Shown piece after piece: positions 1-64,000 of a stretch of 64,000 nucleotides of DNA. The position numbers and the translations under genes were made by a program. Numbering within the stretch: the first letter of the stretch is position 1; the number at the start of each line of letters is the position of its first letter. This DNA comes from a virus (Duplodnaviria; Heunggongvirae; Uroviricota; Caudoviricetes; Schitoviridae): IMG/VR virus record IMGVR_UViG_2595698411_000001, positions 37,241 to 101,240 of that record. The stretch is one strand, 5' to 3'. The notes beneath the pieces are model-generated. The model did not search any database and had not been told where the DNA came from. It saw only the letters and a program-made list of their open reading frames with translations.

Positions 1-1
1 A

Positions 2-137
2 GCACTGAAAGGCTTGACCAGTGTGTTTACGCCATTCTTACCTCTTGACAACGCGTCTAAAGCTCTTGTGCCGGCAGAAGCATTGTTGCGTATTAACGAG
101 CTCAAGTCGCCTAAGAAAGGCAAAAAGAAAGCGTAAG
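2..137 (+). CDS. 3' end of an upstream gene (partial, C-terminal Lys-rich tail)
   Basis: Open frame from the window edge to TAA at 135-137. Translation is ...ELKSPKKGKKKA*. Confidence 0.3.
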
Positions 138-219
138 CTATGCGCAATCGTGAACTAGTGAGATTGGTTGTGCTAGGCATTATCGCCTGCACAATCTTAA
201 CAATATTAGGATACTAAAC

Positions 220-597
220 ATGGCAATAGCATCTTACGACGCAATAAAAATGTCTCTTGAAATTGAGAACGCAGCTAGGGAAGAACTTAGAAAGCAGCGT
301 AGCTACACGCTTTACTTCTTCGCCAAAGCGATAGCAGACAAAGAAGCTACTGTCATGTACCAATCTAAAGGTATTGGTATCCTTGGAGCGAAACTGGTGT
401 GGAAGGACGGCACGACTATGCTGATCGACCACAAAACTTACAAAGCCCTGTTTAAAGACAAGATGATAGGGCTGATGGGGCTTACTTTAAGACATCGAGA
501 ACTGAAGCTGTGGAATACCCAAGATTTGCCTTGGAAACCGGCTTCAGACCGACTAACTGTTGAACAAAAACTATTGGAGATACCAAACGGATCGTAA
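220..597 (+). CDS. hypothetical early protein
   Basis: 125-aa ORF with ATG start, co-oriented in a gene-dense array. Confidence 0.5.
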   Translation: MAIASYDAIKMSLEIENAAREELRKQRSYTLYFFAKAIADKEATVMYQSKGIGILGAKLVWKDGTTMLIDHKTYKALFKDKMIGLMGLTLRHRELKLWNTQDLPWKPASDRLTVEQKLLEIPNGS

Positions 598-853
598 CTC
601 AGAAATATTAAGACTACTAAGACGTGTAGACGCTCAGAAGAACTACCTTGTTAACCTAAAGCGTAATCCTTTAACTCGAAGCGAGCCTGTTGCGTGTAAG
701 CACGACTGTGACATGGCCTACATGAAGGAATTTGAAGACCTTAAGCGAAACTTTGTCGATGCTTGCACAGCTATCGTTAAAAAGCAACTAGCGGAAGACG
801 AGAAAAAGCTCGAAGCTATTAACGTTCTTTTGTCAGACAATCCAGACGTCTGA
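560..853 (+). CDS. hypothetical early protein (start uncertain)
   Basis: 97-aa ORF that overlaps the end of the previous ORF. Confidence 0.4.
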   Translation: MNKNYWRYQTDRNSEILRLLRRVDAQKNYLVNLKRNPLTRSEPVACKHDCDMAYMKEFEDLKRNFVDACTAIVKKQLAEDEKKLEAINVLLSDNPDV

Positions 854-994
854 CCTGCATCAAAATAACGTTGGCATAGTGCATGCTATCCTTTAAGTGA
901 GGTCTGGCTTAAACGTATAATAAAGACACTAAAGTATAAGTTACAGCTTATGAATTTAAGTAGATACTTGGCTTTAACATCTAAATAAATACGT

Positions 995-1023
995 TTGCCA
1001 AACAAATCTAAACAGACTAATAT
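995..1023 (+). promoter_or_regulatory. sigma70-like promoter (TTGCCA, 17-nt spacer, TAATAT)
   Basis: -35 TTGCCA at 995-1000 and -10 TAATAT at 1018-1023 with a 17-nt spacer, in a 285-nt AT-rich intergenic region upstream of ORF 1137. Confidence 0.35.
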
Positions 1024-1136
1024 TTGTACAGACCTCAACTTTGAGTGATACACCGTTAGTCTTATAAGAACTGGGCAGATTGTTAATGGTTATCAATGAC
1101 TTACAACAAGTAATGCTATTTGCTATAGGATAAACA

Positions 1137-1436
1137 ATGAAACAACCAATGTTTGTATGCATAGGCGGTGAAATAAAAAGTAGTGACGGCACCCAACGTT
1201 ATGTTGAGCCTGAGCGCTTGTCGGCACTATACAACGTCAAGCAAGAAAATTGTGTCTTCGTGGAAAACGAGGAAGAATACCAAAAGCACTATGCTCATAT
1301 GCATCTGGTGCCGTTAAGAGCCAGTACTTCTAACAATTACAGTACTGACGACTCCTTTACTTCACTTGTTCATCAAATCGACACGATGAACACAGTCCTC
1401 CAAGAAACCAAAGGCTTGCTTGCCAAGCTAGGTTAA
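1137..1436 (+). CDS. hypothetical protein
   Basis: 99-aa ORF. Confidence 0.5.
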   Translation: MKQPMFVCIGGEIKSSDGTQRYVEPERLSALYNVKQENCVFVENEEEYQKHYAHMHLVPLRASTSNNYSTDDSFTSLVHQIDTMNTVLQETKGLLAKLG

Positions 1437-1514
1437 AACCCTTTTAACACAAACTTATGCTGGTCATGAAAGTGACCGGCAGCTTTTGCGTATCTGAAAC
1501 AAAATAGGATCAAC

Positions 1515-1874
1515 ATGAAAAACTTACTTATGGCTGTAGCCCTTACAGCAGGATTAACTGTGCCTGCAGCAGCAGAAGAAGAGACTACCTTTATGGCGCC
1601 TTTAGGACTTGAATCTTGCGCTTATGTAAAGAACAAATCAAAGGAACTAGGGGAAGTATACCGCTTAGGGACTGAGATCTTTGCAATAGGCTATCTTAAC
1701 GCAGTATCAATTATGCTTTATGCCGACAAAGGCTCAGTAAACCACGTACCTGAAGGCGACAATACAGCTAACGTGTATCTAGCAGCTATAAAACTCTATT
1801 GCGAAAGAAACCCTAGTGCTTCTTATATAGAGGCAGTAGCAAACAGCTTAGACGCTGTCAGTGTGAGCAAGTAG
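1515..1874 (+). CDS. secreted protein (N-terminal signal peptide)
   Basis: N-terminus MKNLLMAVALTAGLTVPAAA is a typical Sec signal peptide; 119 aa. Confidence 0.55.
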   Translation: MKNLLMAVALTAGLTVPAAAEEETTFMAPLGLESCAYVKNKSKELGEVYRLGTEIFAIGYLNAVSIMLYADKGSVNHVPEGDNTANVYLAAIKLYCERNPSASYIEAVANSLDAVSVSK

Positions 1875-2031
1875 GTATGGAGCATTTGCTACTACTTTTA
1901 ATCATAGCTGCAGTATCGTATGTCTGCTTTATGGCAGGCTTAACCGTAACTAGGGCCTTACTAGATGTAATCCATGCCCTAATCAAATCAATCAAACATC
2001 GTAAATTCAACAAATAGTAGGAATCAACAAA

Positions 2032-2682
2032 ATGACTAAAATCGAACAACTTAAAGCACAAGTTAAAGCAATCGCAGAAGCAAACGCAGCTAAAATTCAA
2101 GAAGCTGCAGAAGTAGCGCGTCTAGAAGCGACTATCAAGCTAGAAAGCAGCCCAGAGCTTATGCAAGCTAAGGTACGTCTGATGAGCTCTCAGCAGCAGA
2201 CAGAGAAGCTTCAGCAACTAGTCAATGAATGTGAGCAAATCGTAGCTAGCGTGCCTGTATTCAACTCTAAGACGCGTCAAAACCGTGTATGGGCTGGTGG
2301 CCACCGTTATGGCTTCGGTACTCAGGTTGATCTGATGTATCAACTAGCGACAGGTATCCTGTATGCGTGCCAGGAACACAAACAACTGTTAGTGGCGCAT
2401 ACCGGGCTTAACACTGAACTCCTAGAGCAAATTGTGACAGCATTCGGTACGCCAACTTACTACAACCGCAACTATCATACGATTGTGGAGCCAAAAACAT
2501 ACGACTTGGAAACCCTAAAGTCTGCCTTGGCTGTGATGCAATCTGACCTTGGTGTGGTAGTAGACATATCTCAAATCACTAACACTCATCTAGAAGCAGA
2601 GTTCGCTCGTGCTGAGGTAACCGCGCAGAACAACTTTGAACTAGCGAAAGAAGCGATAGCAGAAGCGGACTTCAAACTATAG
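2032..2682 (+). CDS. hypothetical protein (coiled-coil N-terminus)
   Basis: 216-aa ORF with an Ala/Glu-rich helical N-terminus. Confidence 0.55.
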   Translation: MTKIEQLKAQVKAIAEANAAKIQEAAEVARLEATIKLESSPELMQAKVRLMSSQQQTEKLQQLVNECEQIVASVPVFNSKTRQNRVWAGGHRYGFGTQVDLMYQLATGILYACQEHKQLLVAHTGLNTELLEQIVTAFGTPTYYNRNYHTIVEPKTYDLETLKSALAVMQSDLGVVVDISQITNTHLEAEFARAEVTAQNNFELAKEAIAEADFKL

Positions 2683-2727
2683 GTGTAACGACAGGGCGGC
2701 TTAGGCTGCCCTATCCAAGGAGACAAC

Positions 2728-2952
2728 ATGAAAGTTTTAGTAACACTGCTATCCCTAGCTCTGTTAGCGGCTTGCACTCCTCGTACTGGCCTGAATAAAG
2801 CCAAAGGAGAGTACCTGTGCCGTAACAACGGAGGAATATATTTCTTTTACAGCTTTAGCGAATACCCGGTTGTGTGTAACGACGGTACAGCATTTACCAT
2901 CAAGCAGCTAGAAACCATCATTATTAAAGATCCAGAGTATTTACCGGAGTAA
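2728..2952 (+). CDS. putative lipoprotein
   Basis: N-terminus MKVLVTLLSLALLAAC carries a lipobox LAAC; 74 aa. Confidence 0.5.
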   Translation: MKVLVTLLSLALLAACTPRTGLNKAKGEYLCRNNGGIYFFYSFSEYPVVCNDGTAFTIKQLETIIIKDPEYLPE

Positions 2953-2956
2953 AGCA

Positions 2957-3208
2957 ATGCTTAATTACGAAGCGAAAGAACTGATAGGCCAAACCGTTTA
3001 CCTTATCTCAGTTCAGTACATGGAAAACTACGGCAGTAGGTGGAAGTTCAAGCTGGGGGACACTCACGTTATCCCTGCAAGCGAAAAAACCCCAGAGACA
3101 ATGATAGCAGCCGTTGACTCTCTGGACTTGATTAACAACTCACAAGCGAGAGAAGTAATAATTTCAGTACAGTTTAAAGTACTGACAGCCGAAGACTGCG
3201 AATATTAA
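2957..3208 (+). CDS. hypothetical protein
   Basis: 83-aa ORF. Confidence 0.45.
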   Translation: MLNYEAKELIGQTVYLISVQYMENYGSRWKFKLGDTHVIPASEKTPETMIAAVDSLDLINNSQAREVIISVQFKVLTAEDCEY

Positions 3209-3231
3209 TAACGTTTTAAGCGGAGGTCACC

Positions 3232-3975
3232 ATGCGTGATGCAATACTTGAAGGTAACTTGCCTTTTCCAGGTACAGCCTTGTTCTCACTATACCCTCAA
3301 CAGAAAGATGACATAGAGCGCTTTTGGAAAGCAATCTGGCTCAACTTTCTGAATGACAGTGATACTAACGGTGTCTATTGGTACTCAGAACTAGGCTCTA
3401 AGCTTTACAACGAAGTAGTACGGCGCTTATCGCACCACGGCTGGGTAACTAGTCATGCGATTACAGCACGACGTTGGGCATGCGTTGAGCTGAATGAAGA
3501 AAAGCTCTTTGAGTTCATAACTCCTGACGAACTGTTGGATGTTAAGACAGAAAACAAGTACCAGAAGTATGTGCTTGAACTCAGAGAAGCAACAGCTTCA
3601 ACCCTTGTAAGACAGAACGGCGAAACTAAGCGCACAGGCCTTGTTAGAAAAGGCTTTCGTGACTCAGGCAATACTCAGTTTGGGTACGACATGGACGCAC
3701 TTCATCAATATGAGGAAGCAGTTAAGCTGAACCTAACTAAATCAATGGACAAGATCCGACAGGACTATCCAGAGATGAAGACAACTAGCGACTCTTATGA
3801 CAACGTCAGTGTAGGTATTTATGACTGGCACTACGAAAATAAGAACGAAGTGTTTACGACAGGCAATAACATCAATGATAGCCGAGGCAGGGCTATCAGT
3901 AGTTGCCTAAAGAAAGTGGCCAACCCTATTAGCAGTAAAGATTTCAGGGCAGCCCTAGTAATAACTTACGATTAA
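3232..3975 (+). CDS. T7-like phage RNA polymerase (N4 RNAPII-type), N-terminal piece carrying motif T (DxxGR)
   Basis: ...YDWHYENKNEVFTTGNNINDSRGRAISS aligns to T7 RNAP FPYNMDWRGRVYAVS (DxxGR). The ORF ends 26 aa after the motif. The next RNAP piece continues the T7 alignment with no residues missing. Confidence 0.6.
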   Translation: MRDAILEGNLPFPGTALFSLYPQQKDDIERFWKAIWLNFLNDSDTNGVYWYSELGSKLYNEVVRRLSHHGWVTSHAITARRWACVELNEEKLFEFITPDELLDVKTENKYQKYVLELREATASTLVRQNGETKRTGLVRKGFRDSGNTQFGYDMDALHQYEEAVKLNLTKSMDKIRQDYPEMKTTSDSYDNVSVGIYDWHYENKNEVFTTGNNINDSRGRAISSCLKKVANPISSKDFRAALVITYD

Positions 3976-3989
3976 TCGGAGACAAAGAC

Positions 3990-4244
3990 ATGCAATTCAA
4001 CAAAACAGAATTTGAGCAACAACAAGCGCAAGTAAGTGCAGAACTGGCGCAGATGGACGTGGACTTTGAGCGCAAAGTTCAGCGCGAGTACGGAATGACG
4101 GCGGAGCAATTGTCAGAAGTAAACAAAGAGTTCCTTGCCGAGGTTAAAGAACAAATGCATCAAGAGCGTAAAGAAGCTGAAGCGCGTTATCGCAACAATA
4201 TTATTGACGACCCTATCGCAATGTTTGTGCACGGATACGCTTAA
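3990..4244 (+). CDS. hypothetical 84-aa protein inserted between RNAPII pieces
   Basis: ORF with ATG start, followed by the stable hairpin GCCCGtcgaaagGCGGGC at about 4250-4270. Confidence 0.45.
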   Translation: MQFNKTEFEQQQAQVSAELAQMDVDFERKVQREYGMTAEQLSEVNKEFLAEVKEQMHQERKEAEARYRNNIIDDPIAMFVHGYA

Positions 4245-4301
4245 TACCTCAGCCCGTCGAAAGGCGGGCAACCTCTTTATCAACAAAATTAGGATTTCAT
4301 C

Positions 4302-5132
4302 ATGCTAGCAGAATGTAACGCAGTATTCTTATTCATCGCAGAACTAACAGGCAGCTTTCAGCCAGGTTCAGGTACAGAACAAGACAAGATTGAGTGCGGT
4401 AAGCAAGACTACATCAGAAACTTCCAGCTAGATCTCAACCTTCATGACGAAGACGACAGAAAAGATATGCACGAAAATGTGTGGCTATCAAGACTGTACC
4501 GAGAACTAGACACTTATTTCAACGTGCCTTCAGACAAAACCGCTAGAGCCTTGGCAGTAGACCCTGAGAGCAATCGCTACAGGTACTCAACGTTCCAGTG
4601 GCAAGTACCTATTGAACTAGATGCAAGTGCATCGATGCTTCAGTACGAAGGCTTACTTACTGGCGACAAACGACTGTTAGAAATGACAAACGTTATCGGT
4701 GACACCCTACAAGACCCTTGGAAACTAGAGGGAATGTCACGCCAAATGCTAAAGAAAGCGGCAACTCCAATGCTATACGGTTCTAGCCAAGCATGTCATG
4801 AGTTGTGGCAAGATAACAATATCCCTTATACGACTGATGACATAGCTTTGTACAATAAAGAAATGGCAGAAGGGCCCTTTGGTGTAGCAAACTTACTTAA
4901 AGAGTTCATCATCAATAACGCGGCGCCTAAGTCAGAAATGGAAGTTCATATCTGGGGAGAGAAGTTCAAGATATCGTGTAACCGTTTCCGTAACGTAGGT
5001 GAACAGACTAAAGCGTACAAGATATGGGATACGTTGGATGAGCGTTACAACATCATCCTACATACTGACACTAAGCGTGTGCCTGACCTAGAGCAGTTCA
5101 AACGGTACTTTATGACGTTACTCATTTTCTGA
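4302..5132 (+). CDS. T7-like RNA polymerase II catalytic piece (motifs A and B); 5' exon or N-terminal segment
   Basis: Motif A QVPIELDASASMLQYEGLL matches T7 PLAFDGSCSGIQHFSAML. Motif B RQMLKKAATPMLYGSS is an exact R-x3-K-x7-YG. The ORF reads into the intervening element and stops at 5133. Confidence 0.75.
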   Translation: MLAECNAVFLFIAELTGSFQPGSGTEQDKIECGKQDYIRNFQLDLNLHDEDDRKDMHENVWLSRLYRELDTYFNVPSDKTARALAVDPESNRYRYSTFQWQVPIELDASASMLQYEGLLTGDKRLLEMTNVIGDTLQDPWKLEGMSRQMLKKAATPMLYGSSQACHELWQDNNIPYTTDDIALYNKEMAEGPFGVANLLKEFIINNAAPKSEMEVHIWGEKFKISCNRFRNVGEQTKAYKIWDTLDERYNIILHTDTKRVPDLEQFKRYFMTLLIF

Positions 5133-6285
5133 TTGTGGGTGAGTATAAACATGGTGAATTCGGTGGACGCTAAGGGAGAAATCCTATGCCAATACCGAGC
5201 CAAGCTTAGCTAGGAATAGCTTTGAAGGTGTAGAGACTAGTACGAGAGGCCAGAACGGTCAATAATGTACGTAGGATACTCAAGTGAGATCCGAAGCGCC
5301 ATGCCCTACTTAGGTAGGTGAAGATATAGTCCCATACTCCGTGGAAATGCGGAGACTAGTGTTGATTATCTACATAGTAGAGTCTATAATATGTATTGTT
5401 ATGTATAATAAGGATTCTAATATGAATAGATATTACGTGTACTGGTATAGGCTGATTGAGTTTAATAATCCACATTGTGAAGGATACATAGGTATAACAA
5501 ACAATATGGAGCGTAGACATAAAGAACATTGTAGAAGTAAAGGTACTCACTTTGCTAATGCAATAAGTAAGTATGGGTTAGACAAAATCAGTTATGAGGT
5601 ACTGCATGAAACTGACAGCAGACAGGAAGCTTTAGACCTAGAAGCTTATTACCGTCCAGACGTAGGATTAGGATGGAATACTGCAAAAGGCGGTGAAGAT
5701 ACCTTAGCGTCAGTAAAATGTAGGAAAGTAAAGCTATACCATAAAGACAATCCTGAAAAACTTAGATGTTTTGATTCTATAGATCAAGCTTCTAAAGAAC
5801 TAGGGATTACCGCTTCAAGAATAGCTCAAGCATTATGCCGTAATACTAAGTATTATGGGTTTGATGGGTGGGCTGTATTGATAGATGAGAGTACAGAAAG
5901 AGGTAAGACTCTAAGTATTCAGGAAGTAATATCTATCAGAGTAAGTGGCGCTAAACGTAATAAACCAAGCCATTTTAAAGGTATGACTAATCGCTGGTCC
6001 GAAGAGGATAAAAAGCGAATTAGTGATCAACATAGAGGTAAGGTTATCTCAGATGAGCAAAAAGAAGTAGTAAGAAACAAGAATAGAGCTGCCCATAGTT
6101 CTTGTAAATCTATAACTTTAGTTCATCAGGATAATCCTGAAGTTGAGCATACTTACCATAGCATAGCAGAAGCCTCTAGGGAATTAAGTATACCTTTGAG
6201 TAGACTTAAGTCTAAAGCACAGAGAAAGCTGAATGTGTATGGTAAAGATGGCTGGAAGATAATTAAACTAGGTGCAGAGTAACGT
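5133..6285 (+). mobile_element. intervening element in the RNAPII gene: putative group I intron carrying a GIY-YIG homing endonuclease ORF
   Basis: It separates the motif-B piece from the motif-C piece of one T7-like RNAP. About 290 nt of relatively GC-rich, non-coding-looking sequence (5133-5421) precedes the homing-endonuclease ORF. That ORF is AT-rich with atypical codon usage. The downstream RNAP piece has no ATG. Confidence 0.45.
5422..6282 (+). CDS. GIY-YIG homing endonuclease with NUMOD-like repeats
   Basis: MNRYYVYWYRLIEFNNPHCEGYIGITNNMERRHKEH is a GIY-x10-YIG...R..H..E motif. Repeated Lys/Arg-rich modules follow. An AAGGAT ribosome-binding site precedes ATG 5422. An upstream in-frame ATG at 5341 is also possible. 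Confidence 0.75.
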   Translation: MNRYYVYWYRLIEFNNPHCEGYIGITNNMERRHKEHCRSKGTHFANAISKYGLDKISYEVLHETDSRQEALDLEAYYRPDVGLGWNTAKGGEDTLASVKCRKVKLYHKDNPEKLRCFDSIDQASKELGITASRIAQALCRNTKYYGFDGWAVLIDESTERGKTLSIQEVISIRVSGAKRNKPSHFKGMTNRWSEEDKKRISDQHRGKVISDEQKEVVRNKNRAAHSSCKSITLVHQDNPEVEHTYHSIAEASRELSIPLSRLKSKAQRKLNVYGKDGWKIIKLGAE

Positions 6286-6595
6286 CTGCATTAAGGTAAA
6301 GCACAACCTAGATAGCCAAGTAGCAGATACTGTAATCGGCAAAGTGTACAACAAGTACGGTTGGGGTATCCCTATCCATGATGCGTTTATCATTAGCCCT
6401 GCAGCAGCAGCTGACGCTCGTAAGTGGTATGCAGAAGAATTGACCAAGATCTACGAAGATCGACAGCTAATTCTAAACAACTACTTCAAGAGTATCGGTA
6501 TCACTAGCGCAGCTCAGCAACAGTGGAAAGATCTAGTAAGCAAGATCCACCCGCTTGAAGGCGACATCAACGTAAACCACATGGCACTTAAGTAA
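6272..6595 (+). CDS. T7-like RNA polymerase II C-terminal piece (motif C, catalytic HD); 3' exon or separate subunit
   Basis: KVYNKYGWGIPIHDAFIISP aligns to T7 HEKYGIESFALIHDSFGT (motif C). About 70 aa follow to the C-terminus, as in T7. The listed start is GTG and there is no in-frame ATG, so the true 5' boundary is probably just after the homing-endonuclease stop (6283-6290). Confidence 0.7.
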   Translation: MQSNVCIKVKHNLDSQVADTVIGKVYNKYGWGIPIHDAFIISPAAAADARKWYAEELTKIYEDRQLILNNYFKSIGITSAAQQQWKDLVSKIHPLEGDINVNHMALK

Positions 6596-6652
6596 CAGTA
6601 ATAGGGCAGGCGAAAGCTTGCCCAATTTTTTGACGAGGATAAAACTACGGCA

Positions 6653-7081
6653 ATGACAAGTAAAAAAGCACCTTTACTAAAACAAGTACGACTAATCGTA
6701 GCAGGAGGCAGAGACTTTAACGATGCAACGCTTATGCGTGACTCTATTGAAGAGTTTCTAGCAGAGCTTGACTTCAATGACCTAGAGTTTGTTCTAGGTG
6801 GAGCACCCGGAGCAGACAAGCAAGCGCAAGAACTAGCGGAAGAAGAAGCTTTACCGCACCTAGTTATACCTGCAGCCTGGTACGATATGACTTCACCTTG
6901 TGTACGCAGACAGAACAGCCATGGCGAATACAACGCACTGGCGGGCATGAAGCGTAACATCAAGATGGCAGAAAAAGGTACCCACTTGATAGCCTTCTGG
7001 GATGGCAAGTCCAAAGGAACCAAAGACATGATCGACCAAGCCAAGAAGCGTAACTTGGTGGTGAAAATCATCAACTACTAA
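6653..7081 (+). CDS. SLOG/DprA-like Rossmann-fold protein (YpsA/DUF2493-like)
   Basis: VRLIVAGGRDFND...FVLGGAPGADKQAQELA...HLVIP resembles the GGxxGxD nucleotide-binding signature of DprA/LOG/SLOG proteins; 142 aa. Confidence 0.4.
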   Translation: MTSKKAPLLKQVRLIVAGGRDFNDATLMRDSIEEFLAELDFNDLEFVLGGAPGADKQAQELAEEEALPHLVIPAAWYDMTSPCVRRQNSHGEYNALAGMKRNIKMAEKGTHLIAFWDGKSKGTKDMIDQAKKRNLVVKIINY

Positions 7082-7087
7082 AAAAAT

Positions 7088-7121
7088 AAACCAATACTAT
7101 TAAGTATTGGTTTATTTTTTT
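7088..7121 (+). terminator. rho-independent terminator (11-bp stem, ATTA loop, T8 run)
   Basis: AAACCAATACT-atta-AGTATTGGTTT followed by ATTTTTTT. An A-run on the 5' side suggests it may work in both directions. Confidence 0.75.
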
Positions 7122-7127
7122 CTTCCT

Positions 7128-7357
7128 CTACTAAAATGGCGGAAATTATTGTTTTTTAATAATTTTTTAAGTAAAAAAAGATAACCTCAAAAGATAAAAG
7201 ATGAATTTTTCACCCTAACCTAGGAGGATATTATGTTTTCTCAGCTGTAATGGCTGAATACCTTAATCTGTATGCTCTAACGACATACCTTTATTTTTTA
7301 ATAAGATAGAATAAAAAATGAACAGTCTGTTTTTACACATTCTGTTCTTTTTTATTT
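7128..7357 (+). promoter_or_regulatory. AT-rich intergenic region, candidate promoter cluster (early/middle switch)
   Basis: About 230 nt at over 75% AT with no ORF. It lies between a strong terminator and the next co-oriented gene block. Confidence 0.3.
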
Positions 7358-7885
7358 TTGTTTTTTAAAAGCGCGACCAATCAACAAAAGGTATTTATTG
7401 TGCAAACTCAAAAACAACTTCGCCTAAAGCGTTACAACGACATTATTGCCAAAAACAAAAAGCTTTTTGCTGCAGGCTCTACACTAACTAGAGACAAATT
7501 TGTTTCTCTTTTCGCTGTTCCTGACGTGGTTACTGCCGGTAATTACGTAGATGTACAACGTTCTAATCTGCGCCTTGTTACTGCTCAGACCGAAATTAAC
7601 ATGCTTATGAGAGAGAATGGTTTGTATATCCGATCTAAGGACTACTATTCCTCTTTTCATGTTGTCGAGAAAAAGCAGACTAAAAATGTTATTGCTCGGT
7701 ACAGCTCTGAAGTTGATGTTAACCGACATTGTGTAAGCCGTTTAGAAATGAGCTTTGCAAACAAAGTCAAAAGCAACAACTGGGGTCAATATGACCAGCT
7801 AACCGAACAACAAATCCTAAACCTTGATACAGCCTTTGTATCGCGTCGTCACGAAAGTGTTATTAAACGCTTGCAATCGTATTAA
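7358..7885 (+). CDS. hypothetical protein
   Basis: 175-aa ORF. Confidence 0.5.
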   Translation: MFFKSATNQQKVFIVQTQKQLRLKRYNDIIAKNKKLFAAGSTLTRDKFVSLFAVPDVVTAGNYVDVQRSNLRLVTAQTEINMLMRENGLYIRSKDYYSSFHVVEKKQTKNVIARYSSEVDVNRHCVSRLEMSFANKVKSNNWGQYDQLTEQQILNLDTAFVSRRHESVIKRLQSY

Positions 7886-7896
7886 TAGGAAGTGTT

Positions 7897-9219
7897 ATGA
7901 ACCGTATAGAGCAAAGAAAAGCCTTTGATGAAGCCTTGGCCGCCATGTCGGTCAGTTCCAGTCCTTACTTTAAAGACTATGTGTACTACCTGCACTTAAT
8001 TGCTCTATGCAAAGTGAATTTTAGAGAAGACCTGCAAGCACCTGCAGGTGTCTCTTTTTCAGGCTATGGGTACATTCTTCACATAAACCCTTTGCAGTTT
8101 AATAAACTAGGGATTCCTCATACTCTGGGTGTCTTAAAACATGAAATGGAACATATTTCTCTAGGGCATTTAATCAGGGTAGAAGAACGAGACTTTCGTA
8201 AATTTAATTACGCTGCTGATTGTGCGTTAAATCAGTATATTCAAAAAGACCATTTACCTACATGGGTAATACGACCAGAAAACTACCCTAACAAAGAAGC
8301 CATAAAACATCCTCTCCAAACCGCAGAATTTTACTACGACATGCTAGAAAACGAGGATATGGAAGATGAACAAGAACCACAAGCCGGTAGTGGACAAAGC
8401 GGTGAGCAAGAAGGAGAGAATGACGGCACTGACGGTGATACAAGTCAAGGGCAAAAGCAAGGCCAGTCCGGTAACTCCTCTGAAGATGCTTCTGGTAACG
8501 GTAAACTGGTAGACGACCATGATGTCTGGAAAGAGGGGCAAAATGCAGATCCCGACGCTGTAAGAGAAGTCACTAAAAAAATGGTAGAGAAGGCAGCAGA
8601 AGCTACTACCAAATCTAGAGGTAATTTACCTGCCAATTACAATCAGATAATTGACAACTTATCCCGAGGAAAAGAAGTATCTTGGCAAAAGGTCGTAAAA
8701 AACATTATCGGCAGTAAAAGAGCTAATCGTCGTCGCACTATTAAAAGACGTGACAGACGTAACCCTGGCGCTGAGTGGATAAAAGGCAAAATCGTTAATC
8801 GAATATTTGAACTAGGTGTTATCTCCGACGTTTCTGGTTCAGTAAATGACAACAACCAAAAAGAACTTTGGGGAGAGGTGATCAACGTAGCAAAAACGTT
8901 TGAAACGTCTTTATCCCTAGTTCAAGTGGACACCCAACCTTGTCCGGTTGAAACCTTAACACCTTCTACCACTATGATAAAAAGAAAGGCTTGTGGCGGT
9001 ACCATTCTTCATCCTGCTATTGAGCAGTTTGCCCGCGATAAAATAAAGCCTGACTGTTACCTAGTCACCACTGATGGTTATCTTTCAACCCACGACGTAA
9101 ACAAATTCTTAGAGCCTAATGTTCCTGTTATCTGGCTAATAAACACTGGCGGACAAGTTATGCCAGAAATGAACAAAGGCAAAATGCGAGCAATTCTTTT
9201 AAAAGGCGGCAAAAAATGA
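7897..9219 (+). CDS. VWA-domain protein with N-terminal HExxH metallopeptidase-like domain (DUF2201-like)
   Basis: HEMEHISLGHL is an HExxH motif. The C-terminal DVSGSVND is a VWA MIDAS DxSGS motif. There is an acidic Gly/Gln-rich linker. Confidence 0.65.
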   Translation: MNRIEQRKAFDEALAAMSVSSSPYFKDYVYYLHLIALCKVNFREDLQAPAGVSFSGYGYILHINPLQFNKLGIPHTLGVLKHEMEHISLGHLIRVEERDFRKFNYAADCALNQYIQKDHLPTWVIRPENYPNKEAIKHPLQTAEFYYDMLENEDMEDEQEPQAGSGQSGEQEGENDGTDGDTSQGQKQGQSGNSSEDASGNGKLVDDHDVWKEGQNADPDAVREVTKKMVEKAAEATTKSRGNLPANYNQIIDNLSRGKEVSWQKVVKNIIGSKRANRRRTIKRRDRRNPGAEWIKGKIVNRIFELGVISDVSGSVNDNNQKELWGEVINVAKTFETSLSLVQVDTQPCPVETLTPSTTMIKRKACGGTILHPAIEQFARDKIKPDCYLVTTDGYLSTHDVNKFLEPNVPVIWLINTGGQVMPEMNKGKMRAILLKGGKK

Positions 9220-10523
9220 ATATAAACGAAGCAGTTGAACTTATTGAAGATGCTGATGAAGTAGGTCATGTACCTTTACTTATCGGTGTTCACGGTATCG
9301 GTAAATCTCAAGCACCTAAAGATTACGCAAAGCGTAACAACATGTATTTTGAGCCCCTTATTCTTTCTTTGATGGATACTGGCGACATGCTAGGCCTACC
9401 AAAGGAAAAGACCGTAGGGGGTTTGTCTTCTACTAACTGGTCAGCACCTACGTGGTTCACTAATATCGCAAACGCTGCTTGGCCACAGAATTTTGAACTA
9501 GTGGACCTTCAGTTTAACGACCCAGACTTCCAAAAGACTGCCCTGCAGTATATGGAAACAGAAGGCGTAAACCGAGCGGCTTTAAACGAAGTTTACTGCA
9601 AGTATTACGAAGTCCCTAACGACCGTTTAAGACTGCTCCGTCAAGACAATGTTACTTATAAGAAGGCAAAACGCAGTCTTCTTAACCTGGATGAACTAAA
9701 CCGTGCACATAAAGAAATTCTTGACGCCGGGCTGCAGCTTATCCTAGATCACCGTTTACACGCCCACGAACTTCCTATTGTTAATGGCAAAGAGACATTA
9801 ATAGTGGGTGGTGTAAACCCTGCTGGTGGCGACTACTCTGTAGGTGACTTTGACCCTGCATTTATAGACAGGATCTTAGAAGCCGTAGTAGAGCCTGATT
9901 TAAAAACCTCTATCGATTATTACCGAAACATTAACGTTGAGCCGGTCATTATCGATTTTCTTCAAGAGCACCCTTCAAAGCTGCACTTCTGTCCTGAAGA
10001 CGGTTCTAAAGGTACCTCACCAAGAACGTGGGAGCGTGTAGACCAATACTTAAAAGCAGCAAAAGCAACTAAAAAGTCAAAAGAACGCATCACTCGTTAC
10101 CTTAAAAGCAGCTTAGGTACTTCTGTAGGTATACAGTTTATGGCGTTTTACTCTGACTACGCCTCTGCTTTTAGGTACGACGATTTAGTCGCAGAGCTTA
10201 CTGATATTGTCAACAACAACCCACAACTAGGGAAGCAAGCTCAAGCAGACCTGATTTCAGAAAAAATAGCGTCTTTAGAATCCGTTAAAAGAATGGATTT
10301 TGCAGACTCCTTTATCAAAAACGCTTTCAAAGAAAAGCCCAAGACCGACCCTGAAGTAGCGCTTGTTTACTTTTATGCTCTGCCGTTAGAAAACTTGGCA
10401 GCTGTACTTAAAGCTCTACAAACAGAAGATGTAGTAACGTACGCGCAATTAGCCAAAGTGGACAAACAGCACAACAACAAAAAGCTGTTCATGAAACTAG
10501 TGGGCTATTCCGTAGACAAGTAA
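9216..10523 (+). CDS. AAA+ ATPase (MoxR/CobS-like), partner of the VWA protein
   Basis: Walker A LLIGVHGIGKSQ. The start overlaps the stop of the VWA gene. Confidence 0.6.
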   Translation: MNINEAVELIEDADEVGHVPLLIGVHGIGKSQAPKDYAKRNNMYFEPLILSLMDTGDMLGLPKEKTVGGLSSTNWSAPTWFTNIANAAWPQNFELVDLQFNDPDFQKTALQYMETEGVNRAALNEVYCKYYEVPNDRLRLLRQDNVTYKKAKRSLLNLDELNRAHKEILDAGLQLILDHRLHAHELPIVNGKETLIVGGVNPAGGDYSVGDFDPAFIDRILEAVVEPDLKTSIDYYRNINVEPVIIDFLQEHPSKLHFCPEDGSKGTSPRTWERVDQYLKAAKATKKSKERITRYLKSSLGTSVGIQFMAFYSDYASAFRYDDLVAELTDIVNNNPQLGKQAQADLISEKIASLESVKRMDFADSFIKNAFKEKPKTDPEVALVYFYALPLENLAAVLKALQTEDVVTYAQLAKVDKQHNNKKLFMKLVGYSVDK

Positions 10524-10551
10524 TTCAATCTCAACAAAGTAAGGAAATACC

Positions 10552-12561
10552 ATGCATTTTGGTGATTTTAAACAAGCGATACAACAACAGTTCAAGACTA
10601 TGAACCCTGAAGCAATGTTTGTAGTCGACGTAACAAAAGAACAGCTGTGGGATACGTATCTTGCGTCGTTCCCTGAAGGTTCTAACCCAATTTACCGTGA
10701 GCGTACCGAACACGACTGTAACTGCTGCAAACAGTTTATCCGCAACATCGGTGCACTAGTTTCTGTTGTCGACGACAAAGTAGTAAGCATCTGGGACATC
10801 GATATTGACGGTGCGTACAAAGTAGTTGCTAATGCGATGAAAGAGCTGATTCTATCAGCGCCTATCAAGCAAATTTACCTTAACGACTCTGCAAAAGTCG
10901 GTACAGACCACAACTTTGAAGATCAAGGCGACAAAGTGCGTCAGTGGGATCATTTCTTCTTAGAAATTCCTTCAAGCATGACGATGCGTAAAGACCGTAT
11001 TGCTACACGCGTAGGTCAAGTTAACACAAACTTTTCTACAACTACACGAGCTCTTACTTCTCTAAGTATGAGCGCTTGTGCGACTGTTCGTGACTTAATC
11101 ATGCAAAACAGTCTTTATCGCGGTGAAGAGCACTTAGACAAAGTAAATGCGTTTATGAACACTCTTCGCGAGTACCGCAGTCTTGAAACAGATGAAAAAC
11201 GCACTTTATTCTGCTGGGTTCACGCAAAGCAAAACGGTATTGCATCAACTTTCCGTAATTCGGTTATCGGCACTTTAATTGATGATATTTCTGAAGGCTT
11301 TGACCTAGAAGACGCTGTAGCCTCATTTGAGTCAAAAGTTGCGCCTCATAACTACAAACGCAGCAAAGCGCTTATTACCCCTGCGATGGTCAAAAAAGCA
11401 AACGAAACGATCCAAGAACTAGGTATCGAAAGTGCACTGCACCGTCGTATGGCTAAACTTAGCGACATCACAATTAACAACGTACTCTTTGCAGACGACT
11501 CTGTTAAAGAAAGTATGGGTGTTCTTGATGTGCTTAACTCTCAAGTTAAAAACAAAACGCCTAAAGAGTTTAAAAACGTAGAAGAAGTGTCTGTTGAGAA
11601 ATTTATCAAAGATATTCTTCCTAACGCGACTTCTATGGATTTATTCCTAGAAAACGAACATTTGCCAAACTTCGTTAACCTTATTACGCCTGCAGATGCC
11701 GATGCACCTAACATTCTTAAATGGGATAACAACTTCTCTTGGTCTTACGTATCGGGCACTACTGATTCGGTAAAAGAGCGAGTGAAAAAAGCTGGTGGTA
11801 ATGTTAGCGGTGACCTTCGTTTGTCTCTTGCGTGGCATAACGGCGATGATCTAGACCTTTCGTTACGTCTTCCTTCTGGCCGTATAGTGTATTACGGAAA
11901 CAGCAGAGACTCTGTTACCGGCGCAAACCTAGACGTTGACATGAACGCAGGTACAGTAGACGATGAAGTAAACCCTGTTGAAAACATCGTTATCCCTAGA
12001 GCAGCTAATATGCCTAAAGGTATTTATACAGCGGTTGTTCACAACTTTACTTCTCGTGACAGTAAAAACCCGGGCTATGAAGTAGAGTTTGAGTTCTTAG
12101 GTAAAATAATGACGTTTACTCAAGAACACCCTGTACGTCAAAACCAAAAAGACGTTGTAGTAGAGTTTGAATACAACGGTACTGACGTACGTGTATTATC
12201 ATCGTTACCGTCAACTACTCGATCAAAAGAGCAGTGGGGCGTGTCTACTCAGAACTTTGTTCCTGTAGATTCTGTAATGTTGTCTCCAAACTACTGGGAC
12301 GACCAGAAAGTCGGCAACAAGCATTACTTCTTTATGTTGAAAGAATGTGCTAATCCTAATCCTGTGCGCGGCTTGTATAACGAGTTCTTGTCTAATGAGT
12401 TACAAGAGCATCGTAAAGTATTTGAAGTCTTAGGTGCTAACCTACAGGCCGAATCAACGCCTTCACAACTAGCGGGGATTGGTTTCTCTTCTACCTTGAG
12501 AAACTCTGTCATCTGCCGTGTGAAAGGTGCCTTTAACCGTACCATCAAAATCAAGTTTTAA
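10552..12561 (+). CDS. large hypothetical protein (669 aa)
   Basis: Long uninterrupted ORF with no motif I could recognise. Confidence 0.6.
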   Translation: MHFGDFKQAIQQQFKTMNPEAMFVVDVTKEQLWDTYLASFPEGSNPIYRERTEHDCNCCKQFIRNIGALVSVVDDKVVSIWDIDIDGAYKVVANAMKELILSAPIKQIYLNDSAKVGTDHNFEDQGDKVRQWDHFFLEIPSSMTMRKDRIATRVGQVNTNFSTTTRALTSLSMSACATVRDLIMQNSLYRGEEHLDKVNAFMNTLREYRSLETDEKRTLFCWVHAKQNGIASTFRNSVIGTLIDDISEGFDLEDAVASFESKVAPHNYKRSKALITPAMVKKANETIQELGIESALHRRMAKLSDITINNVLFADDSVKESMGVLDVLNSQVKNKTPKEFKNVEEVSVEKFIKDILPNATSMDLFLENEHLPNFVNLITPADADAPNILKWDNNFSWSYVSGTTDSVKERVKKAGGNVSGDLRLSLAWHNGDDLDLSLRLPSGRIVYYGNSRDSVTGANLDVDMNAGTVDDEVNPVENIVIPRAANMPKGIYTAVVHNFTSRDSKNPGYEVEFEFLGKIMTFTQEHPVRQNQKDVVVEFEYNGTDVRVLSSLPSTTRSKEQWGVSTQNFVPVDSVMLSPNYWDDQKVGNKHYFFMLKECANPNPVRGLYNEFLSNELQEHRKVFEVLGANLQAESTPSQLAGIGFSSTLRNSVICRVKGAFNRTIKIKF

Positions 12562-12570
12562 GGAACAAAC

Positions 12571-12954
12571 ATGTTTGAAAAAGCATCTCGAATTAAACTG
12601 CGGTTCTCTACCCCAAAAGGCGAGATTACCGTAGAGCGCCTGTGGGATTTACCTCTTAAATCTCCTACAGGCATGAGCCTTGACGCTTTGGCTATCCAAA
12701 GCAACAAGAAAATTAAAGAGTCTGAAGAGTTCAGCTTTGTTGATGAAGTTCAAAAAGACTCTGTTGAGTGCCTGCGCTTAGATATTCTTAAGCACATCAT
12801 TCAAGTTAAGCAAGCTGAAAATAAAGCTGCGCGTGAAGCTAGTGAGATCAAGGCCGAGCGTCAACGTTTGTTAGAAATCATTGCTAAGAAGAAGCATGAA
12901 GCTGACGCTGACTTAAGCATTGAAGAGCTTAGCAAAAAACTAGACAGCCTGTAG
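12571..12954 (+). CDS. hypothetical protein (coiled-coil C-terminus)
   Basis: 127-aa ORF. Confidence 0.5.
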   Translation: MFEKASRIKLRFSTPKGEITVERLWDLPLKSPTGMSLDALAIQSNKKIKESEEFSFVDEVQKDSVECLRLDILKHIIQVKQAENKAAREASEIKAERQRLLEIIAKKKHEADADLSIEELSKKLDSL

Positions 12955-12961
12955 GTTTATC

Positions 12962-13249
12962 ATGACTAACGACGAGAAATTGCAGGTTGTTGATGCGTAC
13001 CTTAAAGGCGAGACTATCGAAATGATGGACTCCCGCGGTCAATGGAAAGAAGTGTGCTTTAAGCAAAACAATCCTATAATCAACAATCTTGCGGTTTTTC
13101 GCGTTAAACCTGATTTTGTAGAGGCTCTTTACGAAACTTATGTAAAACAACTAAAGCTGCAGGGTACACCACCCTTAATATTTGACGAGTTTAAACTTGT
13201 TTACGGCGTAATAGAACCTTACATCAAAATGGAGGCGAGTAATGATTAA
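12962..13249 (+). CDS. hypothetical protein
   Basis: 95-aa ORF. Confidence 0.45.
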   Translation: MTNDEKLQVVDAYLKGETIEMMDSRGQWKEVCFKQNNPIINNLAVFRVKPDFVEALYETYVKQLKLQGTPPLIFDEFKLVYGVIEPYIKMEASND

Positions 13250-13514
13250 GCAAGACTTTGGATGGGCAGTAAATGCTATCAAAAAAGGCAAAAAAGCAAC
13301 CCGATCGGTGTGGGATGATAAAGACACTTTTATCTTCCTAGTTCCGGGGTCAAGTTTTAGCGTTAACGATTCTCCATTATCTAATGTTTATCCGCAAGGC
13401 ACTAAAATTGACTATACTCCGCATATCGACATGAAAACCGGAGGTGGTCCTGTAACACCATGGTCACCAAAGCAAGTAGACCTTCTTGCAGAAGACTGGG
13501 AACTAGTGCCCTAA
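13242..13514 (+). CDS. DUF2829-family small protein (Tad2-like candidate anti-Thoeris sponge)
   Basis: FGWAVNAIKKGKKATRSVWDDKDTFIFLVPG...YTPHIDMKTGGGPVTPWSPKQVDLLAEDWELV matches the DUF2829 signature as I remember it: (A/E)xKxGKKxxRxxW ... MKT ... PW..SQ.D.LAEDW. Confidence 0.5.
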   Translation: MIKQDFGWAVNAIKKGKKATRSVWDDKDTFIFLVPGSSFSVNDSPLSNVYPQGTKIDYTPHIDMKTGGGPVTPWSPKQVDLLAEDWELVP

Positions 13515-13532
13515 CCGTTTCAGGAGGACAGC

Positions 13533-14033
13533 GTGAAAGTTGATTGGAAACAAGTAGCCAGTTCTCCTGGCTATAAAAGTCTTAAAGCTGCTCTTGTTAG
13601 AGACATTGGTGGTAACCGCCGTAACATGTCAGGACGCAGCAAAGAAGAAATGTACGCCCGGTTTAACTGGATTATTGCTCGTGCCCAGCATTACGCGCAT
13701 GTGCAGAATAGGCCTTTATCCAGCATCTTAAACGAATGGGAAGACAAAAGATCTTCTTGGTGGTTTGGGCACTACGCTGAATCATCGCACCCTAAACTAG
13801 GTTCAGGAAAGCCTAAAAACGTAAAACCTCAGTCAATGCGGAATTACTACAAAACTGATCCTTGGTTGAGGCGTAAGTCTCCTAAAGAACGTTTTAAGCA
13901 AATACGCAACACTAAGACTAGAGAGGCCAAATTTAATAGAGAGCACAGGCTAGGTAAAAAACCTAGGTGGTCTCCAGACCGTAAACGTATAAACGCTACG
14001 TACAGACGAATCAAACGACAAGAAAATCTGTAA
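13533..14033 (+). CDS. hypothetical basic protein (Arg/Lys-rich C-terminus, likely nucleic-acid binding)
   Basis: 166 aa. The C-terminal 70 residues are strongly basic. Confidence 0.5.
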   Translation: MKVDWKQVASSPGYKSLKAALVRDIGGNRRNMSGRSKEEMYARFNWIIARAQHYAHVQNRPLSSILNEWEDKRSSWWFGHYAESSHPKLGSGKPKNVKPQSMRNYYKTDPWLRRKSPKERFKQIRNTKTREAKFNREHRLGKKPRWSPDRKRINATYRRIKRQENL

Positions 14034-14426
14034 GCTGGTTGCCTGAAAGGAAAAGCATTACTAGAAGCAAGTTGTGTTGTGGAAAGTTACTTGCAAAGTA
14101 CTGGAGAGAATCGGGGAGGTTCAGCTAAACACAAATAATGCTGAAATATCCGATCAGAGGAAGACCTCATAAACATCTTATCAACATGCCTTTGAGGCTA
14201 ACGTGATAACAGTTCAACTAGCAGGGCTGATAAGATACCAATTTAACACGCCGTAAGCCTTACCCGACAAGTACACCAGCGGGATGATGTGTACAGGCTG
14301 CCGGAAGGAAAAGGGGAAATGTAGACGTGCCATGATCCGCAATGGCTGGAAACTACACTAGGTTGCTGATACACGTTATACCAGCAAAACCGGTACGGCG
14401 TACCTCACTTAATTAAGGAGTGTCTT

Positions 14427-14609
14427 ATGGACATGAAATATTTTAACTACGAGCATTTGCCTGAAAAGTTACAAAAAGTAAGTAAACCAATTGGCGACTT
14501 AGCACGTCAAATGGATAAGGATTTACCTGAAGGCGCAGAAAAAAGTGCCGGTATGCGTAAATTACTTGAAGCGAAAGACTGCATGGTGCGAGCTGCATTA
14601 AGTCAATAA
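14427..14609 (+). CDS. small hypothetical protein
   Basis: 60-aa ORF whose ATG is preceded by AAGGAG. Confidence 0.4.
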   Translation: MDMKYFNYEHLPEKLQKVSKPIGDLARQMDKDLPEGAEKSAGMRKLLEAKDCMVRAALSQ

Positions 14610-14622
14610 ATGTGTTGTTAGT

Positions 14623-14657
14623 CGACAACTTAGCCGCTGTTAGCGGAAGTCGTTTTT
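14623..14657 (+). terminator. rho-independent terminator
   Basis: Imperfect hairpin CGACAACTTAGCCGC-tgtt-AGCGGAAGTCG followed by TTTTT. Confidence 0.5.
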
Positions 14658-16225
14658 AGGTACACGGTGTACTAAGTGGGTTCAATTCCCGCCGTGTGTA
14701 ATTTGTGTGCAGGCCTGCGGGCAGATTACATACGCTTGTCTGGTGCAAGGTTAAGAGGTAAAACTACCGGTTCGAGTCCGGTCGCCTAAAAGCGCAACCC
14801 AATTAAACAAGACAACGCGGCAGCATGTCGCCGCTCCGCCCATGCTGCGTTGTTAGTGCCGGTGAGGTGACGAACTCACTGTAATAAATCGTCCCTGTGC
14901 GCAACTGCTAGCGCAAGGCACACAGGCCAATCATCCCTTTATGGGGTGTTTTGGAGATACGTTTACAGCAACTTGTTTTTAACCAGTTGTTATTATGTGG
15001 GCCATAGTCAGTAGACGTATCTGCCAAAACATATTTGAACTAGGATCAGCCATGCCTGAAAACAAAAAGCTTTATCCCGGTATACACACGCCGTGCTATC
15101 CAGGCAAGTTTGTACTATCAAAAGACGAAGTCTCAGGATACATCCTTACAAATCCTATGATGGTTTCTATAGCTGCACATCAAATTAATAGCTTTATACG
15201 TAACTGTATAGCTGTCAAAGGAGACATTAACAATGAATAAATGGATCAGCGTTAAAAATAAGCTTCCTCCAAAAAACGTTACCGTCATTGGCAAGTTTCC
15301 TAGCATGTATCGCAATGTTCCTTATCACGTATCTGACTGCCATTATGATGGTGCTTGGAAAATGCACGGCAATGACTCAGTGCACGACACGTATGCCAAT
15401 GATCCTGTTGCGTGGCAACCGATGGAAGACTCCGATGACCATACTGATTAGAGTAAAACGCAAATGCGATGGAGAAACCGGAGTCGTTAAAAACGCTAGA
15501 GGAACTAGTGACGGTTTAGAGTGGTTAACGGTCGTGTTTGACAGAAACTTGCCAATAGCCCGAAACGTACGGCTATCTCATTTTGAAATACTTTCTGTAG
15601 AACAGAGCAAATGAATAAAACACTTTAGGGTGTTTTGTAGAGGTGTCTGCATTCTATTAACCATAGTTATGCTGACAGTCACAAATAAGCCGCAGGCACT
15701 TCTAACAAAATACCTTTTACGGCGCTTGGAGAAACCGACGGGTGGATCTGGTACAGAATCGATTAACGAGGTTCGAGTCCTCGGAGCGCCAACTTTTACA
15801 ACGTATCGTTCCTGCCGATTGCCCATCTATTGAAAATGACGCAGTTAAATCTTAAATCTGTACGAGATGGGTACAGACAGCATCGTGAGAGATGCAACGA
15901 TACACCTTTTTCCATCCCCAACGTGAGCCGCGCTGTATCTAGTGGTCTTACTCCTATTCGCGATAAGGGTTTAAGAAAGCTAGAATACACGTACATGGGA
16001 AGGCTCAGGTCCAGTTAATTACTTGACTAGGAGGTTCGAATCCTTCCTTTGGGGACCACTTTTTCAAACGGGATAGTTCTCTGCAGCTTTGGTTGCTGGT
16101 GCATCAGCGCCTTAGCCAAGAAATTGGTATGAGAAGAAAACACCGTCTTATTTATTGTGAAATGCAAATAGCGTAAGTAAGCCTGTGGAGTGAGAGTCGA
16201 TATCTCCTATCCTGTCCCCTTTAAC

Positions 16226-16301
16226 GCCCCTATAGCTCAGCGTGTAGAGCAGACGACTCATAATCGTTAGGTCACTGGTTCAAATCCGGTTAGGGGCACC
16301 A
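16226..16301 (+). tRNA. tRNA-Met(CAU): tRNA-Met (anticodon CAU; could be initiator, elongator or lysidine-type Ile)
   Basis: Hand-folded cloverleaf. Acceptor GCCCCTA/TAGGGGC, D-arm GCTC-AGCGTGTA-GAGC, anticodon arm GACGA-CTCATAA-TCGTT with anticodon CAT, T-arm ACTGG-TTCAAAT-CCGGT, discriminator A, and an encoded CCA. Confidence 0.85.
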
Positions 16302-16483
16302 TTTCAATGGGGTATTAGCAGACGTCTAAAGCGCTGGGTAGACTGGTGTATGCCAATGCCCAGAACGGGTAACTACGTAGTCCCGTATACTCCACCATTT
16401 AGCTGGCCCATTGCGTAGCGCGTGGCGTCATTAAAACGTCAGTACTAAAACAAGTACCAGCCAGCAATTTTTAAGGAATCGTT

Positions 16484-16882
16484 ATGGAACAAGAATACAA
16501 CACCATTAAAAAGTTTTACGGCGATAAAACGGCAAAACGCTCTGGTGTACCTTTAATGAACCACATAGACGAAGGCCTTGAAATACTAAAAAGTCTTAAC
16601 GCCTCTCAAACAGAACTAGCGGCGTTTTGCCTCCACCCGATAGTACAGAACAGCGAAGATGTAGATTTTGTTACTTCTATGTCTGTTTTGAAATTAGCTG
16701 AAGAATACCGCGATAAAGCTAACGCTTACCTATGCCGACCAGAAAACGATAATATCCTGTTTACAGAGCAGCTTACCCCTAAACTAGATGGCGGTATGTC
16801 CTTGTCTTGTCGTCGCCTGTTATTTGCCGATAAAGTCCAAAACCAGAAAGACTTTTTTAATTTATCACGCATCTACTCATGA
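16484..16882 (+). CDS. hypothetical protein
   Basis: 132-aa ORF. Confidence 0.5.
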   Translation: MEQEYNTIKKFYGDKTAKRSGVPLMNHIDEGLEILKSLNASQTELAAFCLHPIVQNSEDVDFVTSMSVLKLAEEYRDKANAYLCRPENDNILFTEQLTPKLDGGMSLSCRRLLFADKVQNQKDFFNLSRIYS

Positions 16883-16975
16883 CCGCAGACGCAACTTGCG
16901 GCTTTACTTTAATTTATGGCTAGTTTACTTATCAAATGATCAATTCTTTGACGGGTCTTTAGTCAGGAAAGCGTT

Positions 16976-17278
16976 ATGACAGATTCTTACCACTACTGGC
17001 TGTTTACTGATGAAGGTTATAATCAACTAGTCCTTATATGCACGATTGTCTTTGCTATTATTTTTTTAGGGCTGGCCGGTTACTTTCATTACAACCGCAA
17101 TTACGTAGAAAGAAATACTTTTTTTAACTGTATATTCATATCTCCTGTTATTGGCGCCTTTTTTCCAGCAATAGCGATGATGTGCGTAGCAGCAGCGGCA
17201 ATGTATTTGTTTTATCGAATTTGCATATCTCTCTTTCTTTTTGTAATGCCCCAAAAACCGCTAAACAAGACAAAGTAG
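16976..17278 (+). CDS. small membrane protein (2-3 TM helices)
   Basis: Hydrophobic helices LVLICTIVFAIIFLGLAGYF and ISPVIGAFFPAIAMMCVAAAAMYLFY. Confidence 0.45.
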   Translation: MTDSYHYWLFTDEGYNQLVLICTIVFAIIFLGLAGYFHYNRNYVERNTFFNCIFISPVIGAFFPAIAMMCVAAAAMYLFYRICISLFLFVMPQKPLNKTK

Positions 17279-17285
17279 GACAATC

Positions 17286-17648
17286 ATGAATAAAGGCGTA
17301 AAAATAGGACTTTCTTTTTTAGCTTTGGGAGGAGTTCTCTCATTGACAGGTAATGTGCTTGAAGTCTTTAAAAAAAGAACAGCAGAGCAGCTGTATCAAG
17401 AAAAACTGGCTCAAGCGGTCTCAGAAGCCTCACATGCGCGTTTAGTTTGCCGTTTAGATCGTTCTAACCAAGAATTAAAACGTCTTAAAGAAGCGATGAA
17501 AAGCGACAACCCTGCCGCTACTTACCAAACACTAGAAATTTTTCCTTTTGACGCGTGTAGTGAAAACGTCGCTGAAAAAGAATTGGCTGTATCTAAACTA
17601 CAAGAGTTTAAAAATCACTACGTAGGGCAGATCAAAAAAAGCTTGTAA
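17286..17648 (+). CDS. secreted/periplasmic protein (signal peptide)
   Basis: MNKGVKIGLSFLALGGVLSLTGNV signal-like N-terminus; 120 aa. Confidence 0.45.
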   Translation: MNKGVKIGLSFLALGGVLSLTGNVLEVFKKRTAEQLYQEKLAQAVSEASHARLVCRLDRSNQELKRLKEAMKSDNPAATYQTLEIFPFDACSENVAEKELAVSKLQEFKNHYVGQIKKSL

Positions 17649-18067
17649 GCAAAAGTTTCAATTCCCAAGACGGCGTTTATTTCAAGGAAACTACAATGTC
17701 AGCAGGGTTACTTATTCTCGAAGCAGGTAAACGTCATGAGTAAGAAGCTTACCTTAAAACCTCATGCTCGATTACTTCGCCAAGACCGCAAGTACTATCA
17801 ACAAGTTCAATACAACAACACCTTTTGTAAGGACGTTGACGGACAGTGGTACTTTTGTTCTAAGGACGGTGAGCCACAGGAGGCAGTGAACTTCACTGTT
17901 ATCGAAGAGAAACCCAGATTTATTAAGGTCATTGAAAACCCTATCGGATAATTTGGCATCAATTTTCAACAGTCACCTTAGCAATGCCCCTCTCAAAGAC
18001 AGAGGATCAGGCGTAGGAGTGCTACGGGTTCAATTCCCAAGGTGACTACCTATTCAAGGCCCACAAA

Positions 18068-18397
18068 ATGATTACTTTTAAACAATTTTTAGAAAAACCC
18101 GTAGAAGCCGTAGCGATGGGCTATAACCCTAGCATAATCGACACTATGGCCCTTATCTGTTCTTTTATCAGCAGAAACAACGCAAAAGAAGTTTTAATGC
18201 TTTGGGTTTCCCTAGCTTCCACTCCGCTTAAACATCTGCCAAGAGATCTGTTAGTAGCAGTTTTTAACACTTTTCTGTTCGCCAGTTTTCCTTTCTTTTT
18301 CTGGCTTTACGCCATATTACTGCACTGGCAGCTAAAACCTATGGCTGAAGAGATGAAAGAAGTTATGCGTAAAATCGAAGAAGACTTAAACACGTAA
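18068..18397 (+). CDS. membrane protein
   Basis: 109 aa with two hydrophobic helices. Confidence 0.45.
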   Translation: MITFKQFLEKPVEAVAMGYNPSIIDTMALICSFISRNNAKEVLMLWVSLASTPLKHLPRDLLVAVFNTFLFASFPFFFWLYAILLHWQLKPMAEEMKEVMRKIEEDLNT

Positions 18398-18407
18398 GGA
18401 TCTTGCT

Positions 18408-18857
18408 ATGTTTATTGCCGCTACAGCGCCTAAAGAACAAAAACAGATAGTTATTGATGCTTTAAAAGAACTGGGCGCTACTAAATATCCTACAGGGATT
18501 TGCTACACCGTATTGACAGCTATTAAATCTTTTGAAGGTTTACGTGTTGATCCAGTACTTTGGGGGCAGTTCAGAAACGAAATACCTGACCTAGTAGTAG
18601 AGCACGAATACGTAGACCCTGACGTTTCTCCTTACTGGATTATAGGCGGTGACCTATACCATTTAATTTCAGCGTGCGAAGAACAGCACGACAATGAAGG
18701 TGTTTATGACGCTTACTTAGAACTAGTTACAAGCGACGGTAGTGCTATAGAGTCTTACGAAGAGTTATCTGAAGAAGTTTTAAACGATATCGAAACCTTC
18801 GCTGAACGTCGTCGCTCTATCGTAAAACTGCTTATCCAAAAACTGGAAGAGATCTAA
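18408..18857 (+). CDS. hypothetical protein
   Basis: 149-aa ORF. Confidence 0.5.
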   Translation: MFIAATAPKEQKQIVIDALKELGATKYPTGICYTVLTAIKSFEGLRVDPVLWGQFRNEIPDLVVEHEYVDPDVSPYWIIGGDLYHLISACEEQHDNEGVYDAYLELVTSDGSAIESYEELSEEVLNDIETFAERRRSIVKLLIQKLEEI

Positions 18858-18860
18858 GTT

Positions 18861-19205
18861 ATGGCCTCTTTGTACGTAATTGTCTTCAAAGGTGAAGATG
18901 ACAATACCATCTTTTTGATGGACAAGAACGAAGTAGTTATGGGATCTGACCACGGAGCTTTAGTCCAGCGTATGGCAGCTACTGTCAGTCATCTAGAGTG
19001 GTGTATAAAAGGATCTCCTGTTCGTTATCGACACTTTTTTGGCGAACGAGTTAGTACAACACCTATCTCTGACAAGACTAAAAAACTTTACCAACGTATG
19101 ATAGACACTATGCGTATCGAGCCTGTGTACAATATGATTTTAGGCAGCCCTAAAACACATTTGATAGACATGAAAAAAGACCAAAAGGAAAAACAGCATG
19201 AGTAA
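18861..19205 (+). CDS. hypothetical protein
   Basis: 114-aa ORF. Confidence 0.5.
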   Translation: MASLYVIVFKGEDDNTIFLMDKNEVVMGSDHGALVQRMAATVSHLEWCIKGSPVRYRHFFGERVSTTPISDKTKKLYQRMIDTMRIEPVYNMILGSPKTHLIDMKKDQKEKQHE

Positions 19206-19563
19206 ATATTCAGGCTTTATAAACGGCACCTGCCAGCCTTTTGTTTTTAAACCTCACGGCTCCGACGGATGGAAGAAATTTTATCTGGGGACTGAGTTCA
19301 TTGCCCTTCTAGTACCTCCTACTTATAAACCTGGTTGGTCTGTAATAGTAAATGATGTAGAAGATTCACATCAAACTCCCACGCTAGTTGAAGGTTTCGT
19401 GTCTAGACACGCAGCTATCGATTACGCATTAAAAGTATGTGTGAAGACAAGAGACACGTACAACCGTGACCGTGCAGACCACATCGCTACTAAAGCGTTT
19501 TTAGAAGAAAAGGCAAAAGCTGATGAAAAACAAAAACGTTTACGACAAAAAAAGCAGCCATGA
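19198..19563 (+). CDS. hypothetical protein
   Basis: 121-aa ORF. Confidence 0.5.
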   Translation: MSKYSGFINGTCQPFVFKPHGSDGWKKFYLGTEFIALLVPPTYKPGWSVIVNDVEDSHQTPTLVEGFVSRHAAIDYALKVCVKTRDTYNRDRADHIATKAFLEEKAKADEKQKRLRQKKQP

Positions 19564-19972
19564 CGCTCCAATAACAGACACAGAAAAACAAGTCCTTGAT
19601 CTGGTGGTCAAAGGCTTTAGCGGCAAAGAGATGGCCGATAAGCTTTTTGTCTCAGAAGCAACAATCAAATTCCATTTAAACACTATCCGTAAAAAGAAAG
19701 GGTTTACAAAAACTAGTCAACTTATTGCCTGGTACTACATGGGTACTCAGCGTTATCTAGAGTCTCGCAGTCCTTGGAACATAGGACAAGAACTTAAAGT
19801 GGTTAAGCACGACTGTACACCTTCTTCTCAAATAGACGGCGAGATTGTTACAGTGGCCCGTGCTTACCCCGACGGTATCGCAGACACCAAAAACAGGCTT
19901 TATCTTAATAAAGAGCTGAAAGAGGTAGATCATGACAGATCAAGTACAACAACTGAAGGCGCAACTGTCTAA
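19523..19972 (+). CDS. LuxR/GerE-type HTH transcriptional regulator
   Basis: TDTEKQVLDLVVKGFSGKEMADKLFVSEATIKFHLNTIRKKKGFTKTSQLIAW matches the LuxR C-terminal HTH pattern (LTxREx..L...G.S.KEIA..L.IS..TVK.H..NI..K...R.Q). Confidence 0.55.
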   Translation: MKNKNVYDKKSSHDAPITDTEKQVLDLVVKGFSGKEMADKLFVSEATIKFHLNTIRKKKGFTKTSQLIAWYYMGTQRYLESRSPWNIGQELKVVKHDCTPSSQIDGEIVTVARAYPDGIADTKNRLYLNKELKEVDHDRSSTTTEGATV

Positions 19973-20088
19973 AGATCTTTATGACCTAGGTATCGCCATG
20001 AGCAATAAACAGGCTGCAGAGAAGAGAATCGAAAGTCTTGAAAGTTCTCTTAAAAAGACACAAGCCAAACTAGCGAAAAGAGACAGAC

Positions 20089-20301
20089 ATGACCAAACAC
20101 TTTAACAACAAGCAGAACAAAAAAGCCTTTACTGAAGAAGAGTCTCGCATACTTTTTAAAGCAGGTACCGACGGTGATACCTTAGAAAGCGTGCAAAAAA
20201 AGCTGCCCAAAAGAAATCGTACCCAATTAATCAACAAGCTAAACCGTATGGGCTTTGGCGTTAACAAAGGCGTTATATACGAGCCTAAAGGAACTTTATG
20301 A
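20089..20301 (+). CDS. hypothetical protein
   Basis: 70-aa ORF. Confidence 0.4.
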   Translation: MTKHFNNKQNKKAFTEEESRILFKAGTDGDTLESVQKKLPKRNRTQLINKLNRMGFGVNKGVIYEPKGTL

Positions 20302-20564
20302 CAACAATCATACTTACTATGTCTGTTACTATTCTTCTTCTTTTCTTTGCTTGTGTGGCTCTAGTTCTCTGTTTAACGTCTCTTGACGCCAAAAAAGCTG
20401 TACTTTTTAAACGAGCAGAAGATCTAGAAAACCGAATAGAGGCTATGCAGCAATTGGTCTGGAAAAAGTTTAATTACCATCTATTTACAACTTCGCAGCG
20501 CCTAGAAATAGAGCTTATGAAAGTACAGGAAGAAAAAGATGCGCAACGACCAAAACACCCCTGA
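20298..20564 (+). CDS. small membrane protein (N-terminal TM)
   Basis: MTTIILTMSVTILLLFFACVALVLCL hydrophobic N-terminus. Confidence 0.45.
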   Translation: MTTIILTMSVTILLLFFACVALVLCLTSLDAKKAVLFKRAEDLENRIEAMQQLVWKKFNYHLFTTSQRLEIELMKVQEEKDAQRPKHP

Positions 20565-20733
20565 AGAATCACTTTAAATTGTTCTTACATAGCGTTTGCC
20601 CCTCCAGCATACAAGTGGCACGTAACCATACCGGCTAATGGGCAACTAACTATTAGCTACACCTCAGAGCTTAACTGGTGGGTCAGAATGTGGATGCGTT
20701 TTATCGGCTGGAAAGCAGTAAAGGATAAAAACC

Positions 20734-21018
20734 ATGAACGAAGAAACTGAAACAAAGTGGACACATTTTACGATTTCTCATAACCGTTGCCGTTTACTCG
20801 AAAACAGGCCTGATAAACAAGGTAATATGCCTATTGAAGTAGAGCACTACGGATATGAAGTAGTAAAATTTGACTCTCTCAGACATATTGATCCTAAACT
20901 GGGGCAGCGTGATGTCGATACGCTTCAACAATTCTATTCTTGGTGTATAAGTAACGGAAAAGCATTGAACGTACGCGTTACAGTGCAACAATACATTGAC
21001 CTACACGGTGTAAAATGA
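20734..21018 (+). CDS. hypothetical protein
   Basis: 94-aa ORF. Confidence 0.5.
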   Translation: MNEETETKWTHFTISHNRCRLLENRPDKQGNMPIEVEHYGYEVVKFDSLRHIDPKLGQRDVDTLQQFYSWCISNGKALNVRVTVQQYIDLHGVK

Positions 21019-21329
21019 ATCAAACACACTCTAGTTGCCAGATAAGCAGACTCACGCAGCAACTAAAAGAGTCCAAAAAACGGGAAGCAGAGCTGCACAA
21101 ACGGTGCTTAGAGCTCATACAAGAAGCCCAAACTAAAGACTCTATACCTGCAAAAGACTTAAACATTTTTACAGCAGAAAAACAAACCGAAGCTATAAAA
21201 GTGTTTTTAGAAGTATTCGTAGAAACATGTACAGAGCACAAAATACCAAGATCTGACCCTACCCTCAGAATACTGAAGAAAACCGCTGACAAAGTTGTAC
21301 ACACGCTGCAAAAACGTTTAGGCCACTAG
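21015..21329 (+). CDS. hypothetical protein
   Basis: 104-aa ORF. Confidence 0.5.
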   Translation: MNQTHSSCQISRLTQQLKESKKREAELHKRCLELIQEAQTKDSIPAKDLNIFTAEKQTEAIKVFLEVFVETCTEHKIPRSDPTLRILKKTADKVVHTLQKRLGH

Positions 21330-21331
21330 TT

Positions 21332-21520
21332 ATGGACTCTCTTAAACTAGAAGATCAAGTATCTGCCCTAAAAAGTTTTATTCTTAGACAAAACCCTCCC
21401 TGCCCCGACGCCCCTCAGCATCTTTCTGACTACTGCGACATGACGCATGTATGCCATGTCTGTAAAGCTCGCGTAAAAGCTGTGAAGTATATTGAAGAAA
21501 CCACAGGTAAAAACCTTTAA
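21332..21520 (+). CDS. small Cys-rich protein
   Basis: 62 aa with CPDAP...CDMTHVCHVCKARV. Confidence 0.4.
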   Translation: MDSLKLEDQVSALKSFILRQNPPCPDAPQHLSDYCDMTHVCHVCKARVKAVKYIEETTGKNL

Positions 21521-21529
21521 GGACTTTTT

Positions 21530-22018
21530 ATGAGCAACGCATACATACCAGACCAACTACACCACATGAGCAAGAAAGAATTGCTAGAATTTGCACAGAC
21601 AGCGCATGGAGAGAATGTGAAGTTAATGCAACAACTAGCAAAGGCTAATGAGCGTGTGAGGGAGTTAGAGAAAAGAAGCTCGCCACTGCTTAAAACCGAG
21701 GACGGGCTACACAGTAAAGAAAGTTGTGACGCTGCAATGATAGGGCAGTTACGCAATCAATTAGCAAAAGCTAATGAGCGTGTGAAGGAATTGACTAAAG
21801 AAAACCTATCAATTGTTAATGGGGTAAATAAATACACATTTGATGATGTGAAAGTAGATTTTGTAGCAGAATTAAACAAATTCGCCATAGAGCAGAAGAT
21901 TGAGGCGTTTAACGAGTGGCTATATGAGGTTAAATATATGGAAGGCGTTAGCGCTAGAGACCTCGTTGATTCAGCGGTTGAGTTTTTAGAACAACTACGC
22001 AAGGAGCAATTAAAGTGA
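21530..22018 (+). CDS. coiled-coil paralog 1 (C-terminal ...EQLRKEQLK; internal QLAKANERV(R/K)EL repeat)
   Basis: 162 aa. An internal ~30-nt direct repeat lies at about 21640 and 21765. Confidence 0.55.
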   Translation: MSNAYIPDQLHHMSKKELLEFAQTAHGENVKLMQQLAKANERVRELEKRSSPLLKTEDGLHSKESCDAAMIGQLRNQLAKANERVKELTKENLSIVNGVNKYTFDDVKVDFVAELNKFAIEQKIEAFNEWLYEVKYMEGVSARDLVDSAVEFLEQLRKEQLK

Positions 22019-22234
22019 AGCGCATAGCCAATCTTATAATCAGCTCATCAATTCCGCTTATGCCTGCGGCTTCATTTGAAGACATAGAGCCATTAAAGCC
22101 AGAAGAGCTGGCTGGCACTAAGTTCAGCAAAGATGGTGAAATTCGCGGTAAGCGCAGTAAGGGCGATAGAAAGCGTAACCCGCGTTGGAGTAGACAATGA
22201 GTTCCAGCGGAGCAACTACTCGAGGAGCAAGAGC

Positions 22235-22459
22235 ATGTCTAGGTTCTATAAAGTAACTAAGCGCATTTACTCAAATGACTTGAAAGTAACTGAGCATCCC
22301 GATGGTAATTGGGTAAAACGTGAGGAATACGAACAGCTAAAACAGCGCTGCGCGGAGTTAGATGAAATAGCCGACACAGCTTTTAAATACAACCATTCAA
22401 GCGCACAATGTTTACGCGCTTGGAGGAAGTTGCAACAACTACGCAAGGAGCAAGAGTAA
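22235..22459 (+). CDS. coiled-coil paralog 2 (C-terminal ...QQLRKEQE)
   Basis: Trimmed to the ATG giving MSRFYKVTK.... Ends with the shared tail motif. Confidence 0.45.
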   Translation: MSRFYKVTKRIYSNDLKVTEHPDGNWVKREEYEQLKQRCAELDEIADTAFKYNHSSAQCLRAWRKLQQLRKEQE

Positions 22460-22737
22460 TGGAATGGGAACTAGTAAAAGAACTGGTACGCCTTAACAAC
22501 CAAGGCAAAACAGAAGAAATTAATAAGTTTGTCGCAGAAACTGACTTTAAAGACATGGATCAACTAAAATCAGTAGCGATAACTTGCTTTTCATTGACAA
22601 AAGAAAATGTCGCGCAAAACTTAGAAGCAGCCGAAAAACTGGCAAGTTTTGAGTATACAGGTTTTAGGGAAATGTTTAGAGGCGGTTATGTAAAAGACCT
22701 TGTAGAGCAATTACGAAAGGAGCAATCCAGTGACTAA
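22459..22737 (+). CDS. paralog 3 (C-terminal ...EQLRKEQSSD)
   Basis: ATG at 22459 (MEWELVKEL...) preceded by AAGGAGCAAGAGTA. Confidence 0.5.
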   Translation: MEWELVKELVRLNNQGKTEEINKFVAETDFKDMDQLKSVAITCFSLTKENVAQNLEAAEKLASFEYTGFREMFRGGYVKDLVEQLRKEQSSD

Positions 22738-23500
22738 ACCAAATTTTACCCCAGATGCGCACTCTATGAAAATGGAGATCAGCAAGCTGAAAAAGCAACT
22801 GGCAAAAGCTGACGAATATGCAGCAGAATTAGAGGTTAAAAAAGATGCTCTGCAAAAGTCATTAGACGAGTGCGCTTCAAAACTAGCTGTAAAGAACACG
22901 TCTTCAAAAGAGTCTTTGGAAAACTGTACCGAAAAACTTTTAAAACTATCAGAAAATCTAGCAAAAGCTAACCAAACCATAACAGCACTAGAATCAGAGA
23001 CCGACAAACGCGAAAAAGTGTTAAAACGCAAAATCGAAGCCGAGCGGTTTAAAAAAGAAGAGTTTGTTCGATGGGTAGATACACTTATCGAAGAACAAAA
23101 AGAACTACGCGAGCAGCGTTTTCGTGCGTTTGGTAACGAAGAGTACCTAATATTCTTCGACAATGGCGAAGACTACCCAGATTCTATGGTAGCTCCTGTC
23201 GTTATGAGCGCTGATAAGTTTAGAGAGCTTCATTACGCTAGGGCGCAACTAGCAGAAACTAACGAAAAGCTGGCAGTACTTGAAAAAACGGATAGTATTT
23301 TTAGTTCCGGCGCTAATTTTGATTTTGACGATTTGACCAGTTATTTCCCTGAAGAGCTAGACAAATTTGCTAAAGACCAGCAAATAAAAGCACTTGAGTT
23401 TATCCTAGGAAGAGTTGAGTCAGTGACCGTAAGTCACGCTGTAAAAGACCACATAGTCCATCGTATAAAACAACTGCGCAAGGGTAACAGTGATGCTTAA
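22730..23500 (+). CDS. coiled-coil paralog 4 (C-terminal ...KQLRKGNSDA)
   Basis: 256 aa with a GTG start preceded by AAGGAGCAATCCA. Contains QLAKADEY and NLAKANQT repeats. Confidence 0.55.
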   Translation: MTKPNFTPDAHSMKMEISKLKKQLAKADEYAAELEVKKDALQKSLDECASKLAVKNTSSKESLENCTEKLLKLSENLAKANQTITALESETDKREKVLKRKIEAERFKKEEFVRWVDTLIEEQKELREQRFRAFGNEEYLIFFDNGEDYPDSMVAPVVMSADKFRELHYARAQLAETNEKLAVLEKTDSIFSSGANFDFDDLTSYFPEELDKFAKDQQIKALEFILGRVESVTVSHAVKDHIVHRIKQLRKGNSDA

Positions 23501-23518
23501 AGCTATATGACAAGAATG

Positions 23519-23540
23519 AACCTACTTATGTAGGTTTTGG
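23519..23540 (+). terminator. putative terminator hairpin
   Basis: AACCTAC-ttat-GTAGGTT followed by a weak TTGGGTG tract. Confidence 0.35.
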
Positions 23541-23739
23541 GTGTGGCTTTGTTAGTTTATGCGGTTAAAACGCTACGCACTGGATAGACCTAGGAAACTT
23601 CAGTGTTACGGAAAAGTTAGTTCGATACGATCACAAAGTCACACACCAAAACTTATACCTTTAAAAGGCGCAAAAGCTAACGATTTTCCTGTCTCTAAGT
23701 AAAGCTTGTTCGGGAAAAGTATAAAAATAAGGATTAGCC

Positions 23740-24015
23740 ATGAATACACGATTTTGGGAAGCTGTAAGACACCTAGCTAACGAAAAAATTAAAAAGCAGT
23801 ACATGAAAAAAACAGGACATGATCGAAAGTGCCCTAACTGCAATACATGGATTAGCGAAGTAGGTGGTGCCGCTTCTGTCGACTATGCCGACGAAGATTG
23901 GTTAGAGTTTATGAAATGCCGGCAATGCGGTTACAAGTCTCTCTGGGATTTAAGAGGCATGATACCTGACCTCTACAAACACCAAAACCCTCATACACCA
24001 AAGGTGAAAAAATGA
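23740..24015 (+). CDS. zinc-ribbon protein
   Basis: CPNC...CRQC pair of CxxC motifs; 91 aa. Confidence 0.5.
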   Translation: MNTRFWEAVRHLANEKIKKQYMKKTGHDRKCPNCNTWISEVGGAASVDYADEDWLEFMKCRQCGYKSLWDLRGMIPDLYKHQNPHTPKVKK

Positions 24016-24478
24016 AAGCTATCGATCTCAGTTTTTGGCGTTTCGTAATTATTATTTACCTGTCTCGTTCTTTTTTATGGAAAAAAGACGATGACACGTT
24101 TCTTTTTCATATAGGCACCTTTTCAAAAGGCCCTTATACAGCACTAAGATTAATACTCCTTCCTTTAAGTCTGTGTGTAGGCTACATAACCCCAAAGAGG
24201 TATTAAAATAACTATTTACCCTGCAAGCATAACGTTTGCTTTATTTCCTAAGGAACCGCAGTGATGAAAACTTTTTCTATCAAACAAGGCATCTACGAAA
24301 AGAAGTTCTTTTACATAGAAATTTCTTATCTGGGTGTCCCGTGGAGCAAAGAACGCGTGATCAGGGGCTGTATCGCAGGCTCAATTAGCGAAATATTAAG
24401 GTTTGACTCTGTTAAAGCTGCTTGTAACTATATTAAAGAGAAGTATGGTACGTCAGCCGTTATTAAGCCGAGTTTCTG

Positions 24479-24940
24479 ATGTCTGTTATAGATGATCTTC
24501 CAAGAGCTATTGAAATAGCCAAAACTCTTCCTTTTTTCAATTTTGTCCTATACGCCGTTTGCGTCATAGCATTGGCCTGCGCAGCGCTTGCAATAATTAG
24601 CTTTATTGAAGCGGCGGTAGGGCATTTCAAACAACTAGGTACTCCTATGAAGATAGAGCACACCCGAACACAAGGCTTTGATAAAAGCCCTGCAGGCACC
24701 AGTTGGTGGACGGTTTCACATAACAACCAGCAATACGTAGTAAAACAAGATGTATCTGCATCAGGCCATCCTCACGCTTATCAGTTAGTACCAGACTACA
24801 ACCCTACAGCAGTTCCTATAAAAGTACGGCTGCAAGGCAACAGCGCTATAGTAGATGCGGCTAATGCTAACTTTATTGACATTACTTTAGCTGTTTCTTT
24901 AGCCATGTTTATCAAAGAAGAGACAAGTAAATCATCATGA
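24479..24940 (+). CDS. membrane protein
   Basis: 153 aa with TM helix FFNFVLYAVCVIALACAALAIISFI. Confidence 0.5.
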   Translation: MSVIDDLPRAIEIAKTLPFFNFVLYAVCVIALACAALAIISFIEAAVGHFKQLGTPMKIEHTRTQGFDKSPAGTSWWTVSHNNQQYVVKQDVSASGHPHAYQLVPDYNPTAVPIKVRLQGNSAIVDAANANFIDITLAVSLAMFIKEETSKSS

Positions 24941-25479
24941 CATCTACTAAAGCTCAAGTCGCTATAATAGCTTTAGCAGAAAAGCACAAAATTACTGTAG
25001 AAGCCGCAGAGCAGCTTCTATACCTTAAAGCAAACAACATGACTACTGAGTATAAAAAACTTATTACTGAAGTAGCAGAGGGAAAGCACAATAAAACCTC
25101 AACGAATAGGTAAATCTTACGTTCGTAACCTTGTTCAGGCACTCGCTGTACTTACGGGAGCCACTGCGCAAACTTCTGAAGAAACAGGTTTTATAACTTA
25201 CGTCAAAAAAGAAAATGACTTAAAAACAAAAGCTAAAAAACCTGTTAACGGCTACCAAGCTAAACAGCGCAAACGTAAAAATAGAAGGAAACGATAATGT
25301 CTTGTTGCAGCAACCCTGATATTCAATCCTCTACCTACAGCGACTGGTGCGAAAACTGTGGATGGGCTTTTAGTTACTTGTATAACGAAGAGTGCGTTCA
25401 CGAAGAGATTGACACTCGCAGCATGGGTCAAATAATCGCTGAAAGTGAACAAGAAGATTAAAACAACCGGAATACTGTC

Positions 25480-25953
25480 ATGGACTTTTTAAACTATCGC
25501 AGCACTGAATTGCTACTTGTTGCAACCCTGATCTGCCTAGTCCTAAGCGTCAAACTTTTACGTTTAGGCAAAACTTCGCGCTACTGGAAAGAAAGAGCAA
25601 GAGCTCTACACGCAGAAAAAGTACTGGAATCTGCTAAAGCTGAAGACGAAATTGTACAAGCAAGAAAAGAAGCAAATGAGCTTGTAGAAAAAGTCAAAAA
25701 AGAAGCAGCAACCCAATGTTTTGTAGCCAAAGCAGAAGTTGTAAAAGCAGAACAAACAGTAGTAACTCTGCGACGGTATGAGTATTTAGAAGGTTTGACG
25801 GAATACCTAAAATTTCAGTTAGAGATTTTGGCTGACCGTGTAGAAAACTGCCCTAACAACCCAGACCTAGTCACTTACTACAAAAACCAAGTAACTGAAT
25901 ATCGTGAGTTTTGCGATGAGATGCTCTCTTTGAAAAGAAACGACGACGAGTAA
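25480..25953 (+). CDS. N-terminal TM plus coiled-coil protein (i-spanin-like architecture)
   Basis: TM helix LLLVATLICLVLSVKLL followed by about 130 aa of coiled coil. Confidence 0.4.
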   Translation: MDFLNYRSTELLLVATLICLVLSVKLLRLGKTSRYWKERARALHAEKVLESAKAEDEIVQARKEANELVEKVKKEAATQCFVAKAEVVKAEQTVVTLRRYEYLEGLTEYLKFQLEILADRVENCPNNPDLVTYYKNQVTEYREFCDEMLSLKRNDDE

Positions 25954-25958
25954 ACAGC

Positions 25959-26366
25959 ATGGACCCTACACCAACTAACGTAATTGTACTGACGTGCATA
26001 TTTACGTGCGCTTACGCATTTTTGTTGGGTGTTCTTATCTATTTTAAGAATATATCGTTTTTTGTGCTTAAGCTTTTGCCTTTAGCTCCGGCTAAAAACC
26101 CTGTTACAAGAAATACAGCCGATCAAAGAGCCAGAGAGCATTTGTGCCGCACTTTTGGTTGTGTCACTACTGCTAGGGTTCATTACCCCGGCATGCCTCA
26201 AGCTGTTTGCTGCAGGTGCGGTAAGAAGACGCATTGTGCACAACCAGGCGTAAAAGAATGGCGATCAAGTCAGAGTACACAAAAAAGAGTACCATTTGGT
26301 AGCTACAACACCTCACCTAATAAACCTGTAAGGACAGATTATGGACATATACAGAGTAAACGATAA
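25959..26366 (+). CDS. membrane-anchored Cys-rich protein
   Basis: TM helix VIVLTCIFTCAYAFLLGVLIYF followed by CRTFGC...CCRCGKKTHC. Confidence 0.4.
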   Translation: MDPTPTNVIVLTCIFTCAYAFLLGVLIYFKNISFFVLKLLPLAPAKNPVTRNTADQRAREHLCRTFGCVTTARVHYPGMPQAVCCRCGKKTHCAQPGVKEWRSSQSTQKRVPFGSYNTSPNKPVRTDYGHIQSKR

Positions 26367-26527
26367 TTACGTATTATTCGCAGAAGAAGTGCACATAACC
26401 GTTCCTTTTACTCATTACGTTCTTCATAAAGGACAAGGTAAGTACGAGTACGCTATGCTGTACTTCAATAACCACTACACAGGCGTTATAATTCACCAAC
26501 TCGGTTTACCTAATTTTTTACACTGCT

Positions 26528-27007
26528 TTGCTTACGCACAGCCAAAGGACGAACATGAACCTGCCGTATTACCTAGTAGTCACTGATGAAGTGACTTATG
26601 CAGACTCAAAACACTTTCGTATTCGCATAAACCCTAAGTACCGAGACAACGAACCGCTAATTGTGCATGAGTACGAACACATAAAACAGCAATACTTTTT
26701 TATGGCAACTATGCTGCTGACCGGTGTTATAGCCTATTTTATGGGTTACACATTAGCTGCAATATACTTTGCTATCTTTTCGGTAACTACTAAAGATCTT
26801 CTTTATACTTTTGTAAGGCCTCTTCGTTACTATTTTGAAGTAAAAGCTTATGCTGCGCAGCTCAAACAACTCGAATACGAGCACGGTTCAGCAGTAGTGC
26901 ACGACAACGCTATGACGTTCGCTGAAGCGCTTACTACTGGGTATAACCTCAACGTGACTAAAGGCAAAGCCTTTAAGGATATAGTTACCGCTTACTTGGA
27001 CCTATAG
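26528..27007 (+). CDS. membrane-embedded putative zinc metallopeptidase (HExxH)
   Basis: PLIVHEYEHIKQ (HExxH) is followed immediately by two TM helices, MATMLLTGVIAYFMGY and LAAIYFAIFSV. Confidence 0.45.
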   Translation: MLTHSQRTNMNLPYYLVVTDEVTYADSKHFRIRINPKYRDNEPLIVHEYEHIKQQYFFMATMLLTGVIAYFMGYTLAAIYFAIFSVTTKDLLYTFVRPLRYYFEVKAYAAQLKQLEYEHGSAVVHDNAMTFAEALTTGYNLNVTKGKAFKDIVTAYLDL

Positions 27008-27434
27008 AATCGGAAGCTATGTTTTTCTCTTTTTCACGCATACGCATAAGACCAAAACCTAGCATGCCGCCTAAGATGCCAATAAGCTCTGTTATGTTTA
27101 CAACAGGCGCTTCGCTGATGTCTCCGCCTTGAGAGAACAATATCCAGTTCAAAAAAGGCATTATGACAAAGTGATAAGCAAGAGCTACAACGCAAACCCA
27201 ACCTACTGCAGGACGCCAACCAGCCACAAATACCGACCTGTGAGCGGCTTCCTGCTTGTTTATCTCTAGCTGACCTACCATAAGTTGAACTTCTGCATTA
27301 AGACGCGCTAGATCGCCCTCATGCGCTAAAGTAGCTAGGTATTGCTTACGTTTACCAGCCTCGTCAGCATCTTCCCATATTTTGTCGATTATGTTGTTAC
27401 CGGTCTCTACAACCGCTTCAATGGCGTCTATCAT
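26985..27434 (-). CDS. membrane protein on the opposite strand (N-terminal coiled coil, two C-terminal TM helices; holin-like)
   Basis: 149-aa ORF with ATG start. TM helices AVGWVCVVALAYHFVIMPFLNWILF and ITELIGILGGMLGFGLM. It is the only clearly coding - strand gene between 0 and 53 kb. It is convergent with, and overlaps by 23 nt, the HExxH membrane protein. Confidence 0.45.
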   Translation of the reverse strand: MIDAIEAVVETGNNIIDKIWEDADEAGKRKQYLATLAHEGDLARLNAEVQLMVGQLEINKQEAAHRSVFVAGWRPAVGWVCVVALAYHFVIMPFLNWILFSQGGDISEAPVVNITELIGILGGMLGFGLMRMREKEKNIASDSIGPSKR

Positions 27435-27494
27435 AACTGTCTCCTCGTTTCACCCAGTTTAACTAACCCCTTACTAATAGGCAATTACACACTT

Positions 27495-28079
27495 ATGAAA
27501 CAACCAAAAACAATCATTATCGGCCTAGCAGGTAAAAAAGGCGCAGGCAAAGACTACACTGCAGACGTTATACAAAGCGTTTGTGAAAACCATTCGCTGA
27601 CCGTTTACAGAACTTCTTTTGCAGAACCTGTAAAAAACATGCTTTCCATAGGCCTTTCTGTAGATATGGACTGCTTTGTAGATCATGACAAAAAAGAGAA
27701 AGTAATACCTCATGTAGGCTGTACGCCTAGAAAGCTTATGCAGACCCTAGGAACAGGATGGGGAAGAAACCTTGTTTCTGAAAATTTGTGGGCAGACCTT
27801 TGCAAATACCGAATAGAAACAAAAATAGAAAAACGTATAAATATCGTTTTGGTCACCGACGTTCGTCATACTAACGAAGCCCAAGTAATTAAAAATCTAG
27901 GTGGGATAATAATTGATGTCCAAGCGACTGACAAAACGGCACTAGATATGCACAGTTCAGAAGCAAGAATATCTAGCGACCTTGTAACAACTGTATTTAT
28001 CAACAACAAATTACCTAGGTACCGCCCTAGCGTCGTAAAATATATAGCAGAATTGCTTGTAAAAAATGAGGTGGTCTAA
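27495..28079 (+). CDS. deoxynucleoside monophosphate kinase (T4 gp1-like)
   Basis: MKQPKTIIIGLAGKKGAGKDYTADVIQ matches T4 dNMP kinase MKLIFLSGVKRSGKDTTADFI. The start is trimmed to the internal ATG; the upstream part of the listed ORF overlaps the - strand gene. Confidence 0.6.
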   Translation: MKQPKTIIIGLAGKKGAGKDYTADVIQSVCENHSLTVYRTSFAEPVKNMLSIGLSVDMDCFVDHDKKEKVIPHVGCTPRKLMQTLGTGWGRNLVSENLWADLCKYRIETKIEKRINIVLVTDVRHTNEAQVIKNLGGIIIDVQATDKTALDMHSSEARISSDLVTTVFINNKLPRYRPSVVKYIAELLVKNEVV

Positions 28080-28444
28080 TGACTGAAAACCAAAAACTTT
28101 GGGTAGAAGCCCTGCGCAGCGGAAAATATCTGCAAGGCAAAGAACGACTAGTTCAAAAAGACGGCCCAAACATTACGTATTGCTGCTTAGGAGTAGCCTG
28201 TAAGCTTTACGAAGAAGCTACTAAAGAACAGCTGCCTTTAGACTCTTGCGGCCAGTATTGGGTAGCAGAAGAAACTTTAGCTGACCTCCCTAAAGTGCAG
28301 CAATTTTTTGGGCTTAAAACCGAAAACGGGCATATCCCGTCCATGAAAATTAGTCTGACGCAGCTTAACGACACAGGAAAAACTTTCGATGAAATCGCTA
28401 GTATCATTGAGCAACACCGTAAAGAGTTATTTGAAGAAGAATAA
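28079..28444 (+). CDS. hypothetical protein
   Basis: 121-aa ORF. Confidence 0.5.
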   Translation: MTENQKLWVEALRSGKYLQGKERLVQKDGPNITYCCLGVACKLYEEATKEQLPLDSCGQYWVAEETLADLPKVQQFFGLKTENGHIPSMKISLTQLNDTGKTFDEIASIIEQHRKELFEEE

Positions 28445-28982
28445 GTCTATAACTCGCGGAACAAGCGCCGCTCTTCCTTCTTTTGACTACGCAGAGTTTT
28501 TAAAACGCCTTAGGTACCATAACCTAGGTGATGGAACAGATCAGCATTTAACTGCCAATCCTTTGTTTGTAGTTAAAGAAAAAGTCTTTGACTGGGGATA
28601 CGACCTAGATTTTACAAACAAGATAGCTGTTATCAATGCTGTAACTGACCATATATCCTATTCTTTGGAGCAGTTTGCTCAAGACCTTACGGTTGAGCAA
28701 AGAGAGACACTAGATAGCTTGACGGAAAACGAAGTGCCTTTTTTACAGCAAAGCACTAACAATCAAATAGATATCCTTCAAAACTCTCACCGCTACAAAG
28801 TCACTGGCTATACGGAACGCCTAGAGTTCGTCAACTGCCACTTTACTAGAGAGGCAGCTCAACAGTTTATTGACCTAAAACGTCATAACTACGGACCTTT
28901 AACCATCGCAGTAACTAGTCAGAAAGACTGTGCTGAATTTAACTCCATAATTTACGCAATGTTGAATAACCGCATTGCCTGA
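28389..28982 (+). CDS. hypothetical protein (start uncertain)
   Basis: 197-aa ORF whose listed start overlaps the previous ORF by 56 nt. Confidence 0.45.
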   Translation: MKSLVSLSNTVKSYLKKNKSITRGTSAALPSFDYAEFLKRLRYHNLGDGTDQHLTANPLFVVKEKVFDWGYDLDFTNKIAVINAVTDHISYSLEQFAQDLTVEQRETLDSLTENEVPFLQQSTNNQIDILQNSHRYKVTGYTERLEFVNCHFTREAAQQFIDLKRHNYGPLTIAVTSQKDCAEFNSIIYAMLNNRIA

Positions 28983-28991
28983 GGAATTACA

Positions 28992-29249
28992 ATGAAAAAA
29001 CGACTAGCGCTTGCAACAGCTGCATTGCTGTTTGCATCAACCGCTCTTGCGACCGAAAAACCGGTACGGCACTATGAAGTAGATGCTTGGGGTTTTGACC
29101 CTGACATTTACGAATTTACCCCAATCGGCCATAACCACATGACTTGCCTGATTTTAGTATCAGGCGGTGACACTTCAGCAGGCATTACGTGCTTCCCTAA
29201 AGACCGTGTACCTAAAGTCAAAGTTGAAGAGGTAAAAAATGAAAGCTGA
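28992..29249 (+). CDS. secreted small protein
   Basis: MKKRLALATAALLFASTALA signal peptide. Confidence 0.5.
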   Translation: MKKRLALATAALLFASTALATEKPVRHYEVDAWGFDPDIYEFTPIGHNHMTCLILVSGGDTSAGITCFPKDRVPKVKVEEVKNES

Positions 29250-29775
29250 ACTAGTGCTGCACAGCAATGACGACCTCCTTTGTGTAAACGCTGCTCGTGT
29301 TTCAATGGACAAAGAGTCAAAACTATTTACTTTCCGTAAAGATAAACCAAAAGGCTCAGATGAAGGTCTGGTACATTATCTAGCGGACCATCGCCATTGG
29401 ACACCTTTCAGCCATGCGCGTTTTACAATCGAAGCTAACGACGTATTTATTAACTTACTGAACGTAAACCCAGAAGATATCGCTTCTGCAGTGTGGAGAA
29501 CTGATCCTCTAAAAGGTAGTTTTAAATTCCGTACATCGTTGTTTGGTTGGGCAAACCTGATTAAAAAAGGTTTTGTGTTCGATCATTACGTTGGTGCAGT
29601 AGTAAATGTACTTAAACAGCATGTACCGCACTCTCTTAAAGCACTACTGCCAGAGATCGGTGACAACGTTAAATCGCGGTTCCCAGTATGGGAAACTGAA
29701 GACGAAACAGATCCTGCGTTTATTGACGTAACAATGCGCGAAACTATTCCTATTTTTATCGCACGTCAACGGTAA
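29239..29775 (+). CDS. thyX: flavin-dependent thymidylate synthase ThyX, N-terminal part (5' exon) with an in-frame ~100-aa insertion
   Basis: VNAARVSMDK...DEGLVHYLADHRHWTPFSHARFTIEA aligns to ThyX ...AARVS...HRVGNIFRHSSTLEHLYYNFEI and T. maritima HETPFEHIVFTFHV. The C-terminal IPIFIARQR aligns to T. maritima APIFVARQW. The ORF stops where the RHR motif should follow. Confidence 0.65.
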   Translation: MKAELVLHSNDDLLCVNAARVSMDKESKLFTFRKDKPKGSDEGLVHYLADHRHWTPFSHARFTIEANDVFINLLNVNPEDIASAVWRTDPLKGSFKFRTSLFGWANLIKKGFVFDHYVGAVVNVLKQHVPHSLKALLPEIGDNVKSRFPVWETEDETDPAFIDVTMRETIPIFIARQR

Positions 29776-29841
29776 ACTACTGCTATTTGTCGTTAGCTAT
29801 GCTATGCTCATATATCCAGCAACAAACAAAGAAAAAACAGT

Positions 29842-30507
29842 ATGTTGAAAGATAGAGCCGGCGATCAAGTTACCCGTGTATGTGATGACTGTGGTGATGA
29901 AAAACGAGTCAGTTATTGGAACGTCTACAAGAAAGATGCCCACCGTTGTTATCGGTGCAATAACAAACTGACCAACTTGGGAAAAACGCCCTGGAATAAA
30001 GGGCACAAGCAACAACCCAAGAATGTTGGAAATATCTATACCCACTCAGACGGCTACCCGATGGTGTGGGTAGGTAAGACCAACACAAACCATGGATATA
30101 TGCCTGTTCACAGATTGGTAATGAGCGACCTTAATGGACGCTTGGTTACCAAAGAAGAAAAGGTACATCACGTAAACGGAGACAAAGAGGATTTCAGGCC
30201 TGTAAACCTGTTCCTCTGTAACAATATGTCCCACCACCGAAAAGTACATGCACAGCTTGAAACGCTGTCTATGTCTTTAGTGAAAATGGGGCTTATTGAG
30301 TTTGATCACGCTAAAGGCGAGTACAGCTTAAGCCGCCCTATGGAGAAATTCATAGAGGAAAAACTGGGTGAATTGCTGGAAACCCCTAACGAGAAAGACG
30401 AGGGCAATCAGCAGCCAAGCTCTGCAGAACTTGCAGAGAAGGTTCAACGACTATTCCGTGAGGAAGTACACCAGAAGTCTGGTGGAAGCGCCCAGCCCCT
30501 GCCGTAA
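29842..30507 (+). CDS. HNH homing endonuclease
   Basis: VHHVNGDKEDFRPVNLFLCNNMSHHRKVH is an HNH motif. The N-terminus has Zn-finger-like CDDCGD...CYRCNNK. Confidence 0.7.
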   Translation: MLKDRAGDQVTRVCDDCGDEKRVSYWNVYKKDAHRCYRCNNKLTNLGKTPWNKGHKQQPKNVGNIYTHSDGYPMVWVGKTNTNHGYMPVHRLVMSDLNGRLVTKEEKVHHVNGDKEDFRPVNLFLCNNMSHHRKVHAQLETLSMSLVKMGLIEFDHAKGEYSLSRPMEKFIEEKLGELLETPNEKDEGNQQPSSAELAEKVQRLFREEVHQKSGGSAQPLP

Positions 30508-30571
30508 GTAGGGTGATGATATAGTCTCTTCTGCATGGAAACATGCAGCAGTTCATAGTTTAGGAGACTGG

Positions 30572-31039
30572 ATGTGGTACAAAATCTACAGACACACAAG
30601 TCCTAGTGGTAAATCATATATAGGGATTACTTCTGAGGATACATATACAAGGTTCAGGAAACACTTACGTAAGGCTAGATTTGGATCTACAACCAATTTC
30701 CATAAAGCAATACGTAAGTACGGTGAAGATTGCTGGCAGTCAGAAATACTGGACGCCTTCTATACTGAGGATAAGAAAGAAGCATACGAAAAAGAGCAAT
30801 CTTGGATTGATTCTGAACAACCTGAGTATAATATGGATTGTGGTTTTGGGTGGAATATTACAGACAGGCGTGGTGACAAGAACCCGATGTATGGGAAATT
30901 GTCAGGAAACGCACACGGGGTCAGCATCAAAGGTGAAATTTTCTTATCCCTCACCTTAGCTGCTGAGCACTTTTCCGTGAATCGAGGAACAATCAGCAGG
31001 TGGATTAAGTCCAGAGAAGACTGTTTTAAACTAAACTAA
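30572..31039 (+). CDS. GIY-YIG homing endonuclease
   Basis: MWYKIYRHTSPSGKSYIGITSEDTYTRFRKHLRKAR is a GIY-YIG motif. AGGAGA ribosome-binding site upstream. Confidence 0.7.
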   Translation: MWYKIYRHTSPSGKSYIGITSEDTYTRFRKHLRKARFGSTTNFHKAIRKYGEDCWQSEILDAFYTEDKKEAYEKEQSWIDSEQPEYNMDCGFGWNITDRRGDKNPMYGKLSGNAHGVSIKGEIFLSLTLAAEHFSVNRGTISRWIKSREDCFKLN

Positions 31040-31504
31040 GTGAACGGGCGGGGAATAACGTACCCCGTCGAAGGTAAAGTTAAACACATGATTGGTACCA
31101 CCTACAATGAGGTGTCACGCAGATACGTAGATGATACACCTGAGTTCTACCATATTGACGAGTGGCGCAGTCGTCCTGACGGTTCGATCAAACAAGGTAG
31201 TGGCGGTATTCACCCTGAAAGCGCAGCAATGTCTCTGTTTGCTAGAGGCCGTGTCACAGCAATGGCTGAAGACTACGATGAAAACATTGAAGCTGGTTTT
31301 GCGCCAGAACAAGTACGCAGTTTGTTGCCACAGAACATGCTCACTAGTTACTACGTCACTGCGTCATTAAACGCGTGGAAACGTGCTTATGACCAGCGTA
31401 TCGACGGCCATGCCCAAAAAGAAATTAACGACCTGGCGCTACAGTGGGTAACAATACTAAACGACTGCCCACACGCCCAAATCTGGAAAGAAATGTTTAA
31501 GTAA
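31040..31504 (+). CDS. thyX: ThyX C-terminal part (3' exon)
   Basis: ...KHMIGTTYNEVSRRY aligns to ThyX RHRIASYNELSGRY. ARSLLPQNMLTSYYVTASLNAWKRAYDQRIDGHAQKEINDLA aligns to the conserved ThyX C-terminal region A.P..Y.T...Y..N.R.L.NF..LR....AQ.EI. Listed GTG start with no ATG. Confidence 0.65.
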   Translation: MNGRGITYPVEGKVKHMIGTTYNEVSRRYVDDTPEFYHIDEWRSRPDGSIKQGSGGIHPESAAMSLFARGRVTAMAEDYDENIEAGFAPEQVRSLLPQNMLTSYYVTASLNAWKRAYDQRIDGHAQKEINDLALQWVTILNDCPHAQIWKEMFK

Positions 31505-31621
31505 CAACTTTCTGGGCGATGACACTAGCCAAGGTCGCAAATTGTTAAGCGGCCTAAAGACCCCTCTGCTCGGTCGTGTCACCCTTTAACTCCAACAACA
31601 CTAACCTCAAGAGTAACCTTT

Positions 31622-32476
31622 ATGCCTTATAAAAAAGAAGCCACTACAGGCTTACTAACCTTTATCGTAATTATTCTATTGTTCATGTCTACTTTCATTA
31701 CAGACGAAGGCCATGTAACAATCGTTAAAAGTTTTGGTGAAGCTAAAACTCAAGTAAACCCAGGCCTGCACTTTAAAACACCTTTTGTCGAAACTACAGA
31801 AGAAATCGAAGTGCGTACTCGTCAAAACAAAGAAGTAATGTCGTCATCTACTGCAGAGCAAATGCCGGTACAAGTAGCCGTAGCAGTTAACTGGACTGTA
31901 CAACGCGATTCAGCGTTAGATCTTTACAAAGAGTATGGCGGATTAGCTCAATTTGAAAATCGTATTCTAGACCCTCGTTTACGTAGCGCAGTAAAGGCTG
32001 TTATCCCTAAATTTGAGGCTGAACAGCTTATTCAAGACCGCAGCACTGCTATCATGCAAATCGAAGCGTTGCTTATCGAAGAAATGGCTACGTTCCCTAT
32101 CAAAGTAGGTGACTTGCAAATCGAAAACATTGCTTTGCCGCCTAAGTATCTAGCGTCTATTGAGACCAAACAGACAGAGAAAAACCTAGCTGCGGCGGAA
32201 GAGCATAAACTAGCTCGTCAAAAACTAGAAGCACAGCGCGACGTTAACACAGCAAAAGCTAAAGCCGAAGGTATCGACGCTGTAGCTAGGGCTGAAGCAA
32301 ACGCGATTAAAGTTAAAGGCCTTGCAGAAGCAGAAGCCATCCAAGCCAAAGCAAAAGCACTGCGTGATAACCCTTTAATCATCAAACTTACTGAAGCCCA
32401 GAACTGGGATGGAAAACTTCCAACCACTATCATGGGTGAAGGCTCTATGCCTATCATGGACATAAGAAAACAGTAA
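31622..32476 (+). CDS. SPFH/band-7 (prohibitin/HflC-like) domain protein
   Basis: N-terminal TM helix, then a band-7 core (...NWTVQRDSALDLYKEYGG...IPKFEAEQLIQDR...), then an Ala/Lys-rich coiled-coil tail. Confidence 0.55.
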   Translation: MPYKKEATTGLLTFIVIILLFMSTFITDEGHVTIVKSFGEAKTQVNPGLHFKTPFVETTEEIEVRTRQNKEVMSSSTAEQMPVQVAVAVNWTVQRDSALDLYKEYGGLAQFENRILDPRLRSAVKAVIPKFEAEQLIQDRSTAIMQIEALLIEEMATFPIKVGDLQIENIALPPKYLASIETKQTEKNLAAAEEHKLARQKLEAQRDVNTAKAKAEGIDAVARAEANAIKVKGLAEAEAIQAKAKALRDNPLIIKLTEAQNWDGKLPTTIMGEGSMPIMDIRKQ

Positions 32477-32493
32477 CCAACTGTTTTAGCGCA

Positions 32494-32524
32494 AAGGCCG
32501 CCTAATTGGCGGCTTTTCTTTCTT
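32494..32524 (+). terminator. rho-independent terminator
   Basis: AAGGCCGCC-taatt-GGCGGCTTT followed by TCTTTCTT. Confidence 0.65.
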
Positions 32525-32542
32525 GCACGGAGTAGTTAACTA

Positions 32543-32809
32543 GTGGACATAACATTAGCCAGCTTAATAGAGACGTTTGACAAAACACGTCTCGATGACA
32601 CCGCTTCATACGAAATTCTTTCTAACCTCTACAAAACCAATTTATCAGGCTTGATGGATAATCTTATTGCCCACTCAGTTGAACCGCTCTTTGTAATAAC
32701 GAATCAAGAACAAAAAGACAAAGCAAGACGGTTGGTAGTAAAAGCAATAAACATCAGGCTTGCAGGCAGAGCCTTAAACACAGGAAAAACTCATGAACCC
32801 ATTGTTTGA
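32543..32809 (+). CDS. hypothetical protein
   Basis: 88-aa ORF. Confidence 0.45.
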   Translation: MDITLASLIETFDKTRLDDTASYEILSNLYKTNLSGLMDNLIAHSVEPLFVITNQEQKDKARRLVVKAINIRLAGRALNTGKTHEPIV

Positions 32810-33923
32810 ACAACTTCTTTATAAAACACACTCTAGCGGCAAAATCGGTACTTGGAGCGTACGTGTAAACGACGAAGGCAGTCACGCACTAATGACTGTA
32901 GCCTCAGCAAAAATAATCGGCGGCCAAAAAGTAGTAACCACAACCGAGTACAAAGAAGGCAAGAATATAGGTCGTGCGAACGAAACTACTTTCCAAGAAC
33001 AGGCAGTAGCCGAAGCGCGTAGCAAAGTCATGAAAAAGATTGACGCAGGCTACACTAGACAAAAACCTGAAGAAGGTACGGTAGCAACTAACGGCCTTGG
33101 TCTGATTAAGCCTATGCTGGCCAAACCAATAGAAAACGTAAAAAAGTGGGACTTTCCAGTACACGTTCAGCCTAAAATGGATGGACATCGTATGTTGGCC
33201 GCTATAGTAGATCACAAAGTTGTTTTGTACTCGCGACAAGGCAAAGTATTAGACGTAGAACACATCCGTAGTGCACTACAAGCCGCGTATGACCTAGATA
33301 TCTGGTCAGGTCGCACACTAGACGGCGAAGTTTATGCTCACGGAGAAACTCTGCAAACTATCAGCTCTTGGGTTAAAAAACCTAAACCAGAATCACTACA
33401 GCTGATCTACAACATTTACGATGTAGATTGGACTCATTCTTACAAAGACCGACTTGAATACATTGATAGCGTTTTAAGCAACATCGAAACAGAGTACCTT
33501 GACCGCACTACAACGACTTTAGTATCGGCTCAAGAAGAACTAGAAGAATTGCATGCTCAACACATCGGTGAAGGCTACGAAGGTACCATTGTACGTCACA
33601 GTGACGTTGGTTACGAACAAGGTAAACGCAGCGGTTCTTTGATGAAAAAGAAGGACTTTCAAGATGCAGAGTTTGAAATTATCGGAGTTCTCGAAGGGAA
33701 ACCTAATCTTCGCTGTAACACAAAAGTCGGGATCTATCGTTGTAAAACAGATACCGGAGTCGAGTTTCAAGTTACCGCCCCCGGTGATGTCCAAGAAAAG
33801 AACACTCACGCGGTCGAAGGTGAGCAGAACATTAGCAAGTATCTTACAGTCAAATTCTTTAACCTTACACCAGATGGTTGTCCATTCCATCCCGTTGCAT
33901 TACGCATTCGAGAAGACGTTTAA
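32793..33923 (+). CDS. ATP-dependent DNA ligase
   Basis: Motif I VHVQPKMDGHRML (KxDGxR adenylation lysine); 376 aa. Confidence 0.65.
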   Translation: MNPLFEQLLYKTHSSGKIGTWSVRVNDEGSHALMTVASAKIIGGQKVVTTTEYKEGKNIGRANETTFQEQAVAEARSKVMKKIDAGYTRQKPEEGTVATNGLGLIKPMLAKPIENVKKWDFPVHVQPKMDGHRMLAAIVDHKVVLYSRQGKVLDVEHIRSALQAAYDLDIWSGRTLDGEVYAHGETLQTISSWVKKPKPESLQLIYNIYDVDWTHSYKDRLEYIDSVLSNIETEYLDRTTTTLVSAQEELEELHAQHIGEGYEGTIVRHSDVGYEQGKRSGSLMKKKDFQDAEFEIIGVLEGKPNLRCNTKVGIYRCKTDTGVEFQVTAPGDVQEKNTHAVEGEQNISKYLTVKFFNLTPDGCPFHPVALRIREDV

Positions 33924-33953
33924 CTTAAAATCACCTGCTCCATAAGCTATAAT

Positions 33954-34583
33954 ATGAAAAAGTTTTCAACTATTTTGATTGGGGATGAATGCCCCATGTC
34001 AGGAGAACTAGGGCTGCGTCCAACTGACATGGCCCGAAGTGAATACCTGTCTCTTGATACCGGAGTAGGTAACCTTCTTGCTCACGATATTGTCGAGCAC
34101 ATCAACGGTATTAGTGCCATAGGCACTGTCACAGATGAACTAGAAGCATTAGCAGTTGTAATGATTGTGCGAAACAATTATGCAGCGGTTGTAACAGAAG
34201 AAGACCTAGCTTACGACGTAATTGAATGCTTTCGTTATTACAACCCTAAAACGAAAGCACCTGTAACACACAAACACAAAATTTTTGAAGACGCTATAGA
34301 GCAGATACTAGATTTAGCTACCGAAAAGGTGTCCTCAGAAATCGACGATTACTGTGCAGAAACTTGGGAGCGTTTTCGTTACCTAGCCCGAGCACATATG
34401 CGTATCGGTACTCGCAAATTTTTTAAAAAGTACCCTAGCAACTGCGCAGAAGCAGAGGCTTACGAGACTTTTTGCAGTATCCAAAAAGCAGTACAAAATA
34501 CCGAAATTTACGACGGTGCTCGATACCAATTAAACGTAGTAGACACTGTCTGTACTATTCATTCCCTTTATGAGGATTACTGA
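33954..34583 (+). CDS. hypothetical protein
   Basis: 209-aa ORF. Confidence 0.5.
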   Translation: MKKFSTILIGDECPMSGELGLRPTDMARSEYLSLDTGVGNLLAHDIVEHINGISAIGTVTDELEALAVVMIVRNNYAAVVTEEDLAYDVIECFRYYNPKTKAPVTHKHKIFEDAIEQILDLATEKVSSEIDDYCAETWERFRYLARAHMRIGTRKFFKKYPSNCAEAEAYETFCSIQKAVQNTEIYDGARYQLNVVDTVCTIHSLYEDY

Positions 34584-35071
34584 TGCATTTTACTCAGTTC
34601 AAAGAGCTAGTGGTTATCCCTACTCTAAAATATCTAGACCCAGAAATACCTTATTCTGAAACTGCTGCAGACTTGCTAATGATGACAGCCGCACATGAAA
34701 GCTTGCGATGCCGTTATATAAAGCAGTACCAAGGCCCGGCATTAGGTGTGTTCCAGATGGAACCTGCCACAGAAAAAGACATATTTGACAATTACCTGAT
34801 TTACAGAGCTCCTCTGCTTAACAAGATCAAAGCTCTTATGTCAGAGCAAGATAATCAGCTGATTGTCAATCTAGGGTACGCAACCGCTATGGCTCGTGTT
34901 CACTACTTCAGAGACCATAAAGCATTGCCTCTACAAAACGAAGATAACTACTCGGCGTACATAGAAAGTTTGGGCGATTACGCTAAACGTGTCTACAACA
35001 CTAAAGAAGGCAAAGCCACTCCAGCGCGTTACGTTACCGATTACGAAAATTGGAAGGCTGACCTCTACTAA
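34583..35071 (+). CDS. SLT-domain lytic transglycosylase
   Basis: LMMTAAHESLRCRYIKQYQGPALGVFQMEPAT matches the SLT catalytic region (ES...GA.GLMQ..P.T). Confidence 0.6.
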   Translation: MHFTQFKELVVIPTLKYLDPEIPYSETAADLLMMTAAHESLRCRYIKQYQGPALGVFQMEPATEKDIFDNYLIYRAPLLNKIKALMSEQDNQLIVNLGYATAMARVHYFRDHKALPLQNEDNYSAYIESLGDYAKRVYNTKEGKATPARYVTDYENWKADLY

Positions 35072-35085
35072 TACTAAGGACAACC

Positions 35086-35331
35086 ATGAAAATACTTAAA
35101 TTTGAAGCACCTTGGTGCCAATCATGTAAATCAGTCAGCGAAGTGCTGAAAAACGTAGAACTTCCTTGTCCTGTTACCGTCATTAACACAGACGAAGACT
35201 TTGACACTGCTGCCAAGTACCGAGTACGTGGTGTGCCTACTCTTATCATGCTAGATGATGATGGTGTACCTACTGTACGTCACGTAGGCGCTATTACAAA
35301 AGAGCAGTTTGAAGAAAAGTTTTTATCTTAA
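35086..35331 (+). CDS. thioredoxin
   Basis: EAPWCQSCK is a WCxxC active site; thioredoxin-sized at 81 aa. Confidence 0.65.
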   Translation: MKILKFEAPWCQSCKSVSEVLKNVELPCPVTVINTDEDFDTAAKYRVRGVPTLIMLDDDGVPTVRHVGAITKEQFEEKFLS

Positions 35332-35352
35332 CATCTAAACCGGAGCAAAATT

Positions 35353-37614
35353 ATGAGCATGTTGACCCAGACTAAAGAACTTCTTACTAAAGAAGGCGCT
35401 TTTTCTGGTGAGCAGAACAAACACCTTCAAAGTGTTATTGAAGCTATCAGTTTTCCTACCATCGACCCAAAGATGAAAGCCGTTATTGCAGTTTCTCAAA
35501 TTACGTCTTTCGCTAGCCAGTTTCGTAGAAACATCAAGTTGTGGGATGACCATACAGAAGTTCCTATTAATGCGATATCGTTTGTGATCACGGGCTCCGG
35601 TGCAGGTAAAGATTCTTCAGTTAAAGCCGCCAGAAAGTGCTTTACAAGCGGGTATAAAGTCTTAGAAGGCAAAGCAATGGAAGCTGCTGTAAAAGAAGCT
35701 ATTGCCCAAGCCAAAGAAGAGGGTTTACCTAACCCGCAAGACGAAGCGATTTACAAACCGTACCTTAAGCCAGTGCCTCCAGTAGACATTATGCCTACTA
35801 CAGGTCCTGGCCTTATCCAGCACATCAACGACATTGGCGACGTAGGTGTAGGCGCTGGCATCATGTACTCTGGCGAGTTTTCAGATGAACTGGCGTACAA
35901 CCAAGATATGGTCGAAAACATTAAGACCTTATCCGAAATTTATGACACTGGCGACAAAGAGGTAAAATATACCAAGTCGGCAGAGTTCCGCTCAAAAGCA
36001 ATTGCTGGCCAGCCAGTATCTGCCCTTTTCGTAGGTTCGCCAGGCCATATCCTTTACGATGAAGGTACCAAGAAAAAATTCCATATCGCTTTTATGTCAA
36101 AACTAGCTCGTCGTAGCTGGTTCTGTTACGCAGCTGACAAAATTGAAGAACAGGTTTTTGACACGCTTGAAGAATTTTGGGAGTACGAAGAAGAGATTGA
36201 AACTAGGTCTAAGCACGCTCGCCTTGCTATGGACACTCTAGTTAAAGAAATCGCTAAATACCATGCAAAGCACATCGGTAAAGAGATCGCTGTATCTAAA
36301 AGCGTTGAGCGCCTTTATAAGACATACAAGCGCTATAACAACGACCTAGCTGACTTGCTGCCAAACCAAGACTCAACGTATGCGCTTATTCGCCGCCACT
36401 TGCAGTGGAAAGCTCTTAAACTGGCAGGTGCGTTTGCTATCATGGAAAAAGAAGATGAAGTGACCCCAGAGCACTACATTGAAGCTATCCGTTTTTGCGA
36501 AATACTAGACAAAGACATGGAAGAGTTCGAGCGCGACCTAAACAAAGCGCCTCACGAATTGCTCGTAGATTTCTTCCATACTAAGACACTAGTTGACGGT
36601 AAATCAGAAATCAGTACTCATGACCTCAAAAAACAAGGTTTCATGAATAACGTTTCTAACACCAAGCTAAAAGAAATGGTAGCTCTGTGCGCAGGTTACG
36701 ACCAAAACTCAGTGTACTCTGTCATAAACGACGGTTCTGCTATTCACTACGAACCTATTGTTAAAACAGACGTTATTAACGTTACGTACAAAGAGATCGA
36801 TACGTCTCAACTTAACGCTGCAGTCGAATCAGGTGACTTTAATGCTATCCGTCAGGCTAAGCATAATATCGCCTCTACGACAAACTACGGCTTTGAAGCA
36901 GCAGACACTTCGTTTGACGAACTGCCTCAATTATTGGCAGGCGACTACGCGTTTTCTCCGTACCGTTTTAAAGACGGTGTACGCAGAAAAGAAAACTTAG
37001 AGTCTGGTACTAAATGGGTTGTTCTAGACATAGACGACTCTCCGCTTTCAGCAGAAGAAGCGCATTTTATGTTAGGTGACATTAATCACCACATAGCGCT
37101 AACAAGCGATAAAGACAACAACTTCAAGTTCCGTGTCCTTCTTGAGCTAGACTCTGAAGTTTATTTGGACCCAGCCGCGTGGAAGCATTTCTACCTCAAG
37201 ATTGCAGATGATCTAGGTCTAAGAGCCGATCCGTTGCCTCAGTCTCAGATCTTCTACTCTTACGCAGGTAGAGACGTTTACAGCAACACCGAGTCAAGCC
37301 CTCTACCAACTAGGGACTACTTGATGTACGCAAAAGACATGGCTACTGACAAAGAGACTGCCGGCCGTGTTATGACGAACGCACAACGCCGAGCCCAGCT
37401 TAACGATCCTACAACTACTTTCGAGTACGCGTTTGAGGCTAAGTTTGGTGAAGGTTCTCGTTCCATGTACCGCATGATGCGTCATGCTCAAGACTTAGGT
37501 GCAGACCTCGATGAAGTTCTTCAGTTACTTGAAGACGTTAACGACTACTGGGAGTCACCCATGCCAGAAGAACGCCTTGAAAAACTTCGTGATCAAGGTA
37601 GGCGCTTATTTTAA
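35353..37614 (+). CDS. large replication-associated protein (N-terminal P-loop-like segment; possible primase/helicase)
   Basis: 753 aa. ISFVITGSGAGKDSS is P-loop-like. The C-terminal region has acidic VVLDIDDSP-type motifs. The assignment is weak. Confidence 0.35.
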   Translation: MSMLTQTKELLTKEGAFSGEQNKHLQSVIEAISFPTIDPKMKAVIAVSQITSFASQFRRNIKLWDDHTEVPINAISFVITGSGAGKDSSVKAARKCFTSGYKVLEGKAMEAAVKEAIAQAKEEGLPNPQDEAIYKPYLKPVPPVDIMPTTGPGLIQHINDIGDVGVGAGIMYSGEFSDELAYNQDMVENIKTLSEIYDTGDKEVKYTKSAEFRSKAIAGQPVSALFVGSPGHILYDEGTKKKFHIAFMSKLARRSWFCYAADKIEEQVFDTLEEFWEYEEEIETRSKHARLAMDTLVKEIAKYHAKHIGKEIAVSKSVERLYKTYKRYNNDLADLLPNQDSTYALIRRHLQWKALKLAGAFAIMEKEDEVTPEHYIEAIRFCEILDKDMEEFERDLNKAPHELLVDFFHTKTLVDGKSEISTHDLKKQGFMNNVSNTKLKEMVALCAGYDQNSVYSVINDGSAIHYEPIVKTDVINVTYKEIDTSQLNAAVESGDFNAIRQAKHNIASTTNYGFEAADTSFDELPQLLAGDYAFSPYRFKDGVRRKENLESGTKWVVLDIDDSPLSAEEAHFMLGDINHHIALTSDKDNNFKFRVLLELDSEVYLDPAAWKHFYLKIADDLGLRADPLPQSQIFYSYAGRDVYSNTESSPLPTRDYLMYAKDMATDKETAGRVMTNAQRRAQLNDPTTTFEYAFEAKFGEGSRSMYRMMRHAQDLGADLDEVLQLLEDVNDYWESPMPEERLEKLRDQGRRLF

Positions 37615-37629
37615 CCAAGGTAACAACTT

Positions 37630-39717
37630 ATGATTCAACAAAACTATAAGAACTCCGTCCAAGAAACCAGTGATGGAGTAACTACCACATGCTTTAGCAT
37701 AGAAGTTAACGAATCTATGTTTGAAATGCTGACAGCTAAAGTCTACAACGATCCACTCCTTGCCGTAGTGCGGGAGTGGTCAACAAACGCATGCGACGCT
37801 TGTATTGCTGCCGAATTGCCTATCAAGTATGACGTCCATCTGCCTACAGCAGAAGAACTCTACTTTTCAGTACGCGACTACGGCACTGGCCTTTCGCCAG
37901 AAGACATCGTAGGCCTGTTCAGCAATCTAGGTGCTTCAACCAAGCGTAATTCAAATGCGTTTAACGGTACGTTAGGTATAGGGAGAATGGCCGGTTTAGC
38001 CGCGTCAGACTCATTCAGCGTTGACTCATACTACAACGGCACGCAGTACTCATACGTAGTATCTGTACAAAAAGGCGTGCCGGTTACCATGCACTTAGGC
38101 GAAAATCCTACTGATGAGCCTAACGGCTTGTGTCTTTCAGTAGACGTTGAGCCAGACAACGTTCATCGATACAAAGAAAAGGCAGAGGCTCTTTACCCTT
38201 ACTTTGATCATAAACCTAACCTAAACATCGAAGCAAAAACGGACCTAGTTATCGAAGAGCGGCTTTCTGATGATTGGTTTTTTAAAAGCAGAGACACGTC
38301 CAGATTTTCTCAACATAACTACGTCGTAATGTCGCAAGTTGTGTATGAAATACCAAACAACAACGCAGTAGAGAACCACGGCTTTGCTAACCTAGTTATC
38401 AAAGTACCGCCGGGCTCTGTTACGTTTAACCCTGGTCGTGAATCTTTGTCTATGGACAAAAGCACAATTGCGTTCTTAAACCAGCAATTTAAGCTTATAA
38501 AAGAAGAGTACGCCAGCTCTGCTATTCTGGCTTTATCAGAGACAGAAAACGACATAGAGCTTGTAAAAAAATACCGATACCTTAAAGAGCGTACGCCATC
38601 AGAGCTTATACAACAGATCAACTATCTGCCTTTTGCTTCTGACCCTCTTAAAGCAATGCACTCAAACAGCGGCCCTAGCTACTATGGTGTTCAACCTATT
38701 TACGCTACTCGCGAGTTTTCAGAAAAAACGAGTGGTTTGTTGACTCTTACTTACAAATCAAAACACCTAGTAACCGCTAAAAAGATAAACAACGAAAACA
38801 AAGTTAATACTGACGTTTTTCTGTTTGCTAATCATGTAGTTGTCGACGTAAAGACTCGCTTTAAAAGCACACTTACTGGCCACTACAGCGGTGATAGTTT
38901 AATAACGTGGCAAAGAGAAGGTACAGCCGATCTAAACGAAGCTGTAAAAGTAGCTAAAAACACGTTAGACGAGATGGGAGTGCCTTACAAGCTGGCGTCA
39001 GATATCCTCAGCGAGTACGAAGGTACTGAGGACGAAAATGGCAAAAAAGAGAAGCGAGTTGAGGCGCTTTACACCAGTCATGTAAGCAGCAACAACAGTA
39101 TTGCTAAAAGCTCTTTGCACCCTGCTGACCTTGTGGAAACACAAGACTATCTTTGTCTTAGGCTGAGTAATACTACTCCGGTGCTAGCCAATACAGAAGT
39201 AGATTTTGAAGAATACATGGCAGTATATCGTCACTTAAACATCATTGAAGATATGCCTAAAGTGATGGGCGTCCCCAAAAAATACCAAAACTATGTCAAC
39301 GACCTAGATAATTGGTACGATTTTGAGGCTTACATCAAAGAAAGAATCCAACAGTATTCTTTTCGCAGGCCTGCTGATTACCATGTTCCCACCACGGTAT
39401 CTCGTATTATCAATGAAGATAATTACGATAAGTTCCCAGAAGTCATACAGCTTTTTTACAAAGAGCTGAAAGGCTACAGAGAGTACATGTCAGGTCAATA
39501 CTACGTAGACAGTCCGTACACTGCCAATGCGTTCAAACGTCTAGGGGCCGAGTTTGTTCCTTACGAGCCGCAGTATGACGTAGATATGGAAGTGCTTGAT
39601 ACGTACTACTCTAATACGCAAAAACTCATCACTACGTATACTACCGATGACGTAGCTTTAGCAATTAACGTAGCTAAGTTAGAGAGATTTCATGAACTAC
39701 ATAGCACTGAACAATGA
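37630..39717 (+). CDS. rIIA: rIIA-like protein (N-terminal GHKL/HATPase_c domain)
   Basis: N-box REWSTNACDACIAAE, G1 box VRDYGTGLSPEDIVGLFSNLGASTKRNS and G2 box NGTLGIGRMAGL are GHKL ATPase motifs. The size (695 aa) and phage context match T4 rIIA. Confidence 0.55.
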   Translation: MIQQNYKNSVQETSDGVTTTCFSIEVNESMFEMLTAKVYNDPLLAVVREWSTNACDACIAAELPIKYDVHLPTAEELYFSVRDYGTGLSPEDIVGLFSNLGASTKRNSNAFNGTLGIGRMAGLAASDSFSVDSYYNGTQYSYVVSVQKGVPVTMHLGENPTDEPNGLCLSVDVEPDNVHRYKEKAEALYPYFDHKPNLNIEAKTDLVIEERLSDDWFFKSRDTSRFSQHNYVVMSQVVYEIPNNNAVENHGFANLVIKVPPGSVTFNPGRESLSMDKSTIAFLNQQFKLIKEEYASSAILALSETENDIELVKKYRYLKERTPSELIQQINYLPFASDPLKAMHSNSGPSYYGVQPIYATREFSEKTSGLLTLTYKSKHLVTAKKINNENKVNTDVFLFANHVVVDVKTRFKSTLTGHYSGDSLITWQREGTADLNEAVKVAKNTLDEMGVPYKLASDILSEYEGTEDENGKKEKRVEALYTSHVSSNNSIAKSSLHPADLVETQDYLCLRLSNTTPVLANTEVDFEEYMAVYRHLNIIEDMPKVMGVPKKYQNYVNDLDNWYDFEAYIKERIQQYSFRRPADYHVPTTVSRIINEDNYDKFPEVIQLFYKELKGYREYMSGQYYVDSPYTANAFKRLGAEFVPYEPQYDVDMEVLDTYYSNTQKLITTYTTDDVALAINVAKLERFHELHSTEQ

Positions 39718-40046
39718 TACGTATGTTCTCCGCTTTAACGGAAAAACTACACGTATCAGTAAAAACAAACTGTCGGTTTTTCCCGAATAGTTCAAATCTT
39801 AAAAGAAGGCGGCGACAAGGAAGAAATAATCGAAATTCTTTCAGAAAAGCAGATTAAGCGTCCTGTACGCCTTTATTTAAGTACCAAATCTAATCAAATG
39901 ACAGCAGTCTTCTTAAACGATGACGGGTATTTACGTTACCTAGACCTAAAAAGTGGTAAAGAGTACACGCCCCGCGCTAATTTTGAAAACGAACCTGATA
40001 CTGATTTTGTAGGTCTTTACGCCTCCTTAAACAGTGTCAAAGAAGA

Positions 40047-40883
40047 ATGGCCCGAATACTGTTTATAAGGAACTTTATGCTTAAAGATTATTTTTCATAC
40101 AACGACGGAAAAGATGTTACCAACAGCGCTTTTCGTATCAGCGCTTCAAAAGTAAGCGACTTTTTTGATCGTACATCGGCTTGGTATCACGAGCATTTGC
40201 TCGGAGAAGGTGGATTTCAAGGCAGTACTGCTAGTGAACTAGGTACTGTAGTCCACGCCGGTTTAGAGATGCAAACTCTTGAAGGTGTTGTTCATCACGA
40301 CGCTATCGAAGAGTATGTTATGAGCATCAAAAACGATGAAGTAGACAAACAAGAGATCTTGGATGCCTACCCTCCTATGTTAGCGGCAGGCCTAGAGTAT
40401 CTAGAGCGTAATCCGCAAGAAATAGTAGAAGAGTTCGTCTTTCACGAAATCTTGCCAGGAATCGGTGCAGGTGGCTCTATAGATGCCCGCAGACCTCGTA
40501 TTATTACTGACTGGAAAACTACTTCAGCCAAAACTGCGCCTACTAAATTTAGTCGCGCTTATTGGTTCCAGCAAATGACTTATGCGTGGGTCTTAAAGCA
40601 AAAAGGTGTTAATATAGAGTACCTGAAATTGGTGTACATCACCAAAGCTGACATTAACCGCGTCAGCGAAAAAACAGGCAAACCTCTTAAAGATTACCCA
40701 TCTGTCGTCACTGAGGTTATCGAAGAAGTTACAGAAGAAAAACTAGAGCTGATCGGTTCTTGTTTGAAGCTTATCGCTGAATCTGTACAGCTTTGGACAG
40801 ACCGTCCAGAACTTCGTCACATCTTGGCTCAAGACATGCGACTTCGCCCTAAACCAAAACCAATCACATTCAATAAGGAGTAG
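40047..40883 (+). CDS. PD-(D/E)xK RecB/Cas4-family nuclease
   Basis: GGSIDARRPRIITDWKTTS...YWFQQMTYAWVL contains the D..DxK and QxxxY motifs. Confidence 0.6.
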   Translation: MARILFIRNFMLKDYFSYNDGKDVTNSAFRISASKVSDFFDRTSAWYHEHLLGEGGFQGSTASELGTVVHAGLEMQTLEGVVHHDAIEEYVMSIKNDEVDKQEILDAYPPMLAAGLEYLERNPQEIVEEFVFHEILPGIGAGGSIDARRPRIITDWKTTSAKTAPTKFSRAYWFQQMTYAWVLKQKGVNIEYLKLVYITKADINRVSEKTGKPLKDYPSVVTEVIEEVTEEKLELIGSCLKLIAESVQLWTDRPELRHILAQDMRLRPKPKPITFNKE

Positions 40884-40887
40884 GACA

Positions 40888-41349
40888 TTGGCTGTAAAAA
40901 TTCTTATCTCAGCAGTAGCTAATGCAGGTAAAACTACGCTTACTAAAGAGCTAGAAAACTCATTAGTTATCAGTCACGACGGTAAAAAATATCCGTTTCC
41001 TGTACCACACGTAATGGTACCCAGTTTCGATTCTGCAGAAGAATTAGTGAACATTACTATCGAAAAAATCGAAGCGTACAACAAAAAGTTTGATGCGTAC
41101 CCAGACACAATTGTCTTTGACTCTGTGTCTAAAATTTTCGATACCATTCACACAAACTGTAACGAAAAACACACCGGTTTCAAAATCTATAGCGAACTAG
41201 ATAAAGAAATCACTGCATTCACCAGCTTCATTGAAAACTCTTTAATAGCTAGTGGCATGAACGTGGTGCTTATCTCTCACGCTATTTACGACGCCGACAC
41301 CGCTAAATACAACCTGGTCGGTAAAGGTCGAATGGGCCTTGCTGCATAG
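40888..41349 (+). CDS. P-loop ATPase (Sak4/RecA-like recombination ATPase)
   Basis: Walker A ISAVANAGKTTLTKEL and Walker-B-like TIVFDSVS. It sits next to the nuclease and the SSB-like gene. Confidence 0.5.
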   Translation: MAVKILISAVANAGKTTLTKELENSLVISHDGKKYPFPVPHVMVPSFDSAEELVNITIEKIEAYNKKFDAYPDTIVFDSVSKIFDTIHTNCNEKHTGFKIYSELDKEITAFTSFIENSLIASGMNVVLISHAIYDADTAKYNLVGKGRMGLAA

Positions 41350-41462
41350 TGATGTGCAGTTAGTACGGTGACTCGTACAACACTCCTCTAATTGACTGGG
41401 ACCCCCTTAGAGCATGTAACACTCCCTGCAACAGTAATGTATGCAGTACAGTAAAAGAGTAC

Positions 41463-41663
41463 ATGATTGGGCAATCAGCAGCCAAGCATCCTTACGGGAT
41501 GAAGGTTCAACGACTAGTGCATTGCACGTACACTCAAGTGAGTGGAAATGGGGAGCAGTCGGTATTTGCTAAACGAGGTGGTTTATGGTACTCTGTTTCT
41601 TATAAACAGAAAGAGATACGTTATGTACCATTACACGTACCTAATAAAAAGCAAAACAAGTAA
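41463..41663 (+). CDS. small ORF upstream of the homing endonuclease; carries copy 1 of the duplicated FAKRGG segment
   Basis: ATG preceded by AAAGAG. Encodes ...SVFAKRGGLW. Overlaps the homing-endonuclease start by 40 nt. Confidence 0.4.
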   Translation: MIGQSAAKHPYGMKVQRLVHCTYTQVSGNGEQSVFAKRGGLWYSVSYKQKEIRYVPLHVPNKKQNK

Positions 41664-42291
41664 AATGAAATATATAGGAGTTCGTTCCTGCGAATGTACA
41701 CCTGACAGTGATGATTACTGGAGTAGTTCAAGACATCTACCAAAGAGTGTCAAAACAACCCATAAACGTCGAGTACTGAAGGTGCATAATTCTAGAAAAG
41801 AGGCAGTAGAGCATGAGATACTTCTGCATCATAGATATGATGTAGCTAAGAATCCTGAGTTTTACAACAGAGCTAAACAAACTACTACAAGTTACGACAC
41901 TTCAGGGGTTCCAAACCCACATAGTGAAGAGACATGTAGGAAGTTAAGTGAAGTTAACAAAGGAAAGAAACGAACACCTGAGATGGTAGAGGCTATGCGT
42001 CAGAGGATGCTAGGTACTACGCAATCAGAAGAGACTTGCAAGAAGAGAGGCGAAGCAATTCGCAAGAATGGTTCTAATAAAGGAACTAGAAACTCTCAAT
42101 TCAGGCCTTGGTATATTTCAACTGAAACGTTTACGTATATTTTCAACGATGTAAGCAAGAATGAGCAATCAATTCTAGACGGGCATTATAAAAAATACTA
42201 CGCAGACATTCAGAAAAAATTTAATAAAGCAGGCACACTTACTACCAGAAAGTATGGGAAAGTAGTGGCTATGGGCTTTATTCCGACTTGA
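41623..42291 (+). CDS. GIY-YIG homing endonuclease with NUMOD3-like repeats
   Basis: MYHYTYLIKSKTSKMKYIGVRS is a GIY-YIG motif. HSEETCRKLSEVNKGKKRT and QSEETCKKRGEAIRKNGSNKG are NUMOD3-like. The start is trimmed to the ATG preceded by AAGAGA. Confidence 0.7.
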   Translation: MYHYTYLIKSKTSKMKYIGVRSCECTPDSDDYWSSSRHLPKSVKTTHKRRVLKVHNSRKEAVEHEILLHHRYDVAKNPEFYNRAKQTTTSYDTSGVPNPHSEETCRKLSEVNKGKKRTPEMVEAMRQRMLGTTQSEETCKKRGEAIRKNGSNKGTRNSQFRPWYISTETFTYIFNDVSKNEQSILDGHYKKYYADIQKKFNKAGTLTTRKYGKVVAMGFIPT

Positions 42292-42368
42292 AGATATAGT
42301 CTAATCTACACAGAGATGTGTAGCAGTACGAAAGTACGGGCTAGAAGTAACGACTCTAGCTGAATATA

Positions 42369-42593
42369 TTGTCATTCGCAAAACGTGGCGGCTTCTTGGC
42401 AGAAGTTGACGAAGCGTTATTCTTAGAACTGAAAAACAACAAACGTATTGTTCATTCTAAGTCTACTAAGTTCCCAGCGCGTTCTCTGCAAGCAGACATT
42501 CCTGACAGTGTGCCGGTAGACGATTTTAACCTTCAGCAATATATGGATCAGATCAAAGGCGTTTCTGCCGAAGTTGATTCATTCCAGCTGTAA
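42369..42593 (+). CDS. small ORF downstream of the homing endonuclease; carries copy 2 of the duplicated FAKRGG segment (TTG start)
   Basis: No ATG. Begins (TTG)SFAKRGGFL, which matches copy 1 apart from synonymous changes. Confidence 0.4.
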   Translation: MSFAKRGGFLAEVDEALFLELKNNKRIVHSKSTKFPARSLQADIPDSVPVDDFNLQQYMDQIKGVSAEVDSFQL

Positions 42594-42647
42594 CTAAACC
42601 CTAACCTTTAAAGAAGGTGTAATTCTGCACCTTCTATTTCTACTTCA

Positions 42648-43358
42648 TTGAGGATTCAACAAATGAAATTAACAGTATCAAAAAAACAAGACGCAATTAA
42701 AGACACCGGTGATGGTGGTCTAATAAACGCTTCAGGCATCTACGACGTTAACCTGAACTATGTACAACTAGCCGAAAGCAAAGGCGGTGCCCTACAAATC
42801 AACTTCAACGTTACTAATAACGGTATGGAGCAAACTATTTGGGGTCCTTACCTAACTAGCAAAGCCGGCGACGTTAACGAGATTACTCAAAATCTTCTTA
42901 ACCGTCTGTGCATCATCGCAGGCATGGAAGATGGCCAAGAGATCGAAACCGAAACAGTTGAAAACCCAGTCGGTAAAGACCAAAAAATGATGGAAATGGA
43001 AGTAATTCCAGAACTATCAGACGTTCCAGTTAAGATTCGTATTCAGATGGAATACTCTCTGTACAACGATGAAATCCAAGAGCGTAAAGTTGTTAAAGCG
43101 TTCTACCGCGAAGACGGCGCTACTGCGGCTGAAGCAGAGTCTGGTGAAAACATCGGTCGTCGCCTAGCATTAGACGAAGAGAAATACGCGTCTAACGTCA
43201 CGTACAAAGACGGTCTTACCGAAGAAGACGTTAATGCTTGGAAAGCCGAGCGTGCTAACGCACGTAGTGCAGCAAAAGGCAGCGATTCAGCGCCTAAAGC
43301 CTCTAAAGGGGCTGCAGCTAAAACTAAAGCTAAACGCCCTCTATTTGGTCAAAAATAA
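42648..43358 (+). CDS. putative single-stranded DNA-binding protein
   Basis: 236 aa with an acidic core and a C-terminal Ala/Lys-rich tail. Positioned after the nuclease and ATPase. The assignment is weak. Confidence 0.35.
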   Translation: MRIQQMKLTVSKKQDAIKDTGDGGLINASGIYDVNLNYVQLAESKGGALQINFNVTNNGMEQTIWGPYLTSKAGDVNEITQNLLNRLCIIAGMEDGQEIETETVENPVGKDQKMMEMEVIPELSDVPVKIRIQMEYSLYNDEIQERKVVKAFYREDGATAAEAESGENIGRRLALDEEKYASNVTYKDGLTEEDVNAWKAERANARSAAKGSDSAPKASKGAAAKTKAKRPLFGQK

Positions 43359-43400
43359 TAACATTTGGTCAATTTGACCAGTTATTAGTTAAACACACAC

Positions 43401-43430
43401 AGGGCCTACATCAGTAGGCTCTGTTTTTTA
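43401..43430 (+). terminator. rho-independent terminator
   Basis: AGGGCCTAC-atca-GTAGGCTCT followed by GTTTTTTA. Confidence 0.7.
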
Positions 43431-43442
43431 TGAGCAAAGAGT

Positions 43443-44336
43443 ATGAGCCTTATTCAACATGTAACCAGAACTCTTATATGGGATGATGATTACTCAGGTG
43501 TTAGGGGCAATTGCGTGCCTTCTTCCTGCCCAATTCCTGCAGAACAAAGAAAATTCGCAGTACAAACAGTCTTTTGTTTTCTAAAAGACGTTATTCCGCA
43601 CGACTCCTGGTTTATAGGCGGCAGTGCTGCACGATTAGGAACAATACCTTTTAACGACATAGACGTATTTTTTGCTGATGAAGAAAAAGCAAAAGAGGCT
43701 ATAGACGCCTTAAAAGATAAAACACCGCCAGAACCTTTGCATGATGATATTTTTGCCCCACAAACACCTATTACTTACGCAGTAAACCACGCTAAAGAAA
43801 ATACACCTGTACTTGTTACAAACATGTACCAAAACTCTTTTATGAGCATGAATGCTTCAATAAAAATAGCAAACGTGTCTGACCCGGCAACTGTCCAGTT
43901 TATTACTAAAAATACCGGAAACTACAAAGACATTTTCAGCAGGGTAGATTTAAATGTATGCAAAATAGGTATATTACCTAACGGCAGAAAAGTGTCAGAT
44001 CCTAAGGCAATGAGCGATATAAAAGTATCAAGATTGCAGCATGAAACTATGCTAAGAGTAGTTAAATACGCGTCACGTCTTTACAGAAAACCGTTTGTAG
44101 CAAACGCATATATCCGTGCAGCAAAAGATGCTATCGATTCTTTTATAGAAGACGACAGCCCTTCGCCAGACAGTCAACAATTTTACCAGTTTCAGTCTCA
44201 CATACCTGACAATAACGTGATCTTAACCAACGAGTTGCTTAAACGACAGATTTCTCAAGTCTTTACTCCTGACTCACCGGTAAACAGGTATTTCAGAGAA
44301 CAAGCCCTAAAACGAGCACCCGAATTATTACTATGA
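43443..44336 (+). CDS. Pol-beta-superfamily nucleotidyltransferase, CCA-adding enzyme / poly(A) polymerase-like head domain
   Basis: FIGGSAARLGTIPFNDIDVFF matches GGxVRDxLLGxxxxDxD of class II tRNA nucleotidyltransferases. Confidence 0.45.
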   Translation: MSLIQHVTRTLIWDDDYSGVRGNCVPSSCPIPAEQRKFAVQTVFCFLKDVIPHDSWFIGGSAARLGTIPFNDIDVFFADEEKAKEAIDALKDKTPPEPLHDDIFAPQTPITYAVNHAKENTPVLVTNMYQNSFMSMNASIKIANVSDPATVQFITKNTGNYKDIFSRVDLNVCKIGILPNGRKVSDPKAMSDIKVSRLQHETMLRVVKYASRLYRKPFVANAYIRAAKDAIDSFIEDDSPSPDSQQFYQFQSHIPDNNVILTNELLKRQISQVFTPDSPVNRYFREQALKRAPELLL

Positions 44337-45760
44337 ATTTTACAACCGAACAACAAGCAGTAATCGATTACGTTAAACAAGACGATAAAGAACCACTAGT
44401 TCTCATAGACTCTGTAGCTGGCAGCGGCAAAACAACTGTACTTAAAGGTATTGCTGACGCCGTAGGAGGCAAAAACTCTTTATACTTAGCATATAACAAA
44501 GCGATAGCCACTGAGTCAAAAAGAAAGTTTCCTAAAAACGTCAACTGCAGAACTACTCATTCTCTTGCGTACGGAGCTACTGTACGCTCTATGGGACTGT
44601 CTGTTGGCTTCTTTGGGCCTCGCGACGTTAAAGAAAAAATGCCTTACAAACAAAAACACTTGCTTGCAGAAGACATTCGCCGTTTCTGCTTGTCGTCGCA
44701 CCTGTCGTATGACGAATTTGCAGAAGAGATTGGCGCAGAAAACGCTGACCTAGCTAACAAGTACTTAAACTTAATGTCTACAGGCGCTATCGACTGTACG
44801 CATGATTTTTATTTAAAAATGTTTCATATGCTTTTAGCGTCAGACGATATAGAGTGTCCTACATATGACCTAGTCATGCTAGACGAGGCAGGTGACCTTA
44901 ACGAGGTGACGTTAGAAATCTTTATGCTGCTTCCGGCTAAGCTTAAAGTAGCTGTCGGTGACCCGCACCAAAACATTTACACGTTTAATCACACAATCAA
45001 CTGCTTTGAAAAACTTGAAGGTATGGGCAAAACATTTAAGCTACCTAAATCTTTCCGTGTACCTAAAAGCATAGCCGCGCCTGTAGAACAGTTCTGCAAA
45101 ACTTATCTAAACCCTGACATGATGTTTGAAGGCATAGAAGATAATCCTGATGCTGCTATCAAAACTAGGGGCTATATCTCTCGCACAAACAGCGCACTAG
45201 TTAATAAGATCATTGAGCTTAACGCAGAACAAACGCCTTATGGTTTAGTACGCAAAGCGCAAGAAATCTTTAAACTTCCTCTTATGGTTGCCGGTTTAAA
45301 GTACCAAGGTAAAATCTACGACCCTGCTTACACGCATGTACAAAAAGACGTGGATGACTGGACAGAAAACGTAGACAATATCAAACGTACACAACCTACT
45401 TTGTACGGCTACTTGCGGTCTATCTACGAAGACGACATAGCTCTTATTAACGCTATCAACATCGTAGCGCAGCACGGCAAAAATGCTATTTTTGAAGCTT
45501 ACGCTGAGGCTAAAAACCACGAGAGCAAGAAACAAGATTTACTTTTGCTTACAGCGCACTCTTCTAAAGGTCTGGAGTTTGACCAGGTAGTGCTTGCACC
45601 TGATATGAATGCTTCTATCGATGCAGCCAAAGCGCAAGTGCTAGAAGATCCTGAAACTGTGCTATCAGCGCAAGACAGAGAGTCTTTGAACTTGTACTAC
45701 GTGGCGTGTACTCGTGCACTGGTTAAATTAACAAACGCAAATCACCTAAGAAAGGCCTAG
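44333..45760 (+). CDS. SF1 DNA helicase (Dda/RecD-like)
   Basis: Walker A DSVAGSGKTTVL, Walker B VMLDEAGDL, and C-terminal LTAHSSKGLEFDQVVL (motifs V/VI). Confidence 0.65.
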   Translation: MNFTTEQQAVIDYVKQDDKEPLVLIDSVAGSGKTTVLKGIADAVGGKNSLYLAYNKAIATESKRKFPKNVNCRTTHSLAYGATVRSMGLSVGFFGPRDVKEKMPYKQKHLLAEDIRRFCLSSHLSYDEFAEEIGAENADLANKYLNLMSTGAIDCTHDFYLKMFHMLLASDDIECPTYDLVMLDEAGDLNEVTLEIFMLLPAKLKVAVGDPHQNIYTFNHTINCFEKLEGMGKTFKLPKSFRVPKSIAAPVEQFCKTYLNPDMMFEGIEDNPDAAIKTRGYISRTNSALVNKIIELNAEQTPYGLVRKAQEIFKLPLMVAGLKYQGKIYDPAYTHVQKDVDDWTENVDNIKRTQPTLYGYLRSIYEDDIALINAINIVAQHGKNAIFEAYAEAKNHESKKQDLLLLTAHSSKGLEFDQVVLAPDMNASIDAAKAQVLEDPETVLSAQDRESLNLYYVACTRALVKLTNANHLRKA

Positions 45761-45762
45761 TT

Positions 45763-46434
45763 ATGAAAGTTACACGAAGTATTGAAGTAAGTTACAAGCA
45801 TACTAACGATGCTGGTGTAGCCCAAAAATGGCTTAATGACACGCCAAACCTTATAGCCGCTGACTTAGAGACTGCAATACGTTATTCAGAAGAAGAAGTA
45901 ACGCAAGCTAAGCTAGACGCGGCAAACGAGGAGCTGTCTAAAGCAGATAGGATAGCCGCTACCGCAATAGCCAATGCTACTCCGTTAAACCACCCGTATC
46001 ACTGCACTATTACACACTGCAGTATTGCTACCAGTGAAAAAGACGGACTAGTTTTTATTATCGACAATCAAGACATTGCTGACGTCGTATTTGATTACCT
46101 CACCACTACTGAGGCAACACAAGTATGGCACAACTACAGTTACGATGGTCGGTTTATTAAATACTATGGAGGCGGCTACCCTAAAAACCTGCAAGACAGC
46201 CAAATACTGGCTAAAACACTTTTAAACAATGTTGAAGTGTTTAAGGCTCGTACAGGTTTGAAAGACCTTGCAGGAGGTTGGTACGGAGATTGGGGTATTG
46301 ATTCTGATAACTTTACCTTAGCGCAGCAGTACGATGAAAAAGTCCTTAAGTACGCCGCTACTGACGCCTGTGCTACTTACAAACTATGGGAATACTTAAA
46401 TGTCTTTATCGCAGATGAGTTTGCAAAAGAGTGA
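45763..46434 (+). CDS. DnaQ-like 3'-5' exonuclease domain of family A DNA polymerase (separate ORF)
   Basis: Exo I LIAADLETA (DxE), Exo II WHNYSYDGRF, Exo III KYAATDACATYKLWEYL. Confidence 0.65.
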   Translation: MKVTRSIEVSYKHTNDAGVAQKWLNDTPNLIAADLETAIRYSEEEVTQAKLDAANEELSKADRIAATAIANATPLNHPYHCTITHCSIATSEKDGLVFIIDNQDIADVVFDYLTTTEATQVWHNYSYDGRFIKYYGGGYPKNLQDSQILAKTLLNNVEVFKARTGLKDLAGGWYGDWGIDSDNFTLAQQYDEKVLKYAATDACATYKLWEYLNVFIADEFAKE

Positions 46435-48250
46435 TAAGGTTTATAGCCCTCACGATCAATTACCTGCGCCTGAACCTACAGGCCAACACTACCCGGTAGG
46501 CTACTTTTACGAGAACACCGCACGTCATCTTATTAAAGATGCTGTGCGTATTATGGATAACGGCCTAGCTATCAATATAGACAAAGTCGTGGAGCTTGAG
46601 CAAGTGCTTGAGGACCAAATAGACGAAATCGATAAAGAGCTGGAAGCTAACCCTTTAATACAAGAGTTTATAGCTGAAAAGCGTAAGTACCTTGTAGAAG
46701 AGTATATAAAAAAGTGTAAAAGCAGTTTTAGAGACCCTTCTCACTATTTGACCGAGTTTAAGCCTAAAGATATGACGCATAGAAGCTACTTCATGCACGT
46801 ATACGCAAAAGCTCAAGGTTGGGGCAACCCGTCAGATACATACCCTTCTGGAGTGTCTAAGTGGCCCGCAAAACTAGTGAAGAAGTACGCTAAAACAAAC
46901 CGTCTTCTGCAGATGCTTCTTGACGGTACTATTCCGCAAGAAACCCCTGCCGTTGTAGAAGCTATGAAGCTCTTGGCTTTACACAAAGCAGATACCTACA
47001 ACGAAAAGTACGTAGAAAAAGTCAAGAACCCTCAAGTTCCTAAACCTAAACTAAACCCAGGCTCTGCCCAACAAAAGCAGCAGCTGTTTGACTACCTAGG
47101 TATCGAATCAGAGACCATGTCCAAAAAGACAGGTCTTCCATCGTGGGATCGAGACGAGATTGAACGAGTAAACCGTATTACCAAAGACGAAAACGTAAAG
47201 AAACTTACACAGTCGTTTATTGACTACTCGTTTGCCGCTATCGTGCGAAATAACTTTATCGCGGCTTTTTATACTTTTACTGTAGAAGACCGCCTGTACG
47301 GCCAGTACAAGCTGCTAGGGGCTAAAACCGGTAGATTTACTAGTAGTAGCCCTAACATGCTCAACATGCCTTCTACACGCTCTCGTTTTGCTAAACCCGT
47401 CAAACGATGTTTTGTCGCTCCAGAAGGTAAGATTATACTGGCTGCTGATTACAGCGCACTAGAAGATCGTGTAATTGCTTGCTTATCTAGGGACGTCAAC
47501 AAGTGCAACATATTCTTAAAAGGTCTAGACGGCCACTCTCTGAATGCACTAGGTTATTTTAACGATGAGATAGCCGAAATAATGGACATAACGGGCGACA
47601 TGACTGTCGACGCTACTATGTTTAAATCCATTGTAGACGACAAGAACCCTATAGCAGACGCAATTCGACAGAAAGGTAAACCCGTGACGTTCGGCCTGTC
47701 TTATGGTGCTTATCCGCCCAAGATTGCCAAAGAACTAGGTATTAGCGTTGGTGAGGCTCAAGAAATTTTTGATAATTACCACAACGTTCTATATCCCGGC
47801 ATTACCGAGTATCGAGAAGACTATGTCTTAGCTACGGCGCTTGAAGAAGGAGAAATCCACCTAGGTTTAGGGTTTATTATTAAGTCTGATGACCCTGAAT
47901 CGCACATTAGAACGCTAGCTAACGCTACTTGTCAGTTCTGGTCAATACTTACCGCACTGACAATTAACAAGATGCACATCTTAATAGATGAAGCAGGTTA
48001 CGAAGATGACGTTAAAGTAATCTCTACAATTTATGACTCTATTTATTTTGAAGTGACCGAGAACCCTGTTATCATAAAATGGGTTAACGACAACTTGATA
48101 GATGTGATGTCGACTGACTTCATGGAAGACCAAATTATTCAAAATGAAGCAGAAAGCGACATTGGTTACAACTGGGCAGACATGCTAACTATCCCCAATA
48201 AAGCCTCAGTCGAACAAATTGCAGAGACGTTAGAAAAACTAGCGGCATAG
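46400..48250 (+). CDS. DNA polymerase I-type polymerase domain (family A)
   Basis: Motif A AADYSALEDRVIA (DYSQIELR). Motif B RQKGKPVTFGLSYGAYPPKIAKELGIS (RxxxKxxxFGxxYG). The listed start overlaps the exo ORF by 35 nt in a different frame. Confidence 0.75.
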   Translation: MSLSQMSLQKSDKVYSPHDQLPAPEPTGQHYPVGYFYENTARHLIKDAVRIMDNGLAINIDKVVELEQVLEDQIDEIDKELEANPLIQEFIAEKRKYLVEEYIKKCKSSFRDPSHYLTEFKPKDMTHRSYFMHVYAKAQGWGNPSDTYPSGVSKWPAKLVKKYAKTNRLLQMLLDGTIPQETPAVVEAMKLLALHKADTYNEKYVEKVKNPQVPKPKLNPGSAQQKQQLFDYLGIESETMSKKTGLPSWDRDEIERVNRITKDENVKKLTQSFIDYSFAAIVRNNFIAAFYTFTVEDRLYGQYKLLGAKTGRFTSSSPNMLNMPSTRSRFAKPVKRCFVAPEGKIILAADYSALEDRVIACLSRDVNKCNIFLKGLDGHSLNALGYFNDEIAEIMDITGDMTVDATMFKSIVDDKNPIADAIRQKGKPVTFGLSYGAYPPKIAKELGISVGEAQEIFDNYHNVLYPGITEYREDYVLATALEEGEIHLGLGFIIKSDDPESHIRTLANATCQFWSILTALTINKMHILIDEAGYEDDVKVISTIYDSIYFEVTENPVIIKWVNDNLIDVMSTDFMEDQIIQNEAESDIGYNWADMLTIPNKASVEQIAETLEKLAA

Positions 48251-48381
48251 CTACAAAATACGAGCAAGGCCTCCTATAGCCTGTTGAGCCTATCCGGTGG
48301 GGTGCTCGATAAACACCGGAGACCTTATTTACAGTAAAATCCTCCCTAGTGGAGGATTTATTGACTCTAGCCAGGAATAAC

Positions 48382-48792
48382 ATGATTAAAATTACTTTGC
48401 CTATCTACTGGACCCAGCACTTTAAGACTAAAAAAGATAAGACTGTGTTAGTAGGCATGAACTGGTACCGCAACGCTTTTTACATAGTACAAAATAAAAT
48501 GAAACAAAAGTTTAGCGGACTTGTTGAAGACCAGTTAGACGGTACAAGAATACAAGGGCCTTACACCCTTCACATCGACCTCTACTACAAAAACCCTACA
48601 TGCGATGGTTCCAACATTGTAGCTCTTATGGAAAAAGTGGCTCTAGATGCGCTACAGCATAACAAGGCAGTTGAGCAAGACAATGTGTTATTTCACCTTG
48701 GCACGACGTGGAATGTAGCAGGGCGAGACAAAGAAAATCCGAGATGTGAAATCTCGATTTTAGCCAAACAGACAGGAGACAATAAGTGCTAG
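48382..48792 (+). CDS. rusA: RusA-like Holliday junction resolvase
   Basis: CDGSNIVALMEKVALDALQH matches RusA DxDNxxKxxxDAL. The start is trimmed to the ATG preceded by AGGAA. Confidence 0.5.
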   Translation: MIKITLPIYWTQHFKTKKDKTVLVGMNWYRNAFYIVQNKMKQKFSGLVEDQLDGTRIQGPYTLHIDLYYKNPTCDGSNIVALMEKVALDALQHNKAVEQDNVLFHLGTTWNVAGRDKENPRCEISILAKQTGDNKC

Positions 48793-50507
48793 ATTTTGCA
48801 AAAGAGCTGCTAAAAAAGCATTACTGCCGACCGAATGAAACAATAGCCGAGGCGTTTAAGCGAGCTAGTGACTGTTTTAGTTCGGACCCCGAGCATAGCC
48901 ATAGGCTGCAAGACTACCTTCAAAAAGAGTGGTTTATGTACAGTTCGCCTATTCTCAGTAACGCGCCTGCTAAAGGTGAAACGTCAAAAGGCATGCCTAT
49001 TAGCTGCTTCTTGACTTACGTACCGGACAGTATTGACGGGTTGTGCGAACATACTTCAGAAGAGCGATGGCTATCTGTCAAAGGAGGCGGCGTAGGCGGT
49101 CACTGGTCAGACGTACGAGCTATATCTGATAAAACCCCAGGTGTTAACGGTTTCTTGCACACAGTAGACGCTGACATGCTTGCATACCGACAAGGCAAAA
49201 CACGTCGAGGGAGCTACGCGGCGTACCTGGATGTTAGCCATCCTGAGATTGTAGAATTTGTGAAAATGCGTACACCGACAGGTGACCTAAACCGCAAAAA
49301 CCTCAATCTTCACCATGGTGTAAATATTACTGACGACTTTATTGACGCAGTAAACAACAACCTTAATTGGCAGCTAAAAGACACCCACAACGGCAAAGTT
49401 GTAGAAAACCTGCCGGCTCGCCAGCTCTGGGAAGAAATTCTTACTACTCGTTTTCGTACTGGCGAGCCGTACTTAAACTTTGTAGATGAGGCTAACCGTC
49501 GTATGCACCCTGCGCTTCAGCATTTGAAGATCCACGGCAGTAACTTGTGCAACGAAATTCATTTGCCTACAGACGAAAACCGTACTGCGGTATGCTGTCT
49601 GTCTTCAGTGAATCTAGGCAAATACGATGAGTGGAAAGACGACAAGTTGTTTATTGGCGACCTTATTGAGATGCTAGATAACGTACTAGAGTATTTCATA
49701 GAAAATGCCCCGGCCCCTCTGGCCAGAGCAAAATACTCTGCCATGCGCGAGCGTTCTCTTGGCCTAGGTGCCATGGGTTTCCATGATTACCTAATGCAGA
49801 AAAACGTACCGTTTGAGTCGTCGATAGCTATATCGATTAATAAAAGTATGTTTAAAAACATCAAATCGAACGCTGTTGCCAAAACTCGTGAACTAGCGGT
49901 TACTCGCGGTCCTGCCCCTGACGCAGAAGAGTACGGAGTACGTAACACGCACTTATTGGCTATTGCCCCTAACGCAAACAGCTCTATCATACTGGGCGTA
50001 AGTGCTTCTATCGAGCCTAGAGCGTCTAACTGCTACACGCACAAAACGCGCGTAGGCAGCCACCTAGTTAAAAACCCTGCTCTAGAAAAAGTGCTGGACC
50101 AGCATGGCCAGAATAACGAAGATGTATGGAAATCTATCATGCAAAATGATGGTTCTGTAAAGCATCTAACGTTTTTGACCAAAGACGAAAAAGAGGTTTT
50201 CAAAACTGCGCCAGAACTAGATCAACACTGGGTTGTTGAGATGTCTCGTGCACGTCAAGGTGAGATCTGTCAAGGCCAGTCTGTTAACTTGCACTTCCCT
50301 GCAGGCGCCAATAAAGCGTATGTTAATGCTGTGCATCGTAGAGCATTTAAACCTGCAGACGACGTAGGCGTTCCGCTTAAAGGTCTTTATTATCTGCGTA
50401 CAGAAGCTAGTGCTAAGACAGAAAATGTCAGTGTCCAAGTAAAACGAGACGCGCTTAAAGACGGCGTACAAGGTTCACTAGATACATGCTTAGCATGTGA
50501 AGGGTAG
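48786..50507 (+). CDS. nrdA: ribonucleotide reductase large subunit (class I NrdA-type, no ATP cone)
   Basis: GSNLCNEIHLP...TAVCCLSSVNL is the active-site Cys-Asn-Glu region. The C-terminus ends ...CLACEG. Confidence 0.7.
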   Translation: MLDFAKELLKKHYCRPNETIAEAFKRASDCFSSDPEHSHRLQDYLQKEWFMYSSPILSNAPAKGETSKGMPISCFLTYVPDSIDGLCEHTSEERWLSVKGGGVGGHWSDVRAISDKTPGVNGFLHTVDADMLAYRQGKTRRGSYAAYLDVSHPEIVEFVKMRTPTGDLNRKNLNLHHGVNITDDFIDAVNNNLNWQLKDTHNGKVVENLPARQLWEEILTTRFRTGEPYLNFVDEANRRMHPALQHLKIHGSNLCNEIHLPTDENRTAVCCLSSVNLGKYDEWKDDKLFIGDLIEMLDNVLEYFIENAPAPLARAKYSAMRERSLGLGAMGFHDYLMQKNVPFESSIAISINKSMFKNIKSNAVAKTRELAVTRGPAPDAEEYGVRNTHLLAIAPNANSSIILGVSASIEPRASNCYTHKTRVGSHLVKNPALEKVLDQHGQNNEDVWKSIMQNDGSVKHLTFLTKDEKEVFKTAPELDQHWVVEMSRARQGEICQGQSVNLHFPAGANKAYVNAVHRRAFKPADDVGVPLKGLYYLRTEASAKTENVSVQVKRDALKDGVQGSLDTCLACEG

Positions 50508-50513
50508 TAAATT

Positions 50514-51443
50514 ATGTTAAACGAACTAAGCACAACCTATAAACCATTGCGATATCCCCAGGCCGAAGAGTTTCGTCTTCAGTCTGAAGATATCCATTGG
50601 ATCGTAAAAGAAGTAGAAATGACTAAAGACCTAGAGGACTTTAAAGCTGCTTCTGAAGAAGAAAAAGAGTTTATCAAGAATATCCTCTCCATCTTCACAC
50701 AATCGGACTTCAACGTAGCTAATAACTACTTACCTTTGATCCAGGAGATAAAAAACAACGAAGTCCGCGGTATGCTCACCAGCTTTATGGCGCGTGAGTT
50801 TATCCACCAAGAGGGTTATGCCCACCTTAACGAGTCGTTAGGGTTCCCTGACAGCTATTACACGGATTTCTTAAAGCACCAAGAAACGCTTGAAAAAAAT
50901 TCGTATATGGCCACAACCAAGCATAAAAGTTTTGGTCTAAAACTAGCCAAGGGCATTTTGCTCGAAGGCGTGAGTCTGTTCGGTTCGTTCGTTATGCTCA
51001 AAAACTATGAGCGTTTGGGAAAGTACTTAGGTACCTGTACAATTAACGAATGGTCGCTTAGAGATGAGTCTTTACATGTAATGGGTAACGCTTGGTTATT
51101 CCGTACATGGTGTAAAGAAAACCCGCAAGAAGTAAACGATGATTTCAAAAAAGCTATTTATGAAATGGCAAGAGAGATTACTAAACTAGAGCAAAACTTT
51201 ATTGATTTTGCTATGGAATCGTATACTCCTCCTAAGCTGAATAGGCAGGATGTTAAAAATTACATCGAGCATATTGCCGACAGGCGTCTGCTACAGTTGG
51301 GACTAAAGCCCAATTTCAACCGTATTGTCAATCCATTACCGTGGATGGACGAGTTGAATAATGGCAGTTCTTTAGCTAACTTCTTTGAGAAGCGTGTTAC
51401 AGACTACTCAGTAGCAGGTATGACGGGTAAGTTTACTTACTAG
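50514..51443 (+). CDS. nrdB: ribonucleotide reductase small subunit (NrdB)
   Basis: FMAREFIHQEGYAHL has Glu/His iron ligands. LEGVSLFGSFVMLKNY matches EG.FFSGSF. Confidence 0.65.
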   Translation: MLNELSTTYKPLRYPQAEEFRLQSEDIHWIVKEVEMTKDLEDFKAASEEEKEFIKNILSIFTQSDFNVANNYLPLIQEIKNNEVRGMLTSFMAREFIHQEGYAHLNESLGFPDSYYTDFLKHQETLEKNSYMATTKHKSFGLKLAKGILLEGVSLFGSFVMLKNYERLGKYLGTCTINEWSLRDESLHVMGNAWLFRTWCKENPQEVNDDFKKAIYEMAREITKLEQNFIDFAMESYTPPKLNRQDVKNYIEHIADRRLLQLGLKPNFNRIVNPLPWMDELNNGSSLANFFEKRVTDYSVAGMTGKFTY

Positions 51444-51468
51444 TTCATACGCGTCACCACAATATAAG

Positions 51469-51495
51469 AAGGGGCCTTTAGGCTCCTTTTTTATC
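51469..51495 (+). terminator. rho-independent terminator
   Basis: AAGGGGCC-ttta-GGCTCCTT followed by TTTTTT. Confidence 0.65.
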
Positions 51496-51514
51496 TTTCA
51501 ACAAAAGGAATATT

Positions 51515-51811
51515 ATGAACGACAACCAAAATTCTGCACAAGTTAAAGGCACGTTTCATACTCAGGCTAACCTTTCTCAAGCCTTGACTGCCGTAGTCAA
51601 AAGACACTATGAAAGTCTTAACTCGGGCAAACAAATGCCTCCGTTTATACTAGAGGCCTTGTCTTTGATGATGCACAATGTTGCATCTGTAGTAGACAAC
51701 AATCTTTACGATTTAGAAAAGTGGAACAGGATCTCAGACTTGCCAAAAGAAGTAATTAATATTATTGAGCAAGCAGTCCCGGCGCCAAAAAAGGAGGAAG
51801 GTAATGAATAG
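51515..51811 (+). CDS. hypothetical protein
   Basis: 98-aa ORF. Confidence 0.45.
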   Translation: MNDNQNSAQVKGTFHTQANLSQALTAVVKRHYESLNSGKQMPPFILEALSLMMHNVASVVDNNLYDLEKWNRISDLPKEVINIIEQAVPAPKKEEGNE

Positions 51812-52397
51812 TCTTAGCCCTGACTCGAAAGAAAAAACACAGAAACGTGTTTGGGAGTATCCCGTTCCTATTGTGAAAGGGGATAACCCGGAACAAGTCG
51901 ATGCGTACTTAACAGGCACCATTGATGAACCTAGCTACTATAACGAGCTTTGCCATGTTTTAGGTACGGCTGAAGAAGGCCACTCAGTAACGCTGCACAT
52001 CAACACCCCTGGCGGTATTGTAGATACAGCGCTGATGGTGGCTGAAGCCATCGAAAACTCCAAAGCTTCAGTAACAGCTAACATTTACGGTACAGTCGCT
52101 TCAGCGGGCACTGTTATCGCTTTGGCTTGTGATGACCTAGTGACTTCGCGTCATGTGTCATTCATGATCCACAACTACTCTGGCGGTATGCAGGGTAAAG
52201 GCCACGAAATGAAAGCGCGTCAGAAATACACTGATGCCCATTTGTCTAGTGTCTTTAATTACTACTATGGAGGCTTCTTAACAGAAGAGGAAATGGAACG
52301 CGTAATTGAAGGCAGCGACATTTGGATCGGCGCTGAAGAAGTGGCCAAACGCTGGCAGGACAAACTCAAGAAGGCGGAGGGTTCAGATAATGGCTGA
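51804..52397 (+). CDS. ClpP-family serine protease
   Basis: TLHINTPGGIVDTALMVAEAIE...ANIYGTVASAGTVIALACD...MIHNYSGG gives a ClpP-like Ser/His catalytic arrangement. Trimmed to ATG 51804, preceded by AAGGAGG. Confidence 0.55.
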   Translation: MNSLSPDSKEKTQKRVWEYPVPIVKGDNPEQVDAYLTGTIDEPSYYNELCHVLGTAEEGHSVTLHINTPGGIVDTALMVAEAIENSKASVTANIYGTVASAGTVIALACDDLVTSRHVSFMIHNYSGGMQGKGHEMKARQKYTDAHLSSVFNYYYGGFLTEEEMERVIEGSDIWIGAEEVAKRWQDKLKKAEGSDNG

Positions 52398-52962
52398 TGA
52401 ACCTACCCTTCAAGAGGACTACTTGCAAAAAATGATGGGGCAGTTTATCACACCTGATGAGCCTACCATCAAATTAACGCCTAAACGCTCTACTGCAGAA
52501 AGTGTGCAAGAAGTTATTCTAGCGCACATTTGCGGTTTACTGGACAGAGACGAGCTTACACCGCCCGAATCTGGCCTATTAGGCACGCTACTGGCCCATA
52601 GCCAACTAGAGCCTAGTGGTCGCACTTTTGTCGATGACATTGTTAAGTTCAATGAAGATCGAAACCTTAAGGTTTTCAATCCTGACAACGAACGACGCAT
52701 GATCGAAAAAGAGCTAGATGAATTTAGCGTAGGCGCTAAAACTAACGACCCTCACGAAATGGTTGACGGCCTTTGTGATGTTGTAGTCTTTGCGCTTGGT
52801 GCAATTCATAAGATGGGCTATTGTCCTACTCAGTGCATGGAAGAAACTTTGAAAGAAGTTTTAAGCCGTAAAGGTGAACTAGATCCTAGCACCGGTAAGT
52901 GGGAGAAAGACCCTAACCAAGACCCGAGTACTCTGTACAAGGCTAACTACACAAAGAGGTAG
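52390..52962 (+). CDS. MazG-like nucleoside triphosphate pyrophosphohydrolase
   Basis: IEKELDEFSVGAKTNDPHEMVDGLCDVVVFALG resembles the MazG EExxE...E..D metal-binding helix pair. Trimmed to the ATG preceded by GGAGGG. Confidence 0.45.
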   Translation: MADEPTLQEDYLQKMMGQFITPDEPTIKLTPKRSTAESVQEVILAHICGLLDRDELTPPESGLLGTLLAHSQLEPSGRTFVDDIVKFNEDRNLKVFNPDNERRMIEKELDEFSVGAKTNDPHEMVDGLCDVVVFALGAIHKMGYCPTQCMEETLKEVLSRKGELDPSTGKWEKDPNQDPSTLYKANYTKR

Positions 52963-52965
52963 CCT

Positions 52966-53241
52966 ATGGAATACCTAGTTTTAGGTTTAGTAGTAGCGGT
53001 CAACTTTATCATCGTTAAGATGAAGGCTGACCGTGGACGATGGGAAGATGCGCTGTTCGACTTGGGTACGCTCATAGTTGTTATGGCGCTGTTCTCTGGG
53101 TCATACGCAGGGCTTATTGTGGGCTCTGTCGCTTCTTTGTTCATCAGCATTTACTTCTTTGCAAGTCCCCCGACTTTCTTTAGCGGAAAGAACGGGTTCT
53201 TGCAGAAGTTTATCAGCAGAGCAAAGAGGACACGCCCATGA
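52966..53241 (+). CDS. small membrane protein (2 TM)
   Basis: 91 aa with helices LVLGLVVAVNFIIV and LIVVMALFSGSYAGLIVGSVASLFISIYFF. Confidence 0.45.
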   Translation: MEYLVLGLVVAVNFIIVKMKADRGRWEDALFDLGTLIVVMALFSGSYAGLIVGSVASLFISIYFFASPPTFFSGKNGFLQKFISRAKRTRP

Positions 53242-53408
53242 TTACCGACCTATTCCAGTCTGTAGGCATACTATTCTGCATTCTTATATGTGTAGCAATA
53301 GTAGCCGTAGTAATGTACTTATCGTACATTTTAGGAATAGGTCTAGTAATCGCTGGCCTGCTTTTTGTGATCTACCATATCGTTAGTTTAATGAAACGTC
53401 ATACGTAG
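53238..53408 (+). CDS. small membrane protein (56 aa, 2 TM; not in the supplied ORF track)
   Basis: Translated by hand: MITDLFQSVGILFCILICVAIVAVVMYLSYILGIGLVIAGLLFVIYHIVSLMKRHT*. It overlaps the 3' end of the convergent vRNAP gene by 26 nt. Confidence 0.35.
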   Translation: MITDLFQSVGILFCILICVAIVAVVMYLSYILGIGLVIAGLLFVIYHIVSLMKRHT

Positions 53409-56400
53409 ATGCTTTCAGTAATGAAGGCGTCACGACGTTCATAAAGATATCAGTTGGGCTGTATATGGGGAATACGTTCCCCGGCCCAAGTGATTCTGCA
53501 TACCAATCTTTAGCTAAGAACGACTGTTCGTGTATGCTAGGCAAACCGCCTGCAATACCAGTAGCCATCAAACCTAGTGTCGTTTTAATAAGCCCTCTAC
53601 CGCCGGTCTTAGTAATAATCCGCTGAATACGCTTCACGTATTTAGTGAACATCAAAATACCTACTTTGTTTAGGTACTCTTCAAATCTACCTGACGGCAT
53701 AGCGTAGTTGATATAGTCTTCTACCAGCTCGTATTTACGGTTCTCTTCCGCCCGCTTTAAGAACTCTGTTCTTTCCGCGCCTACCAGACGTTGTCTAGCC
53801 TTATAATCTTTAGGCTTGCCTTCCATCCACCAATTAGGCAAACGCTCTTGTCCGTTGACTTGACGCTGTTCTGACCGCTTTTCCATAACATTTTGAATGT
53901 CACGAGACATTAAGTCTGTAATTTCCAAAAACTCGTTTACCACCTGATACGGCGCAGTGCGCTTAGTCAAAAACAAATAGTCTAGACCTGTTCTAGCCAC
54001 ACTAGGCAAATTCTCTGTTTTTTCGTCAAAGAACCGGCTGATCTTATTAGTGTCACGCACTACCTCAGAAGATAAATCCTCTACCGACTGGTCTAAGCCC
54101 ATCTGTATAAGCTCATGTACGCGACTGCCTGTGATCCTAGTTTCTAGAGAGTTTAACTCTCCTTGCACACGCTTAAGCTCCAATTTAAGCTCATTTTTAC
54201 GTCGAGTGCTTACTACCTTATCGTTTGACCCTTTACGAGATCGAGGCGTATCTAGTATCTTCTTACCTAGCGCTACTTTGATTTCTCTTTCTCGGTTCTG
54301 CAGCTCTTGCTTTCGTTTGAGGTTGCTGTTGTAGGTTTTTATAGTTTTAAAACTATCCACCTGCATAGACAGCACTTCTTTCGGATTATAACCCTTCATA
54401 ACAAGATAAAGTGTATTAGAGAAGAAGTTGCTTAGCGTAACTGTAGGCATTTTCATCAAAATGTTAGTTTTCGCTATTTGAACTACTTCCATCCAAACAG
54501 TTTCAGCAATTCTCGCAGCTCTTAGCAATACGTCAGGCGTTACCTGTTTTAGCAGACCTACATCCGCAATACTGGCCTGGCTATACCCAAAATACATATT
54601 TTTCAAAGAAGTTCTGACAGCTAGTGTCTTATCTTCTCTGCTTTTAATAAACGACTGAAACTCTTTTGGCAGCATGTAGTACAGCTTCCTCATTTCTGGG
54701 TTGCTTACTTCAGGGCCTATCAATGTAAAGTCCGTAAGACCGTCCTTTCCTTTAGTACCTCTTGACCAATTTTCTTTCATGTCCGATCTAAGCGCATCTA
54801 GCACCTTAGCGTTATGCTGAGCAGTCATATCTTTATCGATCAGTGAACCAAAAGACTTGCCCATTACCTCAGAGATGCGCGTATCCTGTTTCAGCAACTG
54901 CTTCTTGGTCTTTTTGTCCATCATGTAGCGGTAGTCGACTACTACGCCTTCTTCGTTAAGCAGCGGCATTAGTCCGTACACGGTATCTTTGAAGTCGTAC
55001 TCGCCTTCTTCCATCTTCTTGATGCGCACTTTAGCTTCACGAGATATTCTGTTTATGTCTCGTGCCGCAGTTTCTCTGATCAAGCTACTAGGGAGGCCTT
55101 CGCCTTCTTTGTACTTCGCTGCAGTGACAGTGGTACCCTTAGATCTCAGCTGGTTAAATCGTACACCGCCGCGTAAACGTTCTGGCCTGCTTGCGCTATC
55201 GGTCACGTAAAGCGCCATAGTTTCGCCAATCTCAGAGCCTGTTTTCTTAACTAGAGTGCCTTTGTACTGAAAGCCTTGCTTCTCCATAGCACTGCGTTCT
55301 TTTAGCGGTGCTACCTCCATCAGGATACCATCATCAAACACTTCACGAGTGTAGCCCATAATCATGTTGCGCTGGTTCTTTTTAAACACCGTCTCTACAG
55401 TGTTTTTACGGAACCCTTCTATTATGTCAGCTACATGTTGTACTGCTTCATAGTCGCGCTTCATTAGGTCTGCTACCAGCGCACGAGGAGCTTTTTCAGT
55501 GTTCTTGATAGCTGTAAGAGTCGCCAGTTCTTCTACAGCCTTAATGACACTAGCTCTTGGGCGCTTGCGGTTACTGCTATGTATACCTTCCGCAATATTA
55601 CGAGCATTGTGATTCTGCTCTGGCGTACCTAAGTGCTTAGCCATATAAATGCCTAAACCTACAGCTTGGTTAGAGTGCCAATTGTAGTTAGTCGAGTCTG
55701 CGTCTTTAAGGGCTCTTTTAGCGGTCTGGATCGCTTTATCTAGTGCATCTTCGTCTGTAAGCAGTTTGCGTATAGTGGCGTTATCAAACACACGTTCTTT
55801 TACCAAACCGGCTTCTGATGCAGCAGTGGCTTTACCGAACAGAGACGCAAGTGCCGTGTCCGCCAATACCGCTGTCATAGCCTCTTCTTCTTCACGAGTA
55901 GGGGCTTCTTTAAACTTACTAAGCACGTTGTCTTTAGTCAGGCCGATCTGCTCGTTACGAAACTTATCAACGTAGCCTGCTTGGAGCGTAAGAAACTCTG
56001 CTACTTTTTGGACAGGCTCTGTCTGGAACAGTCCACCAACAATCTCACGTATAGTACCGTCTGGTCTTAGGCCATAAGAGCTGGCCAAAGCGCCCATTAC
56101 CTTGGTGTAGGTGGGGTTTACCATAGACAAGCCGATAAGCTTTGCACTGTACTTGACACGCCCATACAAGCTGTCAGGCATTTCTTCAAACTCTTTAGTA
56201 GCTAGTTTGCCTATCGTGCTTTCGCTCGCTTTCTGCAACTTTCCTGCTAACGCTTTGTCAGGACTATTCAGAACTAGGTCATACACTCTTGACAAGAATC
56301 CTGGCTTTTCGGACGCCTTGATAGCTGCTTTAGTGTTTATCTCACCCAGCTCAAACGCCAGCTGCACTAACGCGTCATCTACTTTTTGGTTGCGGTTTTT

Positions 56401-57612
56401 GACCGTAAGCTGGCCCGTAATGACGTCTTGTACGAATCCCCATAAATCGTATAAGCGGTCTAGTATGGTTTTAGACCCTGAGGTGTCTTTGACCTTTACT
56501 TTAGACAGTGCTTTAGCAACTAGGGGCTGAGCAATACCCTTAGCCAAAAACTCTTCACGGGTAGTGTTGCTGTTGAAGATGTAATCGTACAGCTTGTTAG
56601 CAAACTCCATTTCTTTTTCTGGGTCTACAGAGTCTTCTGGAGCAGGTAAGAAATCTTCCGGTTTAAGCTGTTTACGGCCTAACTCAACTAATGCGTCTAG
56701 GCGTCTAACTAGTTGGTCACTTTTAACAGTGCCTGCGTTAATGGCGCCAGAAGTCATAGAGTGCACCACTTCTTCCATGTAGATAGAAGCTTCTGATTGC
56801 TGGTTACCTATTGAAGCAGGGTCGCTCTTTATTTTTATATCAATACGAGTCGGACGAACAATACCTTTTGAGGTTTTTGCCTTGTCGTTGATAAACAGTT
56901 TCAAGTCTTCAAAAAACCGTGGCTTCATTTTATCTAGGAGCGCTAAGTGCCCTTGCAGTTCTTTATAGTCAGCCTTTTCGCCGCCAAGTTTATGCACCTT
57001 TTTGAGCATGGCTTTCATGTTCTCGATATTACCGTGCACGTAGCTTTTTTCTTGGTCTTTGTCTTTTAGTTTGAAGTCAGCGCCTGGGGCACTACCTAGC
57101 GCCATGCCTAGGCTTTCTTGCTCGTTTTCAGCAAGACTAAGGTTGTCCAGAAAGTCTCTAAAACCGTCTATTTGAATATAGCGGTTATTCTTAGTCATAG
57201 TGCTGCGTTCGCCGGTAGTCAGGGAGAACGTGTTACTCTTAGGGCGGCCTTTATGGATATAGTGGATACGAACACCGCCATCTACCATTTCCGCTTTTTG
57301 AAACATGGCATTATTGCGGGTGGTGCTGCTTCCGTGTCGGAAACTAAACGTGGGGCCAAAGGTGTCGCTAAACACTTTAGTAGCTAGTTCCCCGCGTTCT
57401 TTTCGAGTGTTTAAGGTAAAGCCTTGAGCTTTTATAAAGTCGTAATCTTTATTCTTGATTGCGGCTTTATAAGCGTACAAACGCTCTAAAGTCTCGTTAA
57501 TAGGGGTACTGTCAACGCCTTCCAGTGTATCGTCTTGAGCCATACGCTCGTATGTCTTGATCCACTCGTTGACAGTATCGTTGAATACTTTAGGGTTTGT
57601 ACAAATAGTCAT
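53383..57612 (-). CDS. virion RNA polymerase (vRNAP) C-terminal domain encoded as a separate ORF (1409 aa)
   Basis: Its ATG lies 7 nt after the TAG stop of the upstream ORF, in a different frame. The size and position match the ~1400-residue C-terminal encapsidation domain of N4 vRNAP, which follows the polymerase domain. Confidence 0.6.
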   Translation of the reverse strand: MTICTNPKVFNDTVNEWIKTYERMAQDDTLEGVDSTPINETLERLYAYKAAIKNKDYDFIKAQGFTLNTRKERGELATKVFSDTFGPTFSFRHGSSTTRNNAMFQKAEMVDGGVRIHYIHKGRPKSNTFSLTTGERSTMTKNNRYIQIDGFRDFLDNLSLAENEQESLGMALGSAPGADFKLKDKDQEKSYVHGNIENMKAMLKKVHKLGGEKADYKELQGHLALLDKMKPRFFEDLKLFINDKAKTSKGIVRPTRIDIKIKSDPASIGNQQSEASIYMEEVVHSMTSGAINAGTVKSDQLVRRLDALVELGRKQLKPEDFLPAPEDSVDPEKEMEFANKLYDYIFNSNTTREEFLAKGIAQPLVAKALSKVKVKDTSGSKTILDRLYDLWGFVQDVITGQLTVKNRNQKVDDALVQLAFELGEINTKAAIKASEKPGFLSRVYDLVLNSPDKALAGKLQKASESTIGKLATKEFEEMPDSLYGRVKYSAKLIGLSMVNPTYTKVMGALASSYGLRPDGTIREIVGGLFQTEPVQKVAEFLTLQAGYVDKFRNEQIGLTKDNVLSKFKEAPTREEEEAMTAVLADTALASLFGKATAASEAGLVKERVFDNATIRKLLTDEDALDKAIQTAKRALKDADSTNYNWHSNQAVGLGIYMAKHLGTPEQNHNARNIAEGIHSSNRKRPRASVIKAVEELATLTAIKNTEKAPRALVADLMKRDYEAVQHVADIIEGFRKNTVETVFKKNQRNMIMGYTREVFDDGILMEVAPLKERSAMEKQGFQYKGTLVKKTGSEIGETMALYVTDSASRPERLRGGVRFNQLRSKGTTVTAAKYKEGEGLPSSLIRETAARDINRISREAKVRIKKMEEGEYDFKDTVYGLMPLLNEEGVVVDYRYMMDKKTKKQLLKQDTRISEVMGKSFGSLIDKDMTAQHNAKVLDALRSDMKENWSRGTKGKDGLTDFTLIGPEVSNPEMRKLYYMLPKEFQSFIKSREDKTLAVRTSLKNMYFGYSQASIADVGLLKQVTPDVLLRAARIAETVWMEVVQIAKTNILMKMPTVTLSNFFSNTLYLVMKGYNPKEVLSMQVDSFKTIKTYNSNLKRKQELQNREREIKVALGKKILDTPRSRKGSNDKVVSTRRKNELKLELKRVQGELNSLETRITGSRVHELIQMGLDQSVEDLSSEVVRDTNKISRFFDEKTENLPSVARTGLDYLFLTKRTAPYQVVNEFLEITDLMSRDIQNVMEKRSEQRQVNGQERLPNWWMEGKPKDYKARQRLVGAERTEFLKRAEENRKYELVEDYINYAMPSGRFEEYLNKVGILMFTKYVKRIQRIITKTGGRGLIKTTLGLMATGIAGGLPSIHEQSFLAKDWYAESLGPGNVFPIYSPTDIFMNVVTPSLLKASTYDVSLN

Positions 57613-57619
57613 GTAGGCT

Positions 57620-60600
57620 CTACTGTTTGCAATGCTTGCTGGCTAAAGCATCTAGTTGATCGATAGTCATATTATTGACAGGTGAGTTAACTCCATTATC
57701 AGGAATTTCCTCATATAAGTCAATTTCAGCATAGTCCACAGGGTTGTCCGGGCCTACGTTGAAAACACCATCGCTAGTGCCTGCCATATGCATTACAGAC
57801 GCCCCTTCGTTCAACGAATCAAACAGTTTTTTTCGTTGTTTGTTTACCTCGTTAGCAAGTTTAGCTGCAGCGTTACGAGACTGGATCATAAAACTAGCGA
57901 CATTAACTTCTGTTTCCCTGTCTACCTTAACCGTAGCTTCTTGATAAGGCGTCTTGCCGCTTTCCGAGAATAACGGAGTGTTTTTAATGTTTCTATCCAT
58001 AGCCTTGACCAACTCGTTTACAAAGCTGTACTGGGCACTAGTTTCAAGAGTAGCTTTATTATAAGCCTCTTGAGCTTCTCCCATGCGCAGCAGATTGGGC
58101 ATAACAGCGTCGTGTATGCTTGTCATATCTCCGCCCATCGCATTGATACTAGCAGCCATAACAGCGCCATCGATGTAGTGTATAGGTACAACTGATCCGG
58201 CTGATATAGCAGCGCTAAGAGCTTTAATCATATGAGAAGTACGAATACTGTTACCTTTACCCGCATCTAGGCGTTTACCTGCCTCAGGGGTTAGGTAGCT
58301 TATAGATGCTTTACGACCTGCGTAAGCGCCGTAAGGAGACGCAGTATCCATGCTGTACACGCCGATAGCACCGTCTTGAGTAAAATCTTCTTCCATCTTA
58401 CTTAAAGGGCCCTTGATTGCTGGCCATTGGTTTAAAGTAGATGTATAGAGCTCTTTTTCCTTTTCTGCAGATACAGGGCCTTCTCTACGAGCTTCTAAAA
58501 GCTTCTCTTCGTAAGATACTTTAAACACCTCAAACATCGCTTTAAAGCCGTCGTTTATAGTGGTTTGCGCTTCAACAAAAGGTTGGAACTCCTTGTTCAG
58601 TACGTTTTCTACTTGCACGCCGTAAGATGCGTCAATCATTACATCTAGGTATTCTCCAAGACTAGCGCCTTTGTTTCCTAAACGGACTTTGTTCATAGGC
58701 ATAGTTCTGATAGCTGCCTGCAACTTACGCAAGTCGGATTTGTCGTCACTGTTAGCGTATGCCGCTAATAACTTAACTAGTGGTTTATCCTTGTCCTTTA
58801 TAACTTTTTGACCTAAGTCAATCTTAGCCAGTTTTGATGCTATGTCGTCCTGCATTGTCCCTTTAAGACGCGTTCTAATAGACTTAATAGACGAAGCGTA
58901 GTTAAACGTCATAAACGGGTACTTGAACAAGTTACGCAGTTCGCTAGATATGCCGCCTTCCGGATCAGCTGAAGGCAATACTTCAGAGACTGCAGACCAC
59001 AAGTCTTTAACGTATTTGTTATCTGACTTAAGCAAAGGAGACCCTTTAGCATTAGTCTTAAGCGCCTTAAAAGAAGTGTTTTTAACACTAGAAGCAAGGA
59101 ACTGATAACTATCTAGGAACTTCTCTAGTCCTCTTTCTTTGTTCTCTTGCAGGCTTAGTACGTTATTCATGCTCGGCACGTCTACTCTGTTAAGAATAGC
59201 GTCTGAGTGCTTGAATATTCCTACCTTACCTAGCCAAGTAAAGAGTTTTCTACCTACAACAGGCATCTGTAAGAGCTTCAGCGCAAAACCGCTAGTTACA
59301 GCATCAAATTCCGCAGTAATAGCGCTTTCAAACTGGCCAGGACTAGTTAAAGAGTCTTCGACAAACTTGAACGCTTGTATGGCGTGGCCTAAGTGTTCGA
59401 TCTCAATTTCTTGCCCGTTACTTAACTCGTAAACACCAGCGTCTAAAAAGGCTTTACGCGCTTTTTTAAGCTTCTTAGGAGTGTTTAAGTCTTTAAGTAC
59501 AGTCTCCGCAAATGTAGCTATGTCTGCGTCTGACTTTTTGTCAGTAGCAAAACCAAAACCTTGCGCAAGCGCGTAGTGAACTAGTGGTGTTACGTCTTTG
59601 CCTTCTACACTAAACCGGTTACCCGTACGCTTGTATGTATTGTTGTGCGCTTTAGGCTGTACAAAGAAACGGTGTAAGTGTTTATAGTTCTGCGGATTAA
59701 TAGTATTGCTGTCCACAAAGAAACGGCCGTTCTTAGAGAAGAAGTAGTTAAACCACATAGACACTTTATTTGTGTCTTTTTCGGTCTGCTTGTTAAGCCA
59801 CTTCAAATGCTCAATTTCTTGCTCGATGTCGCGGTTCTTTGACGCCTGTACTTGCTGCTCTTTATAAGAAAGCTTCATAAATTCGGGAGTAGGATCACCG
59901 TCCTCGTCTTCTACGGCTATGTAACCTAGCAACTTTTTAAGTTTGTCTGCATTCTTCAGCGCAAAACGTACCAAAGACATATCAGCGACCATTTCAGTGT
60001 CCATAAGCTTTTCCATAGCTTCTTTAGACTTGTCAGCAATGCTTAAGCCTAAACGCTCTTTACGGATCTTCTTAGTAGCCTTGTCTTTTTGTTTTTTGGT
60101 CGGGCGAGCAAACAGTGGTTCTTTACGACGCACATCCATATTAGGCATGCTGTTCTCTAGGATATTAGTTATAAAGCTTAAATCCTCTACAGCCTCTTTG
60201 CTTTTGATATTGACAAAGTTAACCACAGCGTCAGAGTCACTAGTTTCGTGCTCGGCCTTGCCTAGTACGTCCCTCGCGAACTGTTTGCTGCTCATTGACT
60301 CTTTAGTCAGCAGATCTTCATTTTTGCCTGCACCGACAGCTAGAGCAATCTGCCCTAGTTCGGTTGTCAACGCCGAAAACAGCTGTGCATCAACGTCGTC
60401 AGCATTCTTGGCTCTAAGGCCCATCAATTTGACGATGTCTTTACCTACGCTGTCTGTAGCAGTCTTGAACAGCAAACCTTTATCCTGCATTAAGCTGATA
60501 GCTTTTTCTGACAGCTCAGACTCGTGCTTACCCAGTATTTGCGCTATCTCTTCTGGCGTCTTGCTGTCTTTGCTCATCAAGAACGCATTATTCTTCACAA

Positions 60601-63600
60601 AGTTATACAAGCCGATCTTAATAGCTACTGCCATGTTAGGGTTAAGCTGGTTGTCTTTATCGAAAAGCAAAGCAGCCGCAGCGCTGTCCGCTAACTCTAG
60701 AGGTAGCTTAGTTTTGCTGAGGTTTATCTCGCGCAACGTCTTTTCCAAGTCTTCGACAGCTTCTTCTACAAAACTGTTAAAGATAACGTTGTCTGAGCCG
60801 TCTAGCAAAAGCTCGTCCATTTCTAACGTGTTAAGAAGTGTAGGTTCGGCTACTTCAACAAACTTCTCAGGATCTAGCTCAATAACCTGATAAGAGCCGT
60901 CTTCTGACAAGTTTTCAACGTCTTTAAAGTTAGCAGTAGTGGCGTAGTCGTCTTTACCGCGCACTTTATAGGTGTATAGCTTCTTGTCGCCGTACTCTAT
61001 GTCTGCGTTAGCTTTACCTAGTGAATTGTCAATCATTCGAGTAGCAACAGCTTTCAAGCTATCGCCGAAAGTCTCTTTCAGCCACTCGTCTAAAGACGCT
61101 TTACCTTTCTTCGCCTTTTCCTCTACTTTTTTCCATTCCTTGACTAACTTACCGCTTTTAGACAAACGCGCTATTTTTTGACGAACACGCTTGTCTGCCA
61201 TACGGCCAGCAGTGTTTCTAGCAGCACCTAAAGCTTCGCTATACTCTTTGCTTTCCAGGCCTTCTTTTAAGGCAATAGCATCTAATTTTTTCTCTAACGC
61301 ATCAGTCTCTTTTTTAAGAGCGCTGATAGCATGATCTCGCATGTTCTTTTCAGTGTCGCCTTTTGTGAAATACTCTTTAGCTGCTTCCTTGGCCTTAGCA
61401 AAAGTTGCTTTCTCTTCCTTACTAGGTTTACGTTTTTCTTCTTTGGCGGTCTGCAGTGCATCAAACGAGTCAACTAGGTTGTTTAAGATACGCGCTTTGC
61501 GTTTCTTTTTGCTTTCTTTTTCTTTGTTCTCTGCACGTACAGCGTCAGCCTTGTCTTTACGGAGTATCATAGGCACACCGTCGACAGTGATAAGACTGCC
61601 TTGGTAACTAGCGGCAAGCTTAGCAACGTTAGTTCTGTTAGCTTTTCCGTCTAGGTCCACTGCCGGGTCAATAACAAGCTTAGCGCCTGCCATTATAGCT
61701 TTGCTAAAAGCCTTGCTTGCAGTGGAGTTTTTACGAATGCCAGTAGTAGTAAGCAGAACTACATCGTCCTCTGCAAAATCTGTAGTGCCTTTTGTTATTT
61801 TACTTTCATTCAGCAGAGTGTAATCACCACCACTCTTCCACCATTTAGGACTAGTTTTCTCGTCAGTAATTACTTTAGTAGGTTTAGTCTTATCGTAGCG
61901 CGCTTTATGGTTTTCGCGGTTTTTGGCAATACCTTTATTTCCACGAGTCTCAACAGGAACGTCTACAATATTCGATTCACTTTCTTGGTCGCCGATCTTT
62001 TTAAGGGCAGCCTTACGGTGACGCACTAGGGTGGTCTCTAGGTGGTCGATAGTATCATCTAATGAATCTAGTAAGGCCTGACTGCGCTCGTCGATCTTAT
62101 ATGAGCCGTCTTCGTTAGCCATAACGTTGATGTAGTTACCAGAATCTAAATCACGGCTCTTAGGCTTTACCGCACTAACACCTTTTTTGTTTCTGTTTTT
62201 GTTGTAGTTATCGATGTCTGCCTGCAGTTCGTTGACCACAGTACGGTACATTTCTTTACGCTCTTTTTGGCTTTCTAAGAACGAGTTTATCTTGCCTAAT
62301 TGTTGACGCACGGCACTCTTACGAACCCCTGGAGTGTTGATCAACTTAACTAGGCTAGAGCGGTGTGTTACAGCACTAGATTTGCCTTTGCCCATCGACT
62401 CTTCATAGACCATTTTAGCGTCTTTACCGTTAAGCTTGGCTCTTACGTTTTTAAAGCGGAAAGGTTTTTGGCCGTTCTTTTGAAGATACGCGTTAACTAG
62501 GTCCACATCTTCTGTACCAAAGGCGTCAAGGTCACCCTCTACCGATACCTTAGAGTCGATATACATTTCAGCTACATCTTCGGGACTGAAACCTGACCCT
62601 AAAGTAACTGAGTCTTCGCTCTCCATAATCTTTTTAGCCGCTTCGATACGAGTTTTGTTCAAAACGTCTAGTGCCAAAGTGTCACCCTCAGTGGCCCTAT
62701 TGGTACCTTTACGGCCCTTGATAACCTCTTCTGCAGCTTCGATCTCAGTAACAATTTCAGAGAACGTCATGTCTTCTTGGTCAAGCGCGCTTTTCAGCTC
62801 GGTAGTGTCGACGTTTTCTTTATCGCCTTCTTCTCCAGAGCTCAGCACAATAAGACCTTTCTGACCAAACATTTTGGCGTACTTGGACGCTACTTCACTA
62901 GCTTTTTTATCCGCTTCGGTTTGTTCAGTCTTTAAGTCCTCTTCAGAGATCTCTGGGTCTACGTCACCAGTTTCCGTTTCAGCAGACGCAGGAGTATTTG
63001 CCGCTGCTTTTGCTTGGCTTTCCTTGATGATGTTAGCTGCGCCTCGTACAGAGTCTACAGTAGGTCTTATAGCGCCTATCTGCGCACCAGAACCCGCACC
63101 GGCTAAGGTGCCTGTCAGAATTTCAGCACTAGCTTCGCTTAGTACCTCTTTAACCGACTTGTCCTTAAAGTCCGCACTGTCGACTTTCTGATTAAGCTGC
63201 TCAACAATACTGTCTACAGTCTCTTGGGTACCTTCTTTTAAGCCTCCAGCAACTACACGAGCGACTGTTTCACCAGTGCCTTTTATAAGACCTTTTTTAA
63301 CCTCTTTTTTGACTTGAGCGGTAGTAGCGTTTTTGATACCAGCGATAGACTTCAAACTTGCTATTTCTGCGCTAGAAACAATACGGTTCAACAAGACCAT
63401 TTGAGCTAGCTTCTCCGGGCTTGGATCTTCACCGTTGTTGTTTTCTTTAAACGCAGTAATATCATTGTTCATACGAACCATCATATCTGCGTTGGTGTAA
63501 ACGCTGCCACGAAGCAAATCAGGGACTTTTTTAACTAGTGTATAGCTTTCTTGAAGTTGTTTTACTTTTGCAGCATCGCCGGCAGCAGAAGCTACTTTAA

Positions 63601-63991
63601 CTTCATCAGCTATTTTAGATACATTATTAGTAAGAACGCTCTTCACAGTGTCGGTAAACTTGTTGTTACCAATAAACTTAGCACCTACTTTAGCGCCTGT
63701 TTTTCCTGCAGCACCTAAAGCACCACCGCTACCTACAATTTCTGTTACCATTGAAGCGGTAAGGGACGGGTCAGTTAAAACTTCTAATGCCGCAGAACCA
63801 AGCTTTGAAAGCTTCTCTGGGTCAGAGAACGCACCTACAATAGAGTCCCAGCTAGTGATATCAATACCACTAGCATCGATGTCTTCCATCGCTTTCTGAA
63901 GAGTGATTTCGTCTACACGGCGGTCGTAACCTACAAACTTATCTACTGCGTCTATAGCAGCCTTTTTATAAGAGTCGGCAAACAAGTCCAT
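57620..63991 (-). CDS. virion RNA polymerase (vRNAP) N-terminal and polymerase domains (T7-like motifs T, A, B, C present); probably extends past the window edge
   Basis: Motif T FNYFFSKNGRFFV aligns to T7 FPYNMDWRGRVYA. Motif A ITAEFDAVTSGFALKLLQM aligns to PLAFDGSCSGIQHFSAML. Motif B RNLFKYPFMTFNYASS is R-x3-K-x7-YA. Motif C MTSIHDAVM aligns to LIHDSFGT. B-to-C spacing is about 275 aa, against about 285 in N4 mini-vRNAP. 162 aa follow motif C, against about 155 in N4. Confidence 0.75.
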   Translation of the reverse strand: MDLFADSYKKAAIDAVDKFVGYDRRVDEITLQKAMEDIDASGIDITSWDSIVGAFSDPEKLSKLGSAALEVLTDPSLTASMVTEIVGSGGALGAAGKTGAKVGAKFIGNNKFTDTVKSVLTNNVSKIADEVKVASAAGDAAKVKQLQESYTLVKKVPDLLRGSVYTNADMMVRMNNDITAFKENNNGEDPSPEKLAQMVLLNRIVSSAEIASLKSIAGIKNATTAQVKKEVKKGLIKGTGETVARVVAGGLKEGTQETVDSIVEQLNQKVDSADFKDKSVKEVLSEASAEILTGTLAGAGSGAQIGAIRPTVDSVRGAANIIKESQAKAAANTPASAETETGDVDPEISEEDLKTEQTEADKKASEVASKYAKMFGQKGLIVLSSGEEGDKENVDTTELKSALDQEDMTFSEIVTEIEAAEEVIKGRKGTNRATEGDTLALDVLNKTRIEAAKKIMESEDSVTLGSGFSPEDVAEMYIDSKVSVEGDLDAFGTEDVDLVNAYLQKNGQKPFRFKNVRAKLNGKDAKMVYEESMGKGKSSAVTHRSSLVKLINTPGVRKSAVRQQLGKINSFLESQKERKEMYRTVVNELQADIDNYNKNRNKKGVSAVKPKSRDLDSGNYINVMANEDGSYKIDERSQALLDSLDDTIDHLETTLVRHRKAALKKIGDQESESNIVDVPVETRGNKGIAKNRENHKARYDKTKPTKVITDEKTSPKWWKSGGDYTLLNESKITKGTTDFAEDDVVLLTTTGIRKNSTASKAFSKAIMAGAKLVIDPAVDLDGKANRTNVAKLAASYQGSLITVDGVPMILRKDKADAVRAENKEKESKKKRKARILNNLVDSFDALQTAKEEKRKPSKEEKATFAKAKEAAKEYFTKGDTEKNMRDHAISALKKETDALEKKLDAIALKEGLESKEYSEALGAARNTAGRMADKRVRQKIARLSKSGKLVKEWKKVEEKAKKGKASLDEWLKETFGDSLKAVATRMIDNSLGKANADIEYGDKKLYTYKVRGKDDYATTANFKDVENLSEDGSYQVIELDPEKFVEVAEPTLLNTLEMDELLLDGSDNVIFNSFVEEAVEDLEKTLREINLSKTKLPLELADSAAAALLFDKDNQLNPNMAVAIKIGLYNFVKNNAFLMSKDSKTPEEIAQILGKHESELSEKAISLMQDKGLLFKTATDSVGKDIVKLMGLRAKNADDVDAQLFSALTTELGQIALAVGAGKNEDLLTKESMSSKQFARDVLGKAEHETSDSDAVVNFVNIKSKEAVEDLSFITNILENSMPNMDVRRKEPLFARPTKKQKDKATKKIRKERLGLSIADKSKEAMEKLMDTEMVADMSLVRFALKNADKLKKLLGYIAVEDEDGDPTPEFMKLSYKEQQVQASKNRDIEQEIEHLKWLNKQTEKDTNKVSMWFNYFFSKNGRFFVDSNTINPQNYKHLHRFFVQPKAHNNTYKRTGNRFSVEGKDVTPLVHYALAQGFGFATDKKSDADIATFAETVLKDLNTPKKLKKARKAFLDAGVYELSNGQEIEIEHLGHAIQAFKFVEDSLTSPGQFESAITAEFDAVTSGFALKLLQMPVVGRKLFTWLGKVGIFKHSDAILNRVDVPSMNNVLSLQENKERGLEKFLDSYQFLASSVKNTSFKALKTNAKGSPLLKSDNKYVKDLWSAVSEVLPSADPEGGISSELRNLFKYPFMTFNYASSIKSIRTRLKGTMQDDIASKLAKIDLGQKVIKDKDKPLVKLLAAYANSDDKSDLRKLQAAIRTMPMNKVRLGNKGASLGEYLDVMIDASYGVQVENVLNKEFQPFVEAQTTINDGFKAMFEVFKVSYEEKLLEARREGPVSAEKEKELYTSTLNQWPAIKGPLSKMEEDFTQDGAIGVYSMDTASPYGAYAGRKASISYLTPEAGKRLDAGKGNSIRTSHMIKALSAAISAGSVVPIHYIDGAVMAASINAMGGDMTSIHDAVMPNLLRMGEAQEAYNKATLETSAQYSFVNELVKAMDRNIKNTPLFSESGKTPYQEATVKVDRETEVNVASFMIQSRNAAAKLANEVNKQRKKLFDSLNEGASVMHMAGTSDGVFNVGPDNPVDYAEIDLYEEIPDNGVNSPVNNMTIDQLDALASKHCKQ

Positions 63992-64000
63992 GTCGTAAGT

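Follow-up and report, generated by a model that had tools for sequence, protein, structure and literature searches.

The window, i.e., the whole 64-kb stretch of DNA analysed here, belongs to Alteromonas phage vB_AmaP_AD45-P1, an N4-like podovirus. N4-like phages are lytic, and the feature table of AD45-P1 contained N4-like portal, gp57-, gp68- and gp69-like genes. The locus of interest is a block of small genes with five ORFs, labelled A to E (Table 1). The original prediction had described four consecutive ORFs and passed over the putative ORF B, which opens at a GTG after gene A. The similarity of B to gp65 of PT11-V19 (E = 0.027) was too weak to tell homology from chance.

Table 1 Features of the small-gene block in the window (asterisks in peptides mark stop codons).
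Feature	Coordinates	Strand	Description
gp108	21015..21329	+	J1-like and J2-like motifs, no junction tail, ends ...HTLQKRLGH*
Gene A (gp106, 162 aa)	21530..22018	+	mosaic, all-helical: N-terminal module, two J1, J2, J3 tail
J1 linker, copy 1	21632..21657	+	CAACTAGCAAAGGCTAATGAGCGTGT, encodes QLAKANERV; left edge of the P1/P3 replacement
J1 linker, copy 2	21758..21783	+	CAATTAGCAAAAGCTAATGAGCGTGT, in frame
J2 linker	21872..21901	+	TTAAACAAATTCGCCATAGAGCAGAAGATT, encodes LNKFAIEQKI, in frame
Junction J3-1	21989..22018	+	GAA + 18-mer (21992-22009) + TTAAAGTGA
Putative ORF B (61 aa, GTG start)	22015..22200	+	absent from the RefSeq annotation
Decayed junction copy	22213..22237	+	CAACTACTCGAGGAGCAA + GAGCATG
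Gene C (gp105, 74 aa)	22235..22459	+	tail is the sole likeness to A and E
Junction J3-2	22433..22461	+	CAA + 18-mer (22436-22453) + GAGTAATG
Gene D (gp104, 92 aa)	22459..22737	+	ORFan; tail is the sole likeness to A and E
Junction J3-3	22705..22737	+	GAG + CAATTACGAAAGGAGCAA (22708-22725) + TCCAGTGACTAA
Gene E (gp103, 256 aa)	22730..23500	+	paralogue of gene A
Terminal decayed junction	23471..23500	+	CAACTGCGCAAGGGTAAC...TAA, encodes KQLRKGNSDA*

Genes A, C, D and E ended, as originally described, in ...EQLRKEQLK*, ...QQLRKEQE*, ...EQLRKEQSSD* and ...KQLRKGNSDA*. An 18-mer, CAACTACGCAAGGAGCAA, was found exactly twice, at the ends of A and C; the two copies predicted are real, with their starts corrected from 21988 and 22433 to 21992 and 22436. 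The variant in D is present as well, and starts at 22708 instead of 22707. This variant and a fourth, decayed copy at 22213, overlooked when only three were counted, each had two mismatches to the 18-mer. With up to three mismatches allowed, there were four matches in the window against 0.05 expected, and a count of four was reached in 0 of 100 shuffles, placing the repeat beyond chance. All four copies lay in the small-gene block (21992-22725) and none elsewhere in the window. The 37-kb structural part (AD45-P1 records 1-37300) had no copy of the 18-mer.

A ~29-nt junction (J3), GAA-CAACTACGCAAGGAGCAA-GAGTGATG, has the 18-mer as its core. The embedded AAGGAG had been proposed as the Shine-Dalgarno sequence of the next gene, and it does lie 8, 8 and 7 nt before GTG 22015, ATG 22459 and GTG 22730, every start overlapping the preceding stop. 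In J3-1, AAGGAG is at 22001-22006 and the GTG of B overlaps the TGA of A (22016-22018). In J3-2 it is at 22445-22450, and the TAA at 22457-22459 overlaps the ATG of D. J3-3 differs from the 18-mer only by synonymous changes and has AAGGAG at 22717-22722, ahead of gene E. The bases flanking AAGGAG inside the junction are CAACTACGC and CAAGAG.

Two copies were degraded in different ways. The one at 22213 is in the frame of B, just 3′ of a premature TGA (...RQ*VPAEQLLEEQEHV*), and is not translated; its peptide codons were lost, and its GAGGAG (22222-22227) was kept and is the predicted Shine-Dalgarno sequence for the ATG of gene C at 22235. The terminal copy, at the end of gene E, had lost the Shine-Dalgarno core (AAGGGT), precedes no gene start and was identical in the sister phage AD45-P3. 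Both decay patterns fit the junction roles proposed below.

Smith-Waterman alignments with shuffling related A to E (z = 8.8), and both belong to phrog_19342, a PHROG without known function. After removal of their last 10 residues, C and D had z values below 2 against A, E and each other. The four genes had been taken as a duplicated cassette of coiled-coil paralogues sharing QLAKA..E repeats. Both the paralogy and the repeats hold for A and E and fail for C and D, which outside the tail align with nothing. The internal direct repeat reported in gene A was confirmed (46 nt, 80% identity, 21621-21666 vs 21747-21792). Gene E had three J1-like motifs (22796, 22955, 23246) and one J2-like motif (23357-23386), and A and E carry J1, J2 and J3 in this order. 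Neither J1 nor J2 occurs in C or D, which places both outside the A/E family. The gp108 protein is probably a diverged member, being aligned with the family alignment A2 over the J1 and J2 motifs (hhalign, probability 75%, E = 2.5e-5).

Functional annotation of these genes gave little. Pfam, PHROGs and NCBIfam searches with A to E and gp108 returned nothing beyond coiled-coil noise and PHROGs without an assigned function. The AlphaFold2 model of gene A had four helices (pLDDT 87), and Foldseek against the PDB found nothing at E < 1 for it, the matches being generic helical hairpins. Gene C had a partial homologue in one other locus (L058, representative 67), with a different N-terminal half. 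Gene D, which is phrog_24319 with no function assigned there, had homologues in only two clusters among 5.8 billion proteins. An internal KELREQ at 23100 in gene E was considered as a gene-fusion relic and rejected, the homologue in locus L031 having the same stretch and ending at a junction elsewhere. Genuine internal junction copies exist in loci L017, L027 and L073.

The junction was not restricted to AD45-P1. We collected more than 100 distinct copies from dozens of viral contigs and from isolated Alteromonas phages that differ in morphotype. In the 323 kb searched there were 86 matches with up to three mismatches. Every one was on the gene strand, and almost every one lay at the 3′ end of an ORF and in the same frame, reading ...EQLRKEQ(E)*. 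A peptide-based retrieval gave 31 viral loci. The isolates with a junction included the N4-like podovirus AD45-P1, the myovirus PT11-V22 and the integrase-carrying P24, and the pattern seen in metagenomic contigs was repeated in the isolates P1, P3, PT11-V19, R22Y and P24. Arrays had up to seven copies in 2.1 kb (L014). The proteins ending in the tail were mutually unrelated, e.g., a C5 DNA methylase, an HNH_3/NUMOD4 endonuclease, zinc-ribbon proteins and membrane proteins.

Single exact matches in unrelated bacterial genomes are expected by chance: simple arithmetic predicts ~17 in 596 Gb, and 17 stretches were found. Those in Terriglobus, Arthrobacter, Ruminococcus, Legionella and similar taxa were discounted, as was a tandem repeat from Saprospiraceae (L093). 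We regard as real the multi-copy matches in Alteromonas, Thalassotalea and an ALOHA gammaproteobacterial MAG, those on the marine MAG contigs PAPM01000040 and PAPL01000087, which are probably mis-binned, and the single matches in A. portus and Glaciecola. The Glaciecola protein is also a family-A homologue. A literature search found CTACGCAAGGAGCAA (the 15-mer forming the 3′ part of the 18-mer), EQLRKEQE, QLAKANERV and NKFAIEKK in no paper, and a keyword search found nothing equivalent to the junction.

This distribution bears on the tandem duplication initially suggested, by which four paralogous coiled-coil genes diverged and the 18-mer is their best-preserved remnant. A and E are true paralogues in the same PHROG, and gp108 is probably a third. 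However, C and D align neither with A and E nor with one another beyond the tail, the 18-mer is 100% identical in A and C while the remainder of the two genes is unalignable, and the same codons end unrelated genes in dozens of other phages. We consider a duplication origin very improbable. As the 18-mer ends unrelated genes with the same codons, the shared unit is therefore better described as a portable ~29-nt junction than as a duplicated gene.

Across 109 distinct copies, conservation covered a block from -2 to +26, with random flanks and the consensus GAACAACTACGCAAGGAGCAAGAGTGATG. Position 6, which is 4-fold degenerate, was invariant in all 109. To judge codon use we took 50 copies ascertained by the peptide QLRKEQ: CTA was used in 49/50 (background 0.21), CGC in 45/50 (0.25), AAG in 50/50 (0.42), GAG in 48/50 (0.39) and CAA in 48/50. 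The Glu codon just 5′ of the block was GAA or GAG in a ratio of 77:24, i.e., with a free third base. These patterns indicate that the junction is conserved at the DNA level and not primarily as a peptide. Among variants inside the 18-mer, the synonymous share, tallied over copies, was about 41%, approximately twice the ~20% expected by hand arithmetic from the codons, uncorrected for transition bias. Given this excess and the conserved Glu with its free third base, some selection on the tail peptide may also be acting.

A start codon opening an ORF followed 4-8 nt 3′ of GGAG in 104/109 independent copies, and in 99 of these 104 it overlapped the end of the upstream ORF. The suggested double use of a single sequence, as C-terminal peptide and as Shine-Dalgarno or coupling signal of the next gene, is supported by this geometry far beyond the AD45-P1 array. 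Residues beyond KEQ varied freely (E, EK, SND, DSE, EHG, DHEKTKS...), in step with the layout of the next gene start. The reading frame is fixed, because only frame 1 meets a TGA overlapping the ATG.

The tail could also be a functional peptide, with ...EQLRKEQE itself selected for partner binding, degradation, localisation or packaging and the DNA identity being secondary. The constant frame, the conserved Glu at -1, the roughly 2-fold enrichment of synonymous variants and a family-A model in which a C-terminal helix, predicted with confidence, finishes in the tail would all agree with such a tag. It leaves unexplained, however, the near-uniform use of CTA, CGC and CAA; the frame is already imposed by the junction design, the residues beyond KEQ follow the layout of the next start, and the proteins with the tail, enzymes and membrane proteins among them, are unrelated. 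We rate a tag as the main cause as quite improbable.

The 29-mer and the three junctions of the window were unstructured and free of hairpins (MFE -0.5 kcal/mol, z = 0.44), and the junctions had no inverted repeat or dyad symmetry. Positions 20500-24500 had no Rfam match at E ≤ 1, and neither promoters (5 vs 7.0 expected) nor terminators (4 vs 3.7) exceeded shuffled sequences. Arrays of small genes with the same terminal repeat, as dense as in L014, and a combinatorial gene order resemble an integron-like site-specific system, in which a dedicated recombinase recognises the junction and inserts or excises cassettes. Against this, the junction has no attC-type inverted repeat or hairpin and is part of the reading frame of a coding sequence, linkers inside genes behave likewise (see below), and AD45-P1 records 1-37300 and 52540-67040 contain no annotated integrase. 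P24 has a phage integrase gene 3′ of its array. Such a system is hardly credible here.

The neighbours of the junction were reshuffled. Among flank clusters with several members, 21/22 upstream clusters were joined to more than one downstream cluster, and 19/21 in the reverse direction. At the junction, five pairs shared both flanks and 90 only one, whereas at anchors 60-70 nt away the ratios of both to one shared flank were 45:5 and 28:2. Shared tracts ended at -5..+3 in 20/24 pairs and at +12..+28 in 38/49 pairs. Inferred by comparing sequences, mostly metagenomic contigs, the breakpoints indicate that relatedness breaks exactly at the junction. The sisters AD45-P1 and AD45-P3 differ here by one replacement, with its left edge at J1 (~21659) and its right edge where the 18-mer starts, at 22436. 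Their identity is ~97% on the flanks of the replacement, and between its edges they are unrelated. Both this swap bounded by motifs and the collapse of flank linkage support the original idea that recombination diversifies the region.

The same behaviour was found inside genes. Synonymous sites of J1 were frozen across 37 instances. In 34 instances of J2 the codons AAA, TTC and GAG were invariant, and GCC was present in 32/34. Flank linkage was broken at J1 and J2 as at J3, though neither precedes a gene start. Members of the A/E family have J1 (QLAKANERV), J2 (LNKFAIEKKIE) and J3 (EQLRKEQE*) in this order, with variable segments between them. The family, equivalent to phrog_19342 / phrog_35568 and without a Pfam family, had 138 relatives, and 420 clusters at 50% identity.

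The linker blocks are 26-30 nt long, which is near the minimum of homology that recombines efficiently in E. coli, reportedly put by Shen and Huang in 1986 at about 23-27 bp, and near that for lambda Red. On the other hand, a tract of 18 to 29 nt would be a short substrate for RecA-type recombination.

A further explanation is that the 29-mer is a regulatory site, at which a host or phage protein or RNA binds at gene starts and controls translation or transcription, with shuffling as a by-product of the repetition. The invariance extends to 4-fold degenerate sites, which could equally reflect a bound factor, while recombination alone needs no single "dialect" everywhere. The junction also has a single orientation directly 5′ of start codons, and AD45-P1 has its copies confined to the small-gene region. 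A LuxR/GerE-type HTH gene was found near the arrays at 13/104 loci, within the DNA fetched, too few for an obligatory neighbour. On the other hand, the junction spans isolates differing in morphotype and lifestyle (AD45-P1, PT11-V22, P24), and the factor would therefore have to be host-encoded or highly mobile. Moreover, J1 and J2 have the same frozen codons and linkage breakdown inside genes, and dyad symmetry, structure, Rfam matches and promoter or terminator signals are missing from the junctions. We consider binding of a factor as the main cause to be unlikely.

Our preferred reading, to which we give a probability of roughly 0.65, is that phages of Alteromonas and related marine gammaproteobacteria use a standard ~29-nt junction with three simultaneous roles, those of coding tail, translational-coupling signal and recombination linker. 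The upstream gene, of whatever kind, reads the junction in one fixed frame, its product ending in ...EQLRKEQ(E)*. The embedded AAGGAG would be the Shine-Dalgarno sequence for the downstream ATG or GTG, 4-8 nt on and overlapping the upstream stop, and this overlap would couple translation of the two genes. Because genes and phages with nothing else in common have the same sequence here, the junction would also act as a homology patch for the exchange of gene-sized modules. Wherever a crossover fell within it, the upstream gene would keep a proper stop and the downstream gene would have a ribosome-binding site. In the mosaic A/E family, the in-frame linkers J1 and J2 would be points at which protein segments are shuffled. 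The anatomy, the frozen codons, the layout of starts and stops and the position of similarity breakpoints at the junctions are direct observations. From these patterns we infer the coupling, the exchange by homologous (short-homology) recombination and the maintenance of an invariant sequence by the combined needs of portability and expression.

The A/E family was also compared with T7 gp5.9, a small, acidic, dimeric DNA mimic that blocks RecBCD. A J1 coiled coil of gene E (SMKMEISKLKKQLAKADEYAAELEVKKD) had 15/28 residues identical to residues 22-49 of gp5.9 (PDB 8B1R). The chain 8b1r_P was the only match in a PDB sequence search with the family, and a weak one, short and by itself not significant (E was 0.2 for gene E and 0.05 for profile A2). 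A match to phrog_9014 had E = 7e-4 for gene E and 0.01 for gene A. Unlike the multi-helix proteins A (162 aa) and E (256 aa), the gp5.9 chain has 52 aa.

More tentatively, and with somewhat less than even confidence, we propose that J1, J2 and J3 are invariant recombination sockets of a "plug-and-play" standard for accessory genes, shared across unrelated phage families of one host group. Through them, a helical, possibly gp5.9-like anti-nuclease family would have been recombined into hundreds of variants under second-order selection for evolvability. If true, J3 lets any two genes be joined with a clean stop, Shine-Dalgarno sequence and start preserved, and the standard would be a natural example of selection for evolvability as postulated in Botstein's modular theory.

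Whether phage mosaics arise by exchange at conserved linkers (Botstein) or by random illegitimate joins followed by selection (Hendrix) has long been debated, and the junction would speak for linkers as a natural example of rare clarity. In it, one sequence would be constrained by three codes, for protein, ribosome binding and recombination. It would explain a C-terminal peptide common to unrelated ORFans, a resemblance that can mislead homology clustering and annotation, and it could serve as a ready-made design rule for gene swaps in marine phages. P1 and P3 are culturable sisters on the same host and exactly one such swap apart, so the model is directly testable.

Several known systems are comparable with the junction. 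Linkers or conserved boundary sequences at phage module boundaries are said to have been described by Susskind and Botstein in 1978, Botstein in 1980 and Clark and colleagues in 2001. The likeness lies in short conserved boundary sequences giving homology for module exchange. The lambdoid linkers, however, are few and disputed, and most lambdoid junctions look illegitimate, whereas the junction was found in over 100 copies, its two flanks being almost unlinked, and has in-frame equivalents inside a protein family. Integron attC sites differ in being imperfect inverted repeats that fold as single-stranded hairpins, and the junction has neither property.

The stoperators of mycobacteriophage L5 and Cluster A, about 13 bp and as cited in PMC3203893, are likewise asymmetric repeats oriented with transcription at gene boundaries. 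They are, however, sites for the own repressor of a temperate phage, whereas the junction spans unrelated phages, AD45-P1 among them being N4-like. Closer are the start-associated sequences (SAS) of Cluster K mycobacteriophages, described by Pope et al. 2011 (PMC3203893) as asymmetric repeats, with an AGGAG core plus bases unable to pair with 16S rRNA. They have 11-19 copies in one orientation, 3-7 bp upstream of starts and in the non-structural half only. The genes that they precede come from various families, and the repeat sometimes contains the stop codon of the upstream gene (PMC3203893). They were proposed to be factor-bound regulatory sites at gene starts. The junction is also asymmetric, carries a Shine-Dalgarno sequence, lies just 5′ of starts in a single orientation and is confined in AD45-P1 to the non-structural part. 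It differs from SAS in consensus (5′-GGGATAGGAGCCC for SAS) and host, and in crossing, within one host group, podo-, myo- and temperate phages, whereas SAS belong to one phage cluster. It is also systematically translated in one frame as a C-terminal peptide and is where relatedness breaks, neither of which is mentioned in the SAS passages of that paper. The junction is an analogue of SAS, not a member.

The PeSL (promoter-early stem-loop) cassettes of T4-type phages are intergenic and consist of a sigma-70 promoter and a terminator stem-loop (Arbiol et al. 2010, PMC2839356; PMC4122927). Recombination between copies explains insertions, deletions and replacements between sister phages, and exchange between neighbouring copies gives mini-circles (PMC2839356; PMC4122927). 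Both PeSLs and junctions are small repeated regulatory cassettes amid non-essential ORFans in hyperplastic regions, and the P1 vs P3 replacement is the same kind of difference between sisters. In place of a promoter and a terminator hairpin, the junction has a coding tail, a ribosome-binding site and an overlapping stop and start. By analogy, the junction is best read as a variant of SAS- and PeSL-type elements.

From 21300 to 23800, the window had 100% identity with Alteromonas phage vB_AmaP_AD45-P1 (NC_021532) and AD45-P2, and the match to the sister phages AD45-P3 and P4 was limited to 70% of the stretch. The AD45-P1 record had genes similar to gp57, gp59, gp68 and gp69 of phage N4. The array is part of a long series of small plus-strand genes with unknown function. 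None of the Pfam, PHROG and NCBIfam models yielded a function for its genes; A and E shared phrog_19342, D belonged to phrog_24319, and C had no family assigned in these databases.

Genes of the array and an additional ORF, in window coordinates.
Feature	Position	Strand	Annotation
Gene A (gp106)	21530-22018	+	Hypothetical protein (RefSeq)
ORF B (61 codons; GTG start 8 nt 3' of the AAGGAG of A)	22015-22200	+	Absent from RefSeq annotation
Gene C (gp105)	22235-22459	+	Hypothetical protein (RefSeq)
Gene D (gp104)	22459-22737	+	Hypothetical protein (RefSeq)
Gene E (gp103)	22730-23500	+	Hypothetical protein (RefSeq)

The array genes had been taken for four paralogues. By Smith-Waterman alignment against shuffles, this held for A and E (z = 8.8; 7.9 without the last 10 residues) and was wrong for C and D, which without the tail had z < 2 against all others. 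From its hhalign match (E = 2.5e-5), gp108 (21015-21329) is probably a third, diverged member of the A/E family. The search for relatives of A gave 138 proteins, all uncharacterised, and an exhaustive profile search gave 420 clusters at 50% identity. The family was strongly mosaic, with unalignable segments between the near-invariant islands QLAKANERV (J1) and LNKFAIEKKIE (J2), which are in-frame linkers, and EQLRKEQE* (J3), the gene junction. Within gene A, the predicted direct repeat was confirmed (46 nt, 80% identity). AlphaFold2 modeled A as four long helices (pLDDT 87, pTM 0.39), and a fold search with this model gave no meaningful match. A protein filed under Pseudorhizobium pelagicum (P0001, 102-kb contig) was 100% identical to residues 13-162 of A, and probably comes from an AD45-like phage genome within that assembly. 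Residues 22-49 of T7 gp5.9 (RecBCD inhibitor, PDB 8B1R) form a coiled coil identical in 15 of 28 positions to the J1 coiled coil of E (residues 12-39, window 22763-22846). The E-values were weak (0.05-0.2 against PDB; 7e-4 for phrog_9014), and a possible relationship between the J1 motif family and anti-nuclease proteins of the gp5.9 type is a lead.

The core of J3, the 18-mer CAACTACGCAAGGAGCAA, had exact matches at 21992 and 22436, and matches with two mismatches at 22708 and 22213, four in the window against 0.05 expected from shuffles. The original prediction had placed three copies across a stop codon and the next ribosome-binding site. These copies were real, with coordinates 1-4 nt off, and the one at 22213 had been overlooked. 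Also verified were the tails, the placement of AAGGAG and its distance of 7-8 nt from GTG 22015, ATG 22459 and GTG 22730, each start overlapping the stop of the preceding gene. For AD45-P1, no 18-mer outside the array was found in the rest of the window or in record positions 1-37300.

The copy at 22213 lies in the frame of B, immediately 3' of its TGA (...RQ*VPAEQLLEEQEHV*), and supplies a GAGGAG 7 nt 5' of the C start codon (ATG). The arrangement resembles a junction in which an early stop codon arose in the preceding gene. Beyond the TGA, the frame of B reads into a decayed junction (EQLLEEQEHV*), which suggests that a nonsense mutation shortened this gene. This untranslated copy kept GAGGAG and lost the peptide codons. 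Gene E, the last of the array and without a following gene, kept QLRK and lost the Shine-Dalgarno core (AAGGGT). The decay at both sites is consistent with a ribosome-binding role.

No Rfam match, promoter signal or terminator signal was found at the array. Directly 3' of the E stop there is a 7-bp hairpin (AACCTAC...GTAGGTT, 23518-23537), which may be the terminator of the array transcript; the scan called it only on the minus strand, and its plus-strand T-run is weak. Of the 240-nt intergenic region after E, 117 nt (23534-23650) had 86% identity with an intergenic stretch in Alteromonas phage PB15, which is otherwise unrelated; there the copy follows a dUTPase gene. In both phages this element is upstream of a small gene, in the window an HNH endonuclease (23740-24015). 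It had no Rfam match and a folding z-score of -1.95.

To the 31 viral contigs retrieved by peptide patterns we added the isolates PT11-V19, P24, PT11-V22 and R22Y. The tail ended many ORFs in these loci, often consecutive ones, with a maximum of 7 in 2.1 kb (locus L014). The majority were unrelated to A, among them ORFs for zinc-ribbon proteins, membrane proteins, an HNH_3/NUMOD4 endonuclease and, with the tail in degenerate form, a C5 DNA methylase. All 86 junction copies in 323 kb were on the gene strand. In a set of 109 distinct copies, conservation covered the block GAA-CAACTACGCAAGGAGCAA-GAGTGATG, and on both flanks the information dropped to background.

The exact 18-mer was present in 53 contig stretches of IMG/VR and in 17 stretches of 596 Gb of prokaryotic genomes. 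About 17 single matches are expected by chance in 596 Gb, close to the number found, so single matches in unrelated taxa are probably chance. We regard as real the multi-copy matches in Alteromonas sp. IB21, in MAGs of Thalassotalea and of a marine gammaproteobacterium (5 copies in the latter), and in two contigs from marine MAGs, one binned to Pseudomonadales and equal in length to one of the viral contigs, the other binned to Verrucomicrobiales (2 copies in each contig), plus the single copies in A. portus and a Glaciecola MAG. The Glaciecola protein was also a family-A homologue. A Saprospiraceae MAG (L093) was left out of the counts as a false positive, its matches with ≤3 mismatches coming from an unrelated ~33-codon tandem repeat (17 instances).

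Internal in-frame 18-mer copies were found in loci L017 (5644), L027 (4301) and L073 (4212), with 46-52 codons remaining before the stop in the first two and the Shine-Dalgarno core mutated to AAAAAG in the third. They look like two former cassettes fused. In PT11-V19 (locus L003), an unannotated ORF of ~44 codons (3093-3227) between gp66 and gp65 starts with GTG right after a junction and ends in a degenerate one (ELSKEQE*) preceding gp65. A LuxR/GerE-type HTH gene was near arrays of unrelated phages in 13 of 104 fetched loci (e.g., window 19523-19972; L006 1279-1731; L003 4024-4383). In its R22Y copy, the segment FELEKKLEGI resembles J2 and the C-terminus KQLCEEQNK* resembles the tail.

With respect to translation, 104 of the 109 copies had an ATG or GTG 4-8 nt 3' of GGAG that opened an ORF, and in 99 of those the start overlapped the upstream ORF end. 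The commonest form was GAGTGATG, with the TGA stop nested within GTGATG. Only the QLRKEQ frame meets this stop cleanly; of the other two, one fuses into the next gene and the third continues out of frame. This geometry explains the single reading frame in which the junction is always read, and needs no functional peptide. Folding gave no RNA structure for the junction.

The codons were frozen in 50 distinct copies picked by the peptide QLRKEQ; retrieval of the contigs by peptide patterns does not bias codon choice. Leu was CTA in 49/50 (background 0.21), Arg CGC in 45/50 (0.25), Lys AAG in 50/50 (0.42), Glu GAG in 48/50 (0.39) and both Gln CAA in 48/50 (0.64). The Glu codon just 5' of the block, which served as an internal control, was background-like (GAA:GAG 77:24). 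A Shine-Dalgarno need can account for AAG-GAG and not for CTA-CGC-CAA. Codons were likewise frozen, away from gene starts, in J1 (CAA CTA GCA AAG GCT AAT GAG CGT GT) and J2 (CTA AAC AAA TTC GCC ATA GAG AAG AAG). J1 at 21632-21645 (CAACTA-GCAAAGG) and J3 at 21992-22005 (CAACTACGCAAGG) have CAACTA and GCAA(A)GG in common, 1-nt indels apart, and the two linkers may be related. In locus L031, a homologue of the E middle segment ends in J3 at the very point where E shows a J1-like motif (AREQLRKGQ vs ARAQLAETNE).

Clustering of the 60 nt on either side of the 109 copies gave more than one downstream partner cluster for 21 of 22 multi-member upstream clusters, and more than one upstream partner for 19 of 21 downstream ones. 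The common tract ended at -5..+3 in 20/24 pairs sharing only the downstream gene, and at +12..+28 in 38/49 pairs sharing only the upstream gene. Pairs sharing both flanks versus one were 5:90 at the junction, against 45:5 and 28:2 at control anchors 60-70 nt inside either gene. One-sided pairs were also in excess 110-150 nt upstream, coinciding with J2; J1 and J2 themselves gave 1:56 and 0:35. The cleanest single case is P1 versus P3, sister phages that are both culturable. Their identity was ~97% as far as J1 of A (~21659), they were unrelated from there through 22435, and 93-100% identity resumed at 22436, the first base of the 18-mer. In place of the remainder of A, B and C, P3 had one 112-aa gene, with the N-terminus and J1 of A, a CxxC zinc ribbon and the end EQLRKDQK*. 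What the original prediction observed was essentially right, and its ideas of dual use and recombination were right and far more general than the window could reveal.

The best-supported reading, with a mechanism that we infer, is a standard junction combining three roles. It would give the upstream protein a short, tolerated C-terminal tail, couple translation through the Shine-Dalgarno sequence and overlapping stop/start, and offer a 26-30 nt homology patch for exchange between co-infecting phages and prophages. Efficient recombination in E. coli requires a minimal homology close to this length. Gene-sized modules would be exchanged at J3, and protein segments at J1 and J2. A crossover at any point in J3 would leave the upstream gene correctly terminated and the downstream gene translatable, so recombinants would be viable and junction-bearing genes more transmissible, which could keep the sequence uniform. 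The data contradicted an origin by simple tandem duplication and spoke against a system of the integron type. A regulatory factor may instead bind the element, as proposed for the start-associated sequences (SAS) of mycobacteriophages, a less probable reading that would be compatible with shuffling as a by-product. A functional peptide tag is less likely still.

The literature search found no paper with these motifs. The closest analogues are SAS and PeSL (promoter-early stem-loop) cassettes. SAS of Cluster K mycobacteriophages are asymmetric Shine-Dalgarno-containing repeats located a few nt 5' of start codons, in non-structural regions only and with unknown function (PMC3203893). PeSL of T4-type phages are repeated regulatory cassettes through which sister phages shuffle modules (PMC2839356). 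The junction lacks the sequence and structural features by which SAS and PeSL are defined, making it an analogue and not a member of either. Unlike both as described there, the junction is systematically translated in one frame, has in-frame counterparts inside genes, and is common to phages of unrelated families that infect one host group.

Follow-up and report, generated by a model that had tools for sequence, protein, structure and literature searches.

A group I intron of 1043 nt, predicted to be self-splicing and mobile, lies inside the sak4 gene of Alteromonas phage AD45-P1 and carries the gene of an I-TevI-like GIY-YIG endonuclease. In front of this gene, still within the intron, stands a 27-nt segment which imitates the beginning of exon 2. 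The best explanation, and in our judgement a moderately probable one, is that this homing-site mimic serves as an operator by which the endonuclease would repress its own gene. Further-reaching, and put forward here tentatively as falling somewhat short of probable, is the proposal that the mimic is a working operator and a readout of the DNA specificity of the endonuclease, co-evolving with the host gene in a codon-periodic manner, possibly also in a free-standing relative. The analysis covers a stretch of 64,000 nt, called the window throughout, and related loci, which carry L numbers. The features are collected in Table 1.

Table 1. Features of the interrupted sak4 locus, in window coordinates.
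Feature	Position	Strand	Remarks
Exon 1, Sak4-like AAA_24 ATPase	40888..41328	+	147 codons, end ...GGT AAA GGT; Pfam AAA_24
Tract with zero differences between AD45-P1 and AD45-P3	41296..42645	+	diverged sequence on both sides
P1	41324..41340	+	exon AAGGU (41324-41328) pairs with guide GCCUU (41336-41340); U.G at splice site
Group I intron (predicted)	41329..42371	+	1043 nt; 5' splice site after U41328; terminal G is G42371
P10 guide CGAAUGG	41329..41335	+	pairs with exon 2 UCAUUCG (42372-42378)
Ribozyme core	41383..41555	+	P3 5' CUCCUC (41383-41388) to P3 3' GGGGAG (41550-41555)
P8 5' strand CAGUCGG	41556..41562	+	pairs with 42283-42290 (CCGACUUG)
Homing-site mimic (copy 1)	41562..41588, core 41563-41584	+	imitates exon 2 +1..+27; putative operator
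Weak extended -10-like TGGTACTCT	41586..41594	+	overlaps 3' end of mimic; candidate endonuclease promoter
Shine-Dalgarno-like AAAGAG	41610..41615	+	7 nt before endonuclease ATG; AAGGA/GGAG at the same place in relatives
Homing endonuclease gene	41623..42291	+	222 aa; GIY-YIG N-terminal domain, NUMOD3-type linker, C-terminal domain
Ribozyme 3' part	42283..42371	+	P8 3' strand, J8/7 and P7 3', P9, further hairpin, terminal G
Exon 2, Sak4-like gene	42372..42593	+	73 codons and stop; first 27 nt are copy 2, the real target

The Interrupted Gene and Its Intron-Less Homologues

Judged by its sequence, the interrupted gene encodes a Sak4-like AAA_24 ATPase of 220 aa, which is a phage recombination gene. 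Once both exons are joined, the Pfam match to AAA_24 runs unbroken over the junction. The reading frame is intact after excision of 41329-42371, and the joined product of 220 aa is colinear with more than 100 uninterrupted homologues, each of exactly 220 aa. The alignment with uninterrupted homologues, which the initial annotation had proposed, places the insertion point at 41328|42372 (exon 1|exon 2). An intron-less allele on a syntenic contig, 96% identical, reads ...GGT AAA GGC|TCG TTT GCA AAG CGT GGC GGC TTC at this place; the empty alleles align over the junction without loss or gain, and the target sequence is present once. Splicing would join ...LVGKG to SFAKRGGFLAEV... and yield the normal 220-aa protein, the expected mRNA junction being ...GGTAAAGGT|TCATTCGCA at 41328|42372.

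The initial annotation had described a gene interrupted by a GIY-YIG-carrying mobile element, and in this it was right; that the gene is thereby broken does not follow, since the interruption is, as predicted, a self-splicing group I intron. Nor do the two copies flank the insertion with a partial target duplication: the boundaries 41328|41329 and 42371|42372 are without repeat, and only copy 2 is exonic, while copy 1 is intronic, 234 nt past the 5' splice site and 35 nt before the endonuclease start codon.

The Group I Intron

The same intron was found at 16 related loci. For all 17 related introns, the 5' exon ends in U and the intron in G, and each of the spliced frames is open. Rfam RF00028 gives two partial matches on either side of the 669-nt ORF (35.4 and 34.3 bits, E values 1e-6 and 2e-6), both below the gathering score of 50, because the endonuclease ORF splits the model. 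Introns without an ORF exceed the threshold, namely that of L021 with 97.1 bits and that at 30284-30548 of the window with 105.7 bits.

An RNAalifold consensus of 16 ORF-less intron constructs comprises 39 pairs, 27 of them with compensatory double changes, and includes the long-range P3. Besides P3, such changes are found in P6/P6a and in the hairpins between P7 and P3', and the Rfam alignment agrees with the core. P7 itself (GACUA/UAGUC) is invariant and thus uninformative for covariation. The core takes in P4-P6 and the P7 5' strand GACUA (41512-41516), with two hairpins separating P7 from P3'. Equivalents of P1 exist in relatives with other exon ends, e.g., GGUGGGU/GCUCACC in L030, and P10 covaries as CGAATGG/TCATTCG (window, L025), CAAATGG/TCATTTG (L023, L024, L027) and CAAAACT/AGTTTTG (L029). 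The P8 strands covary across lineages as well (GTCGG/CCGAC, GTTGG/CCAAC, CAAGTTA/TAACTTG, ATATTAC/GTAATAT, ATACGG/CCGTAT, CCCTAGTTG/CAACTAGG). On the 3' side, J8/7 and the P7 3' strand are formed by AAGAUAUAGUC (42291-42301) and P9 by 42306-42323; UGAAGAUAUAGUCUAAUCU... aligns to the 3' end of the RF00028 model, and P9 and the last hairpin covary.

Two small reading frames had been taken for the halves of a gene. The upstream one, ORF 41463-41663, thought to be a small MIGQ...FAKRGG gene, coincides with the ribozyme core (P4-P8), and relatives have not preserved it as an ORF. The downstream one does begin with TTG, as had been observed, but this TTG is the last 3 nt of the intron.

The Endonuclease Gene and Its Presumed Mobility

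The loop of P8 houses the endonuclease ORF, whose final codons and stop codon overlap with the P8 3' strand. That a GIY-YIG endonuclease lies between the two copies was confirmed by a fold match, the I-TevI catalytic domain being the closest solved fold. In the predicted structure, the N-terminal domain (1-90) and the C-terminal domain (160-222) are confident and the helical linker between them is of low confidence; a NUMOD3 motif is present in 12 of 17 family members. Fold searches with the C-terminal domain gave no match to the I-TevI DNA-binding domain.

Presence of the intron is patchy among close relatives. Between AD45-P1 and AD45-P3 there are 33 differences in 40742-41295, none in 41296-42645, and differences again from 42646 onwards; the identical stretch is probably a homing or co-conversion tract over the intron and the adjoining exon sequence. 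The 13 lineages of the endonuclease family that were compared have four or five different insertion positions, which lie within approximately 32 nt of one Sak4 motif. At L117, an intact sak4 is followed by a free-standing copy of the endonuclease family with a TGCTATAAT element, while the sak4 intron of L021 has no ORF.

The Homing-Site Mimic

Copy 1 (41562-41588) reads GTA TTT GCT AAA CGA GGT GGT TTA TGG, in translation VFAKRGGLW, and copy 2 (42372-42398) reads TCA TTC GCA AAA CGT GGC GGC TTC TTG, in translation SFAKRGGFL. As first reported, the seven internal codons differ at third positions only. However, the differences are not all synonymous: five are, tta/ttc exchanges L for F, and AAA is identical. 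Of the outer codons, the first has changes at positions 1 and 2, the last at position 2. The raw identity of 18/27 is unexceptional, as it was reached in 209 of 500 shuffles against the whole gene and in 30 of 500 against the junction ±30 nt; over the core 41563-41584, identity to exon 2 is 16/21. The in-frame match FAKRGG was reached in 11 of 2000 shuffles against the whole protein, a figure that leaves the position at the junction uncounted. The back-translated pattern TTYGCNAARCGNGGNGGNTT has two matches in 64 kb, namely both copies, with 0.01 expected.

Copy 1 is apparently non-coding, because L023 and L025 carry in-frame stops; these also contradict the suggestion that it was kept for translation. 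Within the window's clade, conservation of the mimic amounts to 0.81-0.85, compared with 0.55 in the adjacent spacer and the third codon positions of the endonuclease gene, and is on par with that of the ribozyme. Of the nine columns at pseudo-position 3, seven vary, compared with three of the 18 at positions 1 and 2 (p = 0.0036). The earlier assumption of selection on both copies holds insofar as both are constrained at the same non-wobble positions, but not in the sense of two coding copies. The wobble positions of the mimic match the present host in about one quarter of cases (manual count), and the mimic is closer to other sak4 alleles, of the L006 type (TTT GCA AAA CGT GGT GGT TT), than to its present host. 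Local RNA structure of the pre-ORF segment is not significant (z = -0.71).

Two further ideas concerning this segment were given up. The 7-nt GTCGGTA on the 5' side of copy 1 matches exon 1 (41317-41323), and an imitation of the whole junction minus 8 nt was considered; the match is probably a structural coincidence, since these bases make up the 5' strand of P8 and change in step with its 3' strand in relatives. As to the mimic acting as an alternative P10, the window's clade retains complementarity to the guide but L029 does not, and a place within P8 makes such a role implausible.

Mimics and Host Junctions Across Lineages

When the pre-ORF segment is compared with its own host junction in the 13 lineages, the agreement is significant (Fisher p = 3.9e-6). 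Cognate junctions score above non-cognate ones (21.1 versus 17.0; 12 of 20000 permutations), and mismatches between segment and junction fall preferentially on third codon positions (p = 0.002). Mimics accompany other insertion sites, too, e.g., TACAAAAAGGAGGGTT for the junction TACAAAAAGGTGGATT in L037 and TTCCTATTTGTTGTAGACGATGCTAT for TTCCTCTCAGTAGTTGACGAATCTAT in L038. Significance at a single locus is modest (32/1000 for the window), and at eight of the 17 loci, among them L025, L115 and the free-standing L117, the mimic does not reach significance individually. In L030, an alignment made by eye was rejected, as the formal alignment put the best match in exon 1; the extent of the mimic therefore varies between lineages.

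A mimic is absent from two outgroup endonucleases in other introns, that of Pseudomonas phage YH6 (401/1000) and that of the RNA-polymerase intron of the window (428/1000), and with these negatives an extension of the rule to other intron endonucleases was dropped. Reading the alignment by eye, we saw no CNNNG cleavage motif upstream of the junction that is common to all hosts.

Proposed Mechanism

By analogy with I-TevI, the endonuclease would bind the conserved FAKRGG-coding stretch of an intron-less sak4 and cut nearby, and repair of the cut allele would copy the intron in. We propose that the carrier is protected from cleavage because the intron separates the binding and the cutting regions; such a split homing site would be a simpler account of immunity to re-cleavage than recoding. 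In the carrier, the DNA-binding domain would sit on the mimic operator without efficient cutting, and the bound endonuclease would block its own transcription and hold down its own amount, the behaviour demonstrated for I-TevI.

The codon-like pattern, with positions 1 and 2 kept and position 3 free, may have arisen because the enzyme evolved to read those positions at which a coding target is not free to vary. If the enzyme reads these positions of the target, the operator would be constrained at identical ones, and a non-coding site could show codon periodicity because only non-wobble positions are read.

A scan for consensus two-hexamer promoters found none upstream of the endonuclease gene in the window, where the promoter consensus of this phage may differ. 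The presumptive promoter element TGGTACTCT has positional equivalents in TGTTACAAT (L022) and TGGTATGAT (L027), and a perfect TATAAT at -25..-36 abuts or overlaps the mimic in 7 of 13 lineages.

Alternative Explanations

The most serious alternative, which we regard as unlikely, is that the mimic is a scar of the entry of the endonuclease cassette, or the fossil of another sak4 allele, without function at present. Similarity between ORF flanks and exon junctions was originally interpreted in this way (Loizos, Tillier and Belfort 1994, sunY/I-TevII; listed in PMC2988022). The resemblance to L006-type alleles rather than to the present host and the degenerate mimic of L025 would fit, and the free-standing relative L117 makes movement of a cassette plausible. 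A scar should, however, decay evenly, whereas the mimic of the window's clade is conserved like the ribozyme and well above neutral sequence, its changes concentrate at pseudo-third positions, and at different insertion sites mimics follow the junctions of their hosts. Nor does a recent copy of host sequence explain the kept positions 1 and 2, since so few wobble positions agree. A segment that began as a scar could nevertheless serve as an operator today.

Much less probable is that the mimic is translated, be it in a short upstream ORF or by an alternative 3' acceptor that joins exon 1 to ...VFAKRGG... and gives a variant Sak4 C-terminus; a junction 41328|41562 and peptides with GKGVFAKRGGLW would be predicted. 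Coding selection would account for the third-position pattern in both divergence and conservation, ORF 41463-41663 spans the mimic in the window, a G (41561) precedes the copy, and GUAUUUG could pair with the guide CGAAUGG at 6/7 positions, with two G.U. Yet stops occur within or just after the mimic in L025 (VFAK*) and L023, and start and length of the ORF vary among relatives. Use as a 3' splice site seems structurally implausible, because G41561 is part of P8 and the P8 3' and P7 3' strands, which catalysis requires, follow only some 700 nt later; where lineages have other insertion sites, their mimic does not adjoin P8.

A chance resemblance, devoid of biological meaning, is effectively refuted. 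The likeness was picked out by eye in 64 kb, and its raw identity is within the range of shuffled introns against the whole gene. Against this stand the six-residue in-frame match exactly at the start of exon 2, rare among shuffles even with position unconstrained, the excess of pattern matches over expectation, conservation of the segment in relatives, and the analogous host-specific matches in independent lineages.

Finally, the initial model of a small MIGQ... gene broken by a free-standing endonuclease, with a recoded partial target duplication, could point to the in-frame copies before and after the endonuclease ORF and to free-standing endonucleases that do split phage genes, e.g., mobE in Aeh1 nrdA (PMC2988022), but it is refuted: its upstream 'half' is ribozyme core, without homologues as a part of the sak4 protein, uninterrupted homologues align to 40888-41328 and 42372-42593 with no duplication, and intron signatures are present at both ends.

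Implications

In the RefSeq record of AD45-P1, four 'genes' represent one spliced sak4, one ribozyme and one endonuclease gene. They are annotated as a truncated Sak4, two hypothetical proteins of 66 aa and 74 aa, and a 5'-truncated endonuclease; NC_021532 has no annotation of the 1043-nt intron, and the PHROG families 26880 and 22761 seem to rest on the ribozyme core and exon 2.

The locus and its relatives constitute a second, diverse family with comparative evidence that selection acts on a mimic and that the mimic keeps pace with the host target, which can be tested in a new system. If the operator reading is true, an alignment of pre-ORF segments with host junctions could suffice to predict recognition sites from sequence alone, and the free-standing, ORF-less-intron and intron-borne states would form a natural series for mobile intron assembly. 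Two features of the family bear on the origin of mobile introns: its insertion position has shifted repeatedly inside a single conserved motif, and one relative is free-standing.

Comparison with Known Systems

Autorepression of I-TevI via an operator in the T4 td intron (Edgell et al. 2004) is treated in PMC2988022 and PMC3943268. As in td, a group I intron resides in a conserved phage gene and carries a GIY-YIG ORF in a peripheral loop, and as for I-TevI, an intronic sequence approximately 70-75% identical to the homing site is located upstream of the ORF, by a promoter-like element. The host gene here is sak4, however, and the ORF is placed in P8 instead of P6. The mimic spans exon 2 +2..+23 and lies off-centre with respect to the insertion site. 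In further contrast to I-TevI, the promoter is weak or uncertain, neither a zinc finger nor a DNA-binding-domain match was found, and the system is known from sequence alone. To our knowledge, autorepression by an intron endonuclease has been demonstrated experimentally for I-TevI only. What the comparative evidence would add to I-TevI is that the mimic appears to covary with the host target and to evolve with codon periodicity. Similarly, I-AniI tolerates changes at positions which correlate with the wobble positions in its host gene (PMC3943268).

Homing-site-like sequences are also located beside the endonuclease ORFs of I-TevII (nrdD/sunY intron) and I-TevIII (nrdB intron), where they are putative operators and have been interpreted either as such or as invasion scars; those enzymes belong to other or mixed families. 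Loizos and co-workers are said to have described, in 1994, the similarity at the flanks of the sunY ORF together with a model of invasion by the endonuclease ORF. In sunY, the similarity is split over both flanks of the ORF, whereas here it lies entirely upstream.

In collaborative homing, the sites of intron insertion are targets of free-standing endonucleases (Bonocora & Shub 2009; Zeng et al. 2009; cited in PMC2988022). The free-standing form of L117, the ORF-less intron of L021 and the intron-borne forms are states which this model predicts; among the loci examined, none has both an intron without ORF at this position and a free-standing endonuclease next to it. As with mobE in nrdA of Aeromonas phage Aeh1 (PMC2988022), public annotation shows separate ORFs around the endonuclease gene, but here the ribozyme would restore one continuous mRNA, in place of the two polypeptides of nrdA. 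In the collection of papers searched, the phage name gave no result. The system is a new example of the known I-TevI-like type, and one that contributes useful comparative evidence.

The interrupted gene

The region 40800-42700 is 100% identical to positions 78040-79940 of NC_021532 (Alteromonas phage vB_AmaP_AD45-P1), for which the RefSeq record lists four separate CDS at the locus and no intron. Its upstream ORF encodes an AAA_24/Sak4-type ATPase, covering only profile positions 2-136 of 195. Joining the two exons (see table) yields a protein of 220 aa whose AAA_24 match is unbroken across the junction (residues 2-179, profile positions 2-187), and which has more than 100 metagenomic counterparts, each exactly 220 aa long and 66-96% identical from end to end. 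Uninterrupted sak4 homologs are also present in two cultured Alteromonas phages. The closest relative, locus L005, is 96% identical and shares the gene order (PD-(D/E)XK nuclease, sak4, SSB, Gad2-like, UvrD). Aligned to place the insertion at GGC/TCG, it reads ...GTC GGT AAA GGC/TCG TTT GCA AAG CGT GGC GGC TTC..., with neither insertion nor duplication.

The initial annotation had proposed a small gene (MIGQ...FAKRGG + FLAEVDEA...) broken by endonuclease insertion with partial target duplication. Instead, a group I intron interrupts sak4, and the empty allele speaks against a target duplication; the mechanism was thus largely wrong, while the observation behind it was real. As a gene, the MIGQ... 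ORF was rejected: it overlies ribozyme elements P4-P8, and its start codon and frame are lost in relatives.

Features of the window discussed in the text
Feature	Position	Remark
sak4 exon 1	40888-41328	
Upstream ORF	40888-41349	
Group I intron in sak4	41329-42371	
Rfam intron halves	41338-41613; 42283-42323	second range effective; E 1e-6, 2e-6
gp077	41463-41663	ribozyme core read as 66-aa protein (annotation artefact)
Copy 1	41562-41588	GTA TTT GCT AAA CGA GGT GGT TTA TGG
TGnTAnnnT element	41586-41594	TGGTACTCT
Predicted helix	41584-41591; 41625-41631	AUGGUAC/GUACCAU
GIY-YIG endonuclease ORF	41623-42291	
gp076	41782-42291	endonuclease called from internal start (annotation artefact)
P8 3' strand and start of J8/7	42280-42301	last endonuclease codons and stop (ATT CCG ACT TGA)
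gp075	42369-42593	exon 2 called from TTG within intron (annotation artefact)
Copy 2	42372-42398	TCA TTC GCA AAA CGT GGC GGC TTC TTG
sak4 exon 2	42372-42593	
thyX group I intron	30284-30548	record 67524-67788; surroundings ~29240-31510
RNA polymerase group I intron	5100-5354	exons ~4302-5126 and 6296-6595 (splice sites approximate)
GIY-YIG ORF of that intron	5422-6282	
tRNA gene	16226-16298	Rfam 69.2 bits

Neither of the Rfam halves around the endonuclease ORF reaches the gathering score, since this ORF of 669 nt interrupts the model. Read by hand, exon 1 ends with ...GGT AAA GGU (U41328) and forms P1, AAGGU/GCCUU, with an internal guide; the intron terminates with G42371; and P10 forms between CGAAUGG, the 5' part of the guide, and UCAUUCG, the seven bases that open exon 2. 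Nearly every relative of the endonuclease, over an identity range of 81% to 32%, sits within sak4. Splice sites were defined for 17 loci, in all of which U precedes the 5' splice site, the intron ends in G, and the spliced frame is open and contains the Sak4 motif. When 16 constructs lacking the ORF were folded to a consensus, 39 pairs resulted; 27 of these, the long-range P3 among them, show compensatory double changes. Covariation extends to P8, whose loop holds the ORF (GTCGG/CCGAC, GTTGG/CCAAC, CAAGTTA/TAACTTG, ATATTAC/GTAATAT, ATACGG/CCGTAT), and to P10 (CGAATGG with TCATTCG, CAAATGG with TCATTTG, CAAAACT with AGTTTTG). We regard the group I intron and the split-gene anatomy at sak4 as practically certain.

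The conserved endonuclease C-terminus ...GFIPT* (asterisk, stop) is encoded by the ribozyme core and must therefore meet both constraints. Full-length matches link gp077 and gp075 to PHROG families 26880 and 22761, respectively, and such artefacts may make up both families. A protein identical to the endonuclease (P0121) is entered at NCBI under Pseudorhizobium pelagicum; its contig of 102 kb is about as long as the genome of the present phage, which points to a contig of phage origin in a bacterial assembly.

Mobility and insertion positions

Intron presence differs among close relatives. AD45-P1 and AD45-P3 show 33 differences in 40742-41295; the stretch 41296-42645, which takes in the final 33 nt of exon 1, the whole intron, exon 2 and a further 52 nt, is identical in both, and differences resume from 42646, as would be expected of homing with co-conversion of exon flanks. 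The endonuclease family occupies four or five insertion positions, spanning ~32 nt of one Sak4 motif (see the second table). Since AAAGGT precedes both sites, the P1 pairing AAGGU/GCCUU is reused at +0 and +18.

In the related locus L117 (IMGVR_UViG_3300033153_001791), sak4 (6-515) is uninterrupted and a free-standing endonuclease relative of 40% identity lies directly downstream (574-1224), its ORF preceded by TTAAGGTAAACGGTGCTATAAT. A free-standing endonuclease beside an intact target gene is a state proposed as a mobile-intron precursor. Locus L021 (IMGVR_UViG_3300033068_001142, a 205-kb contig) carries at 2779-3012 an ORF-less group I intron (Rfam 97.1 bits), which splits the sak4 homolog elsewhere, near residue 98, and therefore marks a second, unrelated intron site in sak4.

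The window holds a second and a third group I intron. One (Rfam 105.7 bits, above threshold) sits in a thyX thymidylate synthase gene whose halves are annotated separately (gp091, gp088); between these lie an HNH endonuclease ORF and a GIY-YIG ORF, and the intron may represent a twin or compound insertion. The other (55.7 bits) splits a T7-like/N4 gp16-like RNA polymerase gene, with ...PIHDAF... in exon 2; its GIY-YIG ORF follows the ribozyme core and is preceded by TATAAT elements. In Pseudomonas phage YH6 (L162, NC_027388 9247-11488), a ribozyme core 87% identical to the window's over ~90 nt splits the N4 gp16-like RNA polymerase gene, annotated as two CDS; there the 3' (P9) region houses the endonuclease ORF, and P8 forms a plain hairpin.

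Copy 1, read as a mimic of the homing site

Direct reading confirmed both segments and their codons. Within the seven internal codons AAA is identical and all differences fall on third positions, as had been noted, but only five are synonymous, the sixth being L/F; in the outer codons positions 1 and 2 differ. The nucleotide identity of 18/27 is unremarkable: when the intron is dinucleotide-shuffled, 209 of 500 shuffles reach it with the whole gene as target, and 30 of 500 with the +/-30-nt junction. What stands out is the in-frame match: 11 of 2000 shuffles yield a common hexapeptide, junction position not required, and the back-translated pattern TTYGCNAARCGNGGNGGNTT has exactly two matches in 64 kb (0.01 expected).

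The first base of copy 1, at the 5' edge of the P8 loop, is also the final one of the P8 5' strand; the 3' end of the copy lies 35 nt upstream of the endonuclease start codon. Translated in the register of copy 1, relatives give VFAKRSGLC (L022), VFAKRGGL* (L023), VFAK*RGL* (L025) and VFAKRGGFW (L027), which indicates that copy 1 is not coding. Among the five lineages of the window's clade, pairs of copy 1 sequences are on average 0.81 identical (core 0.85), compared with 0.86 for the ribozyme 5' part and 0.55 each for the spacer to the ATG and endonuclease third positions; these values indicate that copy 1 is under constraint. At pseudo-codon positions 1, 2 and 3 the identity is 0.89, 0.96 and 0.58, and the share of columns that vary is 7/9 at position 3 versus 3/18 at the other two (Fisher p = 0.0036). 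The earlier suggestion of purifying selection on both copies holds in outline, both being constrained at the non-wobble positions, but copy 1 is not coding.

Wobble-position substitutions in coding targets are known to be tolerated by homing endonucleases, I-AniI being a demonstrated case (PMC3943268). If a wobble-tolerant enzyme of this kind were its sole constraint, an operator would keep positions 1 and 2 while position 3 drifts. Because this expectation coincides with what is observed, we interpret copy 1 as mimicking the homing site and probably serving as the endonuclease's operator. The main rival, that copy 1 is a non-functional scar of cassette invasion, a kind of scar reportedly described by Loizos et al. 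in 1994, appears rather unlikely, as conservation and periodicity argue against pure decay; scar origin and later operator use are compatible. Host copying or gene conversion, if recent, fails to explain the kept positions 1 and 2, because the wobble bases of copy 1 equal those of the current host exon in only about one quarter of cases (counted on the alignment). We did not find the present comparative support for selection on the mimic reported in the literature searched.

Mimics across lineages

A preset scheme aligned the 75 nt upstream of the ATG locally with positions -45..+75 around the intron-less junction and used 1000 dinucleotide shuffles for significance. In 9 of 17 loci p was at most 0.04, and in eight it lay above; L025, L115 and the free-standing L117 (572/1000) were individually not significant.

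Insertion positions and mimic matches of sak4-associated loci (slash, insertion site)
Locus	Position	Shuffles/1000	Mimic	Junction
Window	+0, GKG/SFAK...	32		
L023	+0	20		
L027	+0	2		
Others of L022-L029; L035	+0			
L032	+18	5		
L037	+18	27	TACAAAAAGGAGGGTT	TACAAAAAGG/TGGATT
L118	+18	39	TATGCTACGTGCAACGAAGCTAT	TATGCTACAGTAAATGAAGCAAT
L040, L114	+18			
L038	+19	2	TTCCTATTTGTTGTAGACGATGCTAT	TTCCTCTCAGTAGTTGACGAATCTAT (exon)
L030	+22	11		
L116	about +32	21		
L115	about +32			

Fisher's combined p is 3.9e-6 over 13 lineages. Cognate junctions outscore non-cognate ones (21.1 vs 17.0; 12 of 20,000 permutations; 13 lineages) in a sample that is small and made of related lineages, the permutation controlling for the junctions' shared ancestry but not for all phylogenetic structure. 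In the aligned columns, mismatches are enriched at third codon positions (43/117 vs 25/114 and 21/119; p = 0.002). The match in L037 spans the insertion site. A placement of the mimic by eye in L030 was discarded, the formal best match falling in exon 1 instead. The mimic test was negative for the endonucleases of the YH6 RNA polymerase gene (401/1000) and of the window's own RNA polymerase intron (428/1000), and the rule is therefore claimed for the sak4-associated family only.

Seven of the 13 lineages have a perfect TATAAT at a distance of 25-36 nt from the ATG on its upstream side, abutting or within the mimic, and in three of the seven it carries a TG extension. The window's clade has the positional equivalent TGnTAnnnT, also in L022 (TGTTACAAT) and L027 (TGGTATGAT). 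A consensus scan of the window found no two-hexamer promoter, so that for AD45-P1, with only the positional equivalent, the promoter link is weak. The predicted local fold around mimic and start is not significant (z = -0.71); its sole helix pairs the mimic 3' end and the -10-like element with the first endonuclease codons. The L023 equivalent, UGAUAC/GUAUCA, is a compensatory change, and other lineages are ambiguous.

Comparison with I-TevI

Intron, endonuclease and upstream homing-site-like sequence are arranged as in the case of I-TevI, whose operator is, to our knowledge, the only one characterised experimentally. I-TevI binds this operator as tightly as its homing site, cleaves it ~100-fold less, and represses its own transcription (PMC2988022, PMC3943268). 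The predicted helix at the endonuclease start resembles the hairpin delaying I-TevI translation. Moreover, the AD45-P1/AD45-P3 tract hints at cleavage within ~33 nt upstream of the insertion site, and I-TevI cleaves 23-25 nt upstream (PMC2988022). The locus is a new, unannotated example of the known system of mobile group I intron, GIY-YIG endonuclease and (here putative) homing-site-like operator.

Follow-up and report, generated by a model that had tools for sequence, protein, structure and literature searches.

The virion RNA polymerase of phage AD45-P1 is encoded by two adjacent genes with a single cysteine at each cut end

The virion RNA polymerase (vRNAP) of the marine Alteromonas phage vB_AmaP_AD45-P1 (AD45-P1) is encoded by two genes. 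The first of them, ORF1, specifies the N-terminal domain (NTD) and a single-subunit RNA polymerase of the N4/T7 type in which every catalytic residue is present, and the second, ORF2, specifies a homologue of the C-terminal domain (CTD) of N4 gp50. Very probably, the two adjacent genes are separately initiated, are cut in the counterpart of the N4 interdomain linker, represent an ancient layout, and obey a rule that places cysteines at the chain ends. The split itself is already known, having been published in 2013 for AD45. The apparent novelty lies in the cysteines: the pair has just two, one at each of the ends created by the break, and many uncultured relatives show this too.

The earlier description (Garcia-Heredia et al. 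2013, Bacteriophage 3:e24766) assigned the AltAD45 vRNAP to ORF127 (2481 aa) and ORF126, reported PCR amplification and re-sequencing of the stop, as well as gel bands of 270 and 175 kDa (with gel conditions and sample unstated), and concluded that these were "two independent polypeptides." The cysteines were taken there as a sign of non-injection, with no remark on their positions; two of them were counted in ORF127, whereas the present analysis places one in each ORF. That study included no relatives and therefore could not detect that the split is conserved and the reading frame variable, nor find the cysteine rule and the three-piece forms described below.

The sequence analyzed here (IMGVR_UViG_2595698411_000001:37241-101240) is a stretch of 64,000 nucleotides, referred to as the window, in which the locus comprises the following features.

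57620..64000, minus strand: ORF1, NTD plus RNA polymerase polypeptide (PHROG 2206, E=4e-58)
57629..57631, minus strand: TGC codon of Cys2479, the sole ORF1 cysteine, two residues from the C terminus
57620..57622, minus strand: TAG stop codon of ORF1, re-sequenced in the 2013 study
57613..57619, minus strand: stop-start spacer of 7 nt, whose sole Shine-Dalgarno-like element is a weak GAG overlapping the ORF1 stop
57610..57612, minus strand: ATG of ORF2, with the same start kept in homologues (M-x-x-C-T...)
57601..57603, minus strand: TGT codon of Cys4, the sole ORF2 cysteine, an invariant column in the alignment
53383..57612, minus strand: ORF2, CTD polypeptide of 1409 aa (tblastn, PHROG 2206, and 9pnr_A profile matches)

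The stop at 57622-57620, the ATG at 57612 after 7 nt in another frame, and the 1409-aa length of ORF2 all agree with the original prediction. Its estimate of at least 2123 aa for ORF1 holds for the window, where 2123 codons follow the ATG at 63991, but the gene runs past the window end and is longer, with 2481 aa from its ATG (position 102305 of the GenBank record) or, if counted from a GTG further upstream, 2495 codons. The C-terminal end of ORF1 reads ...SKHCKQ. ORF2 is in the +1 frame relative to ORF1; upstream of its ATG this frame is open only to 57642, and the two frames overlap by 23 nt. No good Shine-Dalgarno motif was found before ORF2 in AD45 itself. All four AD45 isolates (P1 to P4) share this split. 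Between P1 and P3, ORF2 differs by 16 synonymous and 4 non-synonymous codon changes; neither ORF is disrupted, and both evolve under purifying selection. The GenBank record contains no CDS for either gene and labels the region "potential frameshift."

ORF1 and ORF2 match successive stretches of a single profile, PHROG 2206 ("virion RNA polymerase"), at positions 642-1978 and 2281-3179 (E=5e-115 for ORF2), respectively. When concatenated and compared with fused vRNAPs by hhalign, they prove collinear throughout (Prob 100, E=3e-118), with query residues 82-3879 aligned to N4 residues 4-3496. ORF2 alone retrieves the C-terminal parts of fused vRNAPs in tblastn (E=1e-45) and matches residues 2454-3378 of the solved N4 vRNAP 9pnr_A (E=2.6e-25); it is a homologue of the vRNAP CTD, as had been proposed. 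HMMER alone gave no link between the AD45 and N4 polymerase domains, whose identity is too low, and there were no Pfam matches of any kind. In the hhalign mapping, N4 residue 2101 corresponds to ORF1 residue 2465 and N4 residue 2124 to ORF2 residue 13, and these positions flank the disordered linker of N4 (2102-2123). The break thus falls at the polymerase/CTD boundary, as had been proposed, in the counterpart of that linker; posterior confidence at the break itself is zero, as expected for a linker, and its placement comes from the collinearity of the confident flanking blocks.

The domains and catalytic motifs were mapped as follows.

57671..61408, minus strand: polymerase domain, ORF1 residues ~1220-2465, the hhalign counterpart of N4 gp50 residues 1007-2101 (borders of low confidence, catalytic core of high confidence)
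59723..59737, minus strand: motif T/DxxGR, SKNGR, with R1781 corresponding to R424 of the N4 mini-vRNAP
59288..59311, minus strand: motif A, EFDAVTSG, with D1921 corresponding to N4 D559
58895..58936, minus strand: motif B, RNLFKYPFMTFNYA, with R2044, K2048, and Y2056 corresponding to N4 R666, K670, and Y678
58106..58120, minus strand: motif C, SIHDA, with D2319 corresponding to N4 D951
53623..56805, minus strand: counterpart of N4 CTD subdomain C2, ORF2 residues ~270-1330 (confident alignment)

The presence in ORF1 of T7-like motifs T, A, B, and C, first noticed from the sequence alone, is supported by their mapping to the catalytic residues of N4; all six were placed on ORF1 with a posterior confidence of 9 each (hhalign), and they are invariant across 30 diverse ORF1-type relatives. 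The motif C Asp lies 162 aa from the ORF1 stop. The substitution of YA for YG in motif B is genuine and characteristic of the group: the 30 sequences have the consensus FNYSAS, and the AD45 subgroup has YA. The Ser that takes the place of Asp in motif T is likewise there, but it is hardly the oddity it was taken for, given that N4 itself has Thr at this position (TRVGR).

In N4 gp50, a protein of 3500 aa with solved structures (2PO4 and 9pnr/9pnt) and a mini-vRNAP at 998-2103, the domain order is the same as in AD45 (NTD, T7-like polymerase, large CTD); the residues R424, D559, R666, K670, Y678, and D951 are all shared, subdomain C2 is homologous (E=2.6e-25), and cysteine is similarly suppressed. 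In contrast, the AD45 vRNAP consists of two polypeptides rather than one giant chain, exceeds N4 gp50 by ~390 aa overall, has a single cysteine on either side of the cut where N4 has none, and carries YA instead of YG in motif B. The HExxH of subdomain C1 (HELVH at 2228 in N4) is absent from AD45 ORF2, as it is from 6 of 7 relatives.

Conservation of the split was examined in eight gene contexts and in 21 IMG/VR loci. Uncultured relatives with identities as low as about 22-30% keep the split, and nearly all of the 32 ORF2 homologues (91-32% identity) are stand-alone proteins of ~1390 aa. The suggested comparison within the clade has therefore come out in favor of conservation, in dozens of independent assemblies. 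Among 34 junctions from relatives, the downstream ORF is in relative frame 0 in 8 cases, +1 in 6, and +2 in 20, and the spacer ranges from -11 to +26 nt. All 34 downstream ORFs have their own ATG, 31 are preceded by a Shine-Dalgarno-like motif, and 11 junctions are TAATG stop-start overlaps; the stop codon of the ORF1-type gene is TAA in 27. The arrangement as two genes is ancient and maintained by selection.

These data bear on two ways of explaining the split away. A +1 programmed frameshift or stop read-through could fuse ORF1 and ORF2 into a vRNAP of ~3890 aa, and the adjacency of the ORFs, their collinearity with a single-chain family, the 23-nt frame overlap, and the GenBank label would all fit such a product; read-through has been speculated on by Zheng et al. 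2023, and the mSystems paper joined the ORFs into one sequence, presuming read-through. However, no slippery motif was found in 57642-57620, the published gels show two polypeptides, and the homologues differ in frame and spacer, end mostly in TAA, and always have a downstream ATG, usually with a Shine-Dalgarno-like motif. The varying frames and spacers together with the universal ATG therefore argue against both a programmed frameshift, which is refuted as the alternative originally considered and is now very improbable, as is read-through, and an assembly error. Refuted as well, and the least credible explanation of all, is a fault in sequencing or assembly or a mutation that has only recently turned the gene into a pseudogene; its probability is close to negligible. 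It could draw on the GenBank annotation and on phage pSb-1, whose vRNAP is broken into three ORFs in a record with other broken genes. Yet the AD45 junction is identical in four isolates, was confirmed by PCR re-sequencing, and contains no homopolymer; neither ORF shows damage and both are under purifying selection, the split recurs in independent assemblies, and the pSb-1 pieces, by contrast, have no terminal cysteines. The view that the split is no assembly error and that the vRNAP is a genuine two-polypeptide enzyme is upheld by the separate stop and start, the conserved split, and the two published gel bands.

Like every known ejected schitovirus protein, the two AD45 proteins have been cleared of cysteine, except that each keeps a single one. 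The pair contains 2 cysteines in 3890 aa, at residue 2479 of 2481 in ORF1 and at residue 4 in ORF2, compared with ~47 expected from the 1.21% cysteine content of the other ORFs in the window. Fused vRNAPs (N4, BUCT194, PT15-A5, Littlefix, and XC38 among them) have zero. In a set of 128 near-full-length ORF1-type cluster representatives (307,429 residues in total), 121 have exactly one cysteine, 0-6 residues from the C terminus, and the residue before it is often acidic or Gly (D in 23, E in 21, and G in 21 of the 121). The ORF2 homologues with an intact N terminus all begin with M-x(0-3)-C (31 of 31, one of them with a second, internal cysteine), which places this cysteine at residue 2-6, within a conserved M-x-x-C-T N terminus. 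In five relatives whose vRNAP comes in three pieces, the middle piece has exactly two cysteines, one per end. Cysteines are thus found on every chain end that faces a junction and on none of the ends that do not. Exceptions to the exactly-one rule are P0068, P0164, L040 ORF1, L042 ORF2, and P0009. Each junction cysteine is encoded by TGT in some sequences and by TGC in others, which indicates selection at the protein level. Suppression of cysteine in ejected proteins is a conserved trait of the Schitoviridae ejection operon, described by Lokareddy et al. 2024 for Pseudomonas phage DEV gp71, with 0.00075% cysteine in vRNAPs versus 0.865% in the proteome across 191 genomes. The rare end cysteines in "truncated" predictions (gp72 homologues) were taken in that survey as annotation errors, whereas in AD45-type vRNAPs they are a conserved feature. 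Together with the Cys-free gp51/gp52-like genes found upstream in relatives and with the gel bands, the cysteine purging indirectly supports a putative packaging of the AD45 vRNAP in the virion and its ejection into the host.

The placement of the cysteines suggests a head-to-tail inter-chain disulfide between ORF1 and ORF2, which is our favored reading of these alignments. The short or overlapping stop-start junctions could provide translational coupling and roughly equimolar synthesis of the two proteins. The terminal cysteines would then join them into a linear, unbranched chain (NTD, polymerase, S-S, CTD), and the disulfide would keep the halves joined, both inside the virion and while they are threaded through the tail, until the reducing host cytoplasm opened it and freed the CTD from the polymerase. 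Because packaging takes place in the cytoplasm, which does not normally allow disulfides to form, the initial association would have to be non-covalent. This model is supported by the N4 literature, in which the ejected chain is unfolded as "beads on a string," the CTD weakly auto-inhibits the polymerase, and a disordered linker of about 23 residues (2102-2123) separates the two. In AD45, Cys4 lies in a predicted floppy N-terminal tail (low pLDDT), ahead of a helix at residues 7-26.

Alternatively, the two polypeptides may be real while the terminal cysteines serve otherwise, by binding a metal jointly, by attaching the protein covalently or through redox chemistry to another virion or host component, or by pairing like chains into homodimers, with the halves associating only non-covalently; we consider this a serious possibility that falls somewhat short of an even chance. 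The cysteine rule tells that the residues matter and says nothing about their partner, the acidic residue or Gly before the C-terminal cysteine could fit metal binding, and assembly in the cytoplasm disfavors disulfides. On the other hand, no second conserved His or Cys ligand was found near either cysteine, and fused forms, which require no cysteine, lack it altogether. Moreover, restriction of the cysteines to junction-facing ends, with two in middle pieces, is the pattern expected of pairwise head-to-tail links. A split intein or trans-splicing was also considered and rejected: there are no Pfam matches, two separate bands have been published, and with cysteines 0-6 residues from the chain ends, there is no space for the N- and C-fragments of an intein (Hint fold, ~100 and 35 aa), whose catalytic cysteines would start the N-fragment and occupy position +1 behind the C-fragment.

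Extended to the whole group, the disulfide model would make segmented vRNAPs a widespread and overlooked class, whose pieces are stitched head-to-tail by disulfides, threadable in the oxidized virion, and cut apart by the reducing cytoplasm, with a further piece (a Dda-like helicase, for example) clipped in between in some lineages; we put this forward tentatively, as having not quite an even chance of being right. In botulinum, tetanus, and diphtheria toxins, two chains are held by one reducible inter-chain disulfide. If the AD45 disulfide is true, the likeness is that cargo and helper chain are tethered while crossing a membrane unfolded and that reduction in the cytosol frees the cargo. It is an analogy only, with no kinship in sequence or fold; each toxin starts as one chain that is later nicked, whereas the AD45 chains are made separately and their disulfide is a predicted one.

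Both vRNAP genes should be annotated as separate genes, which neither GenBank, with no CDS, nor the later large survey, with concatenated ORFs, has done. The pair of junction cysteines offers a practical test that tells a genuine vRNAP split from a sequencing frameshift, and pSb-1 fails it. Ejected schitovirus proteins are held strictly cysteine-free, and a large uncultured group nevertheless keeps one cysteine per junction-facing end. If the disulfides are true, they would bear on the ordered threading of a giant polymerase through a channel of ~35 Å, on the purpose of the CTD, and on the relief of its auto-inhibition, questions that were raised by the 2024-2026 structural work on N4 and DEV. 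As the only cultured members of the segmented-vRNAP group, AD45-P1 to P4 are the natural test system.

The window matches the genome of Alteromonas phage vB_AmaP_AD45-P1 (KF005317/NC_021532) with 100% identity, and its positions are those of the record minus 37240. The giant virion RNA polymerase (vRNAP) of this phage (hereafter AD45) is very probably encoded by two genes and made as two proteins, cut in the linker between domains. ORF1 encodes the N-terminal domain and the polymerase, and ORF2 encodes the C-terminal domain:

57622-57620, minus strand: stop codon (TAG) of ORF1, whose product ends in ...LASKHCKQ
57612-57610 (start ATG) to 53383 (stop), minus strand: ORF2, 1409 aa, +1 frame relative to ORF1

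A gap of 7 nt separates the ORF1 stop from the ORF2 ATG. ORF1 extends beyond the end of the window and comprises 2481 aa in the record, counted from its ATG. The only GenBank annotation of the whole 11.7-kb region (window 53383-64000, KF005317 90623-102305) is a misc_feature, “potential frameshift: N4 gp50-like.” Neither vRNAP gene has a CDS, so both proteins are absent from protein databases under KF005317. NCBI taxonomy (taxids 1300004 and 2948690) lists AD45-P1 among unclassified Caudoviricetes rather than Schitoviridae. “Efbeekayvirus vB_AmaP_AD45-P1,” the name used in mSystems 2023, points to a genus of Klebsiella phages, apparently through a mix-up of metadata.

The split in AD45 is already known. 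In phages AltAD45-P1 to P4, the adjacent ORF127 (2481 aa) and ORF126 were described as jointly making up a vRNAP, with polypeptides of 270 and 175 kDa seen on gels whose conditions are not stated (Garcia-Heredia et al. 2013, PMC3821669). This is exactly the arrangement seen here, so the core of the finding is real but not new. The same paper gives ORF126 as 1404 aa, versus 1409 aa from the sequence, and places “two cysteines” in ORF127, versus one in each ORF from the sequence; it cites the cysteines solely as an argument against injection. A 2023 survey noted both ORFs, speculated on read-through, and concatenated them (PMC10654107). What appears to be new, as described below, is how widespread the split group is, the evidence that argues against recoding, the cysteine rule, and the three-piece forms.

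ORF1 and ORF2 match successive parts of a single family profile, PHROG 2206 (“virion RNA polymerase”), at profile positions 642-1978 (E=4e-58) and 2281-3179 (E=5e-115), respectively. As originally predicted, the 1409-aa ORF is a homologue of vRNAP C-terminal domains: in tblastn it matched the C-terminal parts of annotated single-gene vRNAPs (E=1e-45), and its profile matched residues 2454-3378 of the solved N4 vRNAP chain 9pnr_A (E=2.6e-25). A Foldseek search with a model of ORF2 residues 1-400 ranked N4 vRNAP 9pnt first (prob 1.0), albeit as a weak match (E=0.18 over 137 columns). Pfam gave no meaningful matches for ORF1, ORF2, and eight relatives; the N4 mini-vRNAP was not found when the polymerase part was compared with PDB sequences by phmmer and profile hmmsearch; and ORF1 and N4 gp50 showed no significant similarity in pairwise BLASTP. 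Since divergence of the polymerase part puts N4 beyond the reach of HMMER, eight concatenated ORF1+ORF2 pairs were aligned, profile to profile, with five fused (single-gene) vRNAPs, those of N4, BUCT194, PT15-A5, Littlefix, and XC38. The two groups aligned collinearly from end to end (Prob 100, E=3e-118), and it is only through these intermediate fused vRNAPs that the polymerase part of AD45 was linked to that of N4. Residues R1781, D1921, R2044, K2048, Y2056, and D2319 of AD45 correspond to R424, D559, R666, K670, Y678, and D951 of the N4 mini-vRNAP, each with a posterior confidence of 9. Judged by these correspondences, the catalytic centre of AD45 is intact and its enzyme is, by homology, an N4-type vRNAP.

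All four polymerase motifs named in the original prediction lie where it placed them, and the YA in place of YG in motif B is real. The Ser in place of Asp in motif T had also been singled out as an oddity; N4 itself has Thr there, so the Ser is unremarkable. A difference from N4 lies in subdomain C1 of the C-terminal domain, which carries an HExxH motif in N4 (HELVH at 2228) but not in ORF2 of AD45, nor in six of seven relatives, the exception being L005, which has HEVLH at residue 309. Within ORF2 (window 53386-57612; residues 1-280), alignment to N4 C1 is of low confidence over the initial ~270 residues.

In the 2026 cryo-EM study of N4 gp50, an N-terminal domain (1-906), a linker (907-1006), and the polymerase (1007-2101) are followed by an invisible 23-residue linker (2102-2123) and the C-terminal domain (2124-3500), which weakly auto-inhibits the polymerase and, supplied in trans, does so only at large excess (PMC13434306). 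In the profile-profile alignment, N4 residue 2101 corresponds to ORF1 residue 2465 and N4 residue 2124 to ORF2 residue 13, which puts the cut midway in the counterpart of linker 2102-2123 and bears out the original prediction of a break at the boundary between the polymerase and C-terminal domains. At the cut itself the posterior support is zero, as one would expect in a linker; confident blocks end at about N4 residues 2003-2075 and resume at about 2455. The placement therefore rests on collinearity between these blocks and on how far the domain extends beyond motif C, which is nearly the same in AD45 (162 aa) and N4 (155 aa).

The split is conserved among relatives. An ORF2 search yielded 32 homologues from independent metagenome assemblies (91-32% identity), nearly all of them stand-alone proteins of 1384-1439 aa covering the entire query, and a profile search added only one distant Cys-free protein, P0183. 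In seven gene contexts, an ORF1-type gene of 2399-2756 aa ends 2-23 nt ahead of the ORF2-type start, and downstream synteny is kept. A word-indexed search with the ORF1 polymerase part gave only 2 matches, the index limiting its reach; an exhaustive phmmer search of 1.84 billion cluster representatives with the last 1000 aa of ORF1 gave 428, the best 150 being mostly proteins of 2000-2900 aa in which the match ends near the C terminus. Distant representatives used singly as queries in three scans of IMG/VR gave no matches, but an alignment-based, profile-guided scan recovered 36 loci, with the vRNAP split in 21 and the fused forms spanning 3100-4000 aa. Among 50,697 deposited phage genomes, the only members of the split group are AD45-P1 to P4. 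In a neighbour-joining tree of the polymerase domain, fused and split forms are not separated, the smallest clade to include all 9 fused tips also taking in 33 split tips. One distant match to the polymerase domain (25% identity), a 4044-aa open frame in L049 (IMGVR_UViG_3300031760_000047), contains 20 cysteines, whereas cysteine is depleted in every other relative; this may be a giant protein that includes a polymerase but does not undergo ejection.

A programmed frameshift, which the original prediction had kept as an alternative, or read-through could in principle join the two products, and a sequencing or assembly error, or a pseudogene, could mimic a split. In AD45, the ORF2 frame is open upstream of its ATG no further than 57642, so that any recoding would be confined to 23 nt, and no slippery motif was found in those 23 nt (57642 to the ORF1 stop). 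Among 34 junctions, the spacer ranges from -11 to +26 nt, with TAATG overlaps in 11, and the downstream gene lies in frame 0, +1, or +2 (8, 6, and 20 cases, respectively). The stop is TAA in 27, the downstream gene has its own ATG in 34/34, and a Shine-Dalgarno-like motif is present in 31/34. Such variable junctions combined with a conserved split exclude both a conserved frameshift or read-through and an assembly artefact; in addition, isolates P2, P3, and P4 have the same junction, and the stop codon had been PCR-amplified and re-sequenced (PMC3821669). Both alternatives are thus effectively refuted, and the vRNAP is a genuine two-polypeptide enzyme, the option that the original prediction had favored over an error. 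From the conserved ATG and Shine-Dalgarno-like motifs at otherwise variable junctions, we infer separate, translationally coupled initiation of ORF1 and ORF2. Between isolates P1 and P3, ORF2 shows 16 synonymous and 4 non-synonymous codon differences. A sigma-70-like pair (TTGACT, 17 nt, GATAAT; 10/12 matches) lies at 57723-57695 on the minus strand, in the 3′ end of ORF1, with the ORF2 ATG ~83 nt downstream; since this region has fewer such sites than chance predicts, it is no evidence for a separate ORF2 promoter.

Two textbook traits of the N4 vRNAP family are a single chain and no cysteine, and the AD45 vRNAP has neither. ORF1 has one Cys in 2481 residues, at position 2479, and ORF2 one in 1409, at position 4; the other ORFs in the window contain 1.21% Cys, from which ~47 would be expected for the pair. 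There is one cysteine at each junction-facing chain end. In every relative for which gene context is available, the single Cys of ORF1 lies 0-3 residues from the end and that of ORF2 at residue 3-5; the 31 ORF2 homologues whose N terminus is intact all begin M-x(0-3)-C, with an invariant Cys column. Exactly one Cys, placed 0-6 residues from the C terminus, occurs in 121 of the 128 near-full-length ORF1-type representatives (121 cysteines in 307,429 residues); the other seven are five Cys-free fused forms of 3036-3628 aa and two exceptions. At the 21 split IMG/VR loci, the next ORF begins M-x-C or M-x-x-C, with the Cys at position 3-6, whereas the fused loci, like the vRNAPs of N4, BUCT194, PT15-A5, Littlefix, and XC38, have no cysteine. 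Both Cys codons occur on either side of the junction. The cysteines adjoin conserved short helices (ORF1, ..L-x-x-L-A-x-x-H-C; ORF2, C-T-N-P-x-x-F-x-x-x-V-E-x-F-I-x-x-Y-E), Cys4 of ORF2 being predicted to lie in a flexible tail preceding helix 7-26. For the C-terminal 400 aa of ORF1, an AF2 model built from a 3-sequence alignment has a pLDDT of 48.7, too low to inform on the tail. In relatives, the same-strand genes just upstream of ORF1 (L003:305-2522, L004:232-1923, L007:255-1901, L008:225-2681, and L010:451-2666), with products of 548-819 aa and 138-161 aa, are positional counterparts of N4 gp51 and gp52 and encode no cysteine, so the junction cysteines are the sole ones in the presumed ejection operon. 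Cysteine suppression was reported across 191 Schitoviridae, and cysteines near the ends of truncated predictions were dismissed as errors (Lokareddy et al. 2024).

At five loci (L034, L036, L040, L043, and L045), the vRNAP is in three pieces. The third corresponds to the entire ORF2 of AD45, which makes the middle piece an extra module. It has exactly two Cys, one per end (residues 3 and 774 of 776 in L034); the first piece has Cys at its C-terminal end only, save one extra internal Cys in ORF1 of L040, and the last piece at its N-terminal end only. Two middle pieces belong to an annotated family:

L043, 3370-5997: SF1 Dda/RecD-like helicase (Pfam AAA_30, 2e-25; UvrD_C_2; PHROG 325, 5e-64)
L045, 4397-7429: SF1 Dda/RecD-like helicase (Pfam AAA_30, 4e-26; UvrD_C_2; PHROG 325, 5e-67)

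Their only cysteines are residues 5 and 870 of 875 (L043) and 4 and 1007 of 1010 (L045), and a helicase thus appears to be chained between the polymerase and C-terminal-domain pieces. Those of L034, L040, and L036 matched no annotated family. In the cluster representative P0174 (781 aa), which carries the catalytic region of the polymerase, cysteines stand at residues 3 and 780 (MGC...EGCK). Some lineage may thus have one more Cys-flanked junction, either within the polymerase part or upstream of it. Shigella phage pSb-1 (L053:35194-45982, NC_023589) serves as a negative control for the cysteine rule: the vRNAP annotation there comprises three ORFs (893, 1453, and 1228 aa), all free of cysteine, RNAP2 and SSB are also split in this record, and these breaks look like sequencing frameshifts.

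Pairing of the two terminal thiols in a disulfide has about an even chance of being their role. No report of a terminal-cysteine pair or a vRNAP disulfide was found in the literature searched, the coverage of which was too incomplete to prove absence. Instead, the cysteines may have another role, such as bridging through a metal or attachment to a different partner; no further conserved ligand lies close by, however, and the pattern of one per junction-facing end fits pairing best. A split intein was rejected, since the cysteines are too near the termini and there is no Hint signal. Under the disulfide reading, translational coupling would supply equimolar chains, the conserved short helices would dock the two chain ends, and in the oxidised virion the two thiols would form an inter-chain bond. 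With both cysteines at the extreme termini, the product would be a linear, unbranched chain, threadable in the same way as the one-piece N4 chain, which is believed to exit the capsid with its N-terminal domain leading, unfolded as “beads on a string.” The C-terminal domain is necessary for encapsidation (Kazmierczak et al. 2002, as cited in PMC3821669), and the bond would let ORF1 travel together with it; the reducing cytoplasm would then open the link and free the C-terminal domain.
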